The notes: generated by a model not told the origin, from the letters alone. A stretch of 64,000 nt of DNA from an uncultured archaeon (GCA_902385625.1 CABMGE010000019.1:1831-65830); one strand, 5' to 3'. Numbered from the stretch's first letter, positions 1 to 64,000 are shown. A program made the numbers and translations.

Positions 1-62
1 TTCACTAAAAATTGTTCTGAGTCAAATTTACTTCGAGAAAAAACTCAAATATTTACTAAAGA

Positions 63-899
63 CTATCCTTTCCAGTTAGTATCTTTAAAACTTCCAAGGA
101 TCCTAATAGTATCATTATGTTTAAATTCAGGATCTAAAGAAAATCTTATTGCATCAATAGACTTTTGTATTTTAGGTTCTTGTTCATGACCATTGAGTTC
201 AACATAAAAATAATATCCATTTTTTCCATCAGGTCTTGATTGAATGGATTCAAGATTTATTCCAAATCCAGCAAAAAAACTAAGAATATTATTGAGAATT
301 CCAGGCCTATCCCGATAAGGAGGATGAATAACTAAAAAAGTTTTATCCTTGCCAGTTGCTAAAGGAGAGTCTCTTCCAAGAACCGCAAACCTTGTTTTAT
401 TATTAGGACATATGTCAGAGTCAAGTATCTCAAGTCCAAACTCTTTTAAAGATTTTTCAGAAGCTATTGCAGCACTATCCAAAATATTTCCTTCGCGAAT
501 CTTACTTGCTGCTTCAGAAGTACTTGAAACTGCAATTGTTTGAGAATTTGGATAGAATTTGAGCAGATATTTGCCTGACTGTTCAAGAGCCTGATCTTTT
601 GAAAAAATATTTTTAATATCTCCATGACCTTTCAAAGCCCCGATACAATGAATAATTTCAAGGGAACTTTCCTGAACTATCCTTGTTTTACTGCACTCAA
701 TTAAAGAGTCAAAAGTTTCGCGAACTTCTCCATTATAAAAATTTTCCAGAGGAACAACACCATAATCAACTTTTCCTTCTTCAACAGCAATTACAACACT
801 TCTTATTGAATTTAAAGAAACAAGTTCTTTATCTGGAAATAAATTTCTTGCTACCTCTCCAGTATAAGTTCCTTTTGGACCAAGATATGCAATTTTCAT
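63..899 (-). CDS. pheA: Prephenate dehydratase (PDT + ACT domain)
   Basis: N-terminal IAYLGPKGTYT, GVVPLEN, the conserved N-x-TRF motif (NNKTRFAVL) and an ACT domain DRPGIL...INLESIQSRP. Confidence 0.93.
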   Translation of the reverse strand: MKIAYLGPKGTYTGEVARNLFPDKELVSLNSIRSVVIAVEEGKVDYGVVPLENFYNGEVRETFDSLIECSKTRIVQESSLEIIHCIGALKGHGDIKNIFSKDQALEQSGKYLLKFYPNSQTIAVSSTSEAASKIREGNILDSAAIASEKSLKEFGLEILDSDICPNNKTRFAVLGRDSPLATGKDKTFLVIHPPYRDRPGILNNILSFFAGFGINLESIQSRPDGKNGYYFYVELNGHEQEPKIQKSIDAIRFSLDPEFKHNDTIRILGSFKDTNWKG

Positions 900-1024
900 T
901 TTTATTATTATAAAATAATATTTTTAAATTTTGTTTTAGTTTATATAAAATAATTTTTAGACAGATTTACCTTGTATAAAAATTACATGCTATATCTAAT
1001 TTTGCCTGTCAAAAAATTAAATTT

Positions 1025-1900
1025 TTAGAGCCTGAGTCTTCCATCCTGCCAGTCTCGGATAATAAGGGTATTTGCACGATTTTCATCTGGAACACCGCCT
1101 TTAAGTAAAAAACTTCTTTTGATTGCAATTTTTTCAATTATTGAATAAGTATCGCTTTCTTCTTCATCGCCAATATCAATTTCATAAAAATCTTCAAACT
1201 TTCTCTTGTTCTGTTTTAAAAATAGTTTAATAATTGCATGACTTACAACTTCAGGATGTTTTAAGGATTCATTATCTCTTGCACCAATAAGTCCATATCT
1301 AACTTCGTCATCACGATTTAAAGGAATAACTCCAGGACTATCTATTAGTTTAATATCATCCCCGAGATTAATCCAGTGAATTCCATGGGTTGTTCCTGCT
1401 TTTTTACTGACTTTCATTTTTTTCTTATGTGTAAGTCCATTAATAATTGAGGATTTTCCAACATTAGGATATCCCAAAACTCCAACAACAATATCAGCTT
1501 TTGCTTCTCTAAATTTTACTTTCGGGTCTCCCACTTTTCTTTCAATAATCTCTCGTTTTCCAAACTCAGAAAACACTTTCTTTATTTCACTAAGAAGTAT
1601 TTTATAAGACATTTTATTTCTATTAGAAACAAAAATAACAGGAGCTTTTCCAAGAAGAGGTTTAATTTGCTCGCCTAGTTTATCGCGATTTACAAGGTCG
1701 CTCTTGTTTACAACAAAAATAAAAGGCCTTCCAATTTCCTCAATTAATTTTTCAAGCTCTTCATTTCTTGAAAGTTCAACTAGTCTTGCATCAATTACTT
1801 CAAGAACCAGATCAGACTCAGTAATAATCCTTTTAATAAGATCCCAATAAGGTTCTATATTAGTATCTCTTGGTTGCCTTTTTCTAATAAATTGTTGCAT
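1025..1900 (-). CDS. Circularly permuted GTPase, YlqF/RbgA family (large-subunit assembly)
   Basis: G4 NKSD precedes G1 GYPNVGKSS, then G2 T and G3 DSPG; EVIDAR motif. Confidence 0.9.
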   Translation of the reverse strand: MQQFIRKRQPRDTNIEPYWDLIKRIITESDLVLEVIDARLVELSRNEELEKLIEEIGRPFIFVVNKSDLVNRDKLGEQIKPLLGKAPVIFVSNRNKMSYKILLSEIKKVFSEFGKREIIERKVGDPKVKFREAKADIVVGVLGYPNVGKSSIINGLTHKKKMKVSKKAGTTHGIHWINLGDDIKLIDSPGVIPLNRDDEVRYGLIGARDNESLKHPEVVSHAIIKLFLKQNKRKFEDFYEIDIGDEEESDTYSIIEKIAIKRSFLLKGGVPDENRANTLIIRDWQDGRLRL

Positions 1901-2005
1901 TTTTCTTGTTTTTATTTAATTTAAAGTTGAATTACCTTGAAATGTCTAGATATAAAATCTGATAATATTATAAAAAACTAGACTTAAATAGTTTTGTAAT
2001 AGCAC

Positions 2006-2031
2006 TAGTCGAATTCACTTCGAATAAAATA
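2006..2031 (+). repeat. Dispersed intergenic repeat, copy (26 bp)
   Basis: TAGTCGAATTCACTTCGAATAAAATA; exact reverse complement of 4692-4717. Confidence 0.9.
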
Positions 2032-2074
2032 GCTATCGTGACTATTTTATACGAAAGTATAAAATGTACAAATA

Positions 2075-2506
2075 TTATTTAAAATTATTATAATCTTCAA
2101 CTATATCTGCAAATAATCCTGTTGCTTCATTCATTTCCCTTGAACTGACTGTTCTATCTGCATACATCATCGCATTCATTAGGCTGCAAAATCTTTCTTC
2201 TTTATCTTTTCCTTCTTTTTTAAACATTGTTTCAAGTTCCAGGTAGGTCTTATTTGAGTTGATATTGAATTTTTCCCTGAAAAACTCCTTTGCTATATCA
2301 TTAAGTGATTTTACTGAATCTTCGCTTGCAGGTGTTTTTTTTATATTTTTTATTTCTCTTTCATAAAACTCTATTCTGCTTTTTTCTAACTGGATTTTTT
2401 CATCAAGTCTTCTATTTATGTTTAGAAGTACAGAGATTATTACAATTAGGATTACTATTACTAGTAGAATTGATATGATATTTAGGATTAACATGTTGAC
2501 TTCCAC
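2075..2506 (-). CDS. Hypothetical protein with N-terminal transmembrane anchor and coiled coil
   Basis: 143-aa ORF, hydrophobic residues ~5-28 followed by a charged helical region. Confidence 0.6.
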   Translation of the reverse strand: MEVNMLILNIISILLVIVILIVIISVLLNINRRLDEKIQLEKSRIEFYEREIKNIKKTPASEDSVKSLNDIAKEFFREKFNINSNKTYLELETMFKKEGKDKEERFCSLMNAMMYADRTVSSREMNEATGLFADIVEDYNNFK

Positions 2507-2578
2507 TCTTTTAATAAACTAAAGGAATCTGAGTTTTAAAAACCTATCTTTAAAGGCATTATCAAATAGTCCTGATTT

Positions 2579-3091
2579 TTAGTATTCCCTATAGTTTTTT
2601 TCAATATAATACCTTATTGGAAGAAGCATTCCAATTAAAAATGAAGTCCAACCAATCAAACTTAGAGTTATTAGTAATAGATTCCATAGGAAAAAAGAAA
2701 TTATAAGCATTCCTGCCCACATGGTTATTCCTGAAAGGAATAATATTATCCAGGCCATTTTGTCTTTTCTCTTAATTATGAAATATGACAAAAATATAAT
2801 TGTCAATCCATTGGAAATTAATAGTAATCCTACCAGTGCATTAAACAGATAGAAGATCTGTGCAATATTTGCATTGTATTTTGTGAAAAATCCCCATAGC
2901 TGAGTTATTGAGTTAAAAGTCAACTTCATGTTTAACTTCATAAAGATAAGAAAGAATAATCCAACTAAGGAAGCATAGACCCCATTATATAGAGTTAGCC
3001 TTGCTCCTTGTTTTACTCTCTGAATATTCATAATTTTATAAGAATACACTTGTTTAAAAAATCTTTTATCTTGCAACATATGTTTATACAC
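2579..3091 (-). CDS. Hypothetical multi-pass membrane protein
   Basis: About 4 hydrophobic segments; co-oriented with the neighbouring genes. Confidence 0.6.
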   Translation of the reverse strand: MYKHMLQDKRFFKQVYSYKIMNIQRVKQGARLTLYNGVYASLVGLFFLIFMKLNMKLTFNSITQLWGFFTKYNANIAQIFYLFNALVGLLLISNGLTIIFLSYFIIKRKDKMAWIILFLSGITMWAGMLIISFFLWNLLLITLSLIGWTSFLIGMLLPIRYYIEKNYREY

Positions 3092-3113
3092 TGTATAAAC
3101 TGGTTGTGGATTG

Positions 3114-4298
3114 CTATTTTTTTATAACTCGGTAAAGCTCATCACCTTTTCTGCAAAGAGGCAATTTAATACCAATTATCTCTCCTTTTTTTGCCTCGCT
3201 TATTTTTTTATGTTCAATTTCCATTGTTTCTACAACTGATCTTACTACTCCTGTTGTTTTTCCAAGTATTATAATTTCATCTCCGGTTTTTAATTTTCCC
3301 GTGTTAATTTTTAACAGGCCAACTTCTATTTTTGGATAGTAATGAATTATCTTTCCAATAAATTCTTTTGTTCTTGTTGCAGAACTATTTTCTGTTTTTG
3401 AAAAATCATCTTTTGTCGGAGATTTTATAAAAAAACCTGAAGAAAATCCCTTATTATATGCTTTATTTAATTCTTCAAAACTTTCTTCTATTTCTTTTTT
3501 GTTTAATTTTTTATCCAGTGCTTTTCTATAGATCCTTACGATCGTATCAACATATTCAGGTTCTCTGTTTCTTCCTTCTATTTTAAACGCAACTGCCCCT
3601 GATTTTTTCAATTTTTCAAAAAAAGGAAGGGTGCACAGGTCTTTTGCTGAAAAAATATAATGATTTTCTATTTTTAACTCGTTTCCTTCACTGTCTTTTA
3701 CAGTGTAGGCTCTTCTGCAAGGATGAATGCAAGCTCCTCTGTTTGCTGATTCATTAAATAAAAACTGGGAGGTAAAACATCTTCCTGATTCTGAGACACA
3801 CATTGCACCATGTATAAATATTTCAATCGGAATTATTTTGGATATTTTTTTAATCTGATTTAAATTTAATTCTCTTGCAAGAACTATTCTTTCTGCTCCG
3901 AGCTTTTTGTAAAATCTGGCTGTCTCTGAATTTGAAATAGAAACCTGGGTTGAAACATGAAATGGCAGCTTGTGCTTTTTACATAAAAGCATAACAGAGA
4001 TATCTGAACATATTACTGCATTTACAAAAGGTTTTACTTTTTTTATTATTTTTTCAACACTTTTTAATTCGCTATCATAAATTATTGTATTTAATGTTAG
4101 GTATCTTTTAATTTTCTTATTTTTTTGTTCACAAATCTTTTTTATTTTTGGCAAGTCAGAGATCTTAAAGTTTTTCGCCCTTGCACGCATATTAAAATCC
4201 TGGAGTCCAAAATAAACTGCATCACATCCTGCATTTATAGCTGCTACTAAGCATTCAAAATCTCCTGCAGGAGCTAAAAGTTCAAATTTGGATTTCAT
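3114..4298 (-). CDS. Peptidase U32 family Fe-S protein (TrhP/RlhA-like RNA hydroxylase family)
   Basis: ELLAPAG, DAVYFG, HGAMC-x6-C...NRGAC-x3-CR Fe-S cysteines, FKIEGR, C-terminal beta-barrel. Confidence 0.88.
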   Translation of the reverse strand: MKSKFELLAPAGDFECLVAAINAGCDAVYFGLQDFNMRARAKNFKISDLPKIKKICEQKNKKIKRYLTLNTIIYDSELKSVEKIIKKVKPFVNAVICSDISVMLLCKKHKLPFHVSTQVSISNSETARFYKKLGAERIVLARELNLNQIKKISKIIPIEIFIHGAMCVSESGRCFTSQFLFNESANRGACIHPCRRAYTVKDSEGNELKIENHYIFSAKDLCTLPFFEKLKKSGAVAFKIEGRNREPEYVDTIVRIYRKALDKKLNKKEIEESFEELNKAYNKGFSSGFFIKSPTKDDFSKTENSSATRTKEFIGKIIHYYPKIEVGLLKINTGKLKTGDEIIILGKTTGVVRSVVETMEIEHKKISEAKKGEIIGIKLPLCRKGDELYRVIKK

Positions 4299-4338
4299 AA
4301 AAATAATAAAGAAAAACAGTTTTTAAGATGTTTGGTTT

Positions 4339-4629
4339 CTATTTAGACTCAACTCTTTCATCCAAAGGTCTTATACTCGATATTCTGTTTATCGGAATAG
4401 TTTTTCTTCCAAAAAGCCTTAGATAACAAGGATCATAGTTGTTACCTATTTTTATTTTGTCATCATCTGACTCTATAAAATAAGCAACTTTTGAGTATGT
4501 TTCAGTTTTTAAAAAGTTTCCACCAAAAGGGTTTAAACTTAGTCTTTCACTGGTTATTTCTACCATATCCCATCTTCTGAGTCTTTCAATTTGCGCGTCT
4601 ACTTCATTTGCTTTATATGGAACTAACAT
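4339..4629 (-). CDS. Hypothetical protein
   Basis: 96-aa ORF with a TATA-like TTTAAAAC upstream. Confidence 0.5.
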   Translation of the reverse strand: MLVPYKANEVDAQIERLRRWDMVEITSERLSLNPFGGNFLKTETYSKVAYFIESDDDKIKIGNNYDPCYLRLFGRKTIPINRISSIRPLDERVESK

Positions 4630-4691
4630 AAATTTTACAAATATATTGGTGTTTTAAACTTTATGGTAATCAGGGATTAGTCAAATGTATA

Positions 4692-4717
4692 TATTTTATT
4701 CGAAGTGAATTCGACTA
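4692..4717 (-). repeat. Dispersed intergenic repeat, inverted copy
   Basis: TATTTTATTCGAAGTGAATTCGACTA. Confidence 0.9.
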
Positions 4718-4801
4718 AAAGGCCATCTAGCGAAGCTAGATTAACTCGTTACTATATACTAAATTTAGGGCAGTATTCTACTTTCTTGCGAAGCAATTAC
4801 C

Positions 4802-5719
4802 TTAAATAGAAATTCTTATAACACTGATCAAAAATTGTCTTAATATAAAAAGTACAAGAGTTGCGATTATTAAAATAAAAGAAAGGTTTACAGCCCCAAG
4901 TTTAGTGGTCAATGGAATTATTTCATTAAATGACTGTCCCATTTTTTCTTTTGAATTAACTGCAAAAAATTTGCCGCCAGTACTATAAGCAAGGCTCTTT
5001 AAAGTATCTTCATCAACTTTTGAAATTCCAAAACCAGTGCTTCCACCCTCAACAGTTCCCATGGCAATTGTATGAATAGTAATTCCTTTTTTAAGAGCAT
5101 CTTGTATAACTTCGTCAAGGTTACCTATATTTATCTGACCATCACTAAGCAGTATCACTGCTTTATTATCTTCATTTTTAAGTAAAAAAGATGATGTTGA
5201 AAGAGCTTCATAAAGATCAGTTCCACCAGTAGTCGTAAGCTCAATTTTATTAAGTGCAGTTTTTATTATTTGTTTATTATCTGTAACTTCCTGTTCAACA
5301 TAACTATTTCCTGAAAAAGAAATAACTCCTGCTCGAGAACCCTCTGGAAGCAGGTTAATAAAATTAGTTGCAGTGTCTTTTGCAGCAGAAATTCTGCTTG
5401 GAAGAATATCTGTTGCACCCATACTTTCCGAGGAATCAACTGCAATAACAAAAGAAAAAGAACTAACTGTCATTTCTTTATAGAGTGTAAGACCTGATAG
5501 TGAAAAAATAAGTGCTACAACAATGATGATATCAAGGATTAAAACATTTATATTTTTGGAATAAAGATCTATTCCCTTAACTCTTGCTATTGCCTCATAA
5601 TTTGCAAATTTTACTGATCTGCCTCCAACATTTTTTATATTATAAAAATAAAAAAATATCAAAAAAGGTATTGAAAAAAGAAGATAAAGATATTCAGGGT
5701 AAGTAAAATTAAAGTACAT
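4802..5719 (-). CDS. vWA domain membrane protein (BatA-like)
   Basis: BatA-like N-terminal TM segment, MIDAS DSSESM, TDLYEAL, LLSDG, C-terminal TM. Confidence 0.88.
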   Translation of the reverse strand: MYFNFTYPEYLYLLFSIPFLIFFYFYNIKNVGGRSVKFANYEAIARVKGIDLYSKNINVLILDIIIVVALIFSLSGLTLYKEMTVSSFSFVIAVDSSESMGATDILPSRISAAKDTATNFINLLPEGSRAGVISFSGNSYVEQEVTDNKQIIKTALNKIELTTTGGTDLYEALSTSSFLLKNEDNKAVILLSDGQINIGNLDEVIQDALKKGITIHTIAMGTVEGGSTGFGISKVDEDTLKSLAYSTGGKFFAVNSKEKMGQSFNEIIPLTTKLGAVNLSFILIIATLVLFILRQFLISVIRISI

Positions 5720-6607
5720 TTAATCCCTCCTGTCAACCCTGCCCTTTAAAAAAGTGGCAAGATTAAATGCAAATTCATCTTTTGTGTTTAATTCAAGAAG
5801 ATCTATATTTGAATTTATCATAAGATTTTTTACTGCATTTATCTGATTTTGGGAATTCATTTCATAGACTTTCCTTGCAATTTTGGGATTTACAATAAGT
5901 TCTTCTCCAGTTCCAGGATCTTTTATAACAATTTCCTTATTAATATCAGGCAAGGTAAGATCCAATGGATCTCTAACCATTATAGCAATAGTTTCAAAAA
6001 CATTTCCAAGTTCTTCAAATCTTTTTGAAGAAGATGCATCAAGCCTTATAAAATCTGAAATCAAAACCACAAGGGAAATAGAAGGATCAAGTCTTTCAAG
6101 AATACTTTCAAGACATCCTCCCAAATCAGAAACTCCTCCGTAAGTTTCAGAATTCTCAAGATTGTATACAAAAATATCAAATTGTTTTTTACCAGGAGTT
6201 GGAGGGCTTATATTTACAATATGGCTATTAAAAAGAATAAAACCTACCTTATCTCCTGCATTAATAAGAACATGTGCAAATGCAGCAGCAAGTTCAGCAG
6301 AATACTCGCATTTTAATTTTTCCTGCGAACCAAATATCATATTATCAGAAACATCAATGATAAAAACTATTTTCATATCTCGCTCTTCAACATACTGCCG
6401 GGTTAAAAGAGTATTTGATCTTACACTGGCCTTCCAGTCAATAGCAGTTGCATCTTCATCACCGCCAAAATTTCTATAACTGTCAAATTCAAGTCCCTTG
6501 CCCCTTAAAAGAAGTTTATAAAATATTCTCTTTGGAAGAACTTTATTTATTAAAGCTTCAAATTCAGCAATGCTTTTCGGAATATCAACATTTAATCTTC
6601 CTGCCAT
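5720..6607 (-). CDS. DUF58 family protein (MoxR operon partner)
   Basis: GKGLEFDSYRNF, IDWKAS, YVEERD, IDVSDNM; lies between moxR and the vWA gene. Confidence 0.9.
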   Translation of the reverse strand: MAGRLNVDIPKSIAEFEALINKVLPKRIFYKLLLRGKGLEFDSYRNFGGDEDATAIDWKASVRSNTLLTRQYVEERDMKIVFIIDVSDNMIFGSQEKLKCEYSAELAAAFAHVLINAGDKVGFILFNSHIVNISPPTPGKKQFDIFVYNLENSETYGGVSDLGGCLESILERLDPSISLVVLISDFIRLDASSSKRFEELGNVFETIAIMVRDPLDLTLPDINKEIVIKDPGTGEELIVNPKIARKVYEMNSQNQINAVKNLMINSNIDLLELNTKDEFAFNLATFLKGRVDRRD

Positions 6608-6706
6608 TCTCTTTTATTCAATTGAATTTATCATGTTTATTTATACTTCTTTGAATTTTGATTCACTTCAAGATTCAAGCGCTTTTCTTATTTTGCGAAG
6701 CAATTT

Positions 6707-8140
6707 TTATACTTTAACTTCCTCAATAAGGGATTTAATTACATCTTCAACACTAACCCCTCTGATAGTTGCCTTATAGGTCAGAATTATTCTATGCCTT
6801 AAAACATCAAATAAAACTTCTTTTACATCTTCAGGAAGAACAAAGCTTCTTCCTTCGCTAAGAGCTCTTGCTTTTGAAGCAATAAAAAGGGCAATAGAAG
6901 CTCTAGGAGAAGCCCCATATGCAATACAATCAGAATACTTAAAATTTTTATCTCTTGTTTTCTTGACAATTCCAATTATATAAGATTTTATATGATCACT
7001 AAGATAAATTTTTTTAACAAGTTTTTGCATCTCGATAATATCTTGAGGAGTTATAACCGACTTTATATGAAAATCCTCAAACCTGTTAAGAGTTGCATTA
7101 TCTTCCATAATTTTCCTTTCTTCATCTTCATTAGGATATTCCATTATAAGATTAAATAAGAACCTGTCCATCTGTGCCTCAGGAAGAGAATAAACTCCTG
7201 TGCTCTCAAGTGGGTTTTTTGTGGCCATTACAAAAAAAGGATTTGGCAAAGGAAAGTTAGTCTTTCCAATTGTTACCTGCTTCTCCTGCATCGCTTCAAT
7301 TAATGCAGACTGTGTTTTTGGAGGACTTCTGTTTATCTCATCAGCAATAAGAAAATTTGCAAATATTGGTCCTTTGACTATTTCAAAACCTTTTTGAGGA
7401 GTATAAGAAGTTATTCCAATGATATCTGTAGGAAGAAGATCTACAGTAAACTGGATTCTCTTTACAGCACACCCGCTTGCCTCTCCAAGAGCTCTGATAG
7501 TAAGAGTTTTTGCAATTCCTGGAACTCCTTCAAGAAGTACATGCCCATTGCAAATAAGCCCTCTTATAAGCCCATTTATAACTTTTTCCTGTCCAACTAT
7601 TACTCTTGCCATTTCTCTTTTTAATTTATGTATCATATCTGCAAATTTTTTAATGTCTGGATTTATATCCTGCACTTCCTGGCTTATTTTAAAGTCTTCA
7701 GGATGAATATCTTCAGAGTGCTCCGCAGGTTTTTCATTAAAAGTTTTCTTTTCAGGACTCTTTAAATCTTTATCGAATTTTTTTGTAATTAAACCTTTTT
7801 TTAAACGTTGAGACTGAATTTTTATAGAGGTTTCAAGTTTAACAGGAGTTTTTAAAATTTTTTCAGGAGCCCTTAAAACAAGATCAGGTTTAGCCTCTTT
7901 TTGAATATCCTTTTTTATAACGGGTAATTGTTTTTTAGGAGAATCATCTTGAATCTTGGCATTTATATTTAGTTCACTTGGAATTTTCTTTACCTCACTT
8001 CCAGGACCGCCGTCCATTTTAAGTTCAATATAAGGTTTTCCCTTGACTGAAAAAAGTCCTTGTTTATAACTATTCTCAAGAATCTTAAGTCTTCTCACCA
8101 ACTCTTTTTCATCTTCACTTATTTTTTTATGATCGAGCAT
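6707..8140 (-). CDS. MoxR-family AAA+ ATPase with long N-terminal extension
   Basis: LLEGVPGIAKT, RIQFTVDLLPTD, ADEINRSPPKTQSALIEAMQE, GASPRA. Start moved to ATG 8140, which follows a GAGGTG SD; the track's 8146 start lies inside that SD. Confidence 0.92.
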   Translation of the reverse strand: MLDHKKISEDEKELVRRLKILENSYKQGLFSVKGKPYIELKMDGGPGSEVKKIPSELNINAKIQDDSPKKQLPVIKKDIQKEAKPDLVLRAPEKILKTPVKLETSIKIQSQRLKKGLITKKFDKDLKSPEKKTFNEKPAEHSEDIHPEDFKISQEVQDINPDIKKFADMIHKLKREMARVIVGQEKVINGLIRGLICNGHVLLEGVPGIAKTLTIRALGEASGCAVKRIQFTVDLLPTDIIGITSYTPQKGFEIVKGPIFANFLIADEINRSPPKTQSALIEAMQEKQVTIGKTNFPLPNPFFVMATKNPLESTGVYSLPEAQMDRFLFNLIMEYPNEDEERKIMEDNATLNRFEDFHIKSVITPQDIIEMQKLVKKIYLSDHIKSYIIGIVKKTRDKNFKYSDCIAYGASPRASIALFIASKARALSEGRSFVLPEDVKEVLFDVLRHRIILTYKATIRGVSVEDVIKSLIEEVKV

Positions 8141-8210
8141 TTTCACCTCTCTATTAATTTAACAAAAAATACTTAAATTCAAAAAGAATTTTTTATTATT
8201 AAAGCTTTCC

Positions 8211-11200
8211 CTAACTGTAAAACTTTAAAGAGGCCTCCCTTATCCTTCTTCTTCTCATATAATAATAGACAAGACCTAGTAAAAACGCTACAATACAAGC
8301 AGCAAAGAAATAATAGTTATTAAAACCCTTTTTTAAAGGAGATTCTGGTCTTGGTAAAGAAACCTGCGAAACATGGTCTTTACAAGCATTAACAACTTCT
8401 TCAGCCTTGAGTCTTGCATTTAAATAATCACCATCTTCAAAATACGATTTTGCCTGATCAACCTCTTCTTTTAATTCCAGGCAATTTGGATTTTGAACTA
8501 TAAATTCTTCTGTAAATAAAATATATTTTTTAATATCACTATCATTTATTCTTTGTAAATTAACATAAATCTTAGCCCAGTCACTGTAAGCAGGCCTGTC
8601 TGAACTTGCATTTAATAATATTTCATAATTTCCAGTTTTATTTGAATTTATCATAAAGGTAAGTGTAAATTGTTCTTTTTTCCCAATATCAAGAGAATCA
8701 AAACTATCGCGGTCAAGCGAAGTTTGAACAACCTGATCTGCTTTTCCATCTTTAAATCCAATACTAGAAATTTTAATTCCATGCAAACTTGTTTTACCAT
8801 TATTAGCAAGAGTAATTGGAACTGATACCTTTTGCTTTTGATATGCAGAAACAATTCCAGGAGTTATTATTTTAAGAATAATCGGAGTTCCTCCACCCCC
8901 ACCTCCACCACCTCCACTTTGTGGAACAGGAACAAGAACTGTTGAAAAACTAAGGTTTATTCCAAAGGAATTACTTGTTACATTTCTTATTATTTGTGAT
9001 GAATTAGACTGATTATATTCATAACCTGTAACAGTATAAGTTGAAGAGGCATCGCTCGCTGAAGAAAAAGTCATTGTAGGAATTGTGCCGTTTAACCAAT
9101 TAACAATCTCAACAGTAATTGGACTTCCACTTGAACTTATCAAATTATAGCCAAACCTTACTGGCTGATTATAGAATGAATCAGAAGCATCAATATCTGA
9201 AAAGAAATCAGATAAAATTATTGTCTGAGGAGAACCCCCGCTGATTATTGCCTTTGATCCCCCAATATTACTAAAAAAAGTCAAGGGATAATCAGTGTGA
9301 TTTATATTAAGTTCAAAATCAACTGTTAAATTCATATCAGTTGCATTTTCTAAAAGATTATCGGATGGATAAGCAATTAGTGTTAAATTCTTAGTGCTAT
9401 AAGTCTCGTTCATAAAATCAGGATTAAAATTAATTGTCAGATTAGAACTATTTCCATAAAAACTTCTATTATAAAGAACAGTATTTGATGCATTATTAAG
9501 AGTCTGATTTTTTATAAGAATCAAATAAGTTAAATTATTTGCCATGCTATGATTAACCTTAAACGTTATATTATAACTAACATTCTCAAAGAAATTAAAC
9601 TTAAAAGAACTTGGAGGAGAAATTAAAGAAGGAAAGTCATATACATAAATCCAAAAAGTCTTTGAATCAATCCGATTAGTTGAATCATTTACACTTATAT
9701 TTATTCTATAAGATCCTCCCTGAAGACTATTAAAAGTAATATTAAGTTCTCCCGTAGTAGTATTAAAAATACTCTGATTATTATTTATAAAATCAGAGCC
9801 ATTGAGAAAATTATACCTAAAAAGAAAGTTTGTATTTCCAGGAGTTCCAGAATTTCCATCTTCAACATCTGTTGCATTTATCATATAATAAATGCTTCTA
9901 TCTACTGCAGTTGTAATATTTGTTAAGTTCATAATAACAGGAACATGTGCTATCTCGCTTACAGTAAGATTAAATCCTATTGAACTTGAAAGTCCCGAAT
10001 TATCAACTGCAGTTATAGTTATATTATAACTTCCAATATCAGCCTTTCTTGGAGTAAAAGAAGCATAAAACTTAGACCGATTGTTTCCAGGAGTAGGAAA
10101 AGAATTATCTCTTACAAAATTAAAAAGAGTTGTATTTGCTCCTTGAATTAAAAGATTTATATTCACTCGTTCATCATAAAATATTTTTTGTCCAGAAGGT
10201 ATGGCTAAATCAGAATCCTGAATCCATAAATTAACCATAATAGGATCATCTTCAACAGTGTTGATATTTGAATTAGAGTCAACAATAGCATTAATTACAT
10301 CTGACTGCTGAATCGGTCTTTCAATATAGGGAGTTTCATTCACATTATAAACTGTAAAATTAAATGTTCTGAGAACAGAATAATAAGGATCTTTTGCAGT
10401 AATTGTTACAAGATGTTGGCCAACATCAGTGTCAAGTGGAGTAAAACTAACAACTCCTGTAGAAGCTCCAATGCTAAAAGAAGGAAATGAAGTATCACTG
10501 CTATAACTAAAATTAATCTGATTTCCATCAGGAGAAGTTACATTCATGGAAAAATTAAAATAAGCAGCAATATGCTCATGAAGAATAATATTTGTATTAA
10601 CATCAGTCCAGTTCGGAGGACGATTATTAAGAATTGAAATATTAAATAACCTTGAATCGCTAATTCCTCTTCGGTCTGTTGCGCTTAAATTTATTGTAAA
10701 ATTCCCATATGAAGTCATGTTTGGAGTAAATAAAATTAAAGCAGTTGTCAGATTTGATCCTAAAACAGGCATATTAGTTATCCGTACTGAAAGATTATAA
10801 AATCCATTTATAGTGAGATTTTGATTTAAGTTTGACTGATTAAATATTCCTGCACTAAAATTTAAAGTCTCATTATAGCCTCCAGCAATCATATTTTTAT
10901 CTGGAATTAACATATCATCATCATAAACATTTACAGGAATCGAAATTGAAGAGTTTATTGAAGTGGTCTGATTTGAAATAGGAGAAATTATTGGAGCAAA
11001 GTTAATTGTTTTATTAACATACACATTAATTGGAATCATAAGGCTCTGGCTAAAATTAATATCCCATAGAGTAAAATTAATTGTCCAATTTCCAACTTCA
11101 GTTACCTGGGGAGTAGTGTTTATCATAATACTGGTACTGTAATTAACAGAAGTTGACTGGTTAAAATAATAAAACCAGCTTGAATTAGCAACAGTTGCAG

Positions 11201-12149
11201 CATAATTTCTTAAAAATCCGCTTGAAGAAACATTATAATTATCTTGAATATCTCGGGTGGTTATATTGATAATACAGGTTCCAGATTGATTTTGCTGAAA
11301 TATTTTATTTTGACAATCAGAAACATTAATATCAAGTGCAGCAAAAACAGTGAAGTTAACAAGACTTGCATAATAAGTTGTTCGGTTCCTGTTATAATTT
11401 GTTTCACAAAAACCAGAAATACAGGTATAATTTGCTCCATTATCAGTTACAGATATATTTGCAATATAATAAAACCCTACATCATTTCTAGATGCATTCA
11501 GATTAATCATTGATGAAGTATTTGTAACATTCAAAAACATAAAAAGTGTACAGTTTGTCCTAGTGCTCCAAGGTGCAAGAGAACAGTTAAGAAAACTTGC
11601 ATTAAAATACAATGGATAATGCATTTCTTCATCAGAGGCATTTACATAAACTATTGAATTCTGACCTTGTGTAAAATTATAAGAGCTGTTTATAGATGTG
11701 AATACAGGAGCATCATTTGTAGCATTTACAATAAAATAAAAAAGTCTTATTGATCCTTGAGTAGTCTGGTCAACTACCTTAATAGAAAGATTAAACGCTC
11801 CAGTTTGATTATCATTAGTAGCATTTATAGTAAGTAGCCCTGTGGAAGAATTTAAGTTTATCCAAGTATAATAGGAGATATTTGCCTTTGTTGGATACAT
11901 GCTTGAGTTTACGTATTCAATTGAAAAAGTCCATATTTCATTTGAAGTTCCATTTGTTACATTTGAACTAAAGTTATATAAAAATAATGGCGACTGATCC
12001 TCACTAAGACGAGAAATTGTCTGTTCAACAATAAAACTAGGAGCAGCATACACTAAAAGAACCCAAACTATTCCAAGAATAATTCCTGCCAAAATAAGTA
12101 CCGTAAGTTTACTATTTTTACTGCATCTCTTTTTTCCCATATTTATCAT
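8211..12149 (-). CDS. Large cell-surface protein with tandem Ig/cadherin-like repeats and C-terminal TM anchor
   Basis: Signal/anchor at the N-terminus, repeated N-x-(A/P)P...(A/S)xDxD/E modules, very many N-x-S/T sequons, VPVPQSG8 linker, C-terminal TM followed by RRRR. Confidence 0.8.
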   Translation of the reverse strand: MINMGKKRCSKNSKLTVLILAGIILGIVWVLLVYAAPSFIVEQTISRLSEDQSPLFLYNFSSNVTNGTSNEIWTFSIEYVNSSMYPTKANISYYTWINLNSSTGLLTINATNDNQTGAFNLSIKVVDQTTQGSIRLFYFIVNATNDAPVFTSINSSYNFTQGQNSIVYVNASDEEMHYPLYFNASFLNCSLAPWSTRTNCTLFMFLNVTNTSSMINLNASRNDVGFYYIANISVTDNGANYTCISGFCETNYNRNRTTYYASLVNFTVFAALDINVSDCQNKIFQQNQSGTCIINITTRDIQDNYNVSSSGFLRNYAATVANSSWFYYFNQSTSVNYSTSIMINTTPQVTEVGNWTINFTLWDINFSQSLMIPINVYVNKTINFAPIISPISNQTTSINSSISIPVNVYDDDMLIPDKNMIAGGYNETLNFSAGIFNQSNLNQNLTINGFYNLSVRITNMPVLGSNLTTALILFTPNMTSYGNFTINLSATDRRGISDSRLFNISILNNRPPNWTDVNTNIILHEHIAAYFNFSMNVTSPDGNQINFSYSSDTSFPSFSIGASTGVVSFTPLDTDVGQHLVTITAKDPYYSVLRTFNFTVYNVNETPYIERPIQQSDVINAIVDSNSNINTVEDDPIMVNLWIQDSDLAIPSGQKIFYDERVNINLLIQGANTTLFNFVRDNSFPTPGNNRSKFYASFTPRKADIGSYNITITAVDNSGLSSSIGFNLTVSEIAHVPVIMNLTNITTAVDRSIYYMINATDVEDGNSGTPGNTNFLFRYNFLNGSDFINNNQSIFNTTTGELNITFNSLQGGSYRINISVNDSTNRIDSKTFWIYVYDFPSLISPPSSFKFNFFENVSYNITFKVNHSMANNLTYLILIKNQTLNNASNTVLYNRSFYGNSSNLTINFNPDFMNETYSTKNLTLIAYPSDNLLENATDMNLTVDFELNINHTDYPLTFFSNIGGSKAIISGGSPQTIILSDFFSDIDASDSFYNQPVRFGYNLISSSGSPITVEIVNWLNGTIPTMTFSSASDASSTYTVTGYEYNQSNSSQIIRNVTSNSFGINLSFSTVLVPVPQSGGGGGGGGGTPIILKIITPGIVSAYQKQKVSVPITLANNGKTSLHGIKISSIGFKDGKADQVVQTSLDRDSFDSLDIGKKEQFTLTFMINSNKTGNYEILLNASSDRPAYSDWAKIYVNLQRINDSDIKKYILFTEEFIVQNPNCLELKEEVDQAKSYFEDGDYLNARLKAEEVVNACKDHVSQVSLPRPESPLKKGFNNYYFFAACIVAFLLGLVYYYMRRRRIREASLKFYS

Positions 12150-12325
12150 TCTTTCACCCCTTTTTCCATTTTTCTCAAAAAATCAAAAACAGCAATATCA
12201 ATAAATTGTTTTTTATTTGTAAATTTTAATCGATTCTCTTCTTTTCCAATAAAATCCTCTACCTCACGAAGTAGTTTTGTATCTATTTTTACAACAGTTC
12301 CTGCCTCTTTTAGTTTATTCACCAT
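12146..12325 (-). CDS. Ribbon-helix-helix (CopG/Arc-like) DNA-binding protein, 59 aa, not in the ORF track
   Basis: Translated by hand: MVNKLKEAGTVVKIDTKLLREVEDFIGKEENRLKFTNKKQFIDIAVFDFLRKMEKGVKE. Its TGA overlaps the ATG of the surface protein (ATGA). Confidence 0.7.
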   Translation of the reverse strand: MVNKLKEAGTVVKIDTKLLREVEDFIGKEENRLKFTNKKQFIDIAVFDFLRKMEKGVKE

Positions 12326-12373
12326 CTTTTCTATAATTATATAAAATTAATCATATATAAATTCAATTATATA

Positions 12374-12410
12374 AGTTACTTTAGGTTACTATAAATAACC
12401 TTTAGTAACT
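12374..12410. promoter_or_regulatory. Imperfect inverted repeat upstream of the RHH gene, putative operator
   Basis: AGTTACTTTAGGTTA-ctataaa-TAACCTTTAGTAACT, 13 of 15 positions complementary. Confidence 0.5.
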
Positions 12411-12482
12411 ATTTAAAGGTTTTGTAGAGCCATTTTCTAGATAAATCTTCATAATTTTACTATTTTTTCTCGCAAAGCGATT

Positions 12483-13262
12483 TTAATACTGATAAAAAAC
12501 AACAAGTCTGCCATAATTATCCCTCATAAAAAACCTATCCCCAAGATCATTCCATACTTCAGTACCAGTTTTAGTCTTATACTCTTTAATTTCTCCAGCC
12601 AAAAGATTATCTAAATTAAAAAAATGATTTGCATCATCTTTCACAAGCCAGCCATCTAAATTACACTCAAAATCACAGTTATTTTTTATAATAAAATATT
12701 CAGGAGCATTAAACTCGAGTTTAACAAGACTGATGCAAAAAGCGCATTTATCAGAACTTTTCATCCATAATCCAATTCCATTTTGTCTTGCAAATTTTTC
12801 AGCAGTTTCAAATTTGTCCTTATAATCCAAATCATCAAGCATAAATGTAGTTGCAAATCCATTCTCAACAATTTCCACATTAATCATCCTATCCCCATAA
12901 AAAATATACCTAAGCTTTCTGCCATATTTATCAACATCCTCTTTATCTTTTAGTATTTCAACACTTTTATTTTCAATTTCATGGATTAAAAAATTCTTAG
13001 CTTCATTATAATAAGGTTTATTCTTCTCAGGAGTATTTATCCCAAGAAGACGTATTGTTTCATCAGCCCCATTAACGCGAGCATGAATAGTGTCTCCATC
13101 TACAACACGGGTTACAAAAACAGTTTCTTTTACAAAGTTAGAATTTTCATTATTATTGGATAATTGACTTACTTTCCCAGTTAAAGAAGGCCAGTAAATA
13201 GAAAGCAAAGCAAGTAAAATAACTATGAGCAACAATATTCCAAGTCTTTTTATGAGGCCCAT
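12483..13262 (-). CDS. Membrane-anchored thermonuclease (SNase) with C-terminal lamin-tail-like domain
   Basis: N-terminal TM, VDGDT, RLLGINTPE, DKYGR; C-terminal EYFIIKN...LDGW...VWNDLGD. Confidence 0.85.
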   Translation of the reverse strand: MGLIKRLGILLLIVILLALLSIYWPSLTGKVSQLSNNNENSNFVKETVFVTRVVDGDTIHARVNGADETIRLLGINTPEKNKPYYNEAKNFLIHEIENKSVEILKDKEDVDKYGRKLRYIFYGDRMINVEIVENGFATTFMLDDLDYKDKFETAEKFARQNGIGLWMKSSDKCAFCISLVKLEFNAPEYFIIKNNCDFECNLDGWLVKDDANHFFNLDNLLAGEIKEYKTKTGTEVWNDLGDRFFMRDNYGRLVVFYQY

Positions 13263-13407
13263 ATCAGATTAATTCTACTTTTAATTAAAAATCTTGCTAT
13301 AGTAAGCTTTTTAAACATACTTTGTAATAATATTTTGTTAAAACGCTAGGTAGGTTAGGGGAGGCAGAAAAATCTGCACAAATTAACTAACTTATCTTAT
13401 AACGAAA

Positions 13408-13719
13408 ATGGCATCAAAAGTAAGAATAAAATTAAGAAGTATGAAGATCGAAGAATTAAACAAAATCTGCGATCAAATTAAAGACATAGCTAGTAAAGCA
13501 GGCATACCTATTTCAGGACCTATTCCTCTTCCAACTAAAAAACTTAAAATAACAACAAGAAAATCACCTTGTGGTAACGGAACAGCTACTTTTGATAACT
13601 TTGAAATGAGAATTCACTCAAGAGTCATTGACCTTCCATCAGATGATCGAGTTCTTCATGCAATAATGAGATTATATGTTCCAAGAGATGTTACAATCAA
13701 GATTGAGATGAAAGAATAA
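13408..13719 (+). CDS. rps10: 30S ribosomal protein uS10
   Basis: RIKLRS, GPIPLPTK, TRKSPCGNG, FEMRIHSRVID. Confidence 0.97.
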   Translation: MASKVRIKLRSMKIEELNKICDQIKDIASKAGIPISGPIPLPTKKLKITTRKSPCGNGTATFDNFEMRIHSRVIDLPSDDRVLHAIMRLYVPRDVTIKIEMKE

Positions 13720-13783
13720 TTTCAATTGAGTATACTTTTTATTCTATAAAAACTTATAAACAATAAGAAATAATATTTCTTAA

Positions 13784-14187
13784 ATGAAAGAGAATAATTT
13801 AGCTTCAAGACTATTTGCATACATAACAGACTTTGGAGATATAAAGTTTTGCAGAGGATATAATATTTTTTTAAAAGAATTCTTCAACAAAAAAGCCAGG
13901 AATATTATAACCAGATCCTAACAACAAGAAAATACACAGATATTGCAGTAAATAGCCTGTGTAATATTTCAGATTCTCTTTCACTAACGATTGCAATAAG
14001 CACTCAAAGATTAACCCCTTTGTTAATGATTCCAGTAACTGAATTATTCAGATTAAATATTCACTCCTATTCAAAAAAAGAAAAAGGAATTTTAACTGAA
14101 ATGAAAAAAGATGAAATATCATTCTGCAAATACGAGTCTCTTGAGGAAATTCAAAAAGAGTATTACAAAAGAAAAATGTCTCCCTAA
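13784..14187 (+). pseudogene. Frameshifted ORF of unknown function (45-aa ORF plus 107 codons open in the -1 frame)
   Basis: The ATG 13784 frame stops at 13921. The -1 frame is open 13864-14187. The overlap contains T7A4 (T TTA AAA, 13870-13876). Confidence 0.45.
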
Positions 14188-14540
14188 TTTTCTTCTTCAA
14201 GAGTTCCAAACATATTTCCGCTTTTTTCAAGATTTTTTATCATCTCTCGATTTTCAGGAATCTCTTTTTTTTGTTTTACAAGAACTGCTCTCGCATGAAT
14301 AAATGCCTTGCATAATTTCAAATTAGCAGGACACTGTTTTTCACATGCTTTGCATAAGGTACAATCATAAATAATTTTTTCAATGGATTCGTCTGAGAGC
14401 ATCATTGCCTTTCCTCTAGGAGAGTATTGCTCTTCTTTTAACTCCCTTAAAACAGGACATAAACTTCTGCATAAACCGCATTTTATGCATCCTCCAACTA
14501 TTTCTCTTATCTCTTCTTTTGCATTTTCAGATTCAATCAT
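14184..14540 (-). CDS. 2x[4Fe-4S] ferredoxin-like subunit (GlcF/GlpC N-terminal type)
   Basis: CIKCGLCRSLCP and CTLCKACEKQCP; start at ATG 14540 after an AAGGAGGG SD, overlapping the upstream stop. Confidence 0.85.
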   Translation of the reverse strand: MIESENAKEEIREIVGGCIKCGLCRSLCPVLRELKEEQYSPRGKAMMLSDESIEKIIYDCTLCKACEKQCPANLKLCKAFIHARAVLVKQKKEIPENREMIKNLEKSGNMFGTLEEEN

Positions 14541-16200
14541 TTGATCTTCCCTCCTTATTGCTATTGTTATTAGAAAATCCTTTTCCAAAACGGTTTGTCA
14601 TAATCTTATTTATCGCGTCCCTGTCAGATTCACTGGTTCTGGGCTTATTTGAATTATCACTAAATCTATTCTCAGTTTTTTTATCAATACTTGCAGGTGG
14701 TTCTTTACTTAATCCCTGCTTATCAGAGGGATTATACTTATTATTCATAATTTTATTTATCAAATTATAATCAACTGAAGATTTTGGCCTGGGCCTTTCC
14801 TCAATAGGATCAGTTTTAACTGTCTCCTTTACTTCAGGTTTATAAAATTCTTCTTTTTTTGTTTCAGTAATATTTTCTTTTGAAACTTCTTTTATAAAAG
14901 CATGCATTTTTTCTTCAGGACTGTCAGAATTTTCAAATCCATTGGATTTTGGAGTACTTATCTCTACAGTATTTTTTACAAGTTCACGGGCGCTTTTTTC
15001 TTCTAAAGGGCTAGGTTTTATTTCCATTATTTTTTCTTTAACTCCTGGAGTCATAGAATACCTTTTGCCAGAAGACATTTCGCCAATGAGTTTTCCACGA
15101 TTCATCCTGGCATAAGGATCATGTCTCAACTTTACCCTCTGAATTATAGTCATATCAAAAGGATCAACAAAATACTTTCTTACAATACCAATTCCAAATT
15201 TTCCAGGTTTTCCCTGAGAAGTGCGAATAAAATCAACTACCCTCTCTCTTTTTGATTTTTCATCATCGCGAAAAAAAGGATGAATTATTCCAGAACCAAG
15301 ATTACCAATATAAGGAATATCTGACGCCTCAAGGAAATTCAAAAATTCTCTTATCTTATCAAAAAAGAATTTTGGGTCTTCCATGTTATAATATCCTTCA
15401 GAAGCCAGACCATAATATGCTCTTTTTTCCAGATTCAAAACTTTTTCATATTCTGCTCCAGTTACTTTTCCTCTCTTCTCTGAATCAAATTCAATTATAA
15501 GATTATATTTTTCAGGAAGTCCAAGTAGTTTAGAAGTATACTTGGAAAATAGCTTTAATTTAATAACTTCTTTTTCTGCTTTTAATCTTCTTGCAACAGA
15601 CAATACTTCATCAATATTATCAGATTGATAAACAGAAATACTTCGTTTTACTAAAGGAATAACCCTAAGTTTAGCAGAAACAATAATTCCAGTAATTCCC
15701 TCCATTCCACAAACCTCTCCAATATCTGCTTTGGTTGCTTTAATAAATTCACCCTTTCCATCAATATATTCTACTCCATCAACCCAGTCTTTCATTGTCC
15801 CATATTTCATGCTTCTGTCACCTGTAGAGTTAGTGGCAATCATTCCGCCAATAGTAGATATTCCTTGATTATAAACATCAATTGGAAATTCATATCCCCT
15901 AGAACTTAATTTTTCATTAAGTTCCCGAATAGTTATTCCAGCTTCAACTTTAACCACTCTTTTTCCAGAGTTAAATTCTAGTACCTTGTTCATCTTAGTC
16001 ATATCAACAACAACTGAGTTATTTGGAACAACACCTCCAACAAGCCCGCTTCCAGCCCCTCTTGGAACAATATCAGTTGCAGGAGTCTTGATAATATCCT
16101 CTACTTCCCGAACATCTTTTGGAAATACAACTCTCTCAGCAATTCCCTTTATTCTTGATGCATCAGTACTATAGCTAACTAATTCTTTTTTTGTTACCAT
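14533..16200 (-). CDS. FAD-binding oxidoreductase (GlcD/D-lactate dehydrogenase-like) with low-complexity C-terminal extension
   Basis: PRGAGSGLVGG, TIGGMIATNSTG, GMEGITGII, DP...NRGK, followed by ~180 aa of charged extension. Confidence 0.85.
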   Translation of the reverse strand: MVTKKELVSYSTDASRIKGIAERVVFPKDVREVEDIIKTPATDIVPRGAGSGLVGGVVPNNSVVVDMTKMNKVLEFNSGKRVVKVEAGITIRELNEKLSSRGYEFPIDVYNQGISTIGGMIATNSTGDRSMKYGTMKDWVDGVEYIDGKGEFIKATKADIGEVCGMEGITGIIVSAKLRVIPLVKRSISVYQSDNIDEVLSVARRLKAEKEVIKLKLFSKYTSKLLGLPEKYNLIIEFDSEKRGKVTGAEYEKVLNLEKRAYYGLASEGYYNMEDPKFFFDKIREFLNFLEASDIPYIGNLGSGIIHPFFRDDEKSKRERVVDFIRTSQGKPGKFGIGIVRKYFVDPFDMTIIQRVKLRHDPYARMNRGKLIGEMSSGKRYSMTPGVKEKIMEIKPSPLEEKSARELVKNTVEISTPKSNGFENSDSPEEKMHAFIKEVSKENITETKKEEFYKPEVKETVKTDPIEERPRPKSSVDYNLINKIMNNKYNPSDKQGLSKEPPASIDKKTENRFSDNSNKPRTSESDRDAINKIMTNRFGKGFSNNNSNKEGRSND

Positions 16201-17093
16201 TATTCATCCTCCTCAGAATCTTCATAATCCTCTTCTGAATCATCTTCAATTTCTTCTTCCATTTTAATATTTGCCTCAGTCTCAATCAAAACTTCCTCAG
16301 AATCTTCTTCTTCAGAATCTTCTGAAACATTCTCTACAGCTTCTTGTAATTTTTCTGTAATTCCAAGTGCAATTCCCAAAGCTTCTCCAAGTTCAAGTAC
16401 TTCAATACCAGATTCATTTGAATTTTTACGAATAAGATCATATTCTTCAAAAGAACATACAATTAGTTTTTTTGCACCAGTTCTTTTTGCTTGTAAAAGT
16501 TTTTCTTTGGCAATTTTATCTGCGAGTTCAGGATTAGTTCTGGTAAGTCCTCCGCAACTTCCAGAGCAAATACTCTCAGCCTTAGAGTTATACATCTCAT
16601 TAATTTTATACCCCATTAATTTAATTATTTTTCTAGGTTCATCATATATCTCACAATGTCTTCCAAGATAGCAGGAATCTTGAAAGGTTACAATTTCATC
16701 AAACTTGTTTTTTATTAAATCAGGATCGTTTTCAAGTTTTGAAAGAATCATTCTCCAAACATTTTTAGGCTCAATATTCCAGTCCGGAAGCATTTCAGGA
16801 TATTCATATAAAAACATTTTATAAGAAGAAGGAGAATTAGTTATAATGCTTGTAATTTGCTGTTCTTTAAATATCTCAAAATTCCTTCTTGCAAGTTTTC
16901 TTGCTTCAGAATCATATCCTGCTTCCAGTGATTCAATACCTGAATTAATATTCTTGTCAATTATCTTAAAATCAATCCCAAGTCTTGAAAATATCTTTTG
17001 ATAAACAAGAAAACTATCCCTATGCTTAAAATAAGTATAGTCTCCAGGATAATAAAGCGTGTTGCTTCTTTTAAATATTGAAAATAACCCCAT
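16200..17093 (-). CDS. CCG-domain (GlpC/HdrD C-terminal-like) Fe-S protein, degenerate, with acidic tail
   Basis: FQDSCYLGRH, YDEPR, ICSGSCGG; the first CCG repeat lacks its cysteines. Confidence 0.8.
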   Translation of the reverse strand: MGLFSIFKRSNTLYYPGDYTYFKHRDSFLVYQKIFSRLGIDFKIIDKNINSGIESLEAGYDSEARKLARRNFEIFKEQQITSIITNSPSSYKMFLYEYPEMLPDWNIEPKNVWRMILSKLENDPDLIKNKFDEIVTFQDSCYLGRHCEIYDEPRKIIKLMGYKINEMYNSKAESICSGSCGGLTRTNPELADKIAKEKLLQAKRTGAKKLIVCSFEEYDLIRKNSNESGIEVLELGEALGIALGITEKLQEAVENVSEDSEEEDSEEVLIETEANIKMEEEIEDDSEEDYEDSEEDE

Positions 17094-17199
17094 TTTATTA
17101 TTATGACCTCTGTAAAATATACAAAAAGCCCCACTTTTAAACTATATATATACTGTTAAGAATATTTTAGAGAACATAGATTATTGGGTATCTTCACAT

Positions 17200-17604
17200 T
17201 TATCTTTGCTTAAAATAATTCCCCACATATCTCCTAACATCATCCCACAATCTTAGTACCTCAGGATTATAATCTGATTCATCATAGCCAGGAATAACCT
17301 GAAATGCAAGAGCCTCAAAATTAGAAGTATCCTCTTGTCTTGAAATAAGACAATTAAAACCATCAAAAGCACTATTGTCACTTCTGGTTATCATTCCTGC
17401 TAAATCAACAGTTCCTCTTTGATTAAAAAATTCTCCTTTTTTAACTAAAGACTCGCCAACACTCTGATGATAACCTGCATGATAATTTGCTCTTCCAGGA
17501 AGATTTTTGCATATATAATCAATTAATTCCTGAGTTTCTTCAAACCCTATTGGTTCTGGAAACCCAATTGCTGCTTTTTTCCAAATTTCTCGAATATTTC
17601 CCAT
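17200..17604 (-). CDS. Hypothetical protein
   Basis: 134-aa ORF with TATA-like TTTATATA ~25 nt upstream. Confidence 0.55.
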   Translation of the reverse strand: MGNIREIWKKAAIGFPEPIGFEETQELIDYICKNLPGRANYHAGYHQSVGESLVKKGEFFNQRGTVDLAGMITRSDNSAFDGFNCLISRQEDTSNFEALAFQVIPGYDESDYNPEVLRLWDDVRRYVGNYFKQR

Positions 17605-17706
17605 TAAATAAGATAAAGCTTGAATACTATATAAAAATTATTGAACTATAGAAGATAAAAGATTCTTCTCTATTCCTGAACAGTAAACCGTGTTTCACTT
17701 ATTAAA

Positions 17707-17834
17707 TCATCAAATCCTTCGGATTTGTACTCCGCACTTTAGTGTGGAGTTTGTTTTGGATTTGATGAGACAGGACTAAAATCCAAGCGAGAGCTTGCCA
17801 CACTATGAAGGATGTGGTTAGATTTTTGGCCTGT
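17707..17834 (+). other. Highly structured intergenic element (candidate ncRNA or IS200/IS605-derived palindromic remnant)
   Basis: At least 5 helices visible, including CAAATCC-ttc-GGATTTG, ACTCCGCAC-ttta-GTGTGGAGT and CAAGC-gaga-GCTTG. Confidence 0.5.
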
Positions 17835-17836
17835 AT

Positions 17837-18601
17837 CTACAATCTCATAAGAGAGCTAGGACTTTCTCTTTCAGAAACTAAAATCCTTGGACTAAAATTT
17901 TTCTTCTCTTTTAAAATATTAAAACTTTCAAGTGCAGCCTGAGGAGTATTATTATTCTTACTAAGGTGTGAAAGAATAAGATACCTGAGTTTTGAATTTG
18001 CATTTTCAAGAACACACAATGCAGATTGGCTGTTTGAAAGATGCCCTATATCACTTTTTATCCATTTTTTCAAAAAATACGGATAAGGTCCGTTTTCAAG
18101 CATGGTTTCATCATAATTTGATTCCAAAAATAAAGCATCTGAGTCACTTACATTGGCAATTACATTTTCACATGCAAAACCAACATCAGTAATTATTGAT
18201 ATTTTCTTTCCATTTGAAACATTAAAAGAAACAGGATCACTTGCTTTATGAGACTTTGAAAAAGCCTCCACCCTCATTCCACCAATGCTAAAAGATTCGT
18301 CATTTTTTATAATATTTATCATATCAGAGTCAGAGCATAAATTACAACTTTCAGAAGTTTTCTTTGTTGCAAAAATAGGAACATTAAACTTTCTTGTAAA
18401 AACATCAGCACCCCTTATGTGATCTGAATGCTCATGAGTAATAAATATGGCCTTTACATTTTCAGGTTTTTTTCCAATAGAAGATAATCTTTCAAAAATC
18501 TGTTTTGCAGAAATTCCTGCATCAATAAGAACTGCATTTCCGCTATTCTCAACATAAAAGCAGTTTCCAGATGATCCAGATGCAAGTGCACAAAATTCCA
18601 T
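17837..18601 (-). CDS. MBL-fold metallo-hydrolase (YycJ/WalJ/PhnP-like)
   Basis: LASGSSGN, THEHSDHIRG, ESNYD, GHLSN, LSHLS. Confidence 0.9.
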   Translation of the reverse strand: MEFCALASGSSGNCFYVENSGNAVLIDAGISAKQIFERLSSIGKKPENVKAIFITHEHSDHIRGADVFTRKFNVPIFATKKTSESCNLCSDSDMINIIKNDESFSIGGMRVEAFSKSHKASDPVSFNVSNGKKISIITDVGFACENVIANVSDSDALFLESNYDETMLENGPYPYFLKKWIKSDIGHLSNSQSALCVLENANSKLRYLILSHLSKNNNTPQAALESFNILKEKKNFSPRILVSERESPSSLMRL

Positions 18602-18659
18602 ATCCTCTTTTATTATTCACCTTTTATAATAAGCAATAGAAAATTGGGTTTAAAAGCTT

Positions 18660-19241
18660 TTAATAATTCAAAAAATAAACATTACAATCCATCATTTTTT
18701 TATAGAATTCATAATCAGGAGATTCTTCTCTTGCTACAATAAAAATCTTCCCAAGGCCTTCCCAAAAAGTAAACCATCCTGCAGGCTGGGAAATTATAAA
18801 TAAAAAATCAAAAAAGACTCTGAGATAAGTGTTAGTTAAATTACCCTTGAATTCAAACAAAAAAGTGCTTATTACAAGAATAATAGATCCTATAAAAAAC
18901 CAAAGTAAACCCTCTCGTTTTATTCTTTTAATTATCTTATGTTCTTCTCTGAAATGTTTTTTAAAATGCTCTTTTAATCTTTTTTTAATAATTCCTTCTT
19001 CACGCATATTTCTCTTATTTGCAGGTATAAGAAGTCTTAACTCTGTAATTCCGCCCTTGTCTCTCACAGCCTTTTTACATTCAAAAATAAAATCATCAGA
19101 AAGTCCTCTTGAGGCATAGGGTCTTGGATCAAAATCAGAAAAAAGATCATCATAAGAATCAAGAACAAGGCTTATATTACCTTCTCTTACTTTAAGTGAT
19201 TCCTCAATTACATCTTCTCTTAACTCCTCTTTTGTTTCCAT
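18660..19241 (-). CDS. Hypothetical membrane protein
   Basis: Soluble N-terminus plus two C-terminal hydrophobic helices. Confidence 0.6.
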   Translation of the reverse strand: METKEELREDVIEESLKVREGNISLVLDSYDDLFSDFDPRPYASRGLSDDFIFECKKAVRDKGGITELRLLIPANKRNMREEGIIKKRLKEHFKKHFREEHKIIKRIKREGLLWFFIGSIILVISTFLFEFKGNLTNTYLRVFFDFLFIISQPAGWFTFWEGLGKIFIVAREESPDYEFYKKMMDCNVYFLNY

Positions 19242-19321
19242 AAGAAAAAAAAAGCAAAATAAGTTTATAAGTTTAACTAATTTTTTTAAGGACTAAAAGT
19301 TATCTAATCAAGAACTATTAT

Positions 19322-19927
19322 CTAAAGAGGGTACTCATTAAAACAAGATTCGTTTATAGGAGGGGTTAAAGGAGTCCCATGAGATAAAGAATCGTTTGAT
19401 TTCTTGCCATTAGAACTTTCATTAACTACATAAGACAATTTTCTTTGATTATCTATTCCAAAATCATATTCGAAATCTATTGCAAAATCATTTGATCCAT
19501 AAGGAACTTCAAGTTTTCTGCTTCCCTGAGGTAAAAAATTTCTTCGCTTACATAATTTTAACATTCCCTTGCATTTATTAAAAGTAGTCAGTACAATTTT
19601 AGCATAACCTTGTTGGCTGGAAATTCCCATTGCAAGATCAAGTAATCTTGCTCCAAGTTTTCTTCCAGAATAAGCAGGATCAACCATAGAAAGCCAATAT
19701 TCCACTTTTCCAGGCTCTACTTCATACCAGATTGCAGAACCAACTTCTTTATTGGTTTCAGGGTCTCTTGCTGCAACAATCCAATATTTTTTATCAGCAA
19801 GATAATCTGTTATATTGTTAAGTTCAAGACTCTCAGGAAGAAAATGTGTAAGTTCTACTATTCCTTCCAGATTATCATCAAGACTTTTCTTTTCAAATCT
19901 AAGAGGTTTGTGCCTGTGTCTAATCAT
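19322..19927 (-). CDS. GNAT family N-acetyltransferase
   Basis: Acyl-CoA binding motif A VDPAYSGRKLGARLL; motif B TTFNKCKGMLKL. Confidence 0.75.
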   Translation of the reverse strand: MIRHRHKPLRFEKKSLDDNLEGIVELTHFLPESLELNNITDYLADKKYWIVAARDPETNKEVGSAIWYEVEPGKVEYWLSMVDPAYSGRKLGARLLDLAMGISSQQGYAKIVLTTFNKCKGMLKLCKRRNFLPQGSRKLEVPYGSNDFAIDFEYDFGIDNQRKLSYVVNESSNGKKSNDSLSHGTPLTPPINESCFNEYPL

Positions 19928-20054
19928 GATGCGAATATAAAATAAATCCTTTATAAAATTATCGAATAAGACATCTTAAAGGGTATTTAACTTTTACCCT
20001 ATTCCAGTAGATATATATCCAAGGTATAATCTCTGGTATGTGAATTAAAATCAT

Positions 20055-21161
20055 TTACGGAATAATCTCAGGCCCAAAATACTTTTCATATTCAAATTGC
20101 TGTTTTGATATCTTGCCTTCCTTAATTAAACTATTAATTTCAGGAAGCTTTGCTTTAAGTTCATCAATCAAATGCTTAATCGTACTGCATATTAAGTCAT
20201 TTCCTTCTTTTGGCCAAAGTTGTGCCTGGTTCCAATACAAACATCTTCCACCACATAAATCAAGATATTTACAATTAGTGCAATCTCCAGAGACATCAAA
20301 TTTCTTTAATTTACCAGGATCACTATCAAGGTTTCCTGCGCAGAAATCTTCAATGCAGTTCATAATAGGGCAAGCAACAACTTTTCCATCAGTGGAAATT
20401 GCATAACCAGCATAACCTGCTCCGCATCTTAGTTTTGTTTTTTCATTTTTTATTAAAGAGTCAATAATCGCCAAAAATGGATATAATTTCAATACCTTTC
20501 CTTTTTTCATTCCATTTATCCAGTAGTCAATCAATTTTGAAACTGATTTATTGTATTCATCTGCAAACTTGGAAAATTTTTCTTTGTTATAATCAAACTT
20601 AAAAAATCCAGCATCAATCTGCCAGTGTACAGAGTCAAAACCTGCCCTAATTAAACTAACAACTTGTTCATATAAATCAGGGTTTTCCTGGGATATTGTC
20701 ATTCTTGCGACTATTTCCCCATTATATCCATTTTTCTTAATAAGCCTTATATTTTCCATTACACGATCATAAGTTCCCTCTCCCCTGTTATAATCAGTCC
20801 TCTCACAGCTTCCATCAAGTGAAACAAGAAGTTTTGTTATTCTATTGACATATTCCTTTGGAAGTTTATCAATAAGTTTTGCATTTGTTTGCATCCTAAA
20901 CGGAACATCTATTGCATCCATTATTTCTTTTATTTTATCGATTCTAAGAAGCGGTTCTCCACCATAAAAAATAAGAACTGCATTTTTGTCTTTTTCCAAA
21001 AACTTCTTTAATTTTTTTACATCAACAATAGAGTCTTCAGGAGATGAAAAATCAAACTTGAATTTTTTATCAAGTCCATTATCAAACTCCTCAAGTGATT
21101 TTTTATAGCAGTATCTACATTCAGAATTGCATGTTTCAGAGAGTAGTATATGGTAATGCAT
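20055..21161 (-). CDS. Radical SAM/SPASM protein, resembling the archaeal AF0577 (TIGR04084) family
   Basis: CNSECRYC; FYGGEP; SPASM CGAG...ACP...CTNC...CGGRC...C; ends in EIIP. Confidence 0.85.
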   Translation of the reverse strand: MHYHILLSETCNSECRYCYKKSLEEFDNGLDKKFKFDFSSPEDSIVDVKKLKKFLEKDKNAVLIFYGGEPLLRIDKIKEIMDAIDVPFRMQTNAKLIDKLPKEYVNRITKLLVSLDGSCERTDYNRGEGTYDRVMENIRLIKKNGYNGEIVARMTISQENPDLYEQVVSLIRAGFDSVHWQIDAGFFKFDYNKEKFSKFADEYNKSVSKLIDYWINGMKKGKVLKLYPFLAIIDSLIKNEKTKLRCGAGYAGYAISTDGKVVACPIMNCIEDFCAGNLDSDPGKLKKFDVSGDCTNCKYLDLCGGRCLYWNQAQLWPKEGNDLICSTIKHLIDELKAKLPEINSLIKEGKISKQQFEYEKYFGPEIIP

Positions 21162-21230
21162 AAAATAAACAAAAAACAGCAGGTTTTAAATTTAACTTAT
21201 GTATATAGTTTATATCCTTGTATAGACTAG

Positions 21231-21275
21231 TTATAGATAATCATTTTTTAAGACAGATTTACTCTGGATTAAAAA
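21231..21275 (+). repeat. Extended copy of the dispersed repeat
   Basis: TTATAGATAATCATTTTT (also at 31485-31502) followed by AAGACAGATTTACTCTGGATTAAAAA. Confidence 0.65.
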
Positions 21276-21325
21276 TGCTAAATATCAGAAAGGACAACTA
21301 ATGAGCAAAGCGAATTAATTTAGAA

Positions 21326-21682
21326 CTATTCTTCAGCCAGTTCAGACTCATCAACATCTTCGTCTTCAGTTTCTTCTTCAGTTTCTTCTACTTTTGGCTT
21401 TTTATCTTTCTTTGGCTTAGCTTCTGAAGTTGCAGATTTTGCTGCCTTTGCAGGTTTTTCAGCAGGACTCATGATTTCATTAATATCAATGCTATTAATC
21501 ATTTCCCTAAATTTCAAAAAATCTTCAGGACCTATTCTTGTTCCTGCTTTTGTAAATCCAGTATATCTTTCAGAAGTAACAAACTCTCGTATAGTAAGGC
21601 CTTTTTTTCCTTTATACTCATCAACTCTTACAATAATATCAGTAGTTTCATTCTTTTTTATTCTTCCAATTTCTTTTTCCAT
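21326..21682 (-). CDS. PC4/Sub1-like (YdbC-like) ssDNA-binding protein with acidic tail
   Basis: IGRIKKN...IIVRVDEYKG...TIREF...GFTKAG; C-terminal D/E-rich tail; start adjusted to ATG 21682. Confidence 0.7.
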   Translation of the reverse strand: MEKEIGRIKKNETTDIIVRVDEYKGKKGLTIREFVTSERYTGFTKAGTRIGPEDFLKFREMINSIDINEIMSPAEKPAKAAKSATSEAKPKKDKKPKVEETEEETEDEDVDESELAEE

Positions 21683-21763
21683 GACAAAATAAAATAACAT
21701 GAGTTTAAGAATGTTTTGTTTCTAATTCACAAGGTTTTAAAACTCACATTTATTATAAAAAAC

Positions 21764-22972
21764 ATGCGAAAAGATACAAAACTTTATTTGGCATTAGTAG
21801 TGATTGTTATATTGATTATTTCAGGAATTTTTATATATAAAAACTATACAAAAGAAACACCAGAAATAAAACTAATGAGTTGTATTGCATCAAAAGCAAC
21901 TCTTTATAGTTCTAAATACTGTCCACACTGTCAAAATCAAAAAGAAATTCTTGGAAGCTATCTTAGTTTATTTAAAAATATAGATTGTCTTGATAATCCT
22001 CAGAAATGCGATGAAGCAGGAGTAAGCCAGTATCCAACCTGGGTTGTAAATGGCAAATTATATCCAGGAGTAAGATCAATAACTGAATTAAAAGCGCTTA
22101 CAAATTGCGAAGGATGTGATATAAATGAAACAAACAACACAGCTAAAACTGACACTGGAACTTGCGGAAATACTACTGAATCATGTTTAAAACCTATTGA
22201 ACAAACTTGCTCGTCAAATCAAACCCAGGCCAAGTCAGAAATAGCTCCTTCACAAGAAAATAAAAAACCATTTACAATAGTTTCAATAGTGCTTCTTGCA
22301 ATAGTCAATGCAATGAATCCATGTGCACTTGCAGCACTTGTAATGGTATTAATATCAATACTTATTGCAAATGAAGAAAAAAAGTATAAAGTGCTCCTTG
22401 GAGGACTCATGTTTATCCTTGCAGTATTTATTGGATATTTTATTTATGGTGTTGTAATACTTCAATTATTCAGAAGTTTTGCAGACTTTACTTCTTCAAT
22501 TGCAGTATATGTTAAAAGTGCTCTTGCAATCGGTGCAATTATTTTAGGATTATTTAATATTAAAGATTATATAAGATACAACCCAGGAGGAATTGCAACA
22601 GAAATGCCACTTAGATTTAGACCAAGATTAAAACAAATAATAAAAACAATTACAAGCCCTAAAGGAGCATTTGTCGCAGGACTGCTTGTAACGCTATTCC
22701 TATTACCTTGTACAATGGGGCCTTATCTAATTGCTCTTGGAAATTTATCAGAACAAGGTGCTCCAAGCCTTTTATCTGCAATTCCATATCTTTTGTTATA
22801 CAATGCGATATTTGTAATTCCAATGATAATTATAACAATAGTAACTTACTTAGGATTTTCAAGCGCTGAAAAAGTTAGTGAATGGAGAGATAGAAACATA
22901 AAAAAGATTCACCTTGCAGCAGGAATAATACTTGTTGGACTTGGAATTGCAATTCTAACTGGATTAATTTAA
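21764..22972 (+). CDS. Thioredoxin-like domain fused to CcdA/DsbD-type transmembrane electron transporter
   Basis: N-terminal TM, YCPHC...YPTW Trx fold, Cys-rich linker, TM domain with NPC and LPC redox cysteines; start at ATG 21764. Confidence 0.8.
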   Translation: MRKDTKLYLALVVIVILIISGIFIYKNYTKETPEIKLMSCIASKATLYSSKYCPHCQNQKEILGSYLSLFKNIDCLDNPQKCDEAGVSQYPTWVVNGKLYPGVRSITELKALTNCEGCDINETNNTAKTDTGTCGNTTESCLKPIEQTCSSNQTQAKSEIAPSQENKKPFTIVSIVLLAIVNAMNPCALAALVMVLISILIANEEKKYKVLLGGLMFILAVFIGYFIYGVVILQLFRSFADFTSSIAVYVKSALAIGAIILGLFNIKDYIRYNPGGIATEMPLRFRPRLKQIIKTITSPKGAFVAGLLVTLFLLPCTMGPYLIALGNLSEQGAPSLLSAIPYLLLYNAIFVIPMIIITIVTYLGFSSAEKVSEWRDRNIKKIHLAAGIILVGLGIAILTGLI

Positions 22973-22997
22973 ATACCTGTTTATTCTTAAATATTTT

Positions 22998-23750
22998 ATG
23001 ATACTCTCAACTCTTCAGTGGATTTTACTCATGACATTTATTGATGGGCTTTTAGGACTTGTAGGAGTTTTCTCATTTTTTGTTTCAAAAAAATATCTAA
23101 ACAAGATTATTCTTATTTTAGTGGCTTTTGCAGCAGGTGCACTTCTCGGAGGAGCTTTTTTTCATTTAATTCCCGAGTCAATTGAAAAATTATCACTAGC
23201 TATTACCCTTATACTAACTATAGCAGGTTTTTGTACGTTTTTCCTTGTTGAAAAATTACTTCACTGGCATTATTGCAGAAATGAAGGTCACTGTCATGAT
23301 CATGAACACCCTTATGTTTATCTTCTTTTAATAGGAAGTTCAATTCATAATTTTATAGATGGACTCCTTATTGCAGGATCATTTATAATTTCAATACCTC
23401 TTGGAGTTGTAACTAGTGTCTTAATAATTGTCCATGAAATTCCTCATGAAATAGGAAACTTCGGAGTTCTTGTCCATGGAGGAATGAAAAGAGGAAAAGC
23501 AGTACTTGCAGATTTCTTAATCCAGCTTACAGCAATTTTAGGAGGTCTGGCAGGATATTTCTTCCTAAACCTGAATAAATATGTTGCAATTCTTCTCCCA
23601 CTAGCAGCAGGCGGTTTCTTATATTTGGTTTTCTTTGACTTAATTCCCGAGGTTCTAGAAGAGAAAAATAAGATAAAACTAATAATTAACATAATCGCAA
23701 TAATCTTAGGCCTTCTTTTATTATTGTCTGCAAAATATCTAGCAGGTTAA
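22998..23750 (+). CDS. ZIP family divalent metal transporter
   Basis: AFAAGALLG, His-rich loop HCHDHEH, HNFIDG, HEIPHEIG. Confidence 0.92.
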   Translation: MILSTLQWILLMTFIDGLLGLVGVFSFFVSKKYLNKIILILVAFAAGALLGGAFFHLIPESIEKLSLAITLILTIAGFCTFFLVEKLLHWHYCRNEGHCHDHEHPYVYLLLIGSSIHNFIDGLLIAGSFIISIPLGVVTSVLIIVHEIPHEIGNFGVLVHGGMKRGKAVLADFLIQLTAILGGLAGYFFLNLNKYVAILLPLAAGGFLYLVFFDLIPEVLEEKNKIKLIINIIAIILGLLLLLSAKYLAG

Positions 23751-24317
23751 TCAAACAGAAGTAAATCTTTCGAGTTCCCCAAATATCTTTTTCTTAACAA
23801 CCTCAGGTTCGCTCATTAAAATAATTTTTAAGGAATTTTTACAATGTCCATGACAAGGACAAACAAAACCACAAAATCCCTCGCGAAAACCTCCGCTCCA
23901 ATATCTGGCCTGGTATTCATTAAATAATTTTCTTTCAGTATCAGAATCAAGAGAATATGCTCTTCTGCTGATTTCAAGCATACTAAGTTCTGCAGCTTTT
24001 ATTTGAGTTTTAATAAAATGATCAAAATCCTGGCATTTATTTACAACTAAAGAAGGATTTACATTTAAAGAAGCTTTTGCCCGATATCCATATTTAAATC
24101 CATATTCCCAATAATTTATACAATCATTTTCAATAAAATGTTTTTTGGCAGCAAGCCAGCCTATATCAATTCCAGCTTTCTCACTTAAATAATGTTTATG
24201 TTCTCGAATAGCATGAACAAGAGGTTTTCTAGAATTCTTAATTAATATGCCTTCAAGAATAGGAGGAACAGTATATACTCCCTCATCTAATTCTCCTGCA
24301 ATTAAATTAGTAGACAT
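23751..24317 (-). CDS. Hypothetical protein with internal duplication and Cys-rich C-terminus
   Basis: AIREHKHYLSEKAG; two YW-x2-GF-x2-G modules; CGFVCPCHGHC. Confidence 0.55.
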   Translation of the reverse strand: MSTNLIAGELDEGVYTVPPILEGILIKNSRKPLVHAIREHKHYLSEKAGIDIGWLAAKKHFIENDCINYWEYGFKYGYRAKASLNVNPSLVVNKCQDFDHFIKTQIKAAELSMLEISRRAYSLDSDTERKLFNEYQARYWSGGFREGFCGFVCPCHGHCKNSLKIILMSEPEVVKKKIFGELERFTSV

Positions 24318-24391
24318 TATATCTCCAGTAATTTCTTAAATTAGAACCTTAGTGACTTTTTATACCTTTTCAATTATACTCCCAATTATTC

Positions 24392-24706
24392 TTACTTCAA
24401 AACCCTAATATCCTTATTATTCCCATATTTCCATTTACTATGTCCAAACTGAACAATTAAATCAACACCCAAGTTTTCAACTTCAACCGGAATATCACAT
24501 GCACCAAAACAGGTTCCAAGCCATATAAAGCACTCTGCATTTGTTTGATTTTCAATTTCTTCACAAATAACCTGGGAATAGCGTTTCATTCCCTCTGGAA
24601 ACTGTAATAATACTTTTTTTGCCTTATTCCTTTTTATAGTTTTAACTACTCTTGTAATTTCAAGATCATAAATTTCATTTATCTCATTAAGAGTTTTTTC
24701 TTTCAT
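24392..24706 (-). CDS. dph2: Diphthamide synthesis Dph2, N-terminal domain only (104 aa)
   Basis: VLLQFPEG, TCFGACD, LIVQFGHS; ends after domain 1. Confidence 0.8.
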   Translation of the reverse strand: MKEKTLNEINEIYDLEITRVVKTIKRNKAKKVLLQFPEGMKRYSQVICEEIENQTNAECFIWLGTCFGACDIPVEVENLGVDLIVQFGHSKWKYGNNKDIRVLK

Positions 24707-24849
24707 AATTAAATCAATTAAATAACGCTTTTATATTTTATGATTAATTCAGCTAACTAAAATAAAAAGTTATATATAGTTACAAAACCTAATTATTAAA
24801 GTAATCAGTGATAAATAAAGAATTCCAGAATTCTAACAACTATTTTTAA

Positions 24850-25221
24850 ATGGAAACTAAAAAATCTAGTACAAACTTAGAAGTAAAGCTAGAAAGCTTA
24901 AAATATGAGTTGACAAATTCATTAAAAGCAACCAGATTAATTACAGATCCCGCGATAAATGGGCTTACACTAACTTATAAAAGAAGAGGCCAGGAAAACA
25001 AAGATCAGTGCAGAATAATACAAAAAGGCCTAAAAATAATGTTGCAAAATGCATATAGAGGTTATGTAGATTTAAGTTTTGAAACAGTTGATGAAATGCA
25101 AAGAATTTACAGAGTAAAACTAGAAGTTTTAGCTGAAAAAAAAGAAGAACAAGAAACTACTTATAATGCACTAACAAAAATAAATGAATTTATAAATTTC
25201 TATAATAAATCAAGAAAATAA
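24850..25221 (+). CDS. Hypothetical protein
   Basis: 123-aa helical ORF. Confidence 0.55.
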   Translation: METKKSSTNLEVKLESLKYELTNSLKATRLITDPAINGLTLTYKRRGQENKDQCRIIQKGLKIMLQNAYRGYVDLSFETVDEMQRIYRVKLEVLAEKKEEQETTYNALTKINEFINFYNKSRK

Positions 25222-25246
25222 TTTTTTAGGGGAAAATTTAAATCTC

Positions 25247-25843
25247 TTATCCAGCCCTTAAAAAATTTAGGAGTTTAGAAAAATATCCCTTTGATTCTTC
25301 CACAGGCTTTTGGAGGCAAGACCTGAATTGATATTCCATTAGATAAGCATCTTCAGAAGTTTCAGTATAATAATCATGAAGAATCCCAACTGCCCGAAAA
25401 CCATTCTCCCTAAAAAATAATTGAGCAGTAAGATTTCTCTCTCGTACTTCGAGAAGAATTTTGCTTCTTCTTTGAAATGAAAGTTTTCCAGTGAGTTTAT
25501 TTACCATTTGAGTGCCTACTCCTGTTCTGCGATAATCTCCAGAAACAGCAAAGTTTAGTAAATGTAATCGAGTTTTATGAAGTTCATAAACTGCATATCC
25601 AGCAACACGATTGTCATATTCTGCAACCATGCCAATACGATTCCTATTTTTTAAATGGGATAAAAAATCCTCTTCAAGCCAGGGAAATTCAAAACTCTCT
25701 CCTTCAATATTAAGAACTTCAGGCATATCGCGTCTAATCATCCATCTAGTATGTACTGGAAGTTGTTCTTTATCCGGAAAATTTGTTGATTCCATCTTTA
25801 ATGCATAAAAGTTTGCCCTCTCTATTGCATGCAAATCTCTCAA
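25247..25843 (-). CDS. rimI: Ribosomal-protein-alanine N-acetyltransferase (RimI type)
   Basis: RWMIRRDMPEVL, LLNFAV...RRTGVG, LEVRERN...AQLFF...GF, YY...EDAYLM; the real start is probably ATG 25795. Confidence 0.88.
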   Translation of the reverse strand: MRDLHAIERANFYALKMESTNFPDKEQLPVHTRWMIRRDMPEVLNIEGESFEFPWLEEDFLSHLKNRNRIGMVAEYDNRVAGYAVYELHKTRLHLLNFAVSGDYRRTGVGTQMVNKLTGKLSFQRRSKILLEVRERNLTAQLFFRENGFRAVGILHDYYTETSEDAYLMEYQFRSCLQKPVEESKGYFSKLLNFLRAG

Positions 25844-26276
25844 AGAAACTAATCCCTGTAGGAACTAACAATTCCCTTGTTGAATCTGTGAGATCTGAAA
25901 GTCTCTCAGAAATCCTTGGATCAGTTACATGATAAGAAGGTTTATTGCGGTGATTTTCAACTCTCCTTAAGTATTCAGAGCTTAAAGCAGAAAAAACATA
26001 TGGCGAATTAAGATATTTTCTTCTTCCACGTTCAAAAAATAATGAATCATTAAATAATTTGACTCCAGACTCTTTTTTTTCATCTTCTAATTTTAACTGA
26101 TAAAAATATTCATTTATTCCTCTTATATCACTTACAAAGATAAACGGAGAGATTTCTCTTTTCAGAGATTCTTCTGAAGCTGCAGCTATAACATCAAGAG
26201 GCGTAGCCCAGTTAACTCTAAGGTCGCCAATAGTTGGACCATACAATTCAGGTAATGTTAGATATTCAAATCCCAT
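25770..26276 (-). CDS. Hypothetical protein
   Basis: 168-aa ORF upstream of rimI. Confidence 0.5.
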   Translation of the reverse strand: MGFEYLTLPELYGPTIGDLRVNWATPLDVIAAASEESLKREISPFIFVSDIRGINEYFYQLKLEDEKKESGVKLFNDSLFFERGRRKYLNSPYVFSALSSEYLRRVENHRNKPSYHVTDPRISERLSDLTDSTRELLVPTGISFFERFACNREGKLLCIKDGINKFSG

Positions 26277-26427
26277 GTTAAAATAGATTATAAATAATAA
26301 AATTGAATATTCTTTATTAAAAAAGATCCTTTAAAAACCTTCCGAAGGATTTCCATTGTAAAAAAACAATAAAATTGCCTCGAAAAGAAGATGATAAATT
26401 TTTAAATGATCTTATCATAAAATAAAT

Positions 26428-28164
26428 ATGACATCTACAAGACAACCAATCGTTACTGTTGCAGGTCATGTCGACCACGGAAAAACTTCTTTATTGGATA
26501 ATATAAGAAAAACTGCAGTCTATGAAACAGAAGCAGGAGGAATTACTCAAAAAATTTCTTTTACAAAAGTTCCAATTGCAGATATTAAAAAAAGATGCCC
26601 TTTAATTGAGAAGAGCAATATAAAATTAGATTTTCCTGGATTTTTATTCATAGATACGCCAGGTCATGCTGCATTTTCGCATCTTAGAAAAAGAGGAGGA
26701 AGTCTAGCAGATCTTGCGATTTTAGTAATGGATATTAACGAAGGAATAATGCCACAGACAGCAGAGGTAATAGAACTTTTAAGGCTAAATAAAACTCCAT
26801 TTATAATAGCATTAAATAAAATAGATAATATCTCTGGATGGAGAAAACAATCTGAAGAATTAAAAGAAAATATTGATCTTCAGTCCACAAATACAGCATT
26901 ACAATTCCAGGAAAAACTTCTTACAATAGAAGGTTCATTGCATCATCATGGTTTTAATGCAAAACCTTTTTATGAAGTAACAGATTTTTCGTCTCAACTT
27001 GCACTTGTTCCATGTTCTGCAAAAACAGGAGAAGGAATTAATGAACTAATCATGATGTTATGCGGATTATCCCAGAAATTTTTAAAAGAAAACTTAAAAC
27101 TTGGAAAAACAGCAAGAGGAGTTATACTGGAAATAAAAAAAGAAAAGGCAATGCAATACACCGAAGCAATTCTTTATGACGGAATTCTTTCATCCAAGGA
27201 TGAAATTGCAGTGGCAAGTTTTAATGAACCAGTTATAACAAAAATTAGAGTACTCGAGGAAATCCAGCCTATTTCAAATAAATTCAAACCAGTTCTAGAG
27301 GCTTCTGCTGCAAATGGAATAAGAATGCAGCTAATTGAGTCTTCAGGACTTCTTCCAGGAATGCCGTTTACGATCTTTAAAAATAATCTAGAAGAAATAA
27401 AAGAAGAATTCAAAAAAGAGATGGGAGAAAAAATAAAAACCGATGAAGAAGGAATAATAATAAAAGCAGACTCACTAGGTAGTTTAGAGGCTTTGATTAC
27501 ATTGTTAAAACAAGAAAAAATAAATATCGTAAGTGCTGGAATTGGTATGATAAACAAAAAAGATATTATCTCAGCACAAACAAACCTGAAAAATAATCCT
27601 GTAGATGCAATAATCCTTGGGTTCAATGTAAAAGAGGATGAAGAAGCTGAAACCATGGATAAAGGAAAAATTAAGATATTAAAGCATGAAGTCATCTACA
27701 AATTAATAGAAGAACTTTTAAAATTCCAAAATGAAAAAAGAAATGAAGTAAAAAGAGACAGAATGATGGATCTTGCAACAATTTGTCAGGTAAAAGTACT
27801 TAGTAATTATGTTTTCAGAAACTCGAATCCTGCTGTTTTTGGAGTGGCAGTTGAGATAGGGAAAATAAAACCCCATCTTCCATTGATGAATGAAGAAGGG
27901 ATTCAGATAGCAAATATAAAAGGAATACAAGAAAATCAAAAACAATTAGATGAAGCAACAGAAGGAATGGAAGTTGCAATATCTCTTCCAGGAGTAAACT
28001 TTGAACGCCAGTTAAATGAAACAAACTATCTTTTTTCAGATATGTCTGATTCGCAATTTAAAAAATTCAAGGACAACAAGGATCTTTTGACTGCGCAAGA
28101 AATGCAAGTTCTTCAAAAAATAGCACAAATCAAAAGAAAAAAGAATCCTGGTTGGGGCGTATAA
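26428..28164 (+). CDS. infB: Translation initiation factor aIF5B (IF-2)
   Basis: RQPIVTVAGHVDHGKT, EAGGITQ, IDTPGH, NKID, KADSLGSLEA. Confidence 0.96.
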   Translation: MTSTRQPIVTVAGHVDHGKTSLLDNIRKTAVYETEAGGITQKISFTKVPIADIKKRCPLIEKSNIKLDFPGFLFIDTPGHAAFSHLRKRGGSLADLAILVMDINEGIMPQTAEVIELLRLNKTPFIIALNKIDNISGWRKQSEELKENIDLQSTNTALQFQEKLLTIEGSLHHHGFNAKPFYEVTDFSSQLALVPCSAKTGEGINELIMMLCGLSQKFLKENLKLGKTARGVILEIKKEKAMQYTEAILYDGILSSKDEIAVASFNEPVITKIRVLEEIQPISNKFKPVLEASAANGIRMQLIESSGLLPGMPFTIFKNNLEEIKEEFKKEMGEKIKTDEEGIIIKADSLGSLEALITLLKQEKINIVSAGIGMINKKDIISAQTNLKNNPVDAIILGFNVKEDEEAETMDKGKIKILKHEVIYKLIEELLKFQNEKRNEVKRDRMMDLATICQVKVLSNYVFRNSNPAVFGVAVEIGKIKPHLPLMNEEGIQIANIKGIQENQKQLDEATEGMEVAISLPGVNFERQLNETNYLFSDMSDSQFKKFKDNKDLLTAQEMQVLQKIAQIKRKKNPGWGV

Positions 28165-28194
28165 AAAAATTGTAAACCTCTAGGATTTAAACAA

Positions 28195-28545
28195 TTATAA
28201 AAATTTCAGAGTCAGATCATTATCAAGACCACAAATAATAATAGATCTTTTACTTCCAGTAGTCAGTATAGGAGCATCAAAAAGAATTTGAATAAGAGTT
28301 TCATATGCCTCTTTATTATCGCCTTGATAACTTCGGAGTTCTATGAATTTATTCATCCCCTCAAGCCTAAGATTTTCCATTAATTTGCTAATATAGGGAT
28401 TTGCACTATTAGCATCTCTTAACTCTTTAATATGTAAATCAACTCCAAGGGAAACAGAATATTCTCCAAGTAATTCATTTAATTTTTGCATTCCTATAGG
28501 AGTATCAAGAAACCCATAAGCTCTTCCTTTTACTTCTTTTGACAT
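28195..28545 (-). CDS. Hypothetical protein
   Basis: 116-aa ORF. Confidence 0.55.
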   Translation of the reverse strand: MSKEVKGRAYGFLDTPIGMQKLNELLGEYSVSLGVDLHIKELRDANSANPYISKLMENLRLEGMNKFIELRSYQGDNKEAYETLIQILFDAPILTTGSKRSIIICGLDNDLTLKFL

Positions 28546-28691
28546 TAATTAATCAAAGATTATAATTATAAAAATAAATGCAGTCTTTTTTAAACAATCC
28601 GAAATATTATTTTTAAAAAATTAAAATAAATCCACGAGTTCACCCCACAAATGTTTTTAAATTGCAGGTTAGTAGAGTCTTAAGAAGAGAG

Positions 28692-29108
28692 ATGGCAGGA
28701 TTTTTAAGAAAAGCAATAAAAGAAGATCAACTAAGAGAGGAAATTGACGCAGAACTAGTAGCATACCGTGATTTATATGAAGATACTTCCTCGCTCCAGC
28801 ATTCTCAAAGCGAAATAGAAAATATTATACAAAATAAAACTGATCTAAAATCCAATTCAGAAATAAAAAAGTCCCTTGATACACTCGAAGAATTCTATTG
28901 CGGAGTTGTTATGTTAAACGAATCTTTTAATGGAATAACTGCGCTTTTAGGACTATACAAAAAGTTTTTCCCAAGTTCAGAATATGCAAAAGAAGTTGAA
29001 AAAAAATTAGAAGACCCAAAATTCTTCAATCAATATAGTCTTGATCGTTTAATCAATATTATATGTAAAAGAAATAAAATGCTGATAGATCCTTCTTTAG
29101 TATCTTAA
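28692..29108 (+). CDS. Hypothetical protein
   Basis: ORF 28662..29108; first ATG at 28692. Confidence 0.5.
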   Translation: MAGFLRKAIKEDQLREEIDAELVAYRDLYEDTSSLQHSQSEIENIIQNKTDLKSNSEIKKSLDTLEEFYCGVVMLNESFNGITALLGLYKKFFPSSEYAKEVEKKLEDPKFFNQYSLDRLINIICKRNKMLIDPSLVS

Positions 29109-29129
29109 TTAAATTACTAAAAACGCTTT

Positions 29130-30794
29130 TTAATTTAAACATCCCTTTACAAATCCATCAAATAGTGGGGCGGGTTTAAGAAGTGAACTTTTAAATTCAG
29201 GATGAGATTGTGTTGCAACAAAAAATTTATGATCCGGAAGTTCAATAAATTCAACAAGTCTTCCATCAGGACTAAGACCACTTAAAACAAGCCCGTTTTC
29301 TTGAAGTACTTTATGATAACCAGGATTAACTTCATATCTATGCCTATGCCTTTCATAAACCTCTAAAGGATTATGAAACTTTTTATCGCAGTTATTAAGT
29401 TCAACAGAACAATATAAGTTACCAACGCGGCTTTCAGGTTTTAAAATTGCAGCATAAGCTCCGAGCCTCATTGTTCCACCCTTACTATTAATATTTCTTT
29501 GTTCAGGTAAAATATCAATTACAGGATAAGGAGTAACAGGATTTATTTCAGTTGTATGGGCAGAAGAAAGACCGCATTTATTTCTTGCAAATTCAACAAC
29601 AGCAAGTTGCAAACCAAAACATAACCCTAAATAAGGAATATTATTTTCTCTTGCAAACTTTATTGCATAAATCTTCCCTTCAACACCGCTTCCACCAAAA
29701 CCTCCAGGAACAATAATCCCATTAAACATTTTTAATTTTTCAACACTGGATTTATCTTTTTCAAACTCCTTAGAATCAATCCATTCGAGTTCAAGTTTAA
29801 CATTGTTTGAAACTGCTGCATGTTTTAATGCCTCATTTACAGAGATATAAGAGTCTGTTAATTGATAATCTCCAATATCCAGATATTTGCCAACCATTGC
29901 AACCCTAATGACTCTTTCAGGAACTAAAATCCTTTTTACTGCTTCTTCCCAATCTCTCCAATCAGGCTCTTTTTTCTTCTCAAGTTTGAGTCTTTTTAGA
30001 ATTTTTTCACCAAGTTGTTCTTTTTCCAGGTCTAGTGGAATTACATAAATAGTATTTGCAGTTCCAGGACCAACTACATCAGGCATTGAAATAATATTTT
30101 CAGATTTAACATTTGCAGAAAGCTCAAGCTTGTTTTTTCTTATCTCATCAAGTCTCTTTTTACCTCTGCACAAAATAAAATCAGGTTGTATTCCATTCTC
30201 CCGGAGTAATTTAACAGCAAGTTGGGTAGGTTTTGATTTCATTTCTTCAATATGCGAAGGAATAGGCATATAAGTAACAAGAATGTAAGCAATATTTTCG
30301 CTTCCTATTTCATTTTCAAGGCTCTTCATAGCAAATAAAAAAGGTATATTTTCATAGTCTCCAACTGTTCCTCCAATCTCAATAAGAACAATATCTTTGC
30401 CCTCAGAAACTTTTTTTATCCGGGATTTTATCTCATTTGGAACATGTGGAATAAACTGAACTGTTTCTCCTAAAAAATCTCCTCTTCTTTCTTTTTCAAT
30501 AAGTGCGCGATAAACTTGTCCAGTTGTAATATTGTTTAGTTTAGATAAAGATTTTCCTAAAAATCTTTCATAATTTCCTAAATCCTGATCAATTTCACCT
30601 CCATCATCAGTAACCCAAACCTCCCCATGTTCAGTAGGCCTTAGAGTTCCTGCATCACAGTTGATATAAGGATCAATTTTAATAACATCAACTTCAAAAC
30701 CTCTCTCCTGCATCATTCTTGCAATTGATGCGGTAGTAACACCTTTTCCAACACCAGATATTACACCTCCGACAACAATTATGTACTTAGTCAT
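29130..30794 (-). CDS. pyrG: CTP synthase
   Basis: GGVISGVGKG, KIDPYIN, DLGNYERF, KSKPTQ, GLCFG, ERHRHRYE, SHPEF; strong SD GGAGGTTGAT. Confidence 0.97.
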   Translation of the reverse strand: MTKYIIVVGGVISGVGKGVTTASIARMMQERGFEVDVIKIDPYINCDAGTLRPTEHGEVWVTDDGGEIDQDLGNYERFLGKSLSKLNNITTGQVYRALIEKERRGDFLGETVQFIPHVPNEIKSRIKKVSEGKDIVLIEIGGTVGDYENIPFLFAMKSLENEIGSENIAYILVTYMPIPSHIEEMKSKPTQLAVKLLRENGIQPDFILCRGKKRLDEIRKNKLELSANVKSENIISMPDVVGPGTANTIYVIPLDLEKEQLGEKILKRLKLEKKKEPDWRDWEEAVKRILVPERVIRVAMVGKYLDIGDYQLTDSYISVNEALKHAAVSNNVKLELEWIDSKEFEKDKSSVEKLKMFNGIIVPGGFGGSGVEGKIYAIKFARENNIPYLGLCFGLQLAVVEFARNKCGLSSAHTTEINPVTPYPVIDILPEQRNINSKGGTMRLGAYAAILKPESRVGNLYCSVELNNCDKKFHNPLEVYERHRHRYEVNPGYHKVLQENGLVLSGLSPDGRLVEFIELPDHKFFVATQSHPEFKSSLLKPAPLFDGFVKGCLN

Positions 30795-30974
30795 ATCAAC
30801 CTCCTTAGTTTATTGTTTAAAATTAAAATAGATTATAAAGATTTAGATATAAAAGAATATAATTAAAAATCCTGTGCAAAAAGATTTAAAAACCTCTATG
30901 TCATGACCCTGCATAAACTTGCCAGTGGTAACTAAATAAAAAGATTTAAATATCCTAATTTCTAGAAAATAAAA

Positions 30975-31427
30975 ATGGGACTTGCACAAACAGTTACAGC
31001 AGAAACAAAGAATTATGCAGCAGCAGCTGGAACAGGAACAGGATTATTTGCTCTTCACGAGACAGCAAGAAAAATTTCTTCACTACCAAGTCTAAAAACT
31101 CAAGGATTAGAAAATATAGCTTATACTGTATCTAAATTTTTAACAGAAACAGGGCCAAATCCTGATTTAACACTTTACACAGTTTTAGCATTATCTGCAT
31201 TAGGGGGACATGTAAAAGGGGCAAGAGGTTACATAGCAGCAGCAACTGCAACTTCATTACCTTATATTGTAAATAGAATTGATTCAATTCCTTTTGTAAA
31301 CGATCAAGCGAATAGTTCCCATGGAGATTATTCAACTGGAACAATTCTTGGTTATGTTATAACAGGATTTTTAGTTGGAACAACAGCTAAATGGATAAAA
31401 GATAAAACAGTTGGAAAATCAAAGTAA
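30975..31427 (+). CDS. Hypothetical membrane protein
   Basis: Ala/Gly/Thr-rich hydrophobic segments. Confidence 0.55.
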   Translation: MGLAQTVTAETKNYAAAAGTGTGLFALHETARKISSLPSLKTQGLENIAYTVSKFLTETGPNPDLTLYTVLALSALGGHVKGARGYIAAATATSLPYIVNRIDSIPFVNDQANSSHGDYSTGTILGYVITGFLVGTTAKWIKDKTVGKSK

Positions 31428-31621
31428 TTTAGTATTGACTGTAAATTTTTGGCAATTTTGTTCTGTCCGAAATCGAGTTTCAGTTTATAGATAATCATTT
31501 TTATTCGAAATTCACTTTTGAATAAATGCAAAATTTATCTGGCTAAAATTGTACAATTTCAGACAAAAAAAGCAATTAAAAAGCTTTAAAAACCCAGACT
31601 ATCATTTATTAAGATAATAAA

Positions 31622-32005
31622 ATGGCATTTAAAATTAATGTATCAAGCAAAGGGAAAACTTACAAATTAGAATCAGAAAATGAAGTTTTAATTGGAAAGA
31701 AAATAGGAGAAACTCTTGAGGGATCTGATCTTTCCGAAGACTTAAAAGGTTATACATTAGAAATAACTGGTACAAGTGATATTTCAGGAATTCCAGGAAA
31801 AAAAGGACTTGAAGGAGCTACATATCATAGAAAATTATTAACTTTAGGATTTGGAATGAAAGATAGAAGAAAAGGAATGAGACTCAAAAAAACATTAAGA
31901 GGAGAAGAAATTTCCCCAAAAACAATTCAGATTAACACAATAGTAAAAAAAGAAGGATCAAAGAAATTCAGCGAACTTACAAAAAAAGAAGAAAAAGCTG
32001 AATAG
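31622..32005 (+). CDS. rps6e: 30S ribosomal protein eS6
   Basis: FKINVS, LIGKKIGE, LEITGTSDISG, KKTLRG. Confidence 0.92.
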   Translation: MAFKINVSSKGKTYKLESENEVLIGKKIGETLEGSDLSEDLKGYTLEITGTSDISGIPGKKGLEGATYHRKLLTLGFGMKDRRKGMRLKKTLRGEEISPKTIQINTIVKKEGSKKFSELTKKEEKAE

Positions 32006-32025
32006 TGGATTATAGAGAATATTTC

Positions 32026-32292
32026 TTAATTTTGATTTACAGATAAATAATCAGGATAATAACAACTGCACATAAGTCTAACTGCAACTCGCTTAAGATA
32101 AGGAAATTCTATATCATTAGTTTTCGCGTAAATTTCTGGAAAATAAGAACTAATTATATCCTGAAAAATCTTTTTTTCAAAAACACCCGGTTTAAAGCAT
32201 TCAGGCCATTTTCCATTAAACCTTGCTCCAAGAAATTCATATTGAGTTTTCTTGTGAGAATCAGCACTAATTTCTTCAGCACATTGACACAT
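32026..32292 (-). CDS. Small Cys-containing hypothetical protein
   Basis: 88 aa with CQC, C and CSC cysteines. Confidence 0.45.
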   Translation of the reverse strand: MCQCAEEISADSHKKTQYEFLGARFNGKWPECFKPGVFEKKIFQDIISSYFPEIYAKTNDIEFPYLKRVAVRLMCSCYYPDYLSVNQN

Positions 32293-32295
32293 ATA

Positions 32296-32418
32296 TTAAA
32301 ACAATTTTCTCCTTAAATAAACTGCAGAATTTCCACTTCCTGCCTTCTCTCTTCTGGCACGGTTTACTTCAAGTAACAACTCTTCACTAACATCATCCAG
32401 ATCTTCATTAGTCATCAT
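32296..32418 (-). CDS. 40-aa hypothetical microprotein
   Basis: 3' part of track ORF 32296..32532, starting at ATG 32418 (MMTNEDLDD...). Confidence 0.35.
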   Translation of the reverse strand: MMTNEDLDDVSEELLLEVNRARREKAGSGNSAVYLRRKLF

Positions 32419-32431
32419 AGATAGATAAGAT

Positions 32432-32560
32432 TTATCTTTTCTTGCTTTTATCTCGACCTTTAGTACAACTAGGGCAACTGACTCCCCATTCTGCCATATC
32501 ATATTTCTTAAAACAAACATGACATTGTGCATAAATTGGTTTTGAAATTTTTGTTTGCAT
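32432..32560 (-). CDS. 42-aa zinc-ribbon microprotein, not in the ORF track
   Basis: Translated by hand: MQTKISKPIYAQCHVCFKKYDMAEWGVSCPSCTKGRDKSKKR (CxxC-x12-CxxC). Confidence 0.6.
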   Translation of the reverse strand: MQTKISKPIYAQCHVCFKKYDMAEWGVSCPSCTKGRDKSKKR

Positions 32561-32639
32561 AATACATACTGTCCTTATTATTTAATTTATAATTAATCTC
32601 AGAACTCTTTATTATGCCAAGAATAAGTAGTTTAAAAAC

Positions 32640-33278
32640 CTATCTCTTTTTTCTGTTTCTTAAAAATTCAATAAAAATAGGTATAAGTGAAATTACAATA
32701 ATTGACATAATTACAAGAGTTAAATTCTCCTGAACAACAGGAATCTTACCAAAATAATAACCTGCAAATGTAAACAGACTTACCCATAAAAGCCCCCCAA
32801 GTAAGTTAAAACTCAAAAACCTTTTGTACTCCATTTTTCCAATACCTGCAACAAATGGTGCAAAAGTTCGAACAATTGGAACAAATCTCGCGAGAATTAT
32901 CGTCTTTCCACCATGTTTTTTATAAAATCCTTTTGTCTTTTCTAAATGCTCCTTTTTAAAAAATCTATTTCCAGAAAATAGTTTTTCCCCAAAATAACTT
33001 CCAATTAAGTAATTAACACTATCACCTAAAACTGCTGCAAAAAGAAAAACAAAGAAAACAATAAAGATATTAAGATAACCACTTGAAGCAAATGCTCCAG
33101 TTATAAAAAGAAGAGAGTCTCCTGGAAGAAACGGAGTTATGACAAGTCCAGTTTCTAAAAAAATTACTAAAAATAAGATAAAATAAGATAAAACGCCATA
33201 ATTCTGAATAATTTGTCCTACATATCTATCTACGTGCAAAATGAAATCCACCGGACTTGTAAAAATTTGTGATAGCAT
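32640..33278 (-). CDS. DedA/VTT family membrane protein
   Basis: FLETGL..PFLPGDSLLF, GDSVNYLIG, ARFVPIVRTFAPFVAG. Confidence 0.93.
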   Translation of the reverse strand: MLSQIFTSPVDFILHVDRYVGQIIQNYGVLSYFILFLVIFLETGLVITPFLPGDSLLFITGAFASSGYLNIFIVFFVFLFAAVLGDSVNYLIGSYFGEKLFSGNRFFKKEHLEKTKGFYKKHGGKTIILARFVPIVRTFAPFVAGIGKMEYKRFLSFNLLGGLLWVSLFTFAGYYFGKIPVVQENLTLVIMSIIVISLIPIFIEFLRNRKKR

Positions 33279-33391
33279 ATTAACTCTCTTTATAATTTTA
33301 CAAAGATTTGACAGTTTATAAGTTATTCTCTGTTTTCATCTTAAAACCACCACATTTAAAAATTATTAATCTATAGAATAAATATAAAAAG

Positions 33392-34321
33392 ATGGTGCAA
33401 AATAAAAAGGCAGAAGGCCCAATGGGAATGTCATTTTCAATGATATTTTCAATTATTCTAATAATATTTTTTGTAATAGTTGCATTTATGGCAATAAGAT
33501 ATTTTCTAAAACTTCAGGCATGTACCCAAATAGGGGATTTTGTCGGAGAATTTCAGACAAAAACAACAGAAGCGTGGAACTCCCAAAAAGCAGATTATGA
33601 ACTAAAAAAAGTACTTCCATCAGGAATAGAATATGTATGTTTTGCAGACCTATCAGATAATTTAAGAGGAGAGAATAGAAGAATTTTAGATGAACTGGAA
33701 TTTTTTCAAGGAGGAGTAGACGCGAACATGTTTTTTTATCCAAAAGAAAAAGCCTGTGAAATGCCTGCTCAAAAAATAAAGCACTTAGATATGGCAAAAT
33801 TAACAAAATCAAAAAACCCTTACTGTATTGAAGTTGTCAATGGAAAAGTTGATATAAAAATTCAAAAAGATTTTCTTGATGAGTTAGTTACAATTTCATG
33901 CGTAGTTGGAAATTGTACTCCTATAAATCTCAATACCAATCTGACATTTTATTCAAGACCTGTAAAAAAAACTGATCCAAAAAAAGAAAACTATTCGGTA
34001 AATCCAGAAAAAGAAGTTGAAGAAAAAAATACTTCATTTAATGCAGTTGAATTTTGTAAACTGATAAATGATAGTGAAGAAAGCAGAATCTGTACAAAAG
34101 CAGTTGAAGAACAAACCTCTAGCAGTTATACGGGTTCAGCAAATGACCGTTGTAATAGCATTGAAAACCCTGCATCAAAAAATCTTTGCTATTACGCAAC
34201 AAAAAACCAATATGAAACCCTAAACAACAGAGGTTCACAAAGAGATCTTTCACTTTGCGAACAGTTTAATGGAGATCAAGTACAAAAAGATCTTTGTATC
34301 AGACATATAAATGCTGCTTAA
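33392..34321 (+). CDS. Surface protein with class III (pilin-like) signal peptide and Cys-rich C-terminus
   Basis: KKA|EG followed by a long hydrophobic helix; C-x(9-10)-C repeats near the C-terminus. Confidence 0.6.
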   Translation: MVQNKKAEGPMGMSFSMIFSIILIIFFVIVAFMAIRYFLKLQACTQIGDFVGEFQTKTTEAWNSQKADYELKKVLPSGIEYVCFADLSDNLRGENRRILDELEFFQGGVDANMFFYPKEKACEMPAQKIKHLDMAKLTKSKNPYCIEVVNGKVDIKIQKDFLDELVTISCVVGNCTPINLNTNLTFYSRPVKKTDPKKENYSVNPEKEVEEKNTSFNAVEFCKLINDSEESRICTKAVEEQTSSSYTGSANDRCNSIENPASKNLCYYATKNQYETLNNRGSQRDLSLCEQFNGDQVQKDLCIRHINAA

Positions 34322-34418
34322 GAAAAAAAGATCAATCAGAAATATTTGTTAAAAACTCGACACTAAAAGTTCGAAGTTAAGTATATAGATTTTTAAACCC
34401 TATGTCTTTCTAATATTT

Positions 34419-35603
34419 ATGGTTAAAACAGCTAATTCAAAAGAAGATATAGAAGGAATTGAAATGATTAATATTGGAATGGTAGGTCATATTGATCATG
34501 GAAAAACAACTCTTCTTTATAAAATAACAGGAAAATTTGCAGACACTCATTCAGAAGAACTAAAAAGAGGAATAACAATAAAACTGGGTTATGCAGATAC
34601 AGTAATTGAAAAAGCAGGTAAAAAAAGATATGTGAGTTTTGTTGATTGCCCAGGTCATGAAATGTTAATGGCAACAATGCTTTCGGGAGCAGCTTTAATT
34701 GATGCTGCAATTCTTGTAATTGCTGCAAATGAAGGAATAAAACCTCAAACCAAAGAACACTTGGTAGCACTCCAAGCTAAAAAAATAAATAAAATAATTA
34801 TTCTCCAAAACAAAATAGACCTAATTACAAAAGAACAAGCACTTGAGTCTTATAAAAAAATAAAAGAATTTGTAAAAGGAACAATTGCAGAAAATGCTCC
34901 GATTATTCCTGTTTCAGCTCAACAAGATATTAACATTGAAAAAATAAAAGAAATGTTACTTGAAATAGAAATTCCAAAAAGAGACATAAGTTCAAAACCA
35001 GAATTCTTAATCGCAAGAAGTTTTGATATAAATCGTCCAGGAACAAAAATCGAGAGTCTACATGGAGGAGTAATCGCAGGAATACTTAAAAAAGGAAAAT
35101 TAAAAGTAGGAGATGAAATTGAAATAAAACCAGGAATAATGGAAAAACAAGCAAATCAATTTTTTTATAAACCAATAAAAACAAAAATCGTCTCAATATA
35201 CAGGGGAACTCATCAGATAAATGAAGCAACACCAGGAGGAAGTCTTGCTTTTGAAACAGAACTTGATAATATTTTAACAAGAGCAGATTCATTATCCGGA
35301 TGTATTGCATCAATTCCAGGAGGACTTCCAGAAATTTCAAACAGTCTTAAACTAAAATATAGTCTATTTCCAGAAGTTTTGGGAACCAGTGAAAAAATAA
35401 AAACAGAAGATCTTAAACTAAGTGAAATGATAATGCTTTCAATTAACACAACTACAACAGTTGGAAAAATAACAAAAATAAGAAATTCTGAAGCAGAGTT
35501 TACCCTAAAAATACCAGTTGTTCCAATAAAAGGAGACACCATTGGAATTGCAAGAAACATTGCAAATCACTGGAGACTTATAGGTTTTGGAGAAATATTG
35601 TGA
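34419..35603 (+). CDS. eif2g: Translation initiation factor aIF-2 gamma subunit
   Basis: NIGMVGHIDHGKTT, HSEELKRGITIKLGY, VDCPGHE, QNKID, HWRLIG. Confidence 0.96.
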   Translation: MVKTANSKEDIEGIEMINIGMVGHIDHGKTTLLYKITGKFADTHSEELKRGITIKLGYADTVIEKAGKKRYVSFVDCPGHEMLMATMLSGAALIDAAILVIAANEGIKPQTKEHLVALQAKKINKIIILQNKIDLITKEQALESYKKIKEFVKGTIAENAPIIPVSAQQDINIEKIKEMLLEIEIPKRDISSKPEFLIARSFDINRPGTKIESLHGGVIAGILKKGKLKVGDEIEIKPGIMEKQANQFFYKPIKTKIVSIYRGTHQINEATPGGSLAFETELDNILTRADSLSGCIASIPGGLPEISNSLKLKYSLFPEVLGTSEKIKTEDLKLSEMIMLSINTTTTVGKITKIRNSEAEFTLKIPVVPIKGDTIGIARNIANHWRLIGFGEIL

Positions 35604-35672
35604 TTAAGAAAATATAAAAATAATTAATCGCGATATTGAGAAGAGATTTTGTAATTCTACATTTCATAACTA

Positions 35673-35948
35673 TTATAAAAATTCTTCATTACAAATATCT
35701 CCACCAAGATATCTCAAATTTCTTGCTTTAAACTCATAAACATAATAAATTGTTATTGAAGAGTCGCTTGCACATTTAACTGCCTCTTGTGTCTTTCCAA
35801 TTGCGATTTTCAATGCTTCTTCAGAATCCTCATAAGTCCCTTCAATAAAATCATCTCCGCTAAACTTGTCTACACCAATGACAATGTATTTTCCATCAAC
35901 ATCTTTCCCATTTTCAATTGCTTCATTGATAAGAACTGTTAAGGACAT
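35673..35948 (-). CDS. Hypothetical protein
   Basis: 91 aa; start overlaps the stop of the PHP gene. Confidence 0.5.
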   Translation of the reverse strand: MSLTVLINEAIENGKDVDGKYIVIGVDKFSGDDFIEGTYEDSEEALKIAIGKTQEAVKCASDSSITIYYVYEFKARNLRYLGGDICNEEFL

Positions 35949-36841
35949 TTCAATACCTCTTCAAGTTTAATTGAAGGAATCTTAACATATCCCTGGTTAA
36001 GTAATTCTTCAAGTTCAGGACTTAATATATTCTCATCCATTCCAAGTATTTTTCTGTCAAATGTAGGCCCATGATAATCAGAACCATAACTTATAGGAAG
36101 GGAATTGCCTTCTGCAAATTTTCTAAATAATGCATAGTTAAATTTGTCAACAAATTTAGGTTGTTCCTCAAGTCCGTCTATTCCTTTGGCAAATAATTCC
36201 TCTGCTTCAGTTATATCTTTTGCATCTTTTGGAGGATGAGCCCAGATTATAACTCCTCCTGCATTATGAGTTTCATTCACTGCATCAGTTACTTCAACTC
36301 CAACATCTTCCAGACCATCAACTAAACCGCCCTTGCTAAAATAAGTTCGAAATCTTTCAAGTGGACTTTGTTCTGGAAACTCCCTTTCCATGATCTCTCT
36401 GCATCCAGGATTTTTCATCATTGCAGCAAATATATTATATTTTGCAAGTCTTGAATTTGGGAATTCTTTTAAAACTTCATCAAATGTTATTGGAAACCCA
36501 TATTCCCGAATTAAATTTATTCTTTCCTTGCATTTATTATTCTGAATATTCTTTGAATATGCTAAAAAGTCTTGGAACTTTTTATTGCCCGGATCAAAAT
36601 TAAGACCAAGCAAATGATATTTAGGAGTAGTTATTTCAACTCCCGGAATAAGAGTTATCCCGAGCTTGTCTGCTTCAGTTTTTGCTTCATAGTAACCTGC
36701 AGTATTATCATGGTCGGTTACTGCGAATATATTAATTCCCTTGAGTGCAGCAAGAGCCACATTTTCTCTTGGCTGGACATAAAGTCCATCAGAGTAATTA
36801 GTATGGGAATGCAGGTCAATGTATCTTTTTGTGTCTTTCAT
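35939..36841 (-). CDS. PHP domain phosphoesterase (TrpH/YciV-like)
   Basis: DLHSHTNYSDG, AVTDHD, PGVEI, AHP, GSDYHG; start ATG 36841. Confidence 0.9.
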   Translation of the reverse strand: MKDTKRYIDLHSHTNYSDGLYVQPRENVALAALKGINIFAVTDHDNTAGYYEAKTEADKLGITLIPGVEITTPKYHLLGLNFDPGNKKFQDFLAYSKNIQNNKCKERINLIREYGFPITFDEVLKEFPNSRLAKYNIFAAMMKNPGCREIMEREFPEQSPLERFRTYFSKGGLVDGLEDVGVEVTDAVNETHNAGGVIIWAHPPKDAKDITEAEELFAKGIDGLEEQPKFVDKFNYALFRKFAEGNSLPISYGSDYHGPTFDRKILGMDENILSPELEELLNQGYVKIPSIKLEEVLKCP

Positions 36842-36943
36842 ACTGTAAGTAATCAAAAGAAACATTTATATATTTCCTATATAATTTATATAAATAATAT
36901 AAAAAGCTTAATTTATTTAAGACAAAATAATCCTACAAGTAAA

Positions 36944-37846
36944 ATGAAAAGAAAAGTAATAAAACAAGCAAGTCAGGCATATACAATAACTCTTCCAATA
37001 GAATGGGTAAGACAAAACAATATTTCAAAGGACTCTGAACTGGATATAAATATTTCAGAAAAATCCCTGATAATAACAAACTTTGGCCAAATAGAACATA
37101 AAAGAATAAAACTTAATGTAGAAGGCCTAAATGACAGAAATATATCCAGAATAATAAAAGCATTATACGCAAATGGAGTAGATGAAATTGAACTTGAATC
37201 AAATGAAAACATATCTTCATCAATAATAAAACACCTTCATGATGTTATTGGATATGCACTTGTTTCTCAAAAAGATAACAAATTTATAATAAAAGATTTA
37301 GGAAGTGCAAACTATTCTGACCTTGATGAAATATTTAAAAGAGTCTTTCAGATGATACTTTCTTTTTATGAATCTGCAATAGAGGATATTTTCGGAAAAG
37401 AAAAAGAAACCTTGGACACTCTAATTGCAAGAGATCTTGAAATAAACAAATTCTCACTATATCTTCAAAGAGCAATTAATAAAATGTCTTATCATGATCC
37501 AATTAAAGGAAGAATACTCTTTACTTATTCATTTGAAATTGAAAAAATAGGAGATGAAATACAAAGATTATGGAGAACAAACATAAAGTATAAGGTAAAA
37601 AAATCAAAAGAACTAAAGAAATTAACAGAACAATCAAAAGAAGGACTTGAAAAAGCATTTGAGTTTTATTATCAGTTCAATACAAAAAAATCAGAAGAAA
37701 TAACCCTGCTGAGAGACAAAGTAAGGGAGTCTTCAATGAATCTTTCAGCAGACAAGTTTACAACAAGATTTATCAGGCACATTGTAAAGATAATTGAAGA
37801 AGCAGCAGATCTTTCTCATCTGACTTTAATGATAAAACTAGAATAA
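36944..37846 (+). CDS. AbrB/MazE-domain PhoU-family transcriptional regulator
   Basis: MKRKVIKQ...YTITLPIEW (AbrB-like) followed by PhoU helical repeats; start reassigned from 36572. Confidence 0.8.
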   Translation: MKRKVIKQASQAYTITLPIEWVRQNNISKDSELDINISEKSLIITNFGQIEHKRIKLNVEGLNDRNISRIIKALYANGVDEIELESNENISSSIIKHLHDVIGYALVSQKDNKFIIKDLGSANYSDLDEIFKRVFQMILSFYESAIEDIFGKEKETLDTLIARDLEINKFSLYLQRAINKMSYHDPIKGRILFTYSFEIEKIGDEIQRLWRTNIKYKVKKSKELKKLTEQSKEGLEKAFEFYYQFNTKKSEEITLLRDKVRESSMNLSADKFTTRFIRHIVKIIEEAADLSHLTLMIKLE

Positions 37847-37892
37847 GATAATCTCCTTTGCAGATGACTTCGAGTGCTTTAGCAAAGTTAGT

Positions 37893-37955
37893 TATTTTTG
37901 CCAAGAGTGAATCTTGTTAAAACCCATTTTAGCCGAATTTACTTCAAATAAAATA
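37893..37955. repeat. Two divergent copies of the dispersed repeat in a convergent gene gap
   Basis: Minus copy AAGATTCACTCTTGGCAAAAATA (37893-37915); plus copy TAGCCGAATTTACTTCAAATAAAATA (37930-37955, 23/26 identical to 2006). Confidence 0.75.
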
Positions 37956-37967
37956 AGATATTGTTAA

Positions 37968-38318
37968 CTAATCAAAAGTTTTGGCATTTCTTTCTATTCC
38001 AAAAAAATCTTCAAGAAGTTTTAATTCATGACGAAATTTCATTGCTCCAAGTGTGAAAAATATAGATCCAAAAAAGAAGATATAAGGTTCTATAATATAA
38101 CTCTCTGGAGAAGTGGTAGAAATTGTTAAAAGCGCTTTAATGCTTAATACAAAACCTAGAATTGCAAACCAAAAAGTGGAAATAACAACAAGTATTAAGG
38201 CCCTCTTCATAGCACCCTTAAATTTATCAACTGCAGAAGAAATATAAAAAGCTCCAAGTAAAAGAATAAGCGCACTAATAAGTCCTGCTGCCCAGTTAAG
38301 GATTAAAAAATTTACCAT
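37968..38318 (-). CDS. Hypothetical membrane protein
   Basis: Three hydrophobic helices. Confidence 0.55.
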   Translation of the reverse strand: MVNFLILNWAAGLISALILLLGAFYISSAVDKFKGAMKRALILVVISTFWFAILGFVLSIKALLTISTTSPESYIIEPYIFFFGSIFFTLGAMKFRHELKLLEDFFGIERNAKTFD

Positions 38319-38366
38319 CTCTTTTCAATACAAAAACAAAGAATATAATATATTTAAATTGTTTGT

Positions 38367-38861
38367 TTAGTTTCCCAAAAACAAAGCTTCAAGTTCTTTA
38401 AGTCCAACATAAGGAGAATGAGGTGCTGCATCACGAGTTACATAACTAATCTGATTATTATCCCCATAGTTAACCTTTAATTCAATAGCCTCAGTTTTTT
38501 CAGGAACATTAAGTTTAAATTTTTCTCCAACCTTTTGAAATTTATAACCTGTTATTTTTTCAATAAGAGTTCTAACTTTGAAGTCTGAAATCTGTTTAAC
38601 CGCAACATGAGATTTAGAATCATTTGGATCAATATTGTTTCTTGTAACTTTGCCAGATTCATAAATTACAATTCTATAGCCCTTTGAAGTTTCTGAACTA
38701 GATCTAACATACTCCAGTATAACAGGGTCTGGCTTTGGAGCACTTGCCTGTTGTCGACTCAAAGCATCTGCTCTGATATCTGCATCTAATTGAGAAGCTC
38801 CAGCAGCAGTTCTCGCTTGTCTGAATCTTTCAAACGAATCTTCACTTGTATACTTTGCCAT
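38367..38861 (-). CDS. Hypothetical protein
   Basis: Track ORF 38367..38891; likely start ATG 38861. Confidence 0.55.
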   Translation of the reverse strand: MAKYTSEDSFERFRQARTAAGASQLDADIRADALSRQQASAPKPDPVILEYVRSSSETSKGYRIVIYESGKVTRNNIDPNDSKSHVAVKQISDFKVRTLIEKITGYKFQKVGEKFKLNVPEKTEAIELKVNYGDNNQISYVTRDAAPHSPYVGLKELEALFLGN

Positions 38862-38919
38862 TTTATTTTCTTCACCAGAATTCTCCCGCACAGGTCATTT
38901 TATTAAATATAAAGGGTTT

Positions 38920-39219
38920 TTAAAGATTTCTTAAAGTGCCTCTTCTCCAAATTTCACGATCAATCATATGAAGTATAAGCCCGGTTTTAGTCCTTGCGTT
39001 TTCAAAATCAGGATGAGTAGTATTGTTACAAGTAAGCTCAAGATATTCCTCGTTTTGAGAATTAAGCATTTCCAAAAAATCATTGAAAAAATCATACTCC
39101 CAAAAAAGATAATCCGGAGAATAAGAATGTATATTATTATGATAATTAATTAGTTCATAATCTAAGCTATCTGCGGAAGTTCTAAACTGTCCTTCTAAAC
39201 CTAAGACTTTACCATTCAT
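38920..39219 (-). CDS. Hypothetical protein
   Basis: 99-aa ORF. Confidence 0.5.
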   Translation of the reverse strand: MNGKVLGLEGQFRTSADSLDYELINYHNNIHSYSPDYLFWEYDFFNDFLEMLNSQNEEYLELTCNNTTHPDFENARTKTGLILHMIDREIWRRGTLRNL

Positions 39220-39418
39220 TAAAAAACCAAAATTTGATGTTTTAAATATCTTCTTATAATAAGGATCATAATGCCAATCAAGAGTTTTTTGTCATTCTTA
39301 ACTTTAATCGATTAAGGTCTTATTTTTATTTACCCCTAATTATTGATGAAGATGAAAAAATAAGAAATATTTTAAAGTTTAAAGGCGCAGACAAAGTAAT
39401 TTTTTGCAAAGCAAATTG

Positions 39419-39889
39419 TTAAACTAAATTTAACTCTTCATATGAAACAAGCTCTGCAAATATAGAGTTATCTACATAGTGAGTAGTCTTTTCATTAATC
39501 TTGCTCCTCCGATAGCAAATCCTAAGATCTCCCTCAGGGATCAAAAGTATTTCAGGATTAACAGAATGAAATTGATTTGCTGTAACATCAATAAATAACT
39601 TAGTCTTGGGATCATATACAAAATTATGGGAAATTGAAATACGAGTAGAAAAATTATTTTCAGAAATACTCTGAGTTTTATTTAAGTAATCCGAGCTTAT
39701 TGGTCCGCAATATTTCCCATAAACTAATCTAAATCCATCTTCTCCACAATATTTTTTGCATAATCTTCTTGAAGCAAGTGAACAAGAGTTAAATGGAAAA
39801 TCTTTTAGAGTTAGTTTAAACTCTTCAACATCTTTTCCAAGTATTTTTTCTATGTTCTCTCTTGTAATCTCCTGATAAAAATCTACCAT
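39419..39889 (-). CDS. Hypothetical protein
   Basis: 156 aa; C...H-N...D-x-T pattern loosely like a papain/transglutaminase triad. Confidence 0.55.
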   Translation of the reverse strand: MVDFYQEITRENIEKILGKDVEEFKLTLKDFPFNSCSLASRRLCKKYCGEDGFRLVYGKYCGPISSDYLNKTQSISENNFSTRISISHNFVYDPKTKLFIDVTANQFHSVNPEILLIPEGDLRICYRRSKINEKTTHYVDNSIFAELVSYEELNLV

Positions 39890-39920
39890 AATAGAAAAAT
39901 AGAATTAATTCTTATAAAGA

Positions 39921-40898
39921 TTATTGGTTTAAATCCCAATCATAATCCCTGACATTGCCATCCTTGCTTCTTCCAGCATAAAAAGTTCTATCATGGCCAT
40001 AGGCCTCGACTAATGCCCAAAGAGCAATCTCTTTTTCAGCTCGATTAAGTTTTCTCAATTTATCTCTAGACTCCAAAGACTCATCACGAGCAAGTACATT
40101 ATTTTCAAGCCTTAGATAATAATTGACAGTTTCCTGGCTAGGTATTGCAAATTGGCACATCTGAAGAGGTATAAGATTTTTATTTTCACTGATTTCATCC
40201 TGGATTAACTGCAAATATCCTGCAATTTCATGAGCGCAAATATTTACTACTCCTGAACTTTCCTTATCATCACTATATCGATATCTTATGTTAAATCTCT
40301 TAGAACCACAAGAATGATCACTTCCAATGTTTAAAGAAATTCCATATTTTTCAGGGCTATCAATAATTGGAACAGAAGTTAATTTAAATTGAATTCTTCT
40401 TTCTCCTTCAGTTCTGGAAGGAACTTCAATAACAACTTCAGCACCATCTATTCTTACTCGTTTTGCATCTGCATAAGGTTTTACCTTTATGAAAGTTCCA
40501 GGATTTTGATTAGCATATGCAAAAATTCTTGCTCCCTCCAAACATTCAATTAAAGAAACCTTTCTTTTTCTTTGATCCTTGCTTAAAGGTAAGAAACTAT
40601 AACCACAATAATTATGGCCCTTAAGAGAGTTAAAAGCCTCTTCCCTTAAAACAACAGGAACTCTCCCGTCATAAATAGCCTGTTTTTGACTGTAAAATCT
40701 TTTTGGCTTAACTTCAAAACCATGCTTCATAAATTTTCTTGCAGACTCAAATCCTCTTGGTAAAAATTCCGGAACTATCATATACTGGCCAGACTCTAGT
40801 TCTAGGGCATCAGTAATCTGACTTGTTTCTACAAGTGTCTTTTTCTTTATTTGAGCCGCAGTGCTTTCTTCAAAAAATACTTTTTTCATATTTGCCAT
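39921..40898 (-). CDS. Hypothetical protein with SWIM-like Zn motif
   Basis: SDHSC-x23-CAHEIA. Confidence 0.6.
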   Translation of the reverse strand: MANMKKVFFEESTAAQIKKKTLVETSQITDALELESGQYMIVPEFLPRGFESARKFMKHGFEVKPKRFYSQKQAIYDGRVPVVLREEAFNSLKGHNYCGYSFLPLSKDQRKRKVSLIECLEGARIFAYANQNPGTFIKVKPYADAKRVRIDGAEVVIEVPSRTEGERRIQFKLTSVPIIDSPEKYGISLNIGSDHSCGSKRFNIRYRYSDDKESSGVVNICAHEIAGYLQLIQDEISENKNLIPLQMCQFAIPSQETVNYYLRLENNVLARDESLESRDKLRKLNRAEKEIALWALVEAYGHDRTFYAGRSKDGNVRDYDWDLNQ

Positions 40899-40986
40899 TT
40901 TATTTAATATAATCCAAAGTTAAATAATCTATTTATAATTAAGAGGTGATAAATATAACCACAAAAAAAATAAAAAAACCTATACT

Positions 40987-41463
40987 TTAACCAATAAGTA
41001 TGCCGCGATCTTCATTTCTTGCACGAGATAACTTTCTTGATACATCCATTAGAACCGGATAAAGGCTCTGTGAAGTTGACTCTGAAAACTTAAGGTTTCT
41101 CATCACATTCATATAATCTTCCCTAGTTATTCTGCATTCAGGATTCATTCCAAAGTATAAATGTGTTTCAGATAAAGCTCTTTGTTCCTGAATCATTCCA
41201 TTAAGAATTTGACCATATGATGGAAACTCCTTGCAAAAAAGTTGAATTCCCTGCCTCATTCCACGAGCTTTCATTTTGTCTTCATATTCAACATTTGCAT
41301 AAACTCTGTCTCCAAGAAAAAAATTATCATATTCTGATAAGTCAAGTGACTTTGCAATCTTGGATCTTTGTCTGTCAATTTTTCCAGCCATGCTTTTGAT
41401 AGGAATAGATATTCTGTCTATTGCAACCAAATCAACTATTCTACTTTCAATATTATTTTCCAT
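40987..41463 (-). CDS. Hypothetical protein
   Basis: 158 aa with strong SD AAGGAGGT. Confidence 0.65.
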   Translation of the reverse strand: MENNIESRIVDLVAIDRISIPIKSMAGKIDRQRSKIAKSLDLSEYDNFFLGDRVYANVEYEDKMKARGMRQGIQLFCKEFPSYGQILNGMIQEQRALSETHLYFGMNPECRITREDYMNVMRNLKFSESTSQSLYPVLMDVSRKLSRARNEDRGILIG

Positions 41464-41499
41464 TTTTTGTTTACCTCCTTACAATCATTTATAAAAAGT

Positions 41500-42063
41500 C
41501 TATCCGACTTTACGCATCAATGATGCCTCCCGATCAACATTTTGAAAGAAAACTACCTCTGGAAAAGATTTTGAAACATCTTCTTGATAATCTTTCCAAG
41601 CAGGATCATCATTGCCCATATGCCATCTTATGATTAATGCTTCTTGAGGAGTTGGATGAATATACTGACTAAGAATAAAAACTGACTTTTCTCCATGTCC
41701 ATATGGAAAACTATCTTGAAATTTGTAAGGTTTTGATTCTGAACGATTCCCATCTTTCAATGAATTCTCAAAATAGACTCCAATTTTACAAAGATCATGG
41801 CAGATCCCAGTCAAAATTACACTTTCAAAAGGAACATTAAGATTATAATCACTAACTCGCTTTGAAAACTGTTTATAAACATCATAAGAATGTTCTGCAA
41901 GCCCGCCTGGATAATTAGAGTGAAACCTTGTGCTTGCAGGAGAGGTAAAAAAATTCCCATCACAGATAAAATCCACAAGATTACTAACTCCAAGACGATT
42001 TACATTAGAAAACAGATCTAAGATATTTCGTTTATTTTTTCCAATTTGTACTTTAGTTAACAT
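41500..42063 (-). CDS. HD-domain phosphohydrolase (YhaM-like/phage-type)
   Basis: FFTSPAS..FH...GGLAEHS, CHDLCK, GHGEKS, IRWHMG, D. Confidence 0.85.
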   Translation of the reverse strand: MLTKVQIGKNKRNILDLFSNVNRLGVSNLVDFICDGNFFTSPASTRFHSNYPGGLAEHSYDVYKQFSKRVSDYNLNVPFESVILTGICHDLCKIGVYFENSLKDGNRSESKPYKFQDSFPYGHGEKSVFILSQYIHPTPQEALIIRWHMGNDDPAWKDYQEDVSKSFPEVVFFQNVDREASLMRKVG

Positions 42064-43183
42064 GAATTTTACTCCTTTCTTGCCTGAAATATGCCTCTTT
42101 TACATGTTCAGTTGTAGAAATTTGTGATAAAGGTTTGTCATCCCTTATTCGCTTTAAAACTGCACTCCTAAGAGAATAGGATTTGCCATTTTCATATCCG
42201 CAAGAATGTTTATCACTTCCCTTTTGATAATTAATTGCAGAAACTTCAACAACAATGGAAGGATTTACAAAATAGTCGGGTTTTGAATATTTGACTCCAC
42301 GAATCATGTTAGGATTAAGAAAAACATCAGAAGGACATTCCAAAAGAAGATTATCTTTTACTATTGGATAAATAATCTTATTAAGCCCGCCAGTTTTTGC
42401 ATTCACCTTGCATAAGCTTTCGTATCTATTTTCTTTAGTCGAATAAGTACCTAGTAAAAGTTCATATAATCCTTTTTCATTTATGAATAATCCTAAAATA
42501 GTAAGATCCAAATTTTCTTTTCTCTTAACTTTTATCCAATCCCTTGGTTTTTTTCCAGAAATATATAATGAATCAGGATTTTTACATACCAACCCCTCAT
42601 AATTATCATTTACCAGCTCGTTAAACCAGTTACCTAGTTCTTCTTTACTGCAAATAAGACGTTGTGTACTTGGTGAAATTTTTTTCTCCAAAATGCCTTC
42701 AGTATATTTTCTCCTTTCACTCAGAGGTTCATGAATAAGCAGGCCATTATCCCAATACATAGTATCAAAAACTCTCAATGCAACAGGCATTTCAGAAACT
42801 ATTCCTGATGCGAGATACTCCTCTATTCCTTTTTTACTTATGTTAGACCTGAATCTTTTCTGAATAACATTAAAACCATCATGACCTATTTTTTTATCTC
42901 CAACAATTTCACAATCAATAATACAATCAGGCAATCTTTGAAGTGAAGAGTTTAATTCTGGAAAAAGGCATAGAATCACTTCATTCATACTTCTTGTATA
43001 GGCCTTTATTTTATTCCCTTTTTTATGAACTTGCATTCTATAACCATCTTCTTTTATCTCTCCAAAAGTAGTTCCATTATGTTCTTCGAATATTTGATTA
43101 TAAAGTTCATCTCCTGCGGCTCCAAGATCAATTGGATTCATAGGTTCTAGTGGTGTGAATATTTTTGTTTTCATAATTTTCAA
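42053..43183 (-). CDS. Minimal ATP-dependent DNA ligase (adenylation + OB domains, no N-terminal DNA-binding domain)
   Basis: Motif I EIKEDGYR, III DCEIV, IIIa VFD, IV EGLVCK, V WIKVK, VI RIRDDK; 376 aa. Confidence 0.88.
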   Translation of the reverse strand: MKIMKTKIFTPLEPMNPIDLGAAGDELYNQIFEEHNGTTFGEIKEDGYRMQVHKKGNKIKAYTRSMNEVILCLFPELNSSLQRLPDCIIDCEIVGDKKIGHDGFNVIQKRFRSNISKKGIEEYLASGIVSEMPVALRVFDTMYWDNGLLIHEPLSERRKYTEGILEKKISPSTQRLICSKEELGNWFNELVNDNYEGLVCKNPDSLYISGKKPRDWIKVKRKENLDLTILGLFINEKGLYELLLGTYSTKENRYESLCKVNAKTGGLNKIIYPIVKDNLLLECPSDVFLNPNMIRGVKYSKPDYFVNPSIVVEVSAINYQKGSDKHSCGYENGKSYSLRSAVLKRIRDDKPLSQISTTEHVKEAYFRQERSKIHVN

Positions 43184-43268
43184 AAATAAAAATAATACTT
43201 AATATTATGTGGGGATTATTATCACCACAAACACAAATATTTAAAAAGATTAAATTATTAATTATAAA

Positions 43269-43964
43269 ATGGAAGAATTAAAACAAGCTGGACTTACTGA
43301 AAATGAATCAAAGGTATATTTGGGACTCATAGAATTAGGCCCAAGTCTTGCAGGAGGGGTAGCTAGAAAAACAGGTCTCCATAGAAGAACTGTTTATGAC
43401 ACAACTGAAATGCTTATTCAAAAAGGACTTGTTGGATATATTCTAAAAAACAATAGGAGAATATTTCAGGCATCAAACCCAAACAGACTCATTGAAATTA
43501 TTCAGGAAAAACAAAACTTGCTTTTGCCATTTGTAGAATCAATTCAGCAAAAATATAATTCAACAAAAGAAAAAGAGGAAACAAATTTCTACAAGGGAAA
43601 AGAGGGACTCAAAACAGTTTTTGAAGAGCAGCTAGATTCAAAAGAAATTTTAATTCTTGGAGCTTCTCCAAAAGCATATGAAATACTTCAATTCTACTTC
43701 AAGTGGTATGATAAAACAAGAAAACAAAAAAAGATAAAATCAAGGATAATTGCATCAGATAAAAAAATATCAAATATCCCCTTAGCAGAAATAAAATATC
43801 TTCCAGAAAAATACACTAGCCCTGTTTCGGTAAATATTTATGAGAATAAAACTGCTATAATTGTATGGGCGAAAGATCCAATTGCAATTGTAATAAAAAA
43901 TAAAGAAATTGCAGATGCTTATAGGTCTTATTTTGAATTAATGTGGAAAATTGCAAGGAAATAA
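43269..43964 (+). CDS. TrmB-family transcriptional regulator
   Basis: GLTENESKVY, wHTH RRTVYD...LIQKGLV, C-terminal effector-binding domain ending FELMW. Confidence 0.88.
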   Translation: MEELKQAGLTENESKVYLGLIELGPSLAGGVARKTGLHRRTVYDTTEMLIQKGLVGYILKNNRRIFQASNPNRLIEIIQEKQNLLLPFVESIQQKYNSTKEKEETNFYKGKEGLKTVFEEQLDSKEILILGASPKAYEILQFYFKWYDKTRKQKKIKSRIIASDKKISNIPLAEIKYLPEKYTSPVSVNIYENKTAIIVWAKDPIAIVIKNKEIADAYRSYFELMWKIARK

Positions 43965-43995
43965 AATTTATAAGGCAAGATTTTAAGATTATTAG

Positions 43996-44781
43996 ATGGA
44001 TACTATAAAAAATAAGAATAATAGGCTTTATGGAATTCTAAAAGACTTACATCAACCAAAAAGGTATTTTATGGAATTAGGTGAAGACCCTATGGAGAAA
44101 GCAGGTGCATGTTTCCTAAGAAGTGAACACTACGAAAATAGAAACGTAACAAATGCAAATGAATCAAAAGAAACAAAAACTATGACGGATTTCATGGACG
44201 CTTTTGATAAAGATGCCAGGTTTTTCCTTCTAAAAGGAGGACATGATTTTCCAAAACCATATCTAATACTGCGAACTGTAAACAGGAATCAACTAGGAAT
44301 TCTTCCTTCAGAACTATCATTGCATAAACAAGATAAATTAATTGAAATCTGCAAAAGAAAAGGAATTTGCGAAAATAAAATATCAGATTCTACAATGAGT
44401 GAAAATTCAAAGGAAAAATTAACCAGTTTAATCGAAGAATTTGAGGGTTCAAAAACTTTCTATGAAATAGGAGGTTTATGTGGAAATGACAAATCCAGAC
44501 TAGGAATAATAGGTTTTATTTACTTAATTGCACGAACTGCTTATCTGGAAAAATGGGATGTATCATTGCAAACATGCCATCCAAGGCACGTTGGAATTTA
44601 TTTGTCTTCAGGACTACCCTACAGAACAATACATAGTTCCGATAAAGAAGATAGGCTAACTAATACAAAATTAAACCCGTATAAAGACTATCTTGGAAGA
44701 TCTGCAATAACATTATATTTAAGAGGAGAGGATATTCAAAAAAAATTCCCTGAATTAGAAAAAACACTCTTTGGAAAGTAA
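43996..44781 (+). CDS. FeeM/LuxI-fold N-acyltransferase (N-acyl amino acid synthase-like)
   Basis: A..LR..HY, D.FD..A.FF, ILR...LP.E, EIGGL, HPRH..IY...GL match the FeeM/AHL-synthase GNAT pattern. Confidence 0.6.
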   Translation: MDTIKNKNNRLYGILKDLHQPKRYFMELGEDPMEKAGACFLRSEHYENRNVTNANESKETKTMTDFMDAFDKDARFFLLKGGHDFPKPYLILRTVNRNQLGILPSELSLHKQDKLIEICKRKGICENKISDSTMSENSKEKLTSLIEEFEGSKTFYEIGGLCGNDKSRLGIIGFIYLIARTAYLEKWDVSLQTCHPRHVGIYLSSGLPYRTIHSSDKEDRLTNTKLNPYKDYLGRSAITLYLRGEDIQKKFPELEKTLFGK

Positions 44782-44854
44782 AACTTATTAGATCTCTATA
44801 GAGTTCATTTATTTTAGGTGGTAACCAATATTTATATAGATTAAACGAGAATAA

Positions 44855-45520
44855 ATGAAAAGTAAAATGATGGTAAAAAAACATATAATTATTGCATTTC
44901 TATTAATCTTCTTAATTGCAACATTAGTTATATCTGTTTCTGCAATTTCAGTTTCATCAGGAATAGGAGGAAGTATAAAACCTGGAACTAAAACTAATAC
45001 CACAAATTCAACAGTTCCTAAAACAAATACTACGACTCCTACAAATACAACTCTACCAAAGACAAATTCAACAGTTCCTAAAACAAATACTACAAATAAT
45101 AATTCTACTACACAAAATTCAACTACAAATACCAATACTAATACAACTACACAAACACAAAATCCAGTACAATCAAACCCATCGCCTGCCTCAGAAAGCA
45201 GTGGAGGTGGAGGTGGCGGAGGAGGAAGTTCAAGCACAACTACTTCGACTAAAACAACAAATCAGACTAAAACCAATCAAACAAAAACCAATACTACTAC
45301 CCAGAATATAACTAAGAAAATAAACGAAACAAATATGAGCTCTAAAACAAGTGGAATAACCGGAGCAGTAATTGGTTCTGAAAACAACAGCTCAAAAATG
45401 TGGTTAATAATCACCTCAATAATAACTACAATTGTTTTAGCAGCTCTTTTAATTGGCTTATTTAGATATATAAAAAATCAAAAGAATTCTAGTGGAATTA
45501 GCATAAGAAGTCTAAGTTAA
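44855..45520 (+). CDS. Thr/Asn-rich low-complexity surface (glyco)protein with signal peptide and C-terminal TM
   Basis: KTNT/TNST repeats, poly-Gly linker, two hydrophobic ends. Confidence 0.75.
   Translation: MKSKMMVKKHIIIAFLLIFLIATLVISVSAISVSSGIGGSIKPGTKTNTTNSTVPKTNTTTPTNTTLPKTNSTVPKTNTTNNNSTTQNSTTNTNTNTTTQTQNPVQSNPSPASESSGGGGGGGGSSSTTTSTKTTNQTKTNQTKTNTTTQNITKKINETNMSSKTSGITGAVIGSENNSSKMWLIITSIITTIVLAALLIGLFRYIKNQKNSSGISIRSLS
45002..45093 (+). repeat. Intragenic 32-bp exact direct repeat, 60-bp period
   Basis: ACAAATTCAACAGTTCCTAAAACAAATACTAC at 45002 and 45062. Confidence 0.9.
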
Positions 45521-45544
45521 CTTTTTAAACATTAAACTTCTTAT

Positions 45545-46159
45545 ATGAATATGGGAAAAGAGGAAGATAAATATCATATTAGAAGAATAAAGGAGCTTCA
45601 TGGATTTGGAAAGTTTCTTTTCAAAAATCCAATAATTAAATTCTTGATTTTTGTAGTCATCTACTTAATTCTAACAAATGTTGAAGGATATTTTAGTGAA
45701 GAATATTACATAAGAACAATAATTAATATAATAGGAATACTAATTTCAATATATTTTATAGCAGTGATTATATATCTAATAAGAAAATCCATAAAAAGGC
45801 TCATAAATCCGGAAAATATCTTTGTACTAATTTTAACCTATGCTCTGTTTATACTCGGAATAATCTTGTTATTCTCAACCCTGTTTAACATTGTAGAAAC
45901 TGCAAAATTAGGCTATATAAAATATGGAACCTGTTCTTCGAAATTTGATCCTTCAATGATTTCAGCTGATCCTCAAATATCAAGAGATTTCTTTTATTTC
46001 TCAACAATGACTTTTTTTACAGTAGGTTATGGAGATATTTGTCCAATGGGACTTGAAAGAATAGTTTCTATATTGACTACATTTGTAGGCCATCTTGTAT
46101 CAGTGTTAGTAGTTGCTCTAATAATTAACAACTATCTTCAAAAAAAGAAAGAAAAATAG
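45545..46159 (+). CDS. Potassium channel family protein (pore domain)
   Basis: FFYFSTMTFFTVGYGDI selectivity filter. Confidence 0.88.
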   Translation: MNMGKEEDKYHIRRIKELHGFGKFLFKNPIIKFLIFVVIYLILTNVEGYFSEEYYIRTIINIIGILISIYFIAVIIYLIRKSIKRLINPENIFVLILTYALFILGIILLFSTLFNIVETAKLGYIKYGTCSSKFDPSMISADPQISRDFFYFSTMTFFTVGYGDICPMGLERIVSILTTFVGHLVSVLVVALIINNYLQKKKEK

Positions 46160-46174
46160 AACCTTTAATGAAAG

Positions 46175-46747
46175 TTATCTAAACATCTCTTTTTCAACCA
46201 GCTCACAAATAATATGATATGCCAAAACATGACACTCCTGTATTCTCGGAGTCTCACCTGAATAAGAGTTAATATTAATATCTGAGAGCTCTCTAATCTT
46301 TCCGCCAGTATTTCCGGTTAATGAAATATTTAAGGTTCCAATATCCCTTCCGCACTTAAATGCGCGATAAACATTTTCAGAGTTTCCAGAGGTTGAAAGC
46401 CCCATTAAAACATCTCCTTTTTTTGCAAGTGCTTCAACCTGTCTTTCAAAAACTCCTGTAAAATTATAATCATTAGACCATGCAGTTAAAACTGAAGTAT
46501 CAGTAGTTAATGCAACAGCAGGTAAACCCTTTCTTTCAAGTTTATATCTTCCAACAAGTTCTCCTGCAATATGCTGACTGTCTGCAGCACTTCCACCATT
46601 GCCAAAAACTAAAAGTTTATTGCCGCATTTAAAGGAATTTGTAATTAAACAAGCAGCACGATAAATATTCTCTGCTTGATTTAAAAAATCTTTTTTTGCA
46701 GAAACGCTCTCTTCCATTATCTTCTTAACTAAATCTGTTTCATTCAT
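46175..46747 (-). CDS. gmhA: Phosphoheptose (sedoheptulose-7-phosphate) isomerase
   Basis: GNGGSAADSQH, ND, STSGNSEN, RIQECH. Confidence 0.92.
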   Translation of the reverse strand: MNETDLVKKIMEESVSAKKDFLNQAENIYRAACLITNSFKCGNKLLVFGNGGSAADSQHIAGELVGRYKLERKGLPAVALTTDTSVLTAWSNDYNFTGVFERQVEALAKKGDVLMGLSTSGNSENVYRAFKCGRDIGTLNISLTGNTGGKIRELSDININSYSGETPRIQECHVLAYHIICELVEKEMFR

Positions 46748-46902
46748 TAAAATCTAATTTTAACTTCTTTTATAAATATAATTATACCTGAAAAATTACA
46801 TAAAATGCTCTGTATGAAAGTTAAAAGTTAAATAAAACATTTATAATTCCTTGGCAAAAGAATAAAAGATAGATTTAAAAATGAAAAATTTCCCCAATTC
46901 TC

Positions 46903-47385
46903 ATGTTAACAAATAAAGATTATGAAAAAGCAATAAAAGAACCTGGATTTAGGCCTGAATTTATTGAACAAATTGAACTTGGAGATTTATCAAGATATGT
47001 ACTAAAACTAGAGTACAATCCATATCAAAAAGAAAGAACAGAAATGACAACAATTTACCCAATGTCTGCAAGTATAAAAGGCATAAAAAGAAAAAGATCC
47101 AGGATTTTAATATATCCTCTCGCATTTTCGCAATTATTATATCCCAATATTCATGACTTTTGTGCTTCAGTAATATATCATGAAGGACTTCATGCAAAGG
47201 AAAATTTTGAAGGAATAACTCTTGCAGCAAGACTCAACAATGCGAAAGACATAAAAATTGAAAATGCAAAAATTGAACTTAGAGCTTTGTCAAACCAGGC
47301 AAGACACTTTAATATGAGAAATTCTAAAACATATGTAAATCAAGTTAGAAGCAGAATAAAAGCTTATAAAAGACAGTTAGAATAA
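46903..47385 (+). CDS. Hypothetical protein with HExxH zincin motif
   Basis: YHEGLHA plus downstream ELRA. Confidence 0.55.
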   Translation: MLTNKDYEKAIKEPGFRPEFIEQIELGDLSRYVLKLEYNPYQKERTEMTTIYPMSASIKGIKRKRSRILIYPLAFSQLLYPNIHDFCASVIYHEGLHAKENFEGITLAARLNNAKDIKIENAKIELRALSNQARHFNMRNSKTYVNQVRSRIKAYKRQLE

Positions 47386-47486
47386 CAAGGTAATTTTTTA
47401 CTTTGTAAAAAATGACTTGATCCCTTGGATGATTTAGCAATTTAATCCTAAAGTAAATCGAGTATTAAATTGTTTTAAAGTTTAAT

Positions 47487-50084
47487 TTACTCAGAAGCCT
47501 GAGGTACTTCGTCCTCAGAAGCATCATCATCATCACCTGCGAGTTTTGCAATATCTACAACTTTGTCTCCGTCTTGAAGTTTAATAACTCGAACTCCCTG
47601 AGTAGCTCTTCCCATAACCCTTATATCTTTTACTCCAGTTCTAATTATTATTCCTTTTTTTGTGGAAACTACAAATTTATCCTTATCATCAACTTGTATT
47701 GTACTTACAACTTTTCCAGTTTTATCAGTAACATTAAGGTTAATTACTCCTTTTCCTGCTCTTCCAGTGAGTCTATAATCTTCAACATAGCTTCTTTTTC
47801 CATATCCATGTTCAGCTACAGTCAGGATTGTAGATTTTGGATTATCTGCAATTTCCATACTTACAACTTCATCTTTTCCATCAAGTTTAATTCCAGTAAC
47901 TCCATATGAAGCTCTTCCCATGTCCCTTACTTCATCAAAATTAAATCTAATACCTTGTCCATCCTTGCTAAATATCATTATCTCTTGCTTATCTGCGATT
48001 CTTTTTACATCAACAACACTATCAGTATTGTCGAGTGGAAGATTAATTATTCTAACCCCTGAATTTCTTGGTTTTGCAAACATTTCCATTCTTATTTTCT
48101 TGACCATTCCTTTCTTTGTCACCATAAACAAATAATCCTTAAAGTCTTTCACAGCAATTACATTTGTTATAGAATCATCTTTAATATTTAACAAATTAAC
48201 AACTGCCTGTCCTTTTCCATATCTCTGCGTTTCAGGAACTCTATATGCTTTTAACCAAAATAACCTTCCTCTTGCAGTAAATAATAATAATTGATCATGT
48301 GTAGAACAAGAAATCATTTGTTTTACAAAATCCTCTGAACTTAGTTCAGCACCAATTACTCCTTTTCCGCCTCTTCTTTGTTCATGATAAGCCTTGTAAG
48401 GCATTCTTTTAATATAACCTTTATCAGTGATAGTAATAATTACTTCCTTTTGCTGTACTAGATCTTTTTCTTCAATTTCTTTTACAGTCCTAATAATCTT
48501 ACTTCTTCTGTCATCGCCATATTTTTCCTTAAGTTCTCCAAGTTCTTTCTTGATTATTTTCAAGATTTCCTTTTCATCAGAAAGTATTTTCTTTAGTTTA
48601 TCAATTAACTCAAGTAAATCCTGCTCTTCTTTTTTAAGCTTATCCTGCTCCATAGCAGTAAGTTGTCTAAGTTTTGTTTCAAGAATTGCTTCTGCTTGTT
48701 TTTTTGTAAATCCAAACTTCTTCATTAAATTATCAAGTGCATCTTCCCTTGATTTTTTAATAGTCTCAATAACTGCATCCAAATTTTTAAGTGCAATCAA
48801 AAGACCTTTTACAATATGCTCTCTTTCTTCTGCTTTTTTTAAATCAAAATCAGTTCTTTTTCTAACAATTTTTCTCCTAAAATCAACATAACAAGAAAGA
48901 ATTTCCTTTAAATTCAAAGTTTTAGGAATACCTGCAACAAGTGCTACCATAACTGCATCAAATTTATTTTGTAGTTTGGTTGATTTATAAAGTCGGTTTA
49001 TTGCAAATTGTGCATTTGCTCCTTTTTTCATTTCAATAACTATTCTTATACTTCCAAGTCCTTTTGACTCATCTCTTATATCAGAAACATCCATTAATTT
49101 TTTATCTCTCACAAGTTCTGCAATTTGTTTAACAAGTTCAGATTTATTTGTCTGATATGGAACTTCAGTTATAACAACATACTCTCTATCTTTTTTTGTC
49201 TCAGTAGTAACTTTTCCACGAACAATAAATCCAGCTTTTCCTTTTTCATATAATTCTTTAAAAGTATTTCCAACAATTTGACCTCCAGTAGGAAAGTCAG
49301 GCCCTTTGATTATCTCGCAAAGTTCATCAATAGTAATTTCAGGTTTATCAATAAGAGCAATAGTTCCGTCACAAACCTCTCTTAAATTATGAGGAGGGAT
49401 GTTTGTCGTCATTCCAACTGCAATTCCACTGCTTCCATTAATGAGTAAATTTGGAAGTTTTCCTGGAAGAACAACCGGCTCTTTTAGAGTATTATCAAAA
49501 TTAGGAAGCATATTTACAGTATCTTTTTCAATATCCTGCAATAATTCAACAGCAAGAGGATTGAGTTTTGCTTCAGTATACCTTGATGCAGCAGCACCAT
49601 CTCCATCCATACTTCCAAAATTTCCCTGACCATGTACAAGAGGATATCTTAAACTAAAATCCTGAGCCATTCTAACCATTGAATCATAAATTGCCATATC
49701 ACCATGAGGGTGGAATTTACCCATAGTGTCTCCAACAATTCTTGCGGATTTTTTTGTCATTCCCTTTTCAAGGCCCATAAGTTTCATTGCCCAAAGAATC
49801 CTTCTATGAACAGGTTTTAGCCCATCTTCAGCAGCAGGAAGAGCTCTTGAAACAATAACTGACATTGCATAGTCAATATAAGCCCTCTTCATTTCAGTTG
49901 AAATTTCAGAAGGAACTACACGATTTTCATCAAGATCTTTTAAATTAATATCTACTTTTTCCAAAAGTTCTGCATCCCCATTTCCATTTTCAGATTCAGC
50001 GACTTCACCATCTTCAGATTCTTCTAAATCTTCTTCATTCATTTCATCATTTTCTTCTTCAAAATCTTCGTCTTTTTTTGCCAT
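47487..50084 (-). CDS. gyrA: DNA gyrase subunit A
   Basis: [23 protein letters not shown] (catalytic Tyr), GyrA-box QRRGGKG, beta-pinwheel repeats. Confidence 0.97.
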
Positions 50085-50228
50085 TATTTTTTCCCCCTTG
50101 TCTTATTTTCGCATTTATTACAAACATTTTTATTTTTTCCAGGTCTTACCCCAAAAAGAGGTCTTGCAATTATTTTATAGCCCAATCCCTCAAGAGGAAC
50201 ATTACATTTTTTACATCGGTTTACCATT

Positions 50229-50609
50229 TTATTTTTTTACTCCTAATTTCTCCAAAGTTTTTATTGTCTTGGCTAAATCTTTTTTTCTAACAATAATATG
50301 ATCAGTAGAATATGAAGACAAAAGTAATATGCTAATATTCTCATTTGCAAGAGTATTTGCAATTTCTGCAATAAATCCAACAAGATTAACAGGAATTATT
50401 GTTTCAAATTGAATTATTTTAAAACTTCTAGCAAGAGAGCTAGCATCACTTTTCTTTAATTTAGAATTTTCTATCATCACAGTGTATAATTCACTTGCCT
50501 TTATATTTGCAAATGCATCAGGATAGAATTTCTTGGATTTAAATATGGAAAAGTCTCCATCCATTACTTTTATTTTCAAAGTTTTAAAAAATGCCTTGTC
50601 TATTTTCAT
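50229..50609 (-). CDS. ACT-domain protein
   Basis: LVGFIAEIANTLANENISILLLSSYSTDHIIV, tandem-ACT (ACT_7-like) pattern. Confidence 0.8.
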   Translation of the reverse strand: MKIDKAFFKTLKIKVMDGDFSIFKSKKFYPDAFANIKASELYTVMIENSKLKKSDASSLARSFKIIQFETIIPVNLVGFIAEIANTLANENISILLLSSYSTDHIIVRKKDLAKTIKTLEKLGVKK

Positions 50610-50628
50610 TTTGTTTTTTTGATTTTAT

Positions 50629-52521
50629 TTATATATCAACCTCTGCAATATTTGCATTTGCTTCAATGAATTTTCTACGAGGACCAACAACATCTCCCAT
50701 AAGCATAGAAAATGTTGCATCAGCAATAACTGCATCATCGACTGTAACTTTTTTAAGTATTCTTCTTACAGGATCCATTGTAGTATCCCATAATTGAGTA
50801 GGATTCATCTCTCCAAGACCCTTGAATCTCTGGACATCTGCTTTTCCGCCTAATTTATCAAGAGTTTTTTTCATTTCTTCTTCAGAATAAACATAATAAT
50901 CTTTTCCTTTTCTAACCCTAAAAAGAGGAGAAACAGCAACATAAATATTTCCATTCTCAATTAGTTCTGGAACATACCGATAAAAAAAAGTCAAAAGCAA
51001 TGTCCTTATATGACTTCCATCAACATCTGCATCAGTCATGATTATTACCTTGTTATATCGGAGTTTTTCAATATCAAAATTTTCCTTGACACCTGTGCCA
51101 ATAGCAGTAATCAAATTAATAATCTCTTCAGAACTAAGAGCTTTTGTAGGATTTGATTTTTCAACATTAAGTATTTTTCCCTTAAGAGGAAGTATTGCTT
51201 GAAACTCCTTGTCCCTTGCCATTTTACTGCTTCCTGCAGCAGAATCTCCCTCAACAATATAAAGCTCAGTTTTCTCAACTTTTTTAGAAGAGCAATCAGC
51301 AAGTTTTCCAGGAAGTCCGCCAAGACCGCCCATTGCATTTTTACGCCTAACAAGATCTCTTGCCTTTTTAGCAGCTTCCCTAGCTTTTGCACTTGCAACA
51401 ACCTTTTGAGCAATTTTATTGGAAATTGTTGGATTCTCTTCTAAAAATTCTGTTAAAGCAATATAAACCATAGAGTCAACAGCTCCTTTCATTTCAGAAT
51501 TTCCAAGTTTTGTTTTAGTCTGGCCTTCAAATTGAGGTTCACGCATCTTAAGACTAATTATTGCAGTAAGACCTTCTCGAGTATCGTCTCCAGAAAGTTT
51601 TTCATTTTTAAGCATTCCTTTTTTTTCAGCATAATCATTAATTGCTCTTGTGAGTGCAGTTTTAAATCCAGAAATATGAGTTCCGCCCTCAGTAGTATTA
51701 ATTGTATTTACAAACCCAAAAATATTTTCATTATAACCGTCTGTGTATTGAATAGCGACCTCAACAGAATTTGAATCTAGTTGCTTCTTAAAATAAATTG
51801 GTTTATTAATTACAGCCTTGTTTTTATTAATATGTTCAACAAATTCTATAAGCCCTCCAGAATAATGATATGTTTCTTCTTTTCCAGATCGTTCATCCAT
51901 AAGAATTATAGTGACATTCGGATTTAGAAAAGCTATTTCCTGAAGTCTTTTTTTAAGAACTGCAAAATCAAATTCAACAGTAGAAAAAATTTCAGAATCA
52001 GGATAAAATTGAATAGTTGTTCCTCTATCCTTTTTATCAGTCTTCCCTACATTTTTAAGTTCAGTTTGAGGAATTCCAATTTTGTAAGTTTGCTGAAAAA
52101 TATTGCCATCTTGTTTAACTGTTGCAATAAGTTTTATAGAAAGGGCATTTACACAAGAAACTCCAACTCCATGAAGTCCTCCGGAAATTTGATATGAATC
52201 TTTATCGAATTTTCCACCAGCATGAAGTTTAGTAAGTGCTACTTCCATGGCAGATACTTTGTAAATAGGATGTTTACCAACTGGAATTCCACGCCCATCA
52301 TCAATAACAGTGCAACTTCCATCTTTGTTTATTATAATTTTTACATAAGTAGCATGTCCTGCCATTACTTCATCAATAGAGTTATCAACTACCTCATAAA
52401 CACAATGATGTAGTCCATCTTTACCAGTACTTCCAATATACATTGCAGGTCTTTTTCTTACTCCTTCGAGACCTTCTAGAACTTTTATACTCTCTGCCTT
52501 GTATTCTTTACCATCTGCCAT
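50629..52521 (-). CDS. gyrB: DNA gyrase subunit B
   Basis: EVVDNSIDE, LHAGGKF, GGLHGVG, EGDSA, DADVDG, RFKGLGEM. Confidence 0.97.
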   Translation of the reverse strand: MADGKEYKAESIKVLEGLEGVRKRPAMYIGSTGKDGLHHCVYEVVDNSIDEVMAGHATYVKIIINKDGSCTVIDDGRGIPVGKHPIYKVSAMEVALTKLHAGGKFDKDSYQISGGLHGVGVSCVNALSIKLIATVKQDGNIFQQTYKIGIPQTELKNVGKTDKKDRGTTIQFYPDSEIFSTVEFDFAVLKKRLQEIAFLNPNVTIILMDERSGKEETYHYSGGLIEFVEHINKNKAVINKPIYFKKQLDSNSVEVAIQYTDGYNENIFGFVNTINTTEGGTHISGFKTALTRAINDYAEKKGMLKNEKLSGDDTREGLTAIISLKMREPQFEGQTKTKLGNSEMKGAVDSMVYIALTEFLEENPTISNKIAQKVVASAKAREAAKKARDLVRRKNAMGGLGGLPGKLADCSSKKVEKTELYIVEGDSAAGSSKMARDKEFQAILPLKGKILNVEKSNPTKALSSEEIINLITAIGTGVKENFDIEKLRYNKVIIMTDADVDGSHIRTLLLTFFYRYVPELIENGNIYVAVSPLFRVRKGKDYYVYSEEEMKKTLDKLGGKADVQRFKGLGEMNPTQLWDTTMDPVRRILKKVTVDDAVIADATFSMLMGDVVGPRRKFIEANANIAEVDI

Positions 52522-52681
52522 TTTTTAAAAATTCCTCATTTTTTGTTATTAAAGTCTTGACTAAAAATTAATGAATGTTTAAGTTTTAGCCATAAAATCC
52601 GATGATATTTATTATTTCTCATCTATTTTATATGATTTTTAATGAACATGGCTTTAAAAACCTTTCTATCAAAAAATCAAT

Positions 52682-52696
52682 TTTACCGACGGTAAA
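52682..52696. promoter_or_regulatory. Palindrome upstream of gyrB, putative operator
   Basis: TTTACCG-A-CGGTAAA, just upstream (minus strand) of the BRE/TATA-like GAAAGGTTTTTAAA. Confidence 0.45.
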
Positions 52697-52734
52697 TTTG
52701 CTATTTTTGTCCTCGTAAAAAAATTAAGGAAAAA

Positions 52735-52980
52735 TTATTTTTTTTCTTCCTTTTCAGTTGTTTTTTCAACCTTTACAGAATTCTCTTCAATATTCGCCTT
52801 GCTTGCCTCTAAAAAACCGGTTCTTCTTCGAACCCAGTTAAGTTTTCTTGCATCACGTCCAAGATTCTGGTTTCTTATGCATTTACCAGAACAGTAATGT
52901 AATGATCTTCCATCAAAAGTAAATACAGTAAGGCCCCTTGGTTCCTTAAAACTTTTCCTGCAATATGAACATGTTGGCAT
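52735..52980 (-). CDS. rpl24e: 50S ribosomal protein eL24
   Basis: CSYC...G...CSGKC...R..RKLNW. Confidence 0.93.
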   Translation of the reverse strand: MPTCSYCRKSFKEPRGLTVFTFDGRSLHYCSGKCIRNQNLGRDARKLNWVRRRTGFLEASKANIEENSVKVEKTTEKEEKK

Positions 52981-52993
52981 TTTTTTCTCCTAA

Positions 52994-53296
52994 TTAGCTA
53001 AAAGCTCCTTTTACAACTTTAGTTTTAATTCTTCTCGCCTCAATTTGAGTTTCTCTGAGCATTAAAATATCTTTTTTTCTAACCGGCCCTTTAACATTTC
53101 TTCTCATAACTTTTCCTTTATCATAACCTTGTAATACTCTTGCTTTCACCTGAGTTACCTCTCCTCTGGCACCAGTTCTTCCAATAATTCCCTCAACAAC
53201 TGCAGGCACTGCTGTTTCTGACAAAATTCCTTCTGCTCCTTTTGAAGGAACTTGACTTTGTTGCTGTTGTTCTTTTGTTTTTTGCTGTTTTGCCAT
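52994..53296 (-). CDS. rps28e: 30S ribosomal protein eS28 (N-terminally extended)
   Basis: [34 protein letters not shown]. Confidence 0.95.
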
Positions 53297-53348
53297 TTTT
53301 ATAATTAATATTAGCTTCTGCGAAAATCAATAATTATCAGTTAGATAA

Positions 53349-53666
53349 TTATTTCTTCATGCTTTTTATAAAACTTTCAAGGTCTTTTTCAGCATCACCT
53401 GCATTAATGATTGCTACAGAAGCGCATTTCACTCCAAGTCCTACTGAAATTCCTAATTTTTCCTTTTTATCAGCTTCAGCGCAAGCAATACTTTTTTCCT
53501 TGCACAAAATAGGAATATGTTGGACAACTTCCTTAGGTTCCACATCAGTTGCATATACAACTAATTTTGCAGTTCCTCTCTCGATCGCTTTTGTAACTTC
53601 ATTAGTTCCTTTTTCAACCTTTCCAGTTTTTCTAGCTTTTTCGACTAGTTCGTATACAGAAACCAT
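53349..53666 (-). CDS. rpl7ae: 50S ribosomal protein L7Ae (eL8)
   Basis: KGTNEVTKAIERG.AKLV..A.DVEP. Confidence 0.96.
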   Translation of the reverse strand: MVSVYELVEKARKTGKVEKGTNEVTKAIERGTAKLVVYATDVEPKEVVQHIPILCKEKSIACAEADKKEKLGISVGLGVKCASVAIINAGDAEKDLESFIKSMKK

Positions 53667-53739
53667 TTTGTTTTTTTATTTAGTTTTTAGTTTATTTAAT
53701 TTACCAACTGAAATAATTAAAAGAGAGAACAATTTTGAG

Positions 53740-53762
53740 CCTCCCTAATATTAGGTCATTGG
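53740..53762 (-). promoter_or_regulatory. Kink-turn motif in the 5' leader of rpl7ae (putative autoregulatory L7Ae site)
   Basis: Minus strand reads CC-AAU-GA-CCUA(AUAU)UAGG-GA-GG; TTTATAAA at 53788-53795 puts the TSS near 53764. Confidence 0.7.
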
Positions 53763-53797
53763 TTATAAAAAACAAAGAAAAAGGTGGTTTATAAATC

Positions 53798-54835
53798 TTA
53801 CTTCCACCTAACATTTACATCATCTGTCCTTTCGCGAGGATTTATATCAAGTTTATTAAAATCTTTTTCAAAATAAACCAACATACCGTATGTATTTTCA
53901 TCTGCATCAAATCTTTTCAGAGATTTATTATTTTTTAGATTATTTGAATCATAAATTATCTCTCCAAGATATGCAATCATTGCAGCATTATCAACCAGAT
54001 ATTCTCTTTCAGGAACAAAAAATTTACATCCTCTTTCTTCACACATTATTTTACACATCTCTTGCAATCGAGTATTGCAACCAACTCCTCCTCCAAGTAA
54101 TAACTCCTTTTTTCCAGTATGGGCAAGCGCTCTCTCACTTGCCTCTACAAGCATTGCAAATGCAGTTTCCTGTAAACTATAACTCAAATCCTCAATTTTT
54201 TCTCCTTTGTCAAATTTTTGCTTCAAATTAGTTAAAAGCCCTGAGAAAGCAACATCCATTCCCTTTATAGTATACGGAACTTCAATATATTTCCCGGATT
54301 TCGCATGTTCCATAATCTTTGGCCCTCCAGGAAAACCCATCCCACAATGTCTTGCAAAAGTATCAATAAAATTTCCAATTCCAATATCAAGAGTTTCGCC
54401 AAATACTCTATATTTTCCAGCAGCATAAGCAATTATCTGAGTGTTTGCCCCAGAGGCATATAAAAGAACAGGATCAGAAGCTCCAGTAATTCTTCCAATC
54501 TCAAGATGAGCAACACAATGATTCACAGGTACAATCGGAACTCCAAGTTCTTTTGCTTTTCTTTTTGCAAATCTCATTCCTTCGAGAAGACATGGAGCAA
54601 GACCTGGTGCTTGAGAAATAGCAATTGCATCAATATCTCTTTCTTTAATCTTTGCAAGATCAATTGCCTTCTTATAAATTTCATCACTAACTCTTGCATG
54701 ATGTTTTGCACTATCAACAGGAATTATTCCACCCTTCTCAGTTGTATACATATCGCGAACATTGCAAAGAATTTTACCTTTTGATACAATTCCAATTCCA
54801 AATGTGTGTGCAGTTGATTCAATACCTAGTATCAT
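53798..54835 (-). CDS. kae1: KEOPS N6-threonylcarbamoyltransferase Kae1
   Basis: ILGIESTAHT, VNHCVAHLE, SGANTQ, GGGVGCN, DNAAMIA. Confidence 0.95.
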   Translation of the reverse strand: MILGIESTAHTFGIGIVSKGKILCNVRDMYTTEKGGIIPVDSAKHHARVSDEIYKKAIDLAKIKERDIDAIAISQAPGLAPCLLEGMRFAKRKAKELGVPIVPVNHCVAHLEIGRITGASDPVLLYASGANTQIIAYAAGKYRVFGETLDIGIGNFIDTFARHCGMGFPGGPKIMEHAKSGKYIEVPYTIKGMDVAFSGLLTNLKQKFDKGEKIEDLSYSLQETAFAMLVEASERALAHTGKKELLLGGGVGCNTRLQEMCKIMCEERGCKFFVPEREYLVDNAAMIAYLGEIIYDSNNLKNNKSLKRFDADENTYGMLVYFEKDFNKLDINPRERTDDVNVRWK

Positions 54836-55004
54836 TTTATAAATCTATTTTTAATCAAATTTACTTTGTTAAAAATAGCTAATTTATCTAATTTTTGTTG
54901 TACAAAAATTAATTTAAATGTGTGTGCTGTAGACTCTATTCCGAGTATTATTGCCATAAATAATTAAGAAAAACTTATTTTATTAATTTATGGTTAGGCC
55001 TTAA

Positions 55005-55520
55005 CTATTTGCCCAAGCTGTAAATTTTTTTACCCTCGTCAATTACAACTTGCTCACTACAAGAACTATTAGTATCAGACGAATTCTTACAAACAAAAAG
55101 AACTTCCCATTTATCCCCATTTTTAATTATACTTTTAAAAATAAAATTATCAGAATAATTTGAAACAACAGTTTCAGCAAGTTTTCTTGCACTATAAGGA
55201 TTTAGAGGAACTCTTGCGATAAGCATATCTTCCCCATTTTCTTCCCAAAAAGGAACATTACCATCTCTAACACTTTCGCTGAAATTTTTAAAAGAATCAA
55301 ATTTCAGAGAAAATCCAGTAATTTTAAAATCAAGATTCTTATTATCCTCATTTAATTTATCTATTTGTTTCTTTAAACCAGAAATTTCATTTTCCTTAAT
55401 AACACTAACGACAATTAGAATAGCGACCAAAACGATTATCATCACAGCCATATAATACAAATGTATCTTGCTTCCCCTCTTACTAGTCTCTTTTTTATCC
55501 TCTGTAATCACAGGATCCAT
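55005..55520 (-). CDS. Hypothetical membrane-anchored coiled-coil protein
   Basis: TM at residues ~22-40, then heptad repeats. Confidence 0.6.
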   Translation of the reverse strand: MDPVITEDKKETSKRGSKIHLYYMAVMIIVLVAILIVVSVIKENEISGLKKQIDKLNEDNKNLDFKITGFSLKFDSFKNFSESVRDGNVPFWEENGEDMLIARVPLNPYSARKLAETVVSNYSDNFIFKSIIKNGDKWEVLFVCKNSSDTNSSCSEQVVIDEGKKIYSLGK

Positions 55521-55689
55521 AATAAAACAAGGAACTTTAGATATATAAAGATTATTATAAAAAAGGGCACATAATCCTTATGCCCAAAAACACATTAAAA
55601 AAATATTAAAATAAAAATCATATAAAAAAAATAAAAAATATCACATCACCTCTCTTTTACCCAAAAGAGTTAAAAAATATTAGCGTTCT

Positions 55690-55812
55690 TTATCTTTTTT
55701 TCTTTTTTCCGCCTCTAGCCATCTTAGCTTCACATACGTTTCCTTTTCCGTCAACATAGTAAAGATAACCTGGCTTTCTTTTAACAACGTTTTTTGCAAT
55801 AACTGATCCCAT
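55690..55812 (-). CDS. 40-aa basic microprotein, not in the ORF track
   Basis: MGSVIAKNVVKRKPGYLYYVDGKGNVCEAKMARGGKKKKR; strong SD AAGGAGGT 5 nt before the ATG. Confidence 0.75.
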   Translation of the reverse strand: MGSVIAKNVVKRKPGYLYYVDGKGNVCEAKMARGGKKKKR

Positions 55813-55907
55813 TTTGACCTCCTTTTATAACGATTATATTATATATAATAAAATTCCACTATTTAAACCTTTCTAATTCCCGACGGTAAATTCCTTATCG
55901 TCGGTTG

Positions 55908-56240
55908 TTACTTAATAATTAATAATTTCAACTTTTTAAAATTAATATCAGTCTCGGGAATTTCAAGAAATTTATCAAATCTCTTAATTGGTTTTATATT
56001 AATTTTCCAGGGTTTTACATATTTTATATCAATAAGAGTATTGCCATCAAACCAAACAATAATAAAATCAGAACAAAAAAAAGAATGAATAGAATTTCTA
56101 TTTTTCTTATTAAAAAGAAAGAGGAGAGGTTTGCTCTTTTTTCTAAACATCAGACCAGTTCCCTGTGATAAAAAACTTCTACATTCTTTTGCTTCAATAT
56201 TGAAACTTTTTCCCAGATAATTAAATGAAAATTTCACCAT
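55908..56240 (-). CDS. DUF192 family protein
   Basis: GLMFR, IHSFFC...I.WFD; start ATG 56240. Confidence 0.75.
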   Translation of the reverse strand: MVKFSFNYLGKSFNIEAKECRSFLSQGTGLMFRKKSKPLLFLFNKKNRNSIHSFFCSDFIIVWFDGNTLIDIKYVKPWKINIKPIKRFDKFLEIPETDINFKKLKLLIIK

Positions 56241-56307
56241 CTTATTACTCTTAAAGATCAATCATTAATAAATCTTAGTGCAAAATTTATAAAGCAGAAG
56301 AATTAAC

Positions 56308-56865
56308 TTAAAACCACCAATTTTTTTTCTTTTTCACAACTAATTCTTTTTCAGGTTTATCCAGAACAACAAAAAATTCTCTTTCAATCTTCTGTCCCCT
56401 TGTTAAAGAGTTATCAGGTTCATTATAAATTACTCTATCAAAATCATTTTGAATATTTGTTGGAGATCCATTGACATCACGAATAATATTTCTTTTCATT
56501 AGATTCATATAATGATCATACATCTTATTTACATTTCTTTCATGAACAATATTATGATGTATAAATCCTCCTCCAAAACTCTTTGGAATATGCATAAGCT
56601 CATGAATTAAAGTTTTTGTTTTTTCTTCCTCACTCATCCGATCAAACCTTTTTGAAATAACTTCAATAACATAAAATCCTCTTCTCCCAAGTGCAAGTTG
56701 CATTGCCTTCCCAAGTGCATGACACCTCGCGATTGTCCCTCTTGAAGAACTTCCAAAACTCCTGATACAAACAACCGAATCCAATTTAACATGGGGAAAT
56801 AGCATACGAGCTATTTCATTAACCTGTTTTTGTATATCTTGAGCTAGTTCATAACGAATACCCAT
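56308..56865 (-). CDS. Putative metallopeptidase (phage-metallopeptidase-like)
   Basis: IARCH, LIHELMHIP. Confidence 0.75.
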   Translation of the reverse strand: MGIRYELAQDIQKQVNEIARMLFPHVKLDSVVCIRSFGSSSRGTIARCHALGKAMQLALGRRGFYVIEVISKRFDRMSEEEKTKTLIHELMHIPKSFGGGFIHHNIVHERNVNKMYDHYMNLMKRNIIRDVNGSPTNIQNDFDRVIYNEPDNSLTRGQKIEREFFVVLDKPEKELVVKKKKNWWF

Positions 56866-57173
56866 TGTGTTAATTCACTTCCATATACCTATTAATGTAA
56901 ACTTATAAATGAGTGTATTAATTGATAAATAATTAAAAGAATCCGTATAAATAGGGATTTTAAGCCAGATTTACTCTAGATTAAAACTTCTAATGGTTTT
57001 TAAGAATTTAGGGTATATATTTTATACTTTCGCATAAAATAGTCCTAAGTAGTTGTTTTTTAGTGAAGTAAATTCATAAAAAACAATTATTATGCAAATT
57101 TACTTTGGATAATAATTGCAACTTTTGAGCAAGCACTCCAAAGTCATTTTTTGCTTTGCAAAAAATTACTTTG

Positions 57174-57644
57174 TCAAAGATCCCAACCCTCTTCCCACTC
57201 TTCTCCTCGCTTCCACCAATCTTGTTCATAATCTTCTTGATCATACATGCCATCATAACTATCTTTGTATGCATGAGGAGTATGATTATCACTGGAACTG
57301 CTTAAAGAGCCTTCATATTCATAATCTATAAGACGTCTTGCAAGATTAAAAATCCTATTTGCCTTATTCGTAATTTTTTTGTCAGATTTTTTCCTAAAAC
57401 AAAAATCATTAAACAATTCCACCATTCTATAAGGAATATCAATTTCTTCTATCTGCCAACCTTTTTTTTCAAGATTTCGTTTAGACAATCTTCCCTCTTT
57501 AATATCGAGAGTAAGTTTAGAGAGAATGTTTTCATCCCAGATATGTACTGGATCCTTTGAAATTGTTGGAAGATAAGAAATAAGCGCAAATGGAACATAC
57601 AAAAATTCTACATCTCTTTTGTTAATACAATAATATGCTTTCAT
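57174..57644 (-). CDS. Hypothetical protein with acidic/aromatic tail
   Basis: Track ORF 57174..57695; likely start ATG 57644. Confidence 0.5.
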   Translation of the reverse strand: MKAYYCINKRDVEFLYVPFALISYLPTISKDPVHIWDENILSKLTLDIKEGRLSKRNLEKKGWQIEEIDIPYRMVELFNDFCFRKKSDKKITNKANRIFNLARRLIDYEYEGSLSSSSDNHTPHAYKDSYDGMYDQEDYEQDWWKRGEEWEEGWDL

Positions 57645-57699
57645 AATAATAAAGCAAAAACCCGGATTTATAAGATTAATTATAATAAAGTTCAATAAT

Positions 57700-58032
57700 T
57701 TATAATATCTTTTTTGCTATATCCTTGGCATAATCCAGTATCTCGAGTGACTCTAAATTTGCAAAAGTCAAATTTGTATGTACTAATTTCATAAGTTTGT
57801 CAATATGAAATTCAGGCAAATTTATAGAGGTTATATCCCAATATCTTTCAGACAATCCCTGGCAGGCTATCTTATTTCTCTTAATATAACTCCCAATAAT
57901 TCTTAAATTTTCAGGGTCAAAATCAAGGTCAAGATCATCATCCCAAAATGAATCCCTTTCAATACCAAACAATAAACCCGGAACATACAAGACCGATCGT
58001 CCGCGAGGGTCATGACCATAATAAATCCTCAT
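57700..58032 (-). CDS. Hypothetical protein
   Basis: 110-aa ORF in an operon-like run. Confidence 0.5.
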   Translation of the reverse strand: MRIYYGHDPRGRSVLYVPGLLFGIERDSFWDDDLDLDFDPENLRIIGSYIKRNKIACQGLSERYWDITSINLPEFHIDKLMKLVHTNLTFANLESLEILDYAKDIAKKIL

Positions 58033-58037
58033 GTTAA

Positions 58038-58250
58038 TTAATCGATTATCTCAACTATTTTATCCCTTGATTTAAGTCCCTTAGATATACGGGCAGGTTT
58101 TTTAAACTTTTTCTTAAACAATTTCAAAAGTTCAATATTTGCCTTATTGTCTTCAGCAGGTTTTTTTAAATAAACCTTATATTCATCATTAGAAATCTTA
58201 ATAATCTCTTCTCTTCCTGAACTGGGATAAACCTTAACTTTGAGTATCAT
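58038..58250 (-). CDS. DUF167/YggU (UPF0235) family protein
   Basis: VKVYPSS, PAEDNKAN, G.KSRDK. Confidence 0.88.
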   Translation of the reverse strand: MILKVKVYPSSGREEIIKISNDEYKVYLKKPAEDNKANIELLKLFKKKFKKPARISKGLKSRDKIVEIID

Positions 58251-59137
58251 TTTTCAAGACCATTTAAGTAACTCTCAATAAGACTTGGAACATCTGAGGA
58301 ATATCCTCCTTCAAGAATTGAAAAAAAAGGCTTTTCAACCGACTTTATCATCTGCGCTATTTTTTCATAACTTTTAATATCCAAATCAAAATTTCCATAT
58401 TCAACAATAGGATCTTTTTTATAAGTATCAAAACCTGCACTAACCCCAATTAAATCCGGATTGAATTTTTTAATTTCGCTAATTGCTTCTTCAAGTTTTT
58501 CAAGATATAATTTCTCATCAGTTTTAACACTTAATGGAAAATTAATACAGTTCCCAACAGATTTAAGACCAGTTCCAGGATATTCTGGAGACTGATGTAA
58601 TGAAATAAATAAAACCCTATTATCACCAAAAAAAATATCCTGAGTCCCATTTCCATGATGTAAATCCAAATCAATTATTGCAATTTTTTTTACCTTTCCA
58701 GATTCAAGTGCTTTTAAAACTGCAATAGCCATATTATTAAAATAACAAAATCCTTCTGCAACCTTTCCAGCATGATGACCAGGAGGCCTCATTAAAGAGA
58801 ATACGTTTTCAGAATCATTAAGGCAGCTCTCTATAGCTGCGATTGCAGCTCCTGCAGATAAAGAAGCATAATAAAAAATATTATCATACATGACAAGATC
58901 GTTATCCAGTAATTCACGGTTTTCCTTGCCACCACTTTTAATAGCATTTAAAAATTCTTTTGAATGAACTCTCAAAATATCTTCTTCACTACAAGGATTA
59001 GGAGTAATAAATTCAAATTTTTTCCCTTCAGGGTCATTTTCTTTTAATAATTCATAAGTTTTACTAACTCTAAAAGGTGCTTCAGGCTCTCCTTCCTTTG
59101 AGTATTCAACAGATTTTGGAGAATAAATTATTTTCAT
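58247..59137 (-). CDS. Histone deacetylase/AcuC-family deacylase
   Basis: RPPGHHA, GFCYFNN, DLDLHHGNGT, SAGFD, LEGGY. Confidence 0.93.
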   Translation of the reverse strand: MKIIYSPKSVEYSKEGEPEAPFRVSKTYELLKENDPEGKKFEFITPNPCSEEDILRVHSKEFLNAIKSGGKENRELLDNDLVMYDNIFYYASLSAGAAIAAIESCLNDSENVFSLMRPPGHHAGKVAEGFCYFNNMAIAVLKALESGKVKKIAIIDLDLHHGNGTQDIFFGDNRVLFISLHQSPEYPGTGLKSVGNCINFPLSVKTDEKLYLEKLEEAISEIKKFNPDLIGVSAGFDTYKKDPIVEYGNFDLDIKSYEKIAQMIKSVEKPFFSILEGGYSSDVPSLIESYLNGLEK

Positions 59138-59188
59138 CGATTTCTAAAACATAAAAACATATTTAAAATCTTCTAAACTGTTAATAAA

Positions 59189-59632
59189 ATGAAAAAACCA
59201 TTAGTTCTTTATTTTTTAATAATCCTGATATTATTTGTTTCTGTTTGCGGAATTTTTGGAGGATGGAATTTAATTAAAGATCCCACTGGGAAGAGCCTGC
59301 AATTTCCAGATAACTATTTAAAAAATACAATTTTTCAAGATTATTTTTTTCCAGGAATAATCTTATTTACAATAATTGGAATTTTCCCACTACTTATAAT
59401 TTATGGAATAATAAAAAATTCCTTAGACTTCCTTGAGATATTTAATATATATAAAGATGAAAAATGGCAGTTTTCATTTATCATCTATTATGGAATAATC
59501 CTAATAGTCTGGATCGATGTTCAGATAATAATGGTACCATATTTCATTCTCCAGCCAATAATCTCATTAATTGGAGTTGTTATAATTCTATTATCACTAT
59601 CTAGTTCAATAAGAGAACATTTTCTAAAATAA
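59189..59632 (+). CDS. Hypothetical membrane protein
   Basis: Four hydrophobic helices. Confidence 0.65.
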   Translation: MKKPLVLYFLIILILFVSVCGIFGGWNLIKDPTGKSLQFPDNYLKNTIFQDYFFPGIILFTIIGIFPLLIIYGIIKNSLDFLEIFNIYKDEKWQFSFIIYYGIILIVWIDVQIIMVPYFILQPIISLIGVVIILLSLSSSIREHFLK

Positions 59633-60034
59633 TCAATAATCTTCAAGAAATTTATATCCTTGAATCCATGGAGAATCTAATTGAAATCTTTTAACAAATT
59701 CTAAAATTTCATTTTTATCATAAGACAAATCAGAAATGTTTGGACAAAATCTAGAGTCAAGTTTAAATGTTGTTTCTCCGTTTCCAAACTCCAATAAAAA
59801 GGGATATAATTTACATTCAGCAGGCCGGTTATTATAATCTCTGCATTTATTGTTTCCATCTAAAAAAATGCATCTTCCTTCTAATTTTTTTAAAACCCTC
59901 ATGTCCCTAAATGGTGTTTTGACAGGTTCTGAATCATCTTGGAATAAATCTTCTTCAAACGGAAGTAGTATGGGGGTAAGATGAGGATTTTTACAGCAAC
60001 TATTACTACAATTAACGCAACCTATTTTTATCAT
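59633..60034 (-). CDS. YkgJ-family Cys-cluster (zinc/iron-chelating) protein
   Basis: CxxCxxxCC ... CIFL...C..Y..RP.EC..YP ... CP. Confidence 0.85.
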   Translation of the reverse strand: MIKIGCVNCSNSCCKNPHLTPILLPFEEDLFQDDSEPVKTPFRDMRVLKKLEGRCIFLDGNNKCRDYNNRPAECKLYPFLLEFGNGETTFKLDSRFCPNISDLSYDKNEILEFVKRFQLDSPWIQGYKFLEDY

Positions 60035-60220
60035 AATGAATTAATCTTTGCATATCTGCAAAAATTTGAATATTTATCTATCAGAATATTTGAGTCTTGT
60101 AAAAAGATCAGATTTTAGCTTGATTTATTCAAGATAAAAACCGCTCTTAATCTAATTCATATCTGAGGATATAAATTAATAATACCAATGATTTATAAAT
60201 TTCATTATATTTTACAATAT

Positions 60221-60634
60221 ATGAAAGTCTACACAGAGTATTTAACACTTCAAACATCAAAGGAAAAAGAGATAGTAAATATAACTACCCTAGTAGAAAA
60301 AGCAATTAAAAAATCAGGAGTAAAAGAGGGATTATGTCTTGTAAATTCAATGCATATAACATCTTCAGTCTTTATTAATGATGAAGAATATGGACTCAAA
60401 CAAGATTTTTTAAGGTGGCTTGAAGAAATTGCTCCGATGAAACCAGATTATCAGCATCACAGGACTGGAGAAGTAAATGCAGATGCTCATCTTAAAAGAA
60501 CTATAATGGGAAGGGAAGTTGTTGTAGCAGTAACAAGAGGAGAACTTGATTTTGGTCCATGGGAACAGATTTTTTACGGAGAATTTGATGGAAAAAGACC
60601 TAAAAGAGTTCTAATCAAAATACTAGGCGAGTAA
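60221..60634 (+). CDS. yjbQ: YjbQ/UPF0047 family (secondary thiamine-phosphate synthase-like)
   Basis: [30 protein letters not shown]; start ATG 60221. Confidence 0.92.
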
Positions 60635-60803
60635 ATAAAATATTTTTGATCAAATTCACTTTGGCAAAAATAAGTACAGATAACTAATTTATACAGAGTA
60701 TAGATTATAGGTTCAAAACCCATTATAAAGATTTAGGTAATTCTAAAAAATATATTAAATAATTGCAGAATAATTTAAAAACTGTAGTTTTATTCTGATT
60801 TAT

Positions 60804-61517
60804 ATGAAGATAGGAATTAAAACATATAGCAGTGAAAAGTTTCTGGAATATTTCAAAGAAAATGCAGATTTCTTTGAGATTATGGCAATTGAATCCAATG
60901 ACTATAATTTTTTAAAAAAATTCTCGCAACCAATAATTATACATGCACAACATCAGTCGTTTAATATAAACAATGCAGACAAATTAAAAAATAAGATTAA
61001 TTTAAGCTCTATAAATTTTGCAAGAAAATTAGCAGACCTTGCAAATGCCAAAAGAATAATAGTCCATCCAGGAGAATTATGGTACAATGGACCTTCAGTT
61101 GAACAATCAATTGAATTTATAAGAAATATTAATGATAAAAGAGTTATTGTGGAAAATATGCCATCTGGAAATGAACTGTGCTCCTATCCGCAGGAAACAA
61201 AAGGTTTTCTAAAGCAAACAAATAAAGGACTTTGCCTTGATATAAATCATGCAATTGAAGCAGCGATTTATTATGATAAAGATTATATAGGATTTCTAAA
61301 AGAATTCATAAAATTAAAACCCGCCCACTATCACTTGGGAGGGCAGAAAATAAAAGAAGGAAAAACGCATTTATCATTAAAAGAATCAGATTTCGATTTA
61401 AAAAAAGTATTAAAAATAATTCCAAGAAATGCAAATATAACTCTTGAAACCATAGCAAATTTGGAAAAAACACAAGAAGATATAGATATAATTAAAAAGA
61501 TAATAGAGGAGATATAA
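60804..61517 (+). CDS. TIM-barrel protein, endonuclease IV/sugar phosphate isomerase family
   Basis: Metal-ligand pattern IIIHA, VHPG, VENMP, CLDINH, YHL. Confidence 0.7.
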   Translation: MKIGIKTYSSEKFLEYFKENADFFEIMAIESNDYNFLKKFSQPIIIHAQHQSFNINNADKLKNKINLSSINFARKLADLANAKRIIVHPGELWYNGPSVEQSIEFIRNINDKRVIVENMPSGNELCSYPQETKGFLKQTNKGLCLDINHAIEAAIYYDKDYIGFLKEFIKLKPAHYHLGGQKIKEGKTHLSLKESDFDLKKVLKIIPRNANITLETIANLEKTQEDIDIIKKIIEEI

Positions 61518-61519
61518 TA

Positions 61520-62008
61520 ATGCCAACAAATAAACTATCAGAAAATGTATTTCAAATTTATTTTAAAAAATTCGGATCATGTGTATATGTAATAAAGATA
61601 GGAAAAGACAATATCTTAATAGATACTTCTTCTGAAGAAAACGGACAAGAACTTTTAGATGGTCTTGAAAAATTAAAAATAAATCCAAGAGATGTTCATA
61701 TAATACTTCTAACTCACAGGCATTATGATCATATTGGAAATATCTACCTGTTTCCAAATGCAAAAGTCTACGATGAAAGCAACATAAATGAACTTGCACT
61801 TATAATGATAAGAACAATAAAAGTTCCAGGACACACCAAAGATTCATTAGCTTTCCTCTATAAAGATATTTTATTTTCAGGAGACACCCTATTTCATAAT
61901 GGAATTGGAAGAACTGACCTTAGAGAATCAATTCCAGAAAAAATGGCAGATTCAGTAAACAAATTAAAGCACCTGGATTATAGTTTTCTTGCTCCAGGAC
62001 ATATTTAA
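61520..62008 (+). CDS. MBL-fold hydrolase (glyoxalase II-like)
   Basis: THRHYDHIG, PGHT, FSGDTLF, PGH. Confidence 0.9.
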   Translation: MPTNKLSENVFQIYFKKFGSCVYVIKIGKDNILIDTSSEENGQELLDGLEKLKINPRDVHIILLTHRHYDHIGNIYLFPNAKVYDESNINELALIMIRTIKVPGHTKDSLAFLYKDILFSGDTLFHNGIGRTDLRESIPEKMADSVNKLKHLDYSFLAPGHI

Positions 62009-62011
62009 AAA

Positions 62012-62030
62012 TAATTCGCTTCGCGAATTA
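62012..62030. terminator. Triloop mini-hairpin 4 nt after a stop codon, in a convergent gap
   Basis: TAATTCGC-TTC-GCGAATTA. Confidence 0.5.
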
Positions 62031-62085
62031 GATGTCTCTTCAGATAAAATCGCTATCAACCTAATTTATGCTTACCAAGAATAAA

Positions 62086-62652
62086 TTACTCTATACTTAT
62101 ATCAAAATCTTCAAGAAGTCCAAGAACCTCAGGAACTGCAAACTTAGAACCTGAAACTTCATTTTCTACAGGACTTATTGAATAATTTTTAGAAGTTAGA
62201 AAATTAGAATTACTAAGATTACACTTTCTAAAATAACTATTTTTCAGGTTAGTTTTTGAAAAATCAGAACCAGATAAATCAACAGAAGAAAATTCACAAT
62301 CAGTTATTTCAGAGCCAGTAAAATCAGTTTTTGGGATTTTAAGTTCAGTAAAATAAGAATTTGTAATCAAACATTCATTGAACTTGAGTCTAAGTAAAAA
62401 ATTATCTACTTCTCCAAAATTAACTCCGAGTATCTTGCAACTATCAAAAACTACATTCTGAAATCTTGTTTTATTTATTTTAATAAGACTCATATTACAG
62501 CGAGTAAACCTGCAATCAATAAATTTCGAGTTAGTCAGGTCCTTGGAGGAAAAATCACAGGATAAAAATTGACATTCATCAAATGTTTTGTCTGAAAAAT
62601 CAAGATCTTCTAATTTTTCAAAAGTTTCCTTAGTATATTCAGATTTCTCCAT
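62086..62652 (-). CDS. Pentapeptide repeat protein (Qnr/MfpA/McbG-like fold)
   Basis: More than 25 tandem (F/L)xxxx pentapeptides, e.g. FDECQ FLSCD FSSKD LTNSK FIDCR. Confidence 0.9.
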   Translation of the reverse strand: MEKSEYTKETFEKLEDLDFSDKTFDECQFLSCDFSSKDLTNSKFIDCRFTRCNMSLIKINKTRFQNVVFDSCKILGVNFGEVDNFLLRLKFNECLITNSYFTELKIPKTDFTGSEITDCEFSSVDLSGSDFSKTNLKNSYFRKCNLSNSNFLTSKNYSISPVENEVSGSKFAVPEVLGLLEDFDISIE

Positions 62653-62840
62653 TAATAAAAAAGAAATAAACCAATTAAAAACATTTGTATTGAAAACCTG
62701 TAATACTAATCAATTATTAGGTTATATAAATTGTGAATTTACTTTGGAATTTATAGCGAGTTTATATTCTTACGAAGCTTTGATTAAGCTGGGAAATTAT
62801 CATAAAAAACCTTAAAAACCCAATTTCCTATTCCTAGTTC

Positions 62841-63452
62841 ATGAACATAATCTTTATTGGCCCTCAAGGATCAGGAAAAGGAACTCAAGCAAAAATACTT
62901 GCAGAAGAACTTAAAATACCACATATTTCAACAGGAGATCTGTTCAGAGGACTTGCTGGAGAACTAAAAAATGAAGTTGATTCTTATATTAATCAAGGAA
63001 GTCTTGTTCCTGATGAACTTACAACTAAAATATTAAAAGAGAGAATATCAAAACAGGATTGTAAAAATGGATATATATTAGACGGCTTTCCAAGAAATTT
63101 AAACCAAGCAGGACTTCTTGAAAAAATAACAAAAATAAACAAAGTTGTAGAAATAACTCTTGATGACAAACTTGCAATTCAAAGAATATCCTCAAGAATC
63201 TCGTGTAAAAAATGTGGAACAGTTTATAATCTAGTAACAAATCCTCCGAAAAGAAAAGAGATTTGTGATAATTGTCAAACAGAATTATACAGAAGAGCAG
63301 ATGATAACCCTGATGCAATTAAAAAAAGACTTGAAACATATCACAATGAAACTTCCCCTATACTACAAAAATACAAATCAGTCCTGGTATCAGTTAATGG
63401 CGATCAAGAAATTGATAAAATAGCTGAAGAGATAAGAGAAAAATTAAGATAA
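62841..63452 (+). CDS. adk: Adenylate kinase, bacterial type with Zn-binding LID
   Basis: GPQGSGKGTQ, HISTGD, LDGFPR, CKKC...CDNC, RADD. Confidence 0.95.
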   Translation: MNIIFIGPQGSGKGTQAKILAEELKIPHISTGDLFRGLAGELKNEVDSYINQGSLVPDELTTKILKERISKQDCKNGYILDGFPRNLNQAGLLEKITKINKVVEITLDDKLAIQRISSRISCKKCGTVYNLVTNPPKRKEICDNCQTELYRRADDNPDAIKKRLETYHNETSPILQKYKSVLVSVNGDQEIDKIAEEIREKLR

Positions 63453-63860
63453 TAATTCATTTATTCTGTCTCTTATATCAAATAACAGACTTTCATCCAG
63501 ATCCTTTTTAGGATAAGGAGAATAATTACCCTTTGGATTAGGATCAGCAAAATCTATTCCAAAAAAAGATCTGGGATTATTATATCTCGGAATAAGATGC
63601 CAATGCAAATGAGTAGTTGTGTTTCCAAGAGAACAAATATTAGACAGATCATTTGAAAATAACTTCTTAATTGCAGATTCCCATTTGGGAATAACTTCTT
63701 CAAATAATTCATCCCTCTCGCTTCTAGACATATCAAGAGCAGTACGCGCATCTTCCCTTCTAGCCCATGCATAAGATCTGCCTAAAAAAGGGTACTGATT
63801 TTCATGTAAAAATAAATCCCAATTGTCAAAAACTTTTATTTTTAATTTATTGTATTCCAT
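63444..63860 (-). CDS. HIT family hydrolase
   Basis: HLHWHLIPR; start ATG 63860. Confidence 0.88.
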   Translation of the reverse strand: MEYNKLKIKVFDNWDLFLHENQYPFLGRSYAWARREDARTALDMSRSERDELFEEVIPKWESAIKKLFSNDLSNICSLGNTTTHLHWHLIPRYNNPRSFFGIDFADPNPKGNYSPYPKKDLDESLLFDIRDRINELLS

Positions 63861-63887
63861 TTTTATCCAATTTAAAAACAACTTAAA

Positions 63888-64000
63888 TTATTCATAATCC
63901 TTTTTATCGCCCATCATACCTTTTCCTTCTGCACAGTCAAGTATCTGGTCTATTCTATTATTATCATCCAATAATTCAAAAAGATATTTGTAAGCCATTC
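63888..64000 (-). CDS. Partial ORF running off the window edge
   Basis: One frame is open from the edge to TAA at 63888. Confidence 0.3.
   Translation of the reverse strand, partial: MAYKYLFELLDDNNRIDQILDCAEGKGMMGDKKDYE

What the first reader, a model, noticed from the sequence alone, without database searches (positions are those of the whole stretch)
39419..43183. Compact operon: minimal ATP-dependent ligase + HD hydrolase + conserved-looking orphans (possible end-healing/sealing repair or anti-defence module)
Seen: five co-oriented genes. The 376-aa ligase has all catalytic motifs (KEDG, EGLVCK, WIKVK, RIRDDK) but lacks the N-terminal DNA-binding domain found in the ~550-600-aa archaeal replicative ligases. 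Its stop overlaps the start of a phage-type HD phosphohydrolase by 11 nt. These are followed by a 158-aa orphan with a strong SD, a 325-aa Zn-motif protein and a 156-aa orphan. Established: HD or phosphatase domains paired with ligases occur in nucleic-acid end-healing systems, and short ligases are typical of viruses and NHEJ. Inference: an undescribed DNA or RNA break-repair unit, or a viral-derived module domesticated in this lineage.
Basis: partly seen in the sequence, partly recalled or inferred. Interest (0 to 1): 0.65.

Follow-up and report, generated by a model that had tools for sequence, protein, structure and literature searches.

The report
Regulated ligase–nuclease DNA repair operon
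Besides its normal replication ligase, this tiny-celled (DPANN) archaeon carries a stripped-down DNA ligase coupled to a YhaM-like HD nuclease under a dedicated TrmB-type switch, probably an inducible trim-and-seal kit for broken DNA; only three of the five flagged genes form the operon.

Summary
The five co-oriented genes, the ligase motifs and the 11-nt ligase/HD overlap are all real, but the cluster is not one five-gene operon.

- **Operon:** the conserved unit is ligase–HD(–p158). It is transcribed divergently from a TrmB-family regulator gene and lies behind a conserved palindrome (GGTGAT-N4-ATCACC).
- **Ligase:** it is an accessory enzyme, since a 572-aa full-length ligase lies on another contig. 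It belongs to a DPANN-only clade without a DNA-binding domain, next to Lig1-type ligases and apart from LigD/LigC and viral ones.
- **HD protein:** it is a stand-alone copy of the catalytic domain of YhaM, a 3'-to-5' exonuclease. YhaM is the only significant hit by both sequence profile and fold.
- **Co-conservation:** HD follows the ligase in 25 of 35 related loci, and the operator precedes 24 of 38 ligase units.
- **p325:** it is a separate transcription unit with its own operator copy, so it is probably in the same regulon.
- **p156:** it is a strain-specific orphan.

Viral origin and a defence role are not supported. The most likely function is inducible 3'-end cleaning plus nick sealing. 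The biochemistry is inferred, not shown.

The parts
43269..43964 (+). TrmB-family regulator gene (231 aa), divergent from the ligase operon; presumed to bind the operator
   Evidence: PF01978 E = 3e-13, 49.9 bits against a 25.6 cut-off. It lies next to the ligase in about 29 of 37 related loci and next to p158 in 11 of 13 loci that lack the ligase. A perfect operator occurs in 15 of 22 relatives that have the orthologue and in 0 of 38 without it.
43238..43247 (-). TATA-like box (TTTTTAAATA) of the ligase operon promoter (inferred)
   Evidence: Read from the sequence. A similar TTTATATA/TTTAAATA box sits just 5' of the palindrome in most related spacers.
43208..43229 (.). Operator 1: imperfect palindrome TGTGGTGATAATAATCCCCACA (core 43211-43226)
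   Evidence: Two sites with <=1 mismatch in the window against 0.06 expected. The genome has only 4 such sites and none for the control pattern. The site is conserved in nearly all TrmB-divergent spacers and upstream of 24 of 38 ligase units.
42053..43174 (-). Accessory ATP-dependent DNA ligase without a DNA-binding domain (373 aa from the ATG at 43174; the ORF list gives a TTG at 43183)
   Evidence: PF01068 E = 7.6e-34. Matches dnl1 positions 163-526 of 527. All catalytic motifs are invariant. It falls in a DPANN-only clade (100/99 support) next to Lig1-type ligases. The full-length ligase is elsewhere in the genome.
41500..42063 (-). Stand-alone YhaM-type HD domain protein (187 aa), translationally coupled to the ligase by an 11-nt overlap; candidate 3'-end-processing nuclease
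   Evidence: The family profile hits YhaM 9h3f at E = 3e-5 and Cbf1/YhaM 9o7t at 1e-3. The AF2 model has pLDDT 92. Foldseek finds YhaM 9h3f as the only significant hit, probability 1.00, TM 0.67 over 203 columns. H58, H89-D90, H123, H148 and D177 are invariant.
40987..41463 (-). p158: conserved DPANN protein of unknown fold and function; third gene of the operon
   Evidence: AAGGAGGT sits just upstream of the start, 36 nt after the HD stop. It follows ligase-HD in L049, L052, L074 and L194, and follows the ligase alone in L066, L070 and L072. It is the direct divergent partner of TrmB in 11 of 13 relatives. The AF2 model has pLDDT 81 with no PDB or BFVD match.
40963..40978 (-). T7-A-T8 run directly after the p158 stop; archaeal terminator-like end of the operon (inferred)
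   Evidence: Read from the sequence.
40945..40960 (.). Operator 2: GGTTATATTTATCACC, upstream of p325
   Evidence: This is the second of the two window sites. The same palindrome precedes p325 homologues in L004, L162, L163, L169 and L172, and the p325-like gene in L045.
39921..40898 (-). p325: highly conserved DPANN protein (H-x-C...C-x-H motif) of unknown function; a separate transcription unit, probably in the same regulon
   Evidence: 180 homologues at 55-85% identity and 451 cluster representatives. No Pfam or PDB match. Neighbours vary between genomes, but the operator is often upstream.
39419..39889 (-). p156: strain-specific orphan ORF; no evidence that it belongs to the module
   Evidence: No homologue in 60 relatives, in 37 ligase loci or next to p325 homologues. 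No family match.

Best explanation
The locus is a regulated accessory DNA-repair operon of DPANN archaea, not a five-gene operon.

Shown:
- A TrmB-family regulator gene is transcribed divergently from a ligase-HD-p158 operon.
- A conserved palindrome (GGTGAT-N4-ATCACC) lies just downstream of a TATA-like box in the shared control region.
- A second copy of the palindrome precedes the next gene, p325.
- The ligase is a Lig1-derived enzyme that has lost its DNA-binding domain, and it is a second copy beside the replicative ligase.
- The HD protein is a stand-alone homologue of the two-metal catalytic domain of YhaM, a 3'-to-5' exo(deoxy)ribonuclease, without YhaM's OB domain.

Inferred mechanism:
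- The TrmB-like protein binds the palindrome, which overlaps the predicted transcription start, and keeps the operon (and p325) repressed until an unknown signal arrives, plausibly DNA damage.
- Once made in coupled amounts, the HD enzyme cleans 3' ends at nicks or gaps. It would trim damaged, blocked or unpaired 3' nucleotides and possibly remove 3'-phosphate.
- The ligase, adenylated on K44, then seals the 3'-OH/5'-phosphate nick.
- p158 and p325 are unknown accessory members of the same regulon.
- p156 is unrelated.
For: Accessory status: a 572-aa full-length ligase with a DNA-binding domain lies on contig C23.

Ligase class: NTase and OB domains only, motifs invariant. It forms one DPANN clade (100/99) beside full-length Lig1-type ligases and is separated 100/100 from LigD/LigC-like and viral ligases.

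HD protein: the profile hit to YhaM/Cbf1 includes the PAxTxxH...GLxxH...HDxxK signature. YhaM is the only significant fold hit, probability 1.0 and TM 0.67. Six metal-ligand-type residues are invariant. YhaM is a two-metal 3'-deoxyribonuclease and is reported to be LexA-regulated (PMC12107432). There is also weak similarity to the Cas3 HD nuclease domain.

Co-conservation: HD lies directly downstream of the ligase, often overlapping it, in 25 of 35 loci, and TrmB is adjacent in about 29 of 37. The full TrmB | operator | ligase-HD-p158 arrangement recurs in L049, L052, L074 and L194.

Operator:
- 2 sites in the window against 0.06 expected.
- Only 4 sites in the genome; the other two lie inside coding sequence.
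- 27 of the 28 sites in 449 kb of ligase loci are promoter-proximal to the ligase, p158, a p325-like gene, PARP or a gene preceding the ligase.
- It is present upstream of the ligase even where TrmB is not the divergent neighbour.
- A perfect site occurs in 15 of 22 relatives with the TrmB orthologue and in 0 of 38 without it, with 0 control matches.
- It is absent at 7 TrmB paralogue loci.

DNA-break context: in L045 a WGR-PARP_reg-PARP gene sits under the same operator directly upstream of ligase-HD. Endonuclease V and AP-endonuclease-fold genes lie beside the module in L194.

Operon limits: 11-nt overlap, Shine-Dalgarno sequence, T-run and separate TATA-like box.
Against:
- The YhaM match is remote (16% identity, Foldseek E = 6.6e-4). 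The protein also lacks the OB domain through which YhaM achieves its enhanced substrate binding.
- HD enzymes of this size can be nucleotidases or phosphatases.
- The same HD family is common in Firmicutes and phages with no ligase nearby.
- Ten of 35 ligase loci lack HD, so the ligase does not strictly need it.
- A pure exonuclease would widen a nick, so a polymerase step that has not been identified here would be needed.
- The TrmB-operator link rests on co-occurrence. Because the site usually lies beside the gene, part of that co-occurrence may be simple linkage.
- The DNA-damage signal is inferred from one PARP-bearing locus and from analogy.
Confidence: 0.6

Rival explanations
1. Classical end-healing. 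The HD protein would be a 3'-phosphatase or 2',3'-cyclic phosphodiesterase, as in HD-Pnk enzymes. It would convert 3'-phosphate ends to 3'-OH for the ligase and would not act as an exonuclease.
For: HD-domain end-healing enzymes exist next to ATP-dependent ligases. An example is the radiation-induced Deinococcus radiodurans DRB0098-0100 operon, with an HD-Pnk, a macro-domain protein and a ligase that has no conventional DNA-binding motif (PMC1997131). The two-metal ligand set is compatible with phosphoesterase chemistry. This route avoids the need for gap filling.
Against: No similarity to HD-Pnk or any phosphatase-type HD protein reached significance. YhaM, a nuclease, is the only significant hit by both profile and fold. 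No kinase partner is present. The HD phosphatase activity of DRB0098 was itself not demonstrated.
Confidence: 0.15
2. Processing of imported or scavenged DNA rather than repair of the cell's own genome. The YhaM-like nuclease would trim incoming single-stranded DNA and the minimal ligase would join fragments, in a host-dependent symbiont that relies on foreign nucleic acids.
For: In Bacillus, YhaM is needed for uptake and maturation of transforming ssDNA (PMC12107432). The minimal bacterial Lig E ligases have been proposed to act in competence (PMC7470946). The module is patchy among close relatives, being absent from all 60, as accessory traits often are.
Against: By direct reading the ligase has no obvious hydrophobic signal sequence, and no uptake-machinery gene was recognised among the conserved neighbours. 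The genes found beside the module elsewhere are PARP, endonuclease V and an AP-endonuclease-fold protein, which suggests damage repair.
Confidence: 0.1
3. An RNA repair or RNA processing pair. The ligase would join RNA, and the HD protein would act as a 3'-5' exoribonuclease, which was YhaM's first described activity.
For: YhaM is also an exoribonuclease (PMC11347170). The ligase has a weak PF09414 RNA_ligase hit, E = 0.0012.
Against: The ligase keeps the OB domain with motif VI and nests beside Lig1-type DNA ligases. The RNA_ligase hit is below the curated cut-off and reflects the shared nucleotidyltransferase fold. PARP and base-excision genes are nearby in relatives.
Confidence: 0.05
4. A domesticated viral or mobile cassette, or an anti-phage defence or anti-defence module.
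For: The HD protein matches PHROG families and has 32-38% identical homologues in gut phages and Lak megaphages. The ligase-HD pair is absent from all 60 close relatives.
Against: No viral contig has a ligase more than 28% identical. The ligase clade is purely DPANN and separate from the viral ligases. There is no tRNA gene and no shift in G+C. The flanks (PHP, AbrB/PhoU-like, TrmB, FeeM-like and K-channel genes) are syntenic in L045, L046 and L194. No PADLOC system matches.
Confidence: 0.03
5. Chance neighbours: the genes simply happen to lie together.
For: This holds for p156. It partly holds for p325, whose neighbours differ between genomes.
Against: It is refuted for the ligase, HD, p158, TrmB and the operator by their recurrence across about 38 loci whose ligases are only 33-68% identical.
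Confidence: 0.02

Closest known systems
Archaeal/eukaryotic Lig1-type ATP-dependent DNA ligases (e.g. PDB 4eq5, 2cfm, 3rr5, 2hiv)
   Same: These are the best sequence matches (E = 2e-25 to 1e-21). The NTase and OB core and motifs I-VI are the same. The short DPANN clade sits beside them in the tree.
   Different: The window ligase lacks the whole N-terminal DNA-binding domain. It is a second, accessory copy, patchily distributed, and sits in an operon with a nuclease.
Minimal two-domain bacterial and viral ligases (Lig C, Lig E, Chlorella virus ligase; review PMC7470946)
   Same: The architecture is NTase plus OB only. Such enzymes are known to seal DNA without encircling it, and Lig C works with dedicated repair partners.
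   Different: These are different lineages. The DPANN clade is separated 100/100 from the LigD/LigC-like and viral sequences sampled. No Lig E-type signal peptide is seen on direct reading. The genome has no Ku.
YhaM / Cbf1, HD-domain 3'-5' exo(deoxy)ribonuclease of Firmicutes (PDB 9h3f, 9o7t; PMC12107432)
   Same: It is the only significant structural and profile match, and the match covers the whole HD-domain chain. Both share an extended two-metal His/Asp motif and the PAxTxxH signature.
   Different: There is no N-terminal OB domain. The identity is 16%. The second-half ligands are spaced differently: H123 and H148 here, against H250/H251 in YhaM. The activity is untested.
Deinococcus radiodurans DRB0098-DRB0100 operon (PMC1997131)
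   Same: An accessory ATP-dependent ligase with no conventional DNA-binding motif sits in an operon with an HD-domain end-processing enzyme and is induced by DNA damage. The parallel extends to ADP-ribose: a macro-domain protein there, and a PARP in the related locus L045 here.
   Different: The HD protein there is fused to a polynucleotide kinase and is of another HD subfamily. The ligase is bacterial and unrelated in lineage. The regulation differs.
LigD 3'-phosphoesterase and archaeal NHEJ sets (PMC3082917; the Methanocella Ku/Lig/Pol/PE set, from my own knowledge)
   Same: The logic is the same: a 3'-end-cleaning enzyme paired with a repair ligase.
   Different: The PE fold is unrelated to HD. 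There is no Ku and no primase-polymerase partner was found. The ligase is not of the LigD type.
TrmB-family transcription regulators (Pfam PF01978)
   Same: Both have the N-terminal winged-helix domain and a palindromic operator next to the TATA box, in a typical archaeal repressor geometry.
   Different: The protein is short (231 aa) and no sugar-binding C-terminal domain was detected. Its targets are DNA-metabolism genes and unknowns, not sugar genes. It is one of 5 paralogues in this genome.

Membership tests
ATP-dependent DNA ligase (nucleotidyltransferase superfamily) | Adenylation domain with motifs I (KxDG), III, IIIa, IV and V | tested here: met
   PF01068 E = 7.6e-34, 117.6 bits against a 26.2 cut-off. 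K44, D46, G47, F139-D140, E196-G197...K201, K218 and K220 are invariant in 34 sequences.
ATP-dependent DNA ligase (nucleotidyltransferase superfamily) | C-terminal OB domain with motif VI (RxDK) | tested here: met
   The match to dnl1 runs to position 526 of 527. R347, D349 and K350 are invariant. PF04679 on its own is just under its cut-off, 24.7 against 27.5 bits.
Lig1-type replicative ligase (three-domain) | N-terminal alpha-helical DNA-binding domain (PF04675) | tested here: not met
   The only PF04675 match in the genome is on contig C23, in the 572-aa ligase. The window ligase starts at dnl1 position 163.
LigD/LigC NHEJ ligases | Membership of the LigD/LigC clade, with Ku in the genome | tested here: not met
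   It is separated 100/100 from the LigD/LigC-like sequences in the tree. The NHEJ models score far below their cut-offs. The genome has no Ku (the genome is 88% complete).
HD superfamily metal-dependent phosphohydrolases | H...HD...D metal-binding motif on the HD fold | tested here: met
   H58, H89-D90, H123, H148 and D177 are invariant. PF01966 is matched by 22 of 26 family members, but by the window protein only at E = 0.014. The model has pLDDT 92.
YhaM-type HD 3'-5' exonucleases | HD catalytic domain of the YhaM type (fold and signature) | tested here: met
   Profile E = 3e-5 to 9h3f. By Foldseek it is the top and only significant hit, probability 1.00 and TM 0.67 over 203 columns.
YhaM-type HD 3'-5' exonucleases | N-terminal OB nucleic-acid-binding domain | tested here: not met
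   The 187-aa protein aligns only with YhaM residues from about 103 to 314. No OB segment is present (domain limits from PMC12107432).
YhaM-type HD 3'-5' exonucleases | Mn-dependent 3'-5' exonuclease activity on ssDNA or RNA | not testable with these tools
   This needs an enzyme assay.
HD-Pnk end-healing enzymes | HD phosphoesterase fused to, or paired with, a 5'-OH polynucleotide kinase | tested here: not met
   The HD protein is single-domain. No kinase domain was found in any of the window proteins scanned.
TrmB-family regulators | N-terminal TrmB winged-helix DNA-binding domain | tested here: met
   PF01978 E = 3e-13, residues 4-71.
TrmB-family regulators | C-terminal sugar-binding effector domain | tested here: not met
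   There is no Pfam match beyond residue 71 at E <= 0.01. The NCBIfam TrmB equivalogs score far below their cut-offs.
Known anti-phage defence systems (PADLOC) | A match of the component proteins to defence-system models | tested here: not met
   There are only weak Cas3-HD domain hits for the HD protein (E = 5e-5) and nothing for the other proteins.
Provirus or mobile element | Viral relatives of the cargo, an att/tRNA site and a composition shift | tested here: not met
   The best viral ligase is 28% identical. There is no tRNA gene, the G+C content is flat, and the flanks are syntenic in relatives. Integrases were not searched for specifically.

The most novel reading that the evidence does not exclude
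The ligase-HD operon is one cargo of a previously undescribed, modular regulon of Pace-, Woese- and Nanoarchaeota. The regulon is defined by one TrmB-like repressor and the palindrome GGTGAT-N4-ATCACC. Its interchangeable targets are a DBD-less ligase, a YhaM-like nuclease, a WGR-PARP, and two protein families of unknown fold or function (p158, p325). If the inducing signal is DNA damage, this would be the first DNA-damage-response regulon defined for DPANN archaea. It would also assign p158 and p325 to DNA repair.
Probability: 0.3. Interest if true: 0.75.

Novelty: new variant of a known kind. Interest (0 to 1): 0.55.

Why it matters
DPANN archaea have tiny genomes and few recognisable repair or regulatory systems. 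Almost nothing is known about how they sense or mend DNA damage.

This locus offers a compact system that can be tested directly. It has a defined operator (two copies here, and essentially one locus per genome in relatives), a candidate repressor, and a short list of targets.

It also shows a way to build a repair ligase that was not found in the literature searched: a Lig1-type enzyme that has lost its DNA-binding domain and is coupled to the catalytic domain of a YhaM-type nuclease.

Finally, it points to two widespread protein families with no known relatives (p158, p325) as candidate repair factors. The small ligase and nuclease may also be useful as enzymes.

Tried and rejected
1. **p158 as the missing ligase DNA-binding domain supplied in trans.** The model is alpha/beta (pLDDT 81) and has no PDB or viral fold match. 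The idea is not supported.
2. **PDB hit of the p158 profile to CroV588 (E = 1e-8).** This is an artefact of summing nine weak matches to a leucine-rich-repeat protein; no single stretch is significant.
3. **Viral origin.** Viral-contig ligases are at most 28% identical.
4. **Defence system.** PADLOC gives only weak Cas3-HD domain hits.
5. **NHEJ.** The genome has no Ku, and the ligase is not LigD-like.
6. **The other two operator-like sites in the genome (C11:40860, C13:6646).** One lies within a surface-protein gene and the other in the last codons of a small ORF just upstream of a membrane-protein gene, so both are probably chance.
7. **p325.** No Pfam or PDB relatives and no informative fusions among 451 representatives.
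8. **Non-coding RNAs.** No Rfam family or tRNA gene in the window. The sigma-70 promoter and intrinsic-terminator scan is at background and does not apply to archaea.
10. **Literature.** No paper combines DPANN, an ATP-dependent ligase and an HD domain.

Full report
**Observation.**
- The first is an ATP-dependent DNA ligase (PF01068 E = 7.6e-34). It aligns with positions 163-526 of the 527-position dnl1 model, so it has the adenylation and OB domains but no N-terminal DNA-binding domain.
- Its motifs (K44 in KEDG, EGLVCK, WIKVK, RIRDDK) are invariant in 34 family members.
- The real start is probably the ATG at 43174 (373 aa, identical to database protein P0121).
- The ligase stop overlaps the HD start by 11 nt. 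An AAGGAGGT precedes the 158-aa gene.
- The window has flat G+C (about 30%), no tRNA gene and no Rfam match.

**Is it the only ligase?** No. The genome is 1.34 Mb in 27 contigs and 88% complete, and homologues of the window's proteins are labelled Pacearchaeota or Nanoarchaeota. It has a 572-aa ligase with the PF04675 DNA-binding domain on contig C23. That ligase clusters with the full-length ligases of relatives. The window ligase is therefore an accessory enzyme.

**Which genes belong together?**
- *Close relatives.* Among 60 related genomes none has an orthologue of the short ligase: all matches are at most 32% identical, mostly to their full-length ligases. None has the HD gene, 14 have p158 and none has p156.
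- *p325.* In contrast, p325 is a strongly conserved family (180 hits at 55-85% identity; 451 cluster representatives), and its neighbours vary.
- *The ligase family.* Metagenome and MAG data hold about 70 short ligases at 35-68% identity. I fetched 37 such loci and scored their ORFs.
- *HD.* It lies directly downstream of the ligase, usually overlapping or abutting it, in 25 of 35 assessable loci.
- *TrmB.* A TrmB-family gene is adjacent, mostly divergent, in about 29 of 37 loci.
- *p158.* It follows ligase-HD in L049, L052 and L074, and follows the ligase alone in L066, L070 and L072.
- *The rest.* A p325-like gene (27% identical) and a p99-like gene appear only in L045. p156 never appears.
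- *Starting from the HD side.* L194 again shows TrmB | ligase-HD-p158. A Firmicute HD homologue has no ligase nearby.
- *Relatives without ligase and HD.* There, p158 sits directly and divergently beside the TrmB orthologue in 11 of 13 loci, or p325 does (L004, L162).

So the position beside TrmB is a slot that carries ligase, HD, p158, p325 and, once, PARP in varying combinations.

**A conserved operator.** The TrmB-divergent spacers share a palindrome, consensus TGTGGTGAT-N4-6-ATCACCnCA. It lies just 3' of a TATA-like box, whichever gene follows.
- The window has two copies with at most one mismatch: 43211-43226 between TrmB and the ligase, and 40945-40960 upstream of p325. The number expected by chance is 0.06.
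- The whole genome has only four such sites and none for the reversed control pattern. The other two lie inside coding sequence, one within a surface-protein gene and one in the last codons of a small ORF.
- In 449 kb of 38 ligase loci there are 28 sites. Twenty-one fall in the 1.9% of sequence within 200 nt upstream of the ligase unit. Six of the other seven lie upstream of the ligase a little further away (L066, L072), upstream of a 195-aa gene preceding the ligase (L051), directly upstream of the ligase in L045 (behind PARP), upstream of the p325-like gene (L045), or upstream of p158 (L082).
- The site is present upstream of the ligase even where TrmB is not the divergent neighbour: 10 of these 20 remaining loci have a site with at most one mismatch close to the ligase start, against a 1.4% background.
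- Across 60 relatives, a perfect site occurs in 15 of the 22 genomes that have the TrmB orthologue and in none of the 38 that lack it (my own Fisher estimate is p of about 3e-9), with no control hits.
- The site is absent at seven TrmB paralogue loci.
- The binding itself is inferred, and part of the co-occurrence may simply reflect linkage of the site to the gene.

**Operon limits.** The overlap, the 36-nt spacer with a Shine-Dalgarno sequence, the T7-A-T8 run after p158, and the separate TATA-like box plus operator before p325 define two units. One is the ligase-HD-p158 operon. The other starts at p325 and probably belongs to the same regulon. Nothing supports p156 as a member.

**What the HD protein is.**
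- It has no significant Pfam hit of its own.
- A 26-sequence family profile hits only YhaM/Cbf1 in the PDB (9h3f E = 3e-5; 9o7t E = 1e-3). The match includes the PAxTxxH...GLxxH...HDxxK signature.
- The AlphaFold model is confident (pLDDT 92). In Foldseek, YhaM is the top and only significant hit (probability 1.00, TM 0.67 over 203 columns), spanning the whole resolved HD-domain chain.
- YhaM is a hexameric, two-metal 3'-deoxyribonuclease and exoribonuclease, and is reported to be LexA-regulated (PMC12107432).
- The window protein keeps six invariant His/Asp ligand-type residues but lacks YhaM's OB domain.
- 'YhaM-like nuclease domain' is therefore better supported than 'phosphatase'. Neither activity has been shown.

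**What the ligase is.** A maximum-likelihood tree of 92 ligase cores places all 36 short DPANN ligases in one clade (100/99). That clade sits beside the full-length Lig1-type enzymes and is separated 100/100 from the LigD/LigC-like bacterial and viral sequences. A basal five-member subclade lacks HD, and the HD partner is confined to the 31-member subclade. No viral contig has a close relative. The genome has no Ku, no PARP and no second copy of any module gene. PADLOC finds no defence system.

**Context suggesting DNA breaks.** In L045 (TrmB 84% and ligase 68% identical to the window's) a WGR-PARP_reg-PARP protein (E = 7e-33) and a 136-aa gene lie between TrmB and ligase-HD. That locus has operators before PARP, before the ligase and before the p325-like gene. 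Endonuclease V and AP-endonuclease-fold genes flank the module in L194. The closest published operon logic is the radiation-induced Deinococcus DRB0098-0100 set: HD-Pnk, a macro-domain protein, and an ATP ligase with no conventional DNA-binding motif (PMC1997131).

**Most likely mechanism (inferred).**
- The TrmB-like dimer binds the palindrome, which overlaps the predicted transcription start, and represses the operon and p325.
- On an unknown signal, ligase and HD are made in coupled amounts.
- HD cleans 3' ends.
- The ligase seals the nick.
- p158 (basic, with a fold that has no match in the PDB or BFVD) and p325 are unknown accessory factors.

**Rivals.** These are phosphatase-type end healing, processing of imported DNA, RNA repair, and a viral or defence origin. 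They are weighed in their own section.

**Earlier notes of this scan.** Notes on other genomes (e1-898004, e1-1499237) describe the same kind of module. I saw them only after reaching this reading, and I tested each element here. They are not independent evidence.

**Verdict.** This is a new variant of a known kind (a ligase paired with an end-processing enzyme), with an undescribed regulator-operator layer.

Noticed in passing
L045:5929-7263 (+), with L045:7398-7808: A DPANN contig syntenic with the window encodes a WGR-PARP_reg-PARP protein (444 aa, PF00644 E = 7e-33) and a 136-aa unknown, inserted between TrmB and ligase-HD. The locus has three operator copies. Archaeal PARPs are rare; this one is tied to a ligase-nuclease operon.
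   Followed up: partly
window 39921-40898 (-): p325 belongs to a large DPANN family of unknown function (451 representatives at 50% clustering, all about 320-370 aa). It has a nearly invariant H-x-C...C-x-H motif and no Pfam or PDB relative. It often carries the TrmB operator upstream.
   Followed up: partly
window 40987-41463 (-): The p158 family gives a confident alpha/beta model (pLDDT 81) with no match in the PDB or BFVD. In many relatives it is the sole divergent partner of the TrmB orthologue.
   Followed up: partly
window 35939-37846; L045:13740-15703; L046:4636-6455; L194:7236-9064: A PHP-domain phosphoesterase gene and a divergently transcribed AbrB/MazE-PhoU-like gene stay within a few kb of the module in four loci. 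The PHP enzyme could be another end-processing activity.
   Followed up: no
G000 contigs C1, C7 (two copies), C25; relatives: The TrmB-like family is expanded: 5 paralogues in this 1.3-Mb genome and up to 13 in relatives. Only the orthologue group carries the GGTGAT-N4-ATCACC site.
   Followed up: partly
G046, G048, G051, G053, G056, G058, G060, G043: Several relatives have a second, different short ligase (311-367-aa frames, 25-30% identical to the window ligase). This suggests another accessory ligase type in the order.
   Followed up: no
L073:6983-8091 and L082:6107-7062: In two loci the short ligase is split into two frames, which suggests decay of the gene. This fits the patchy, dispensable distribution.
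   Followed up: no
L072:1020-1275: Here the spacer between the operator and the ligase is 256 nt long and holds several G+C-rich inverted repeats (e.g. CCACCTGTCAAAGACAGGTGG) that are absent from the other loci.
   Followed up: no
L051:4675-5262 (+): A 195-aa gene with no Pfam match lies between the operator and the ligase. It may be another cargo of the regulon.
   Followed up: no
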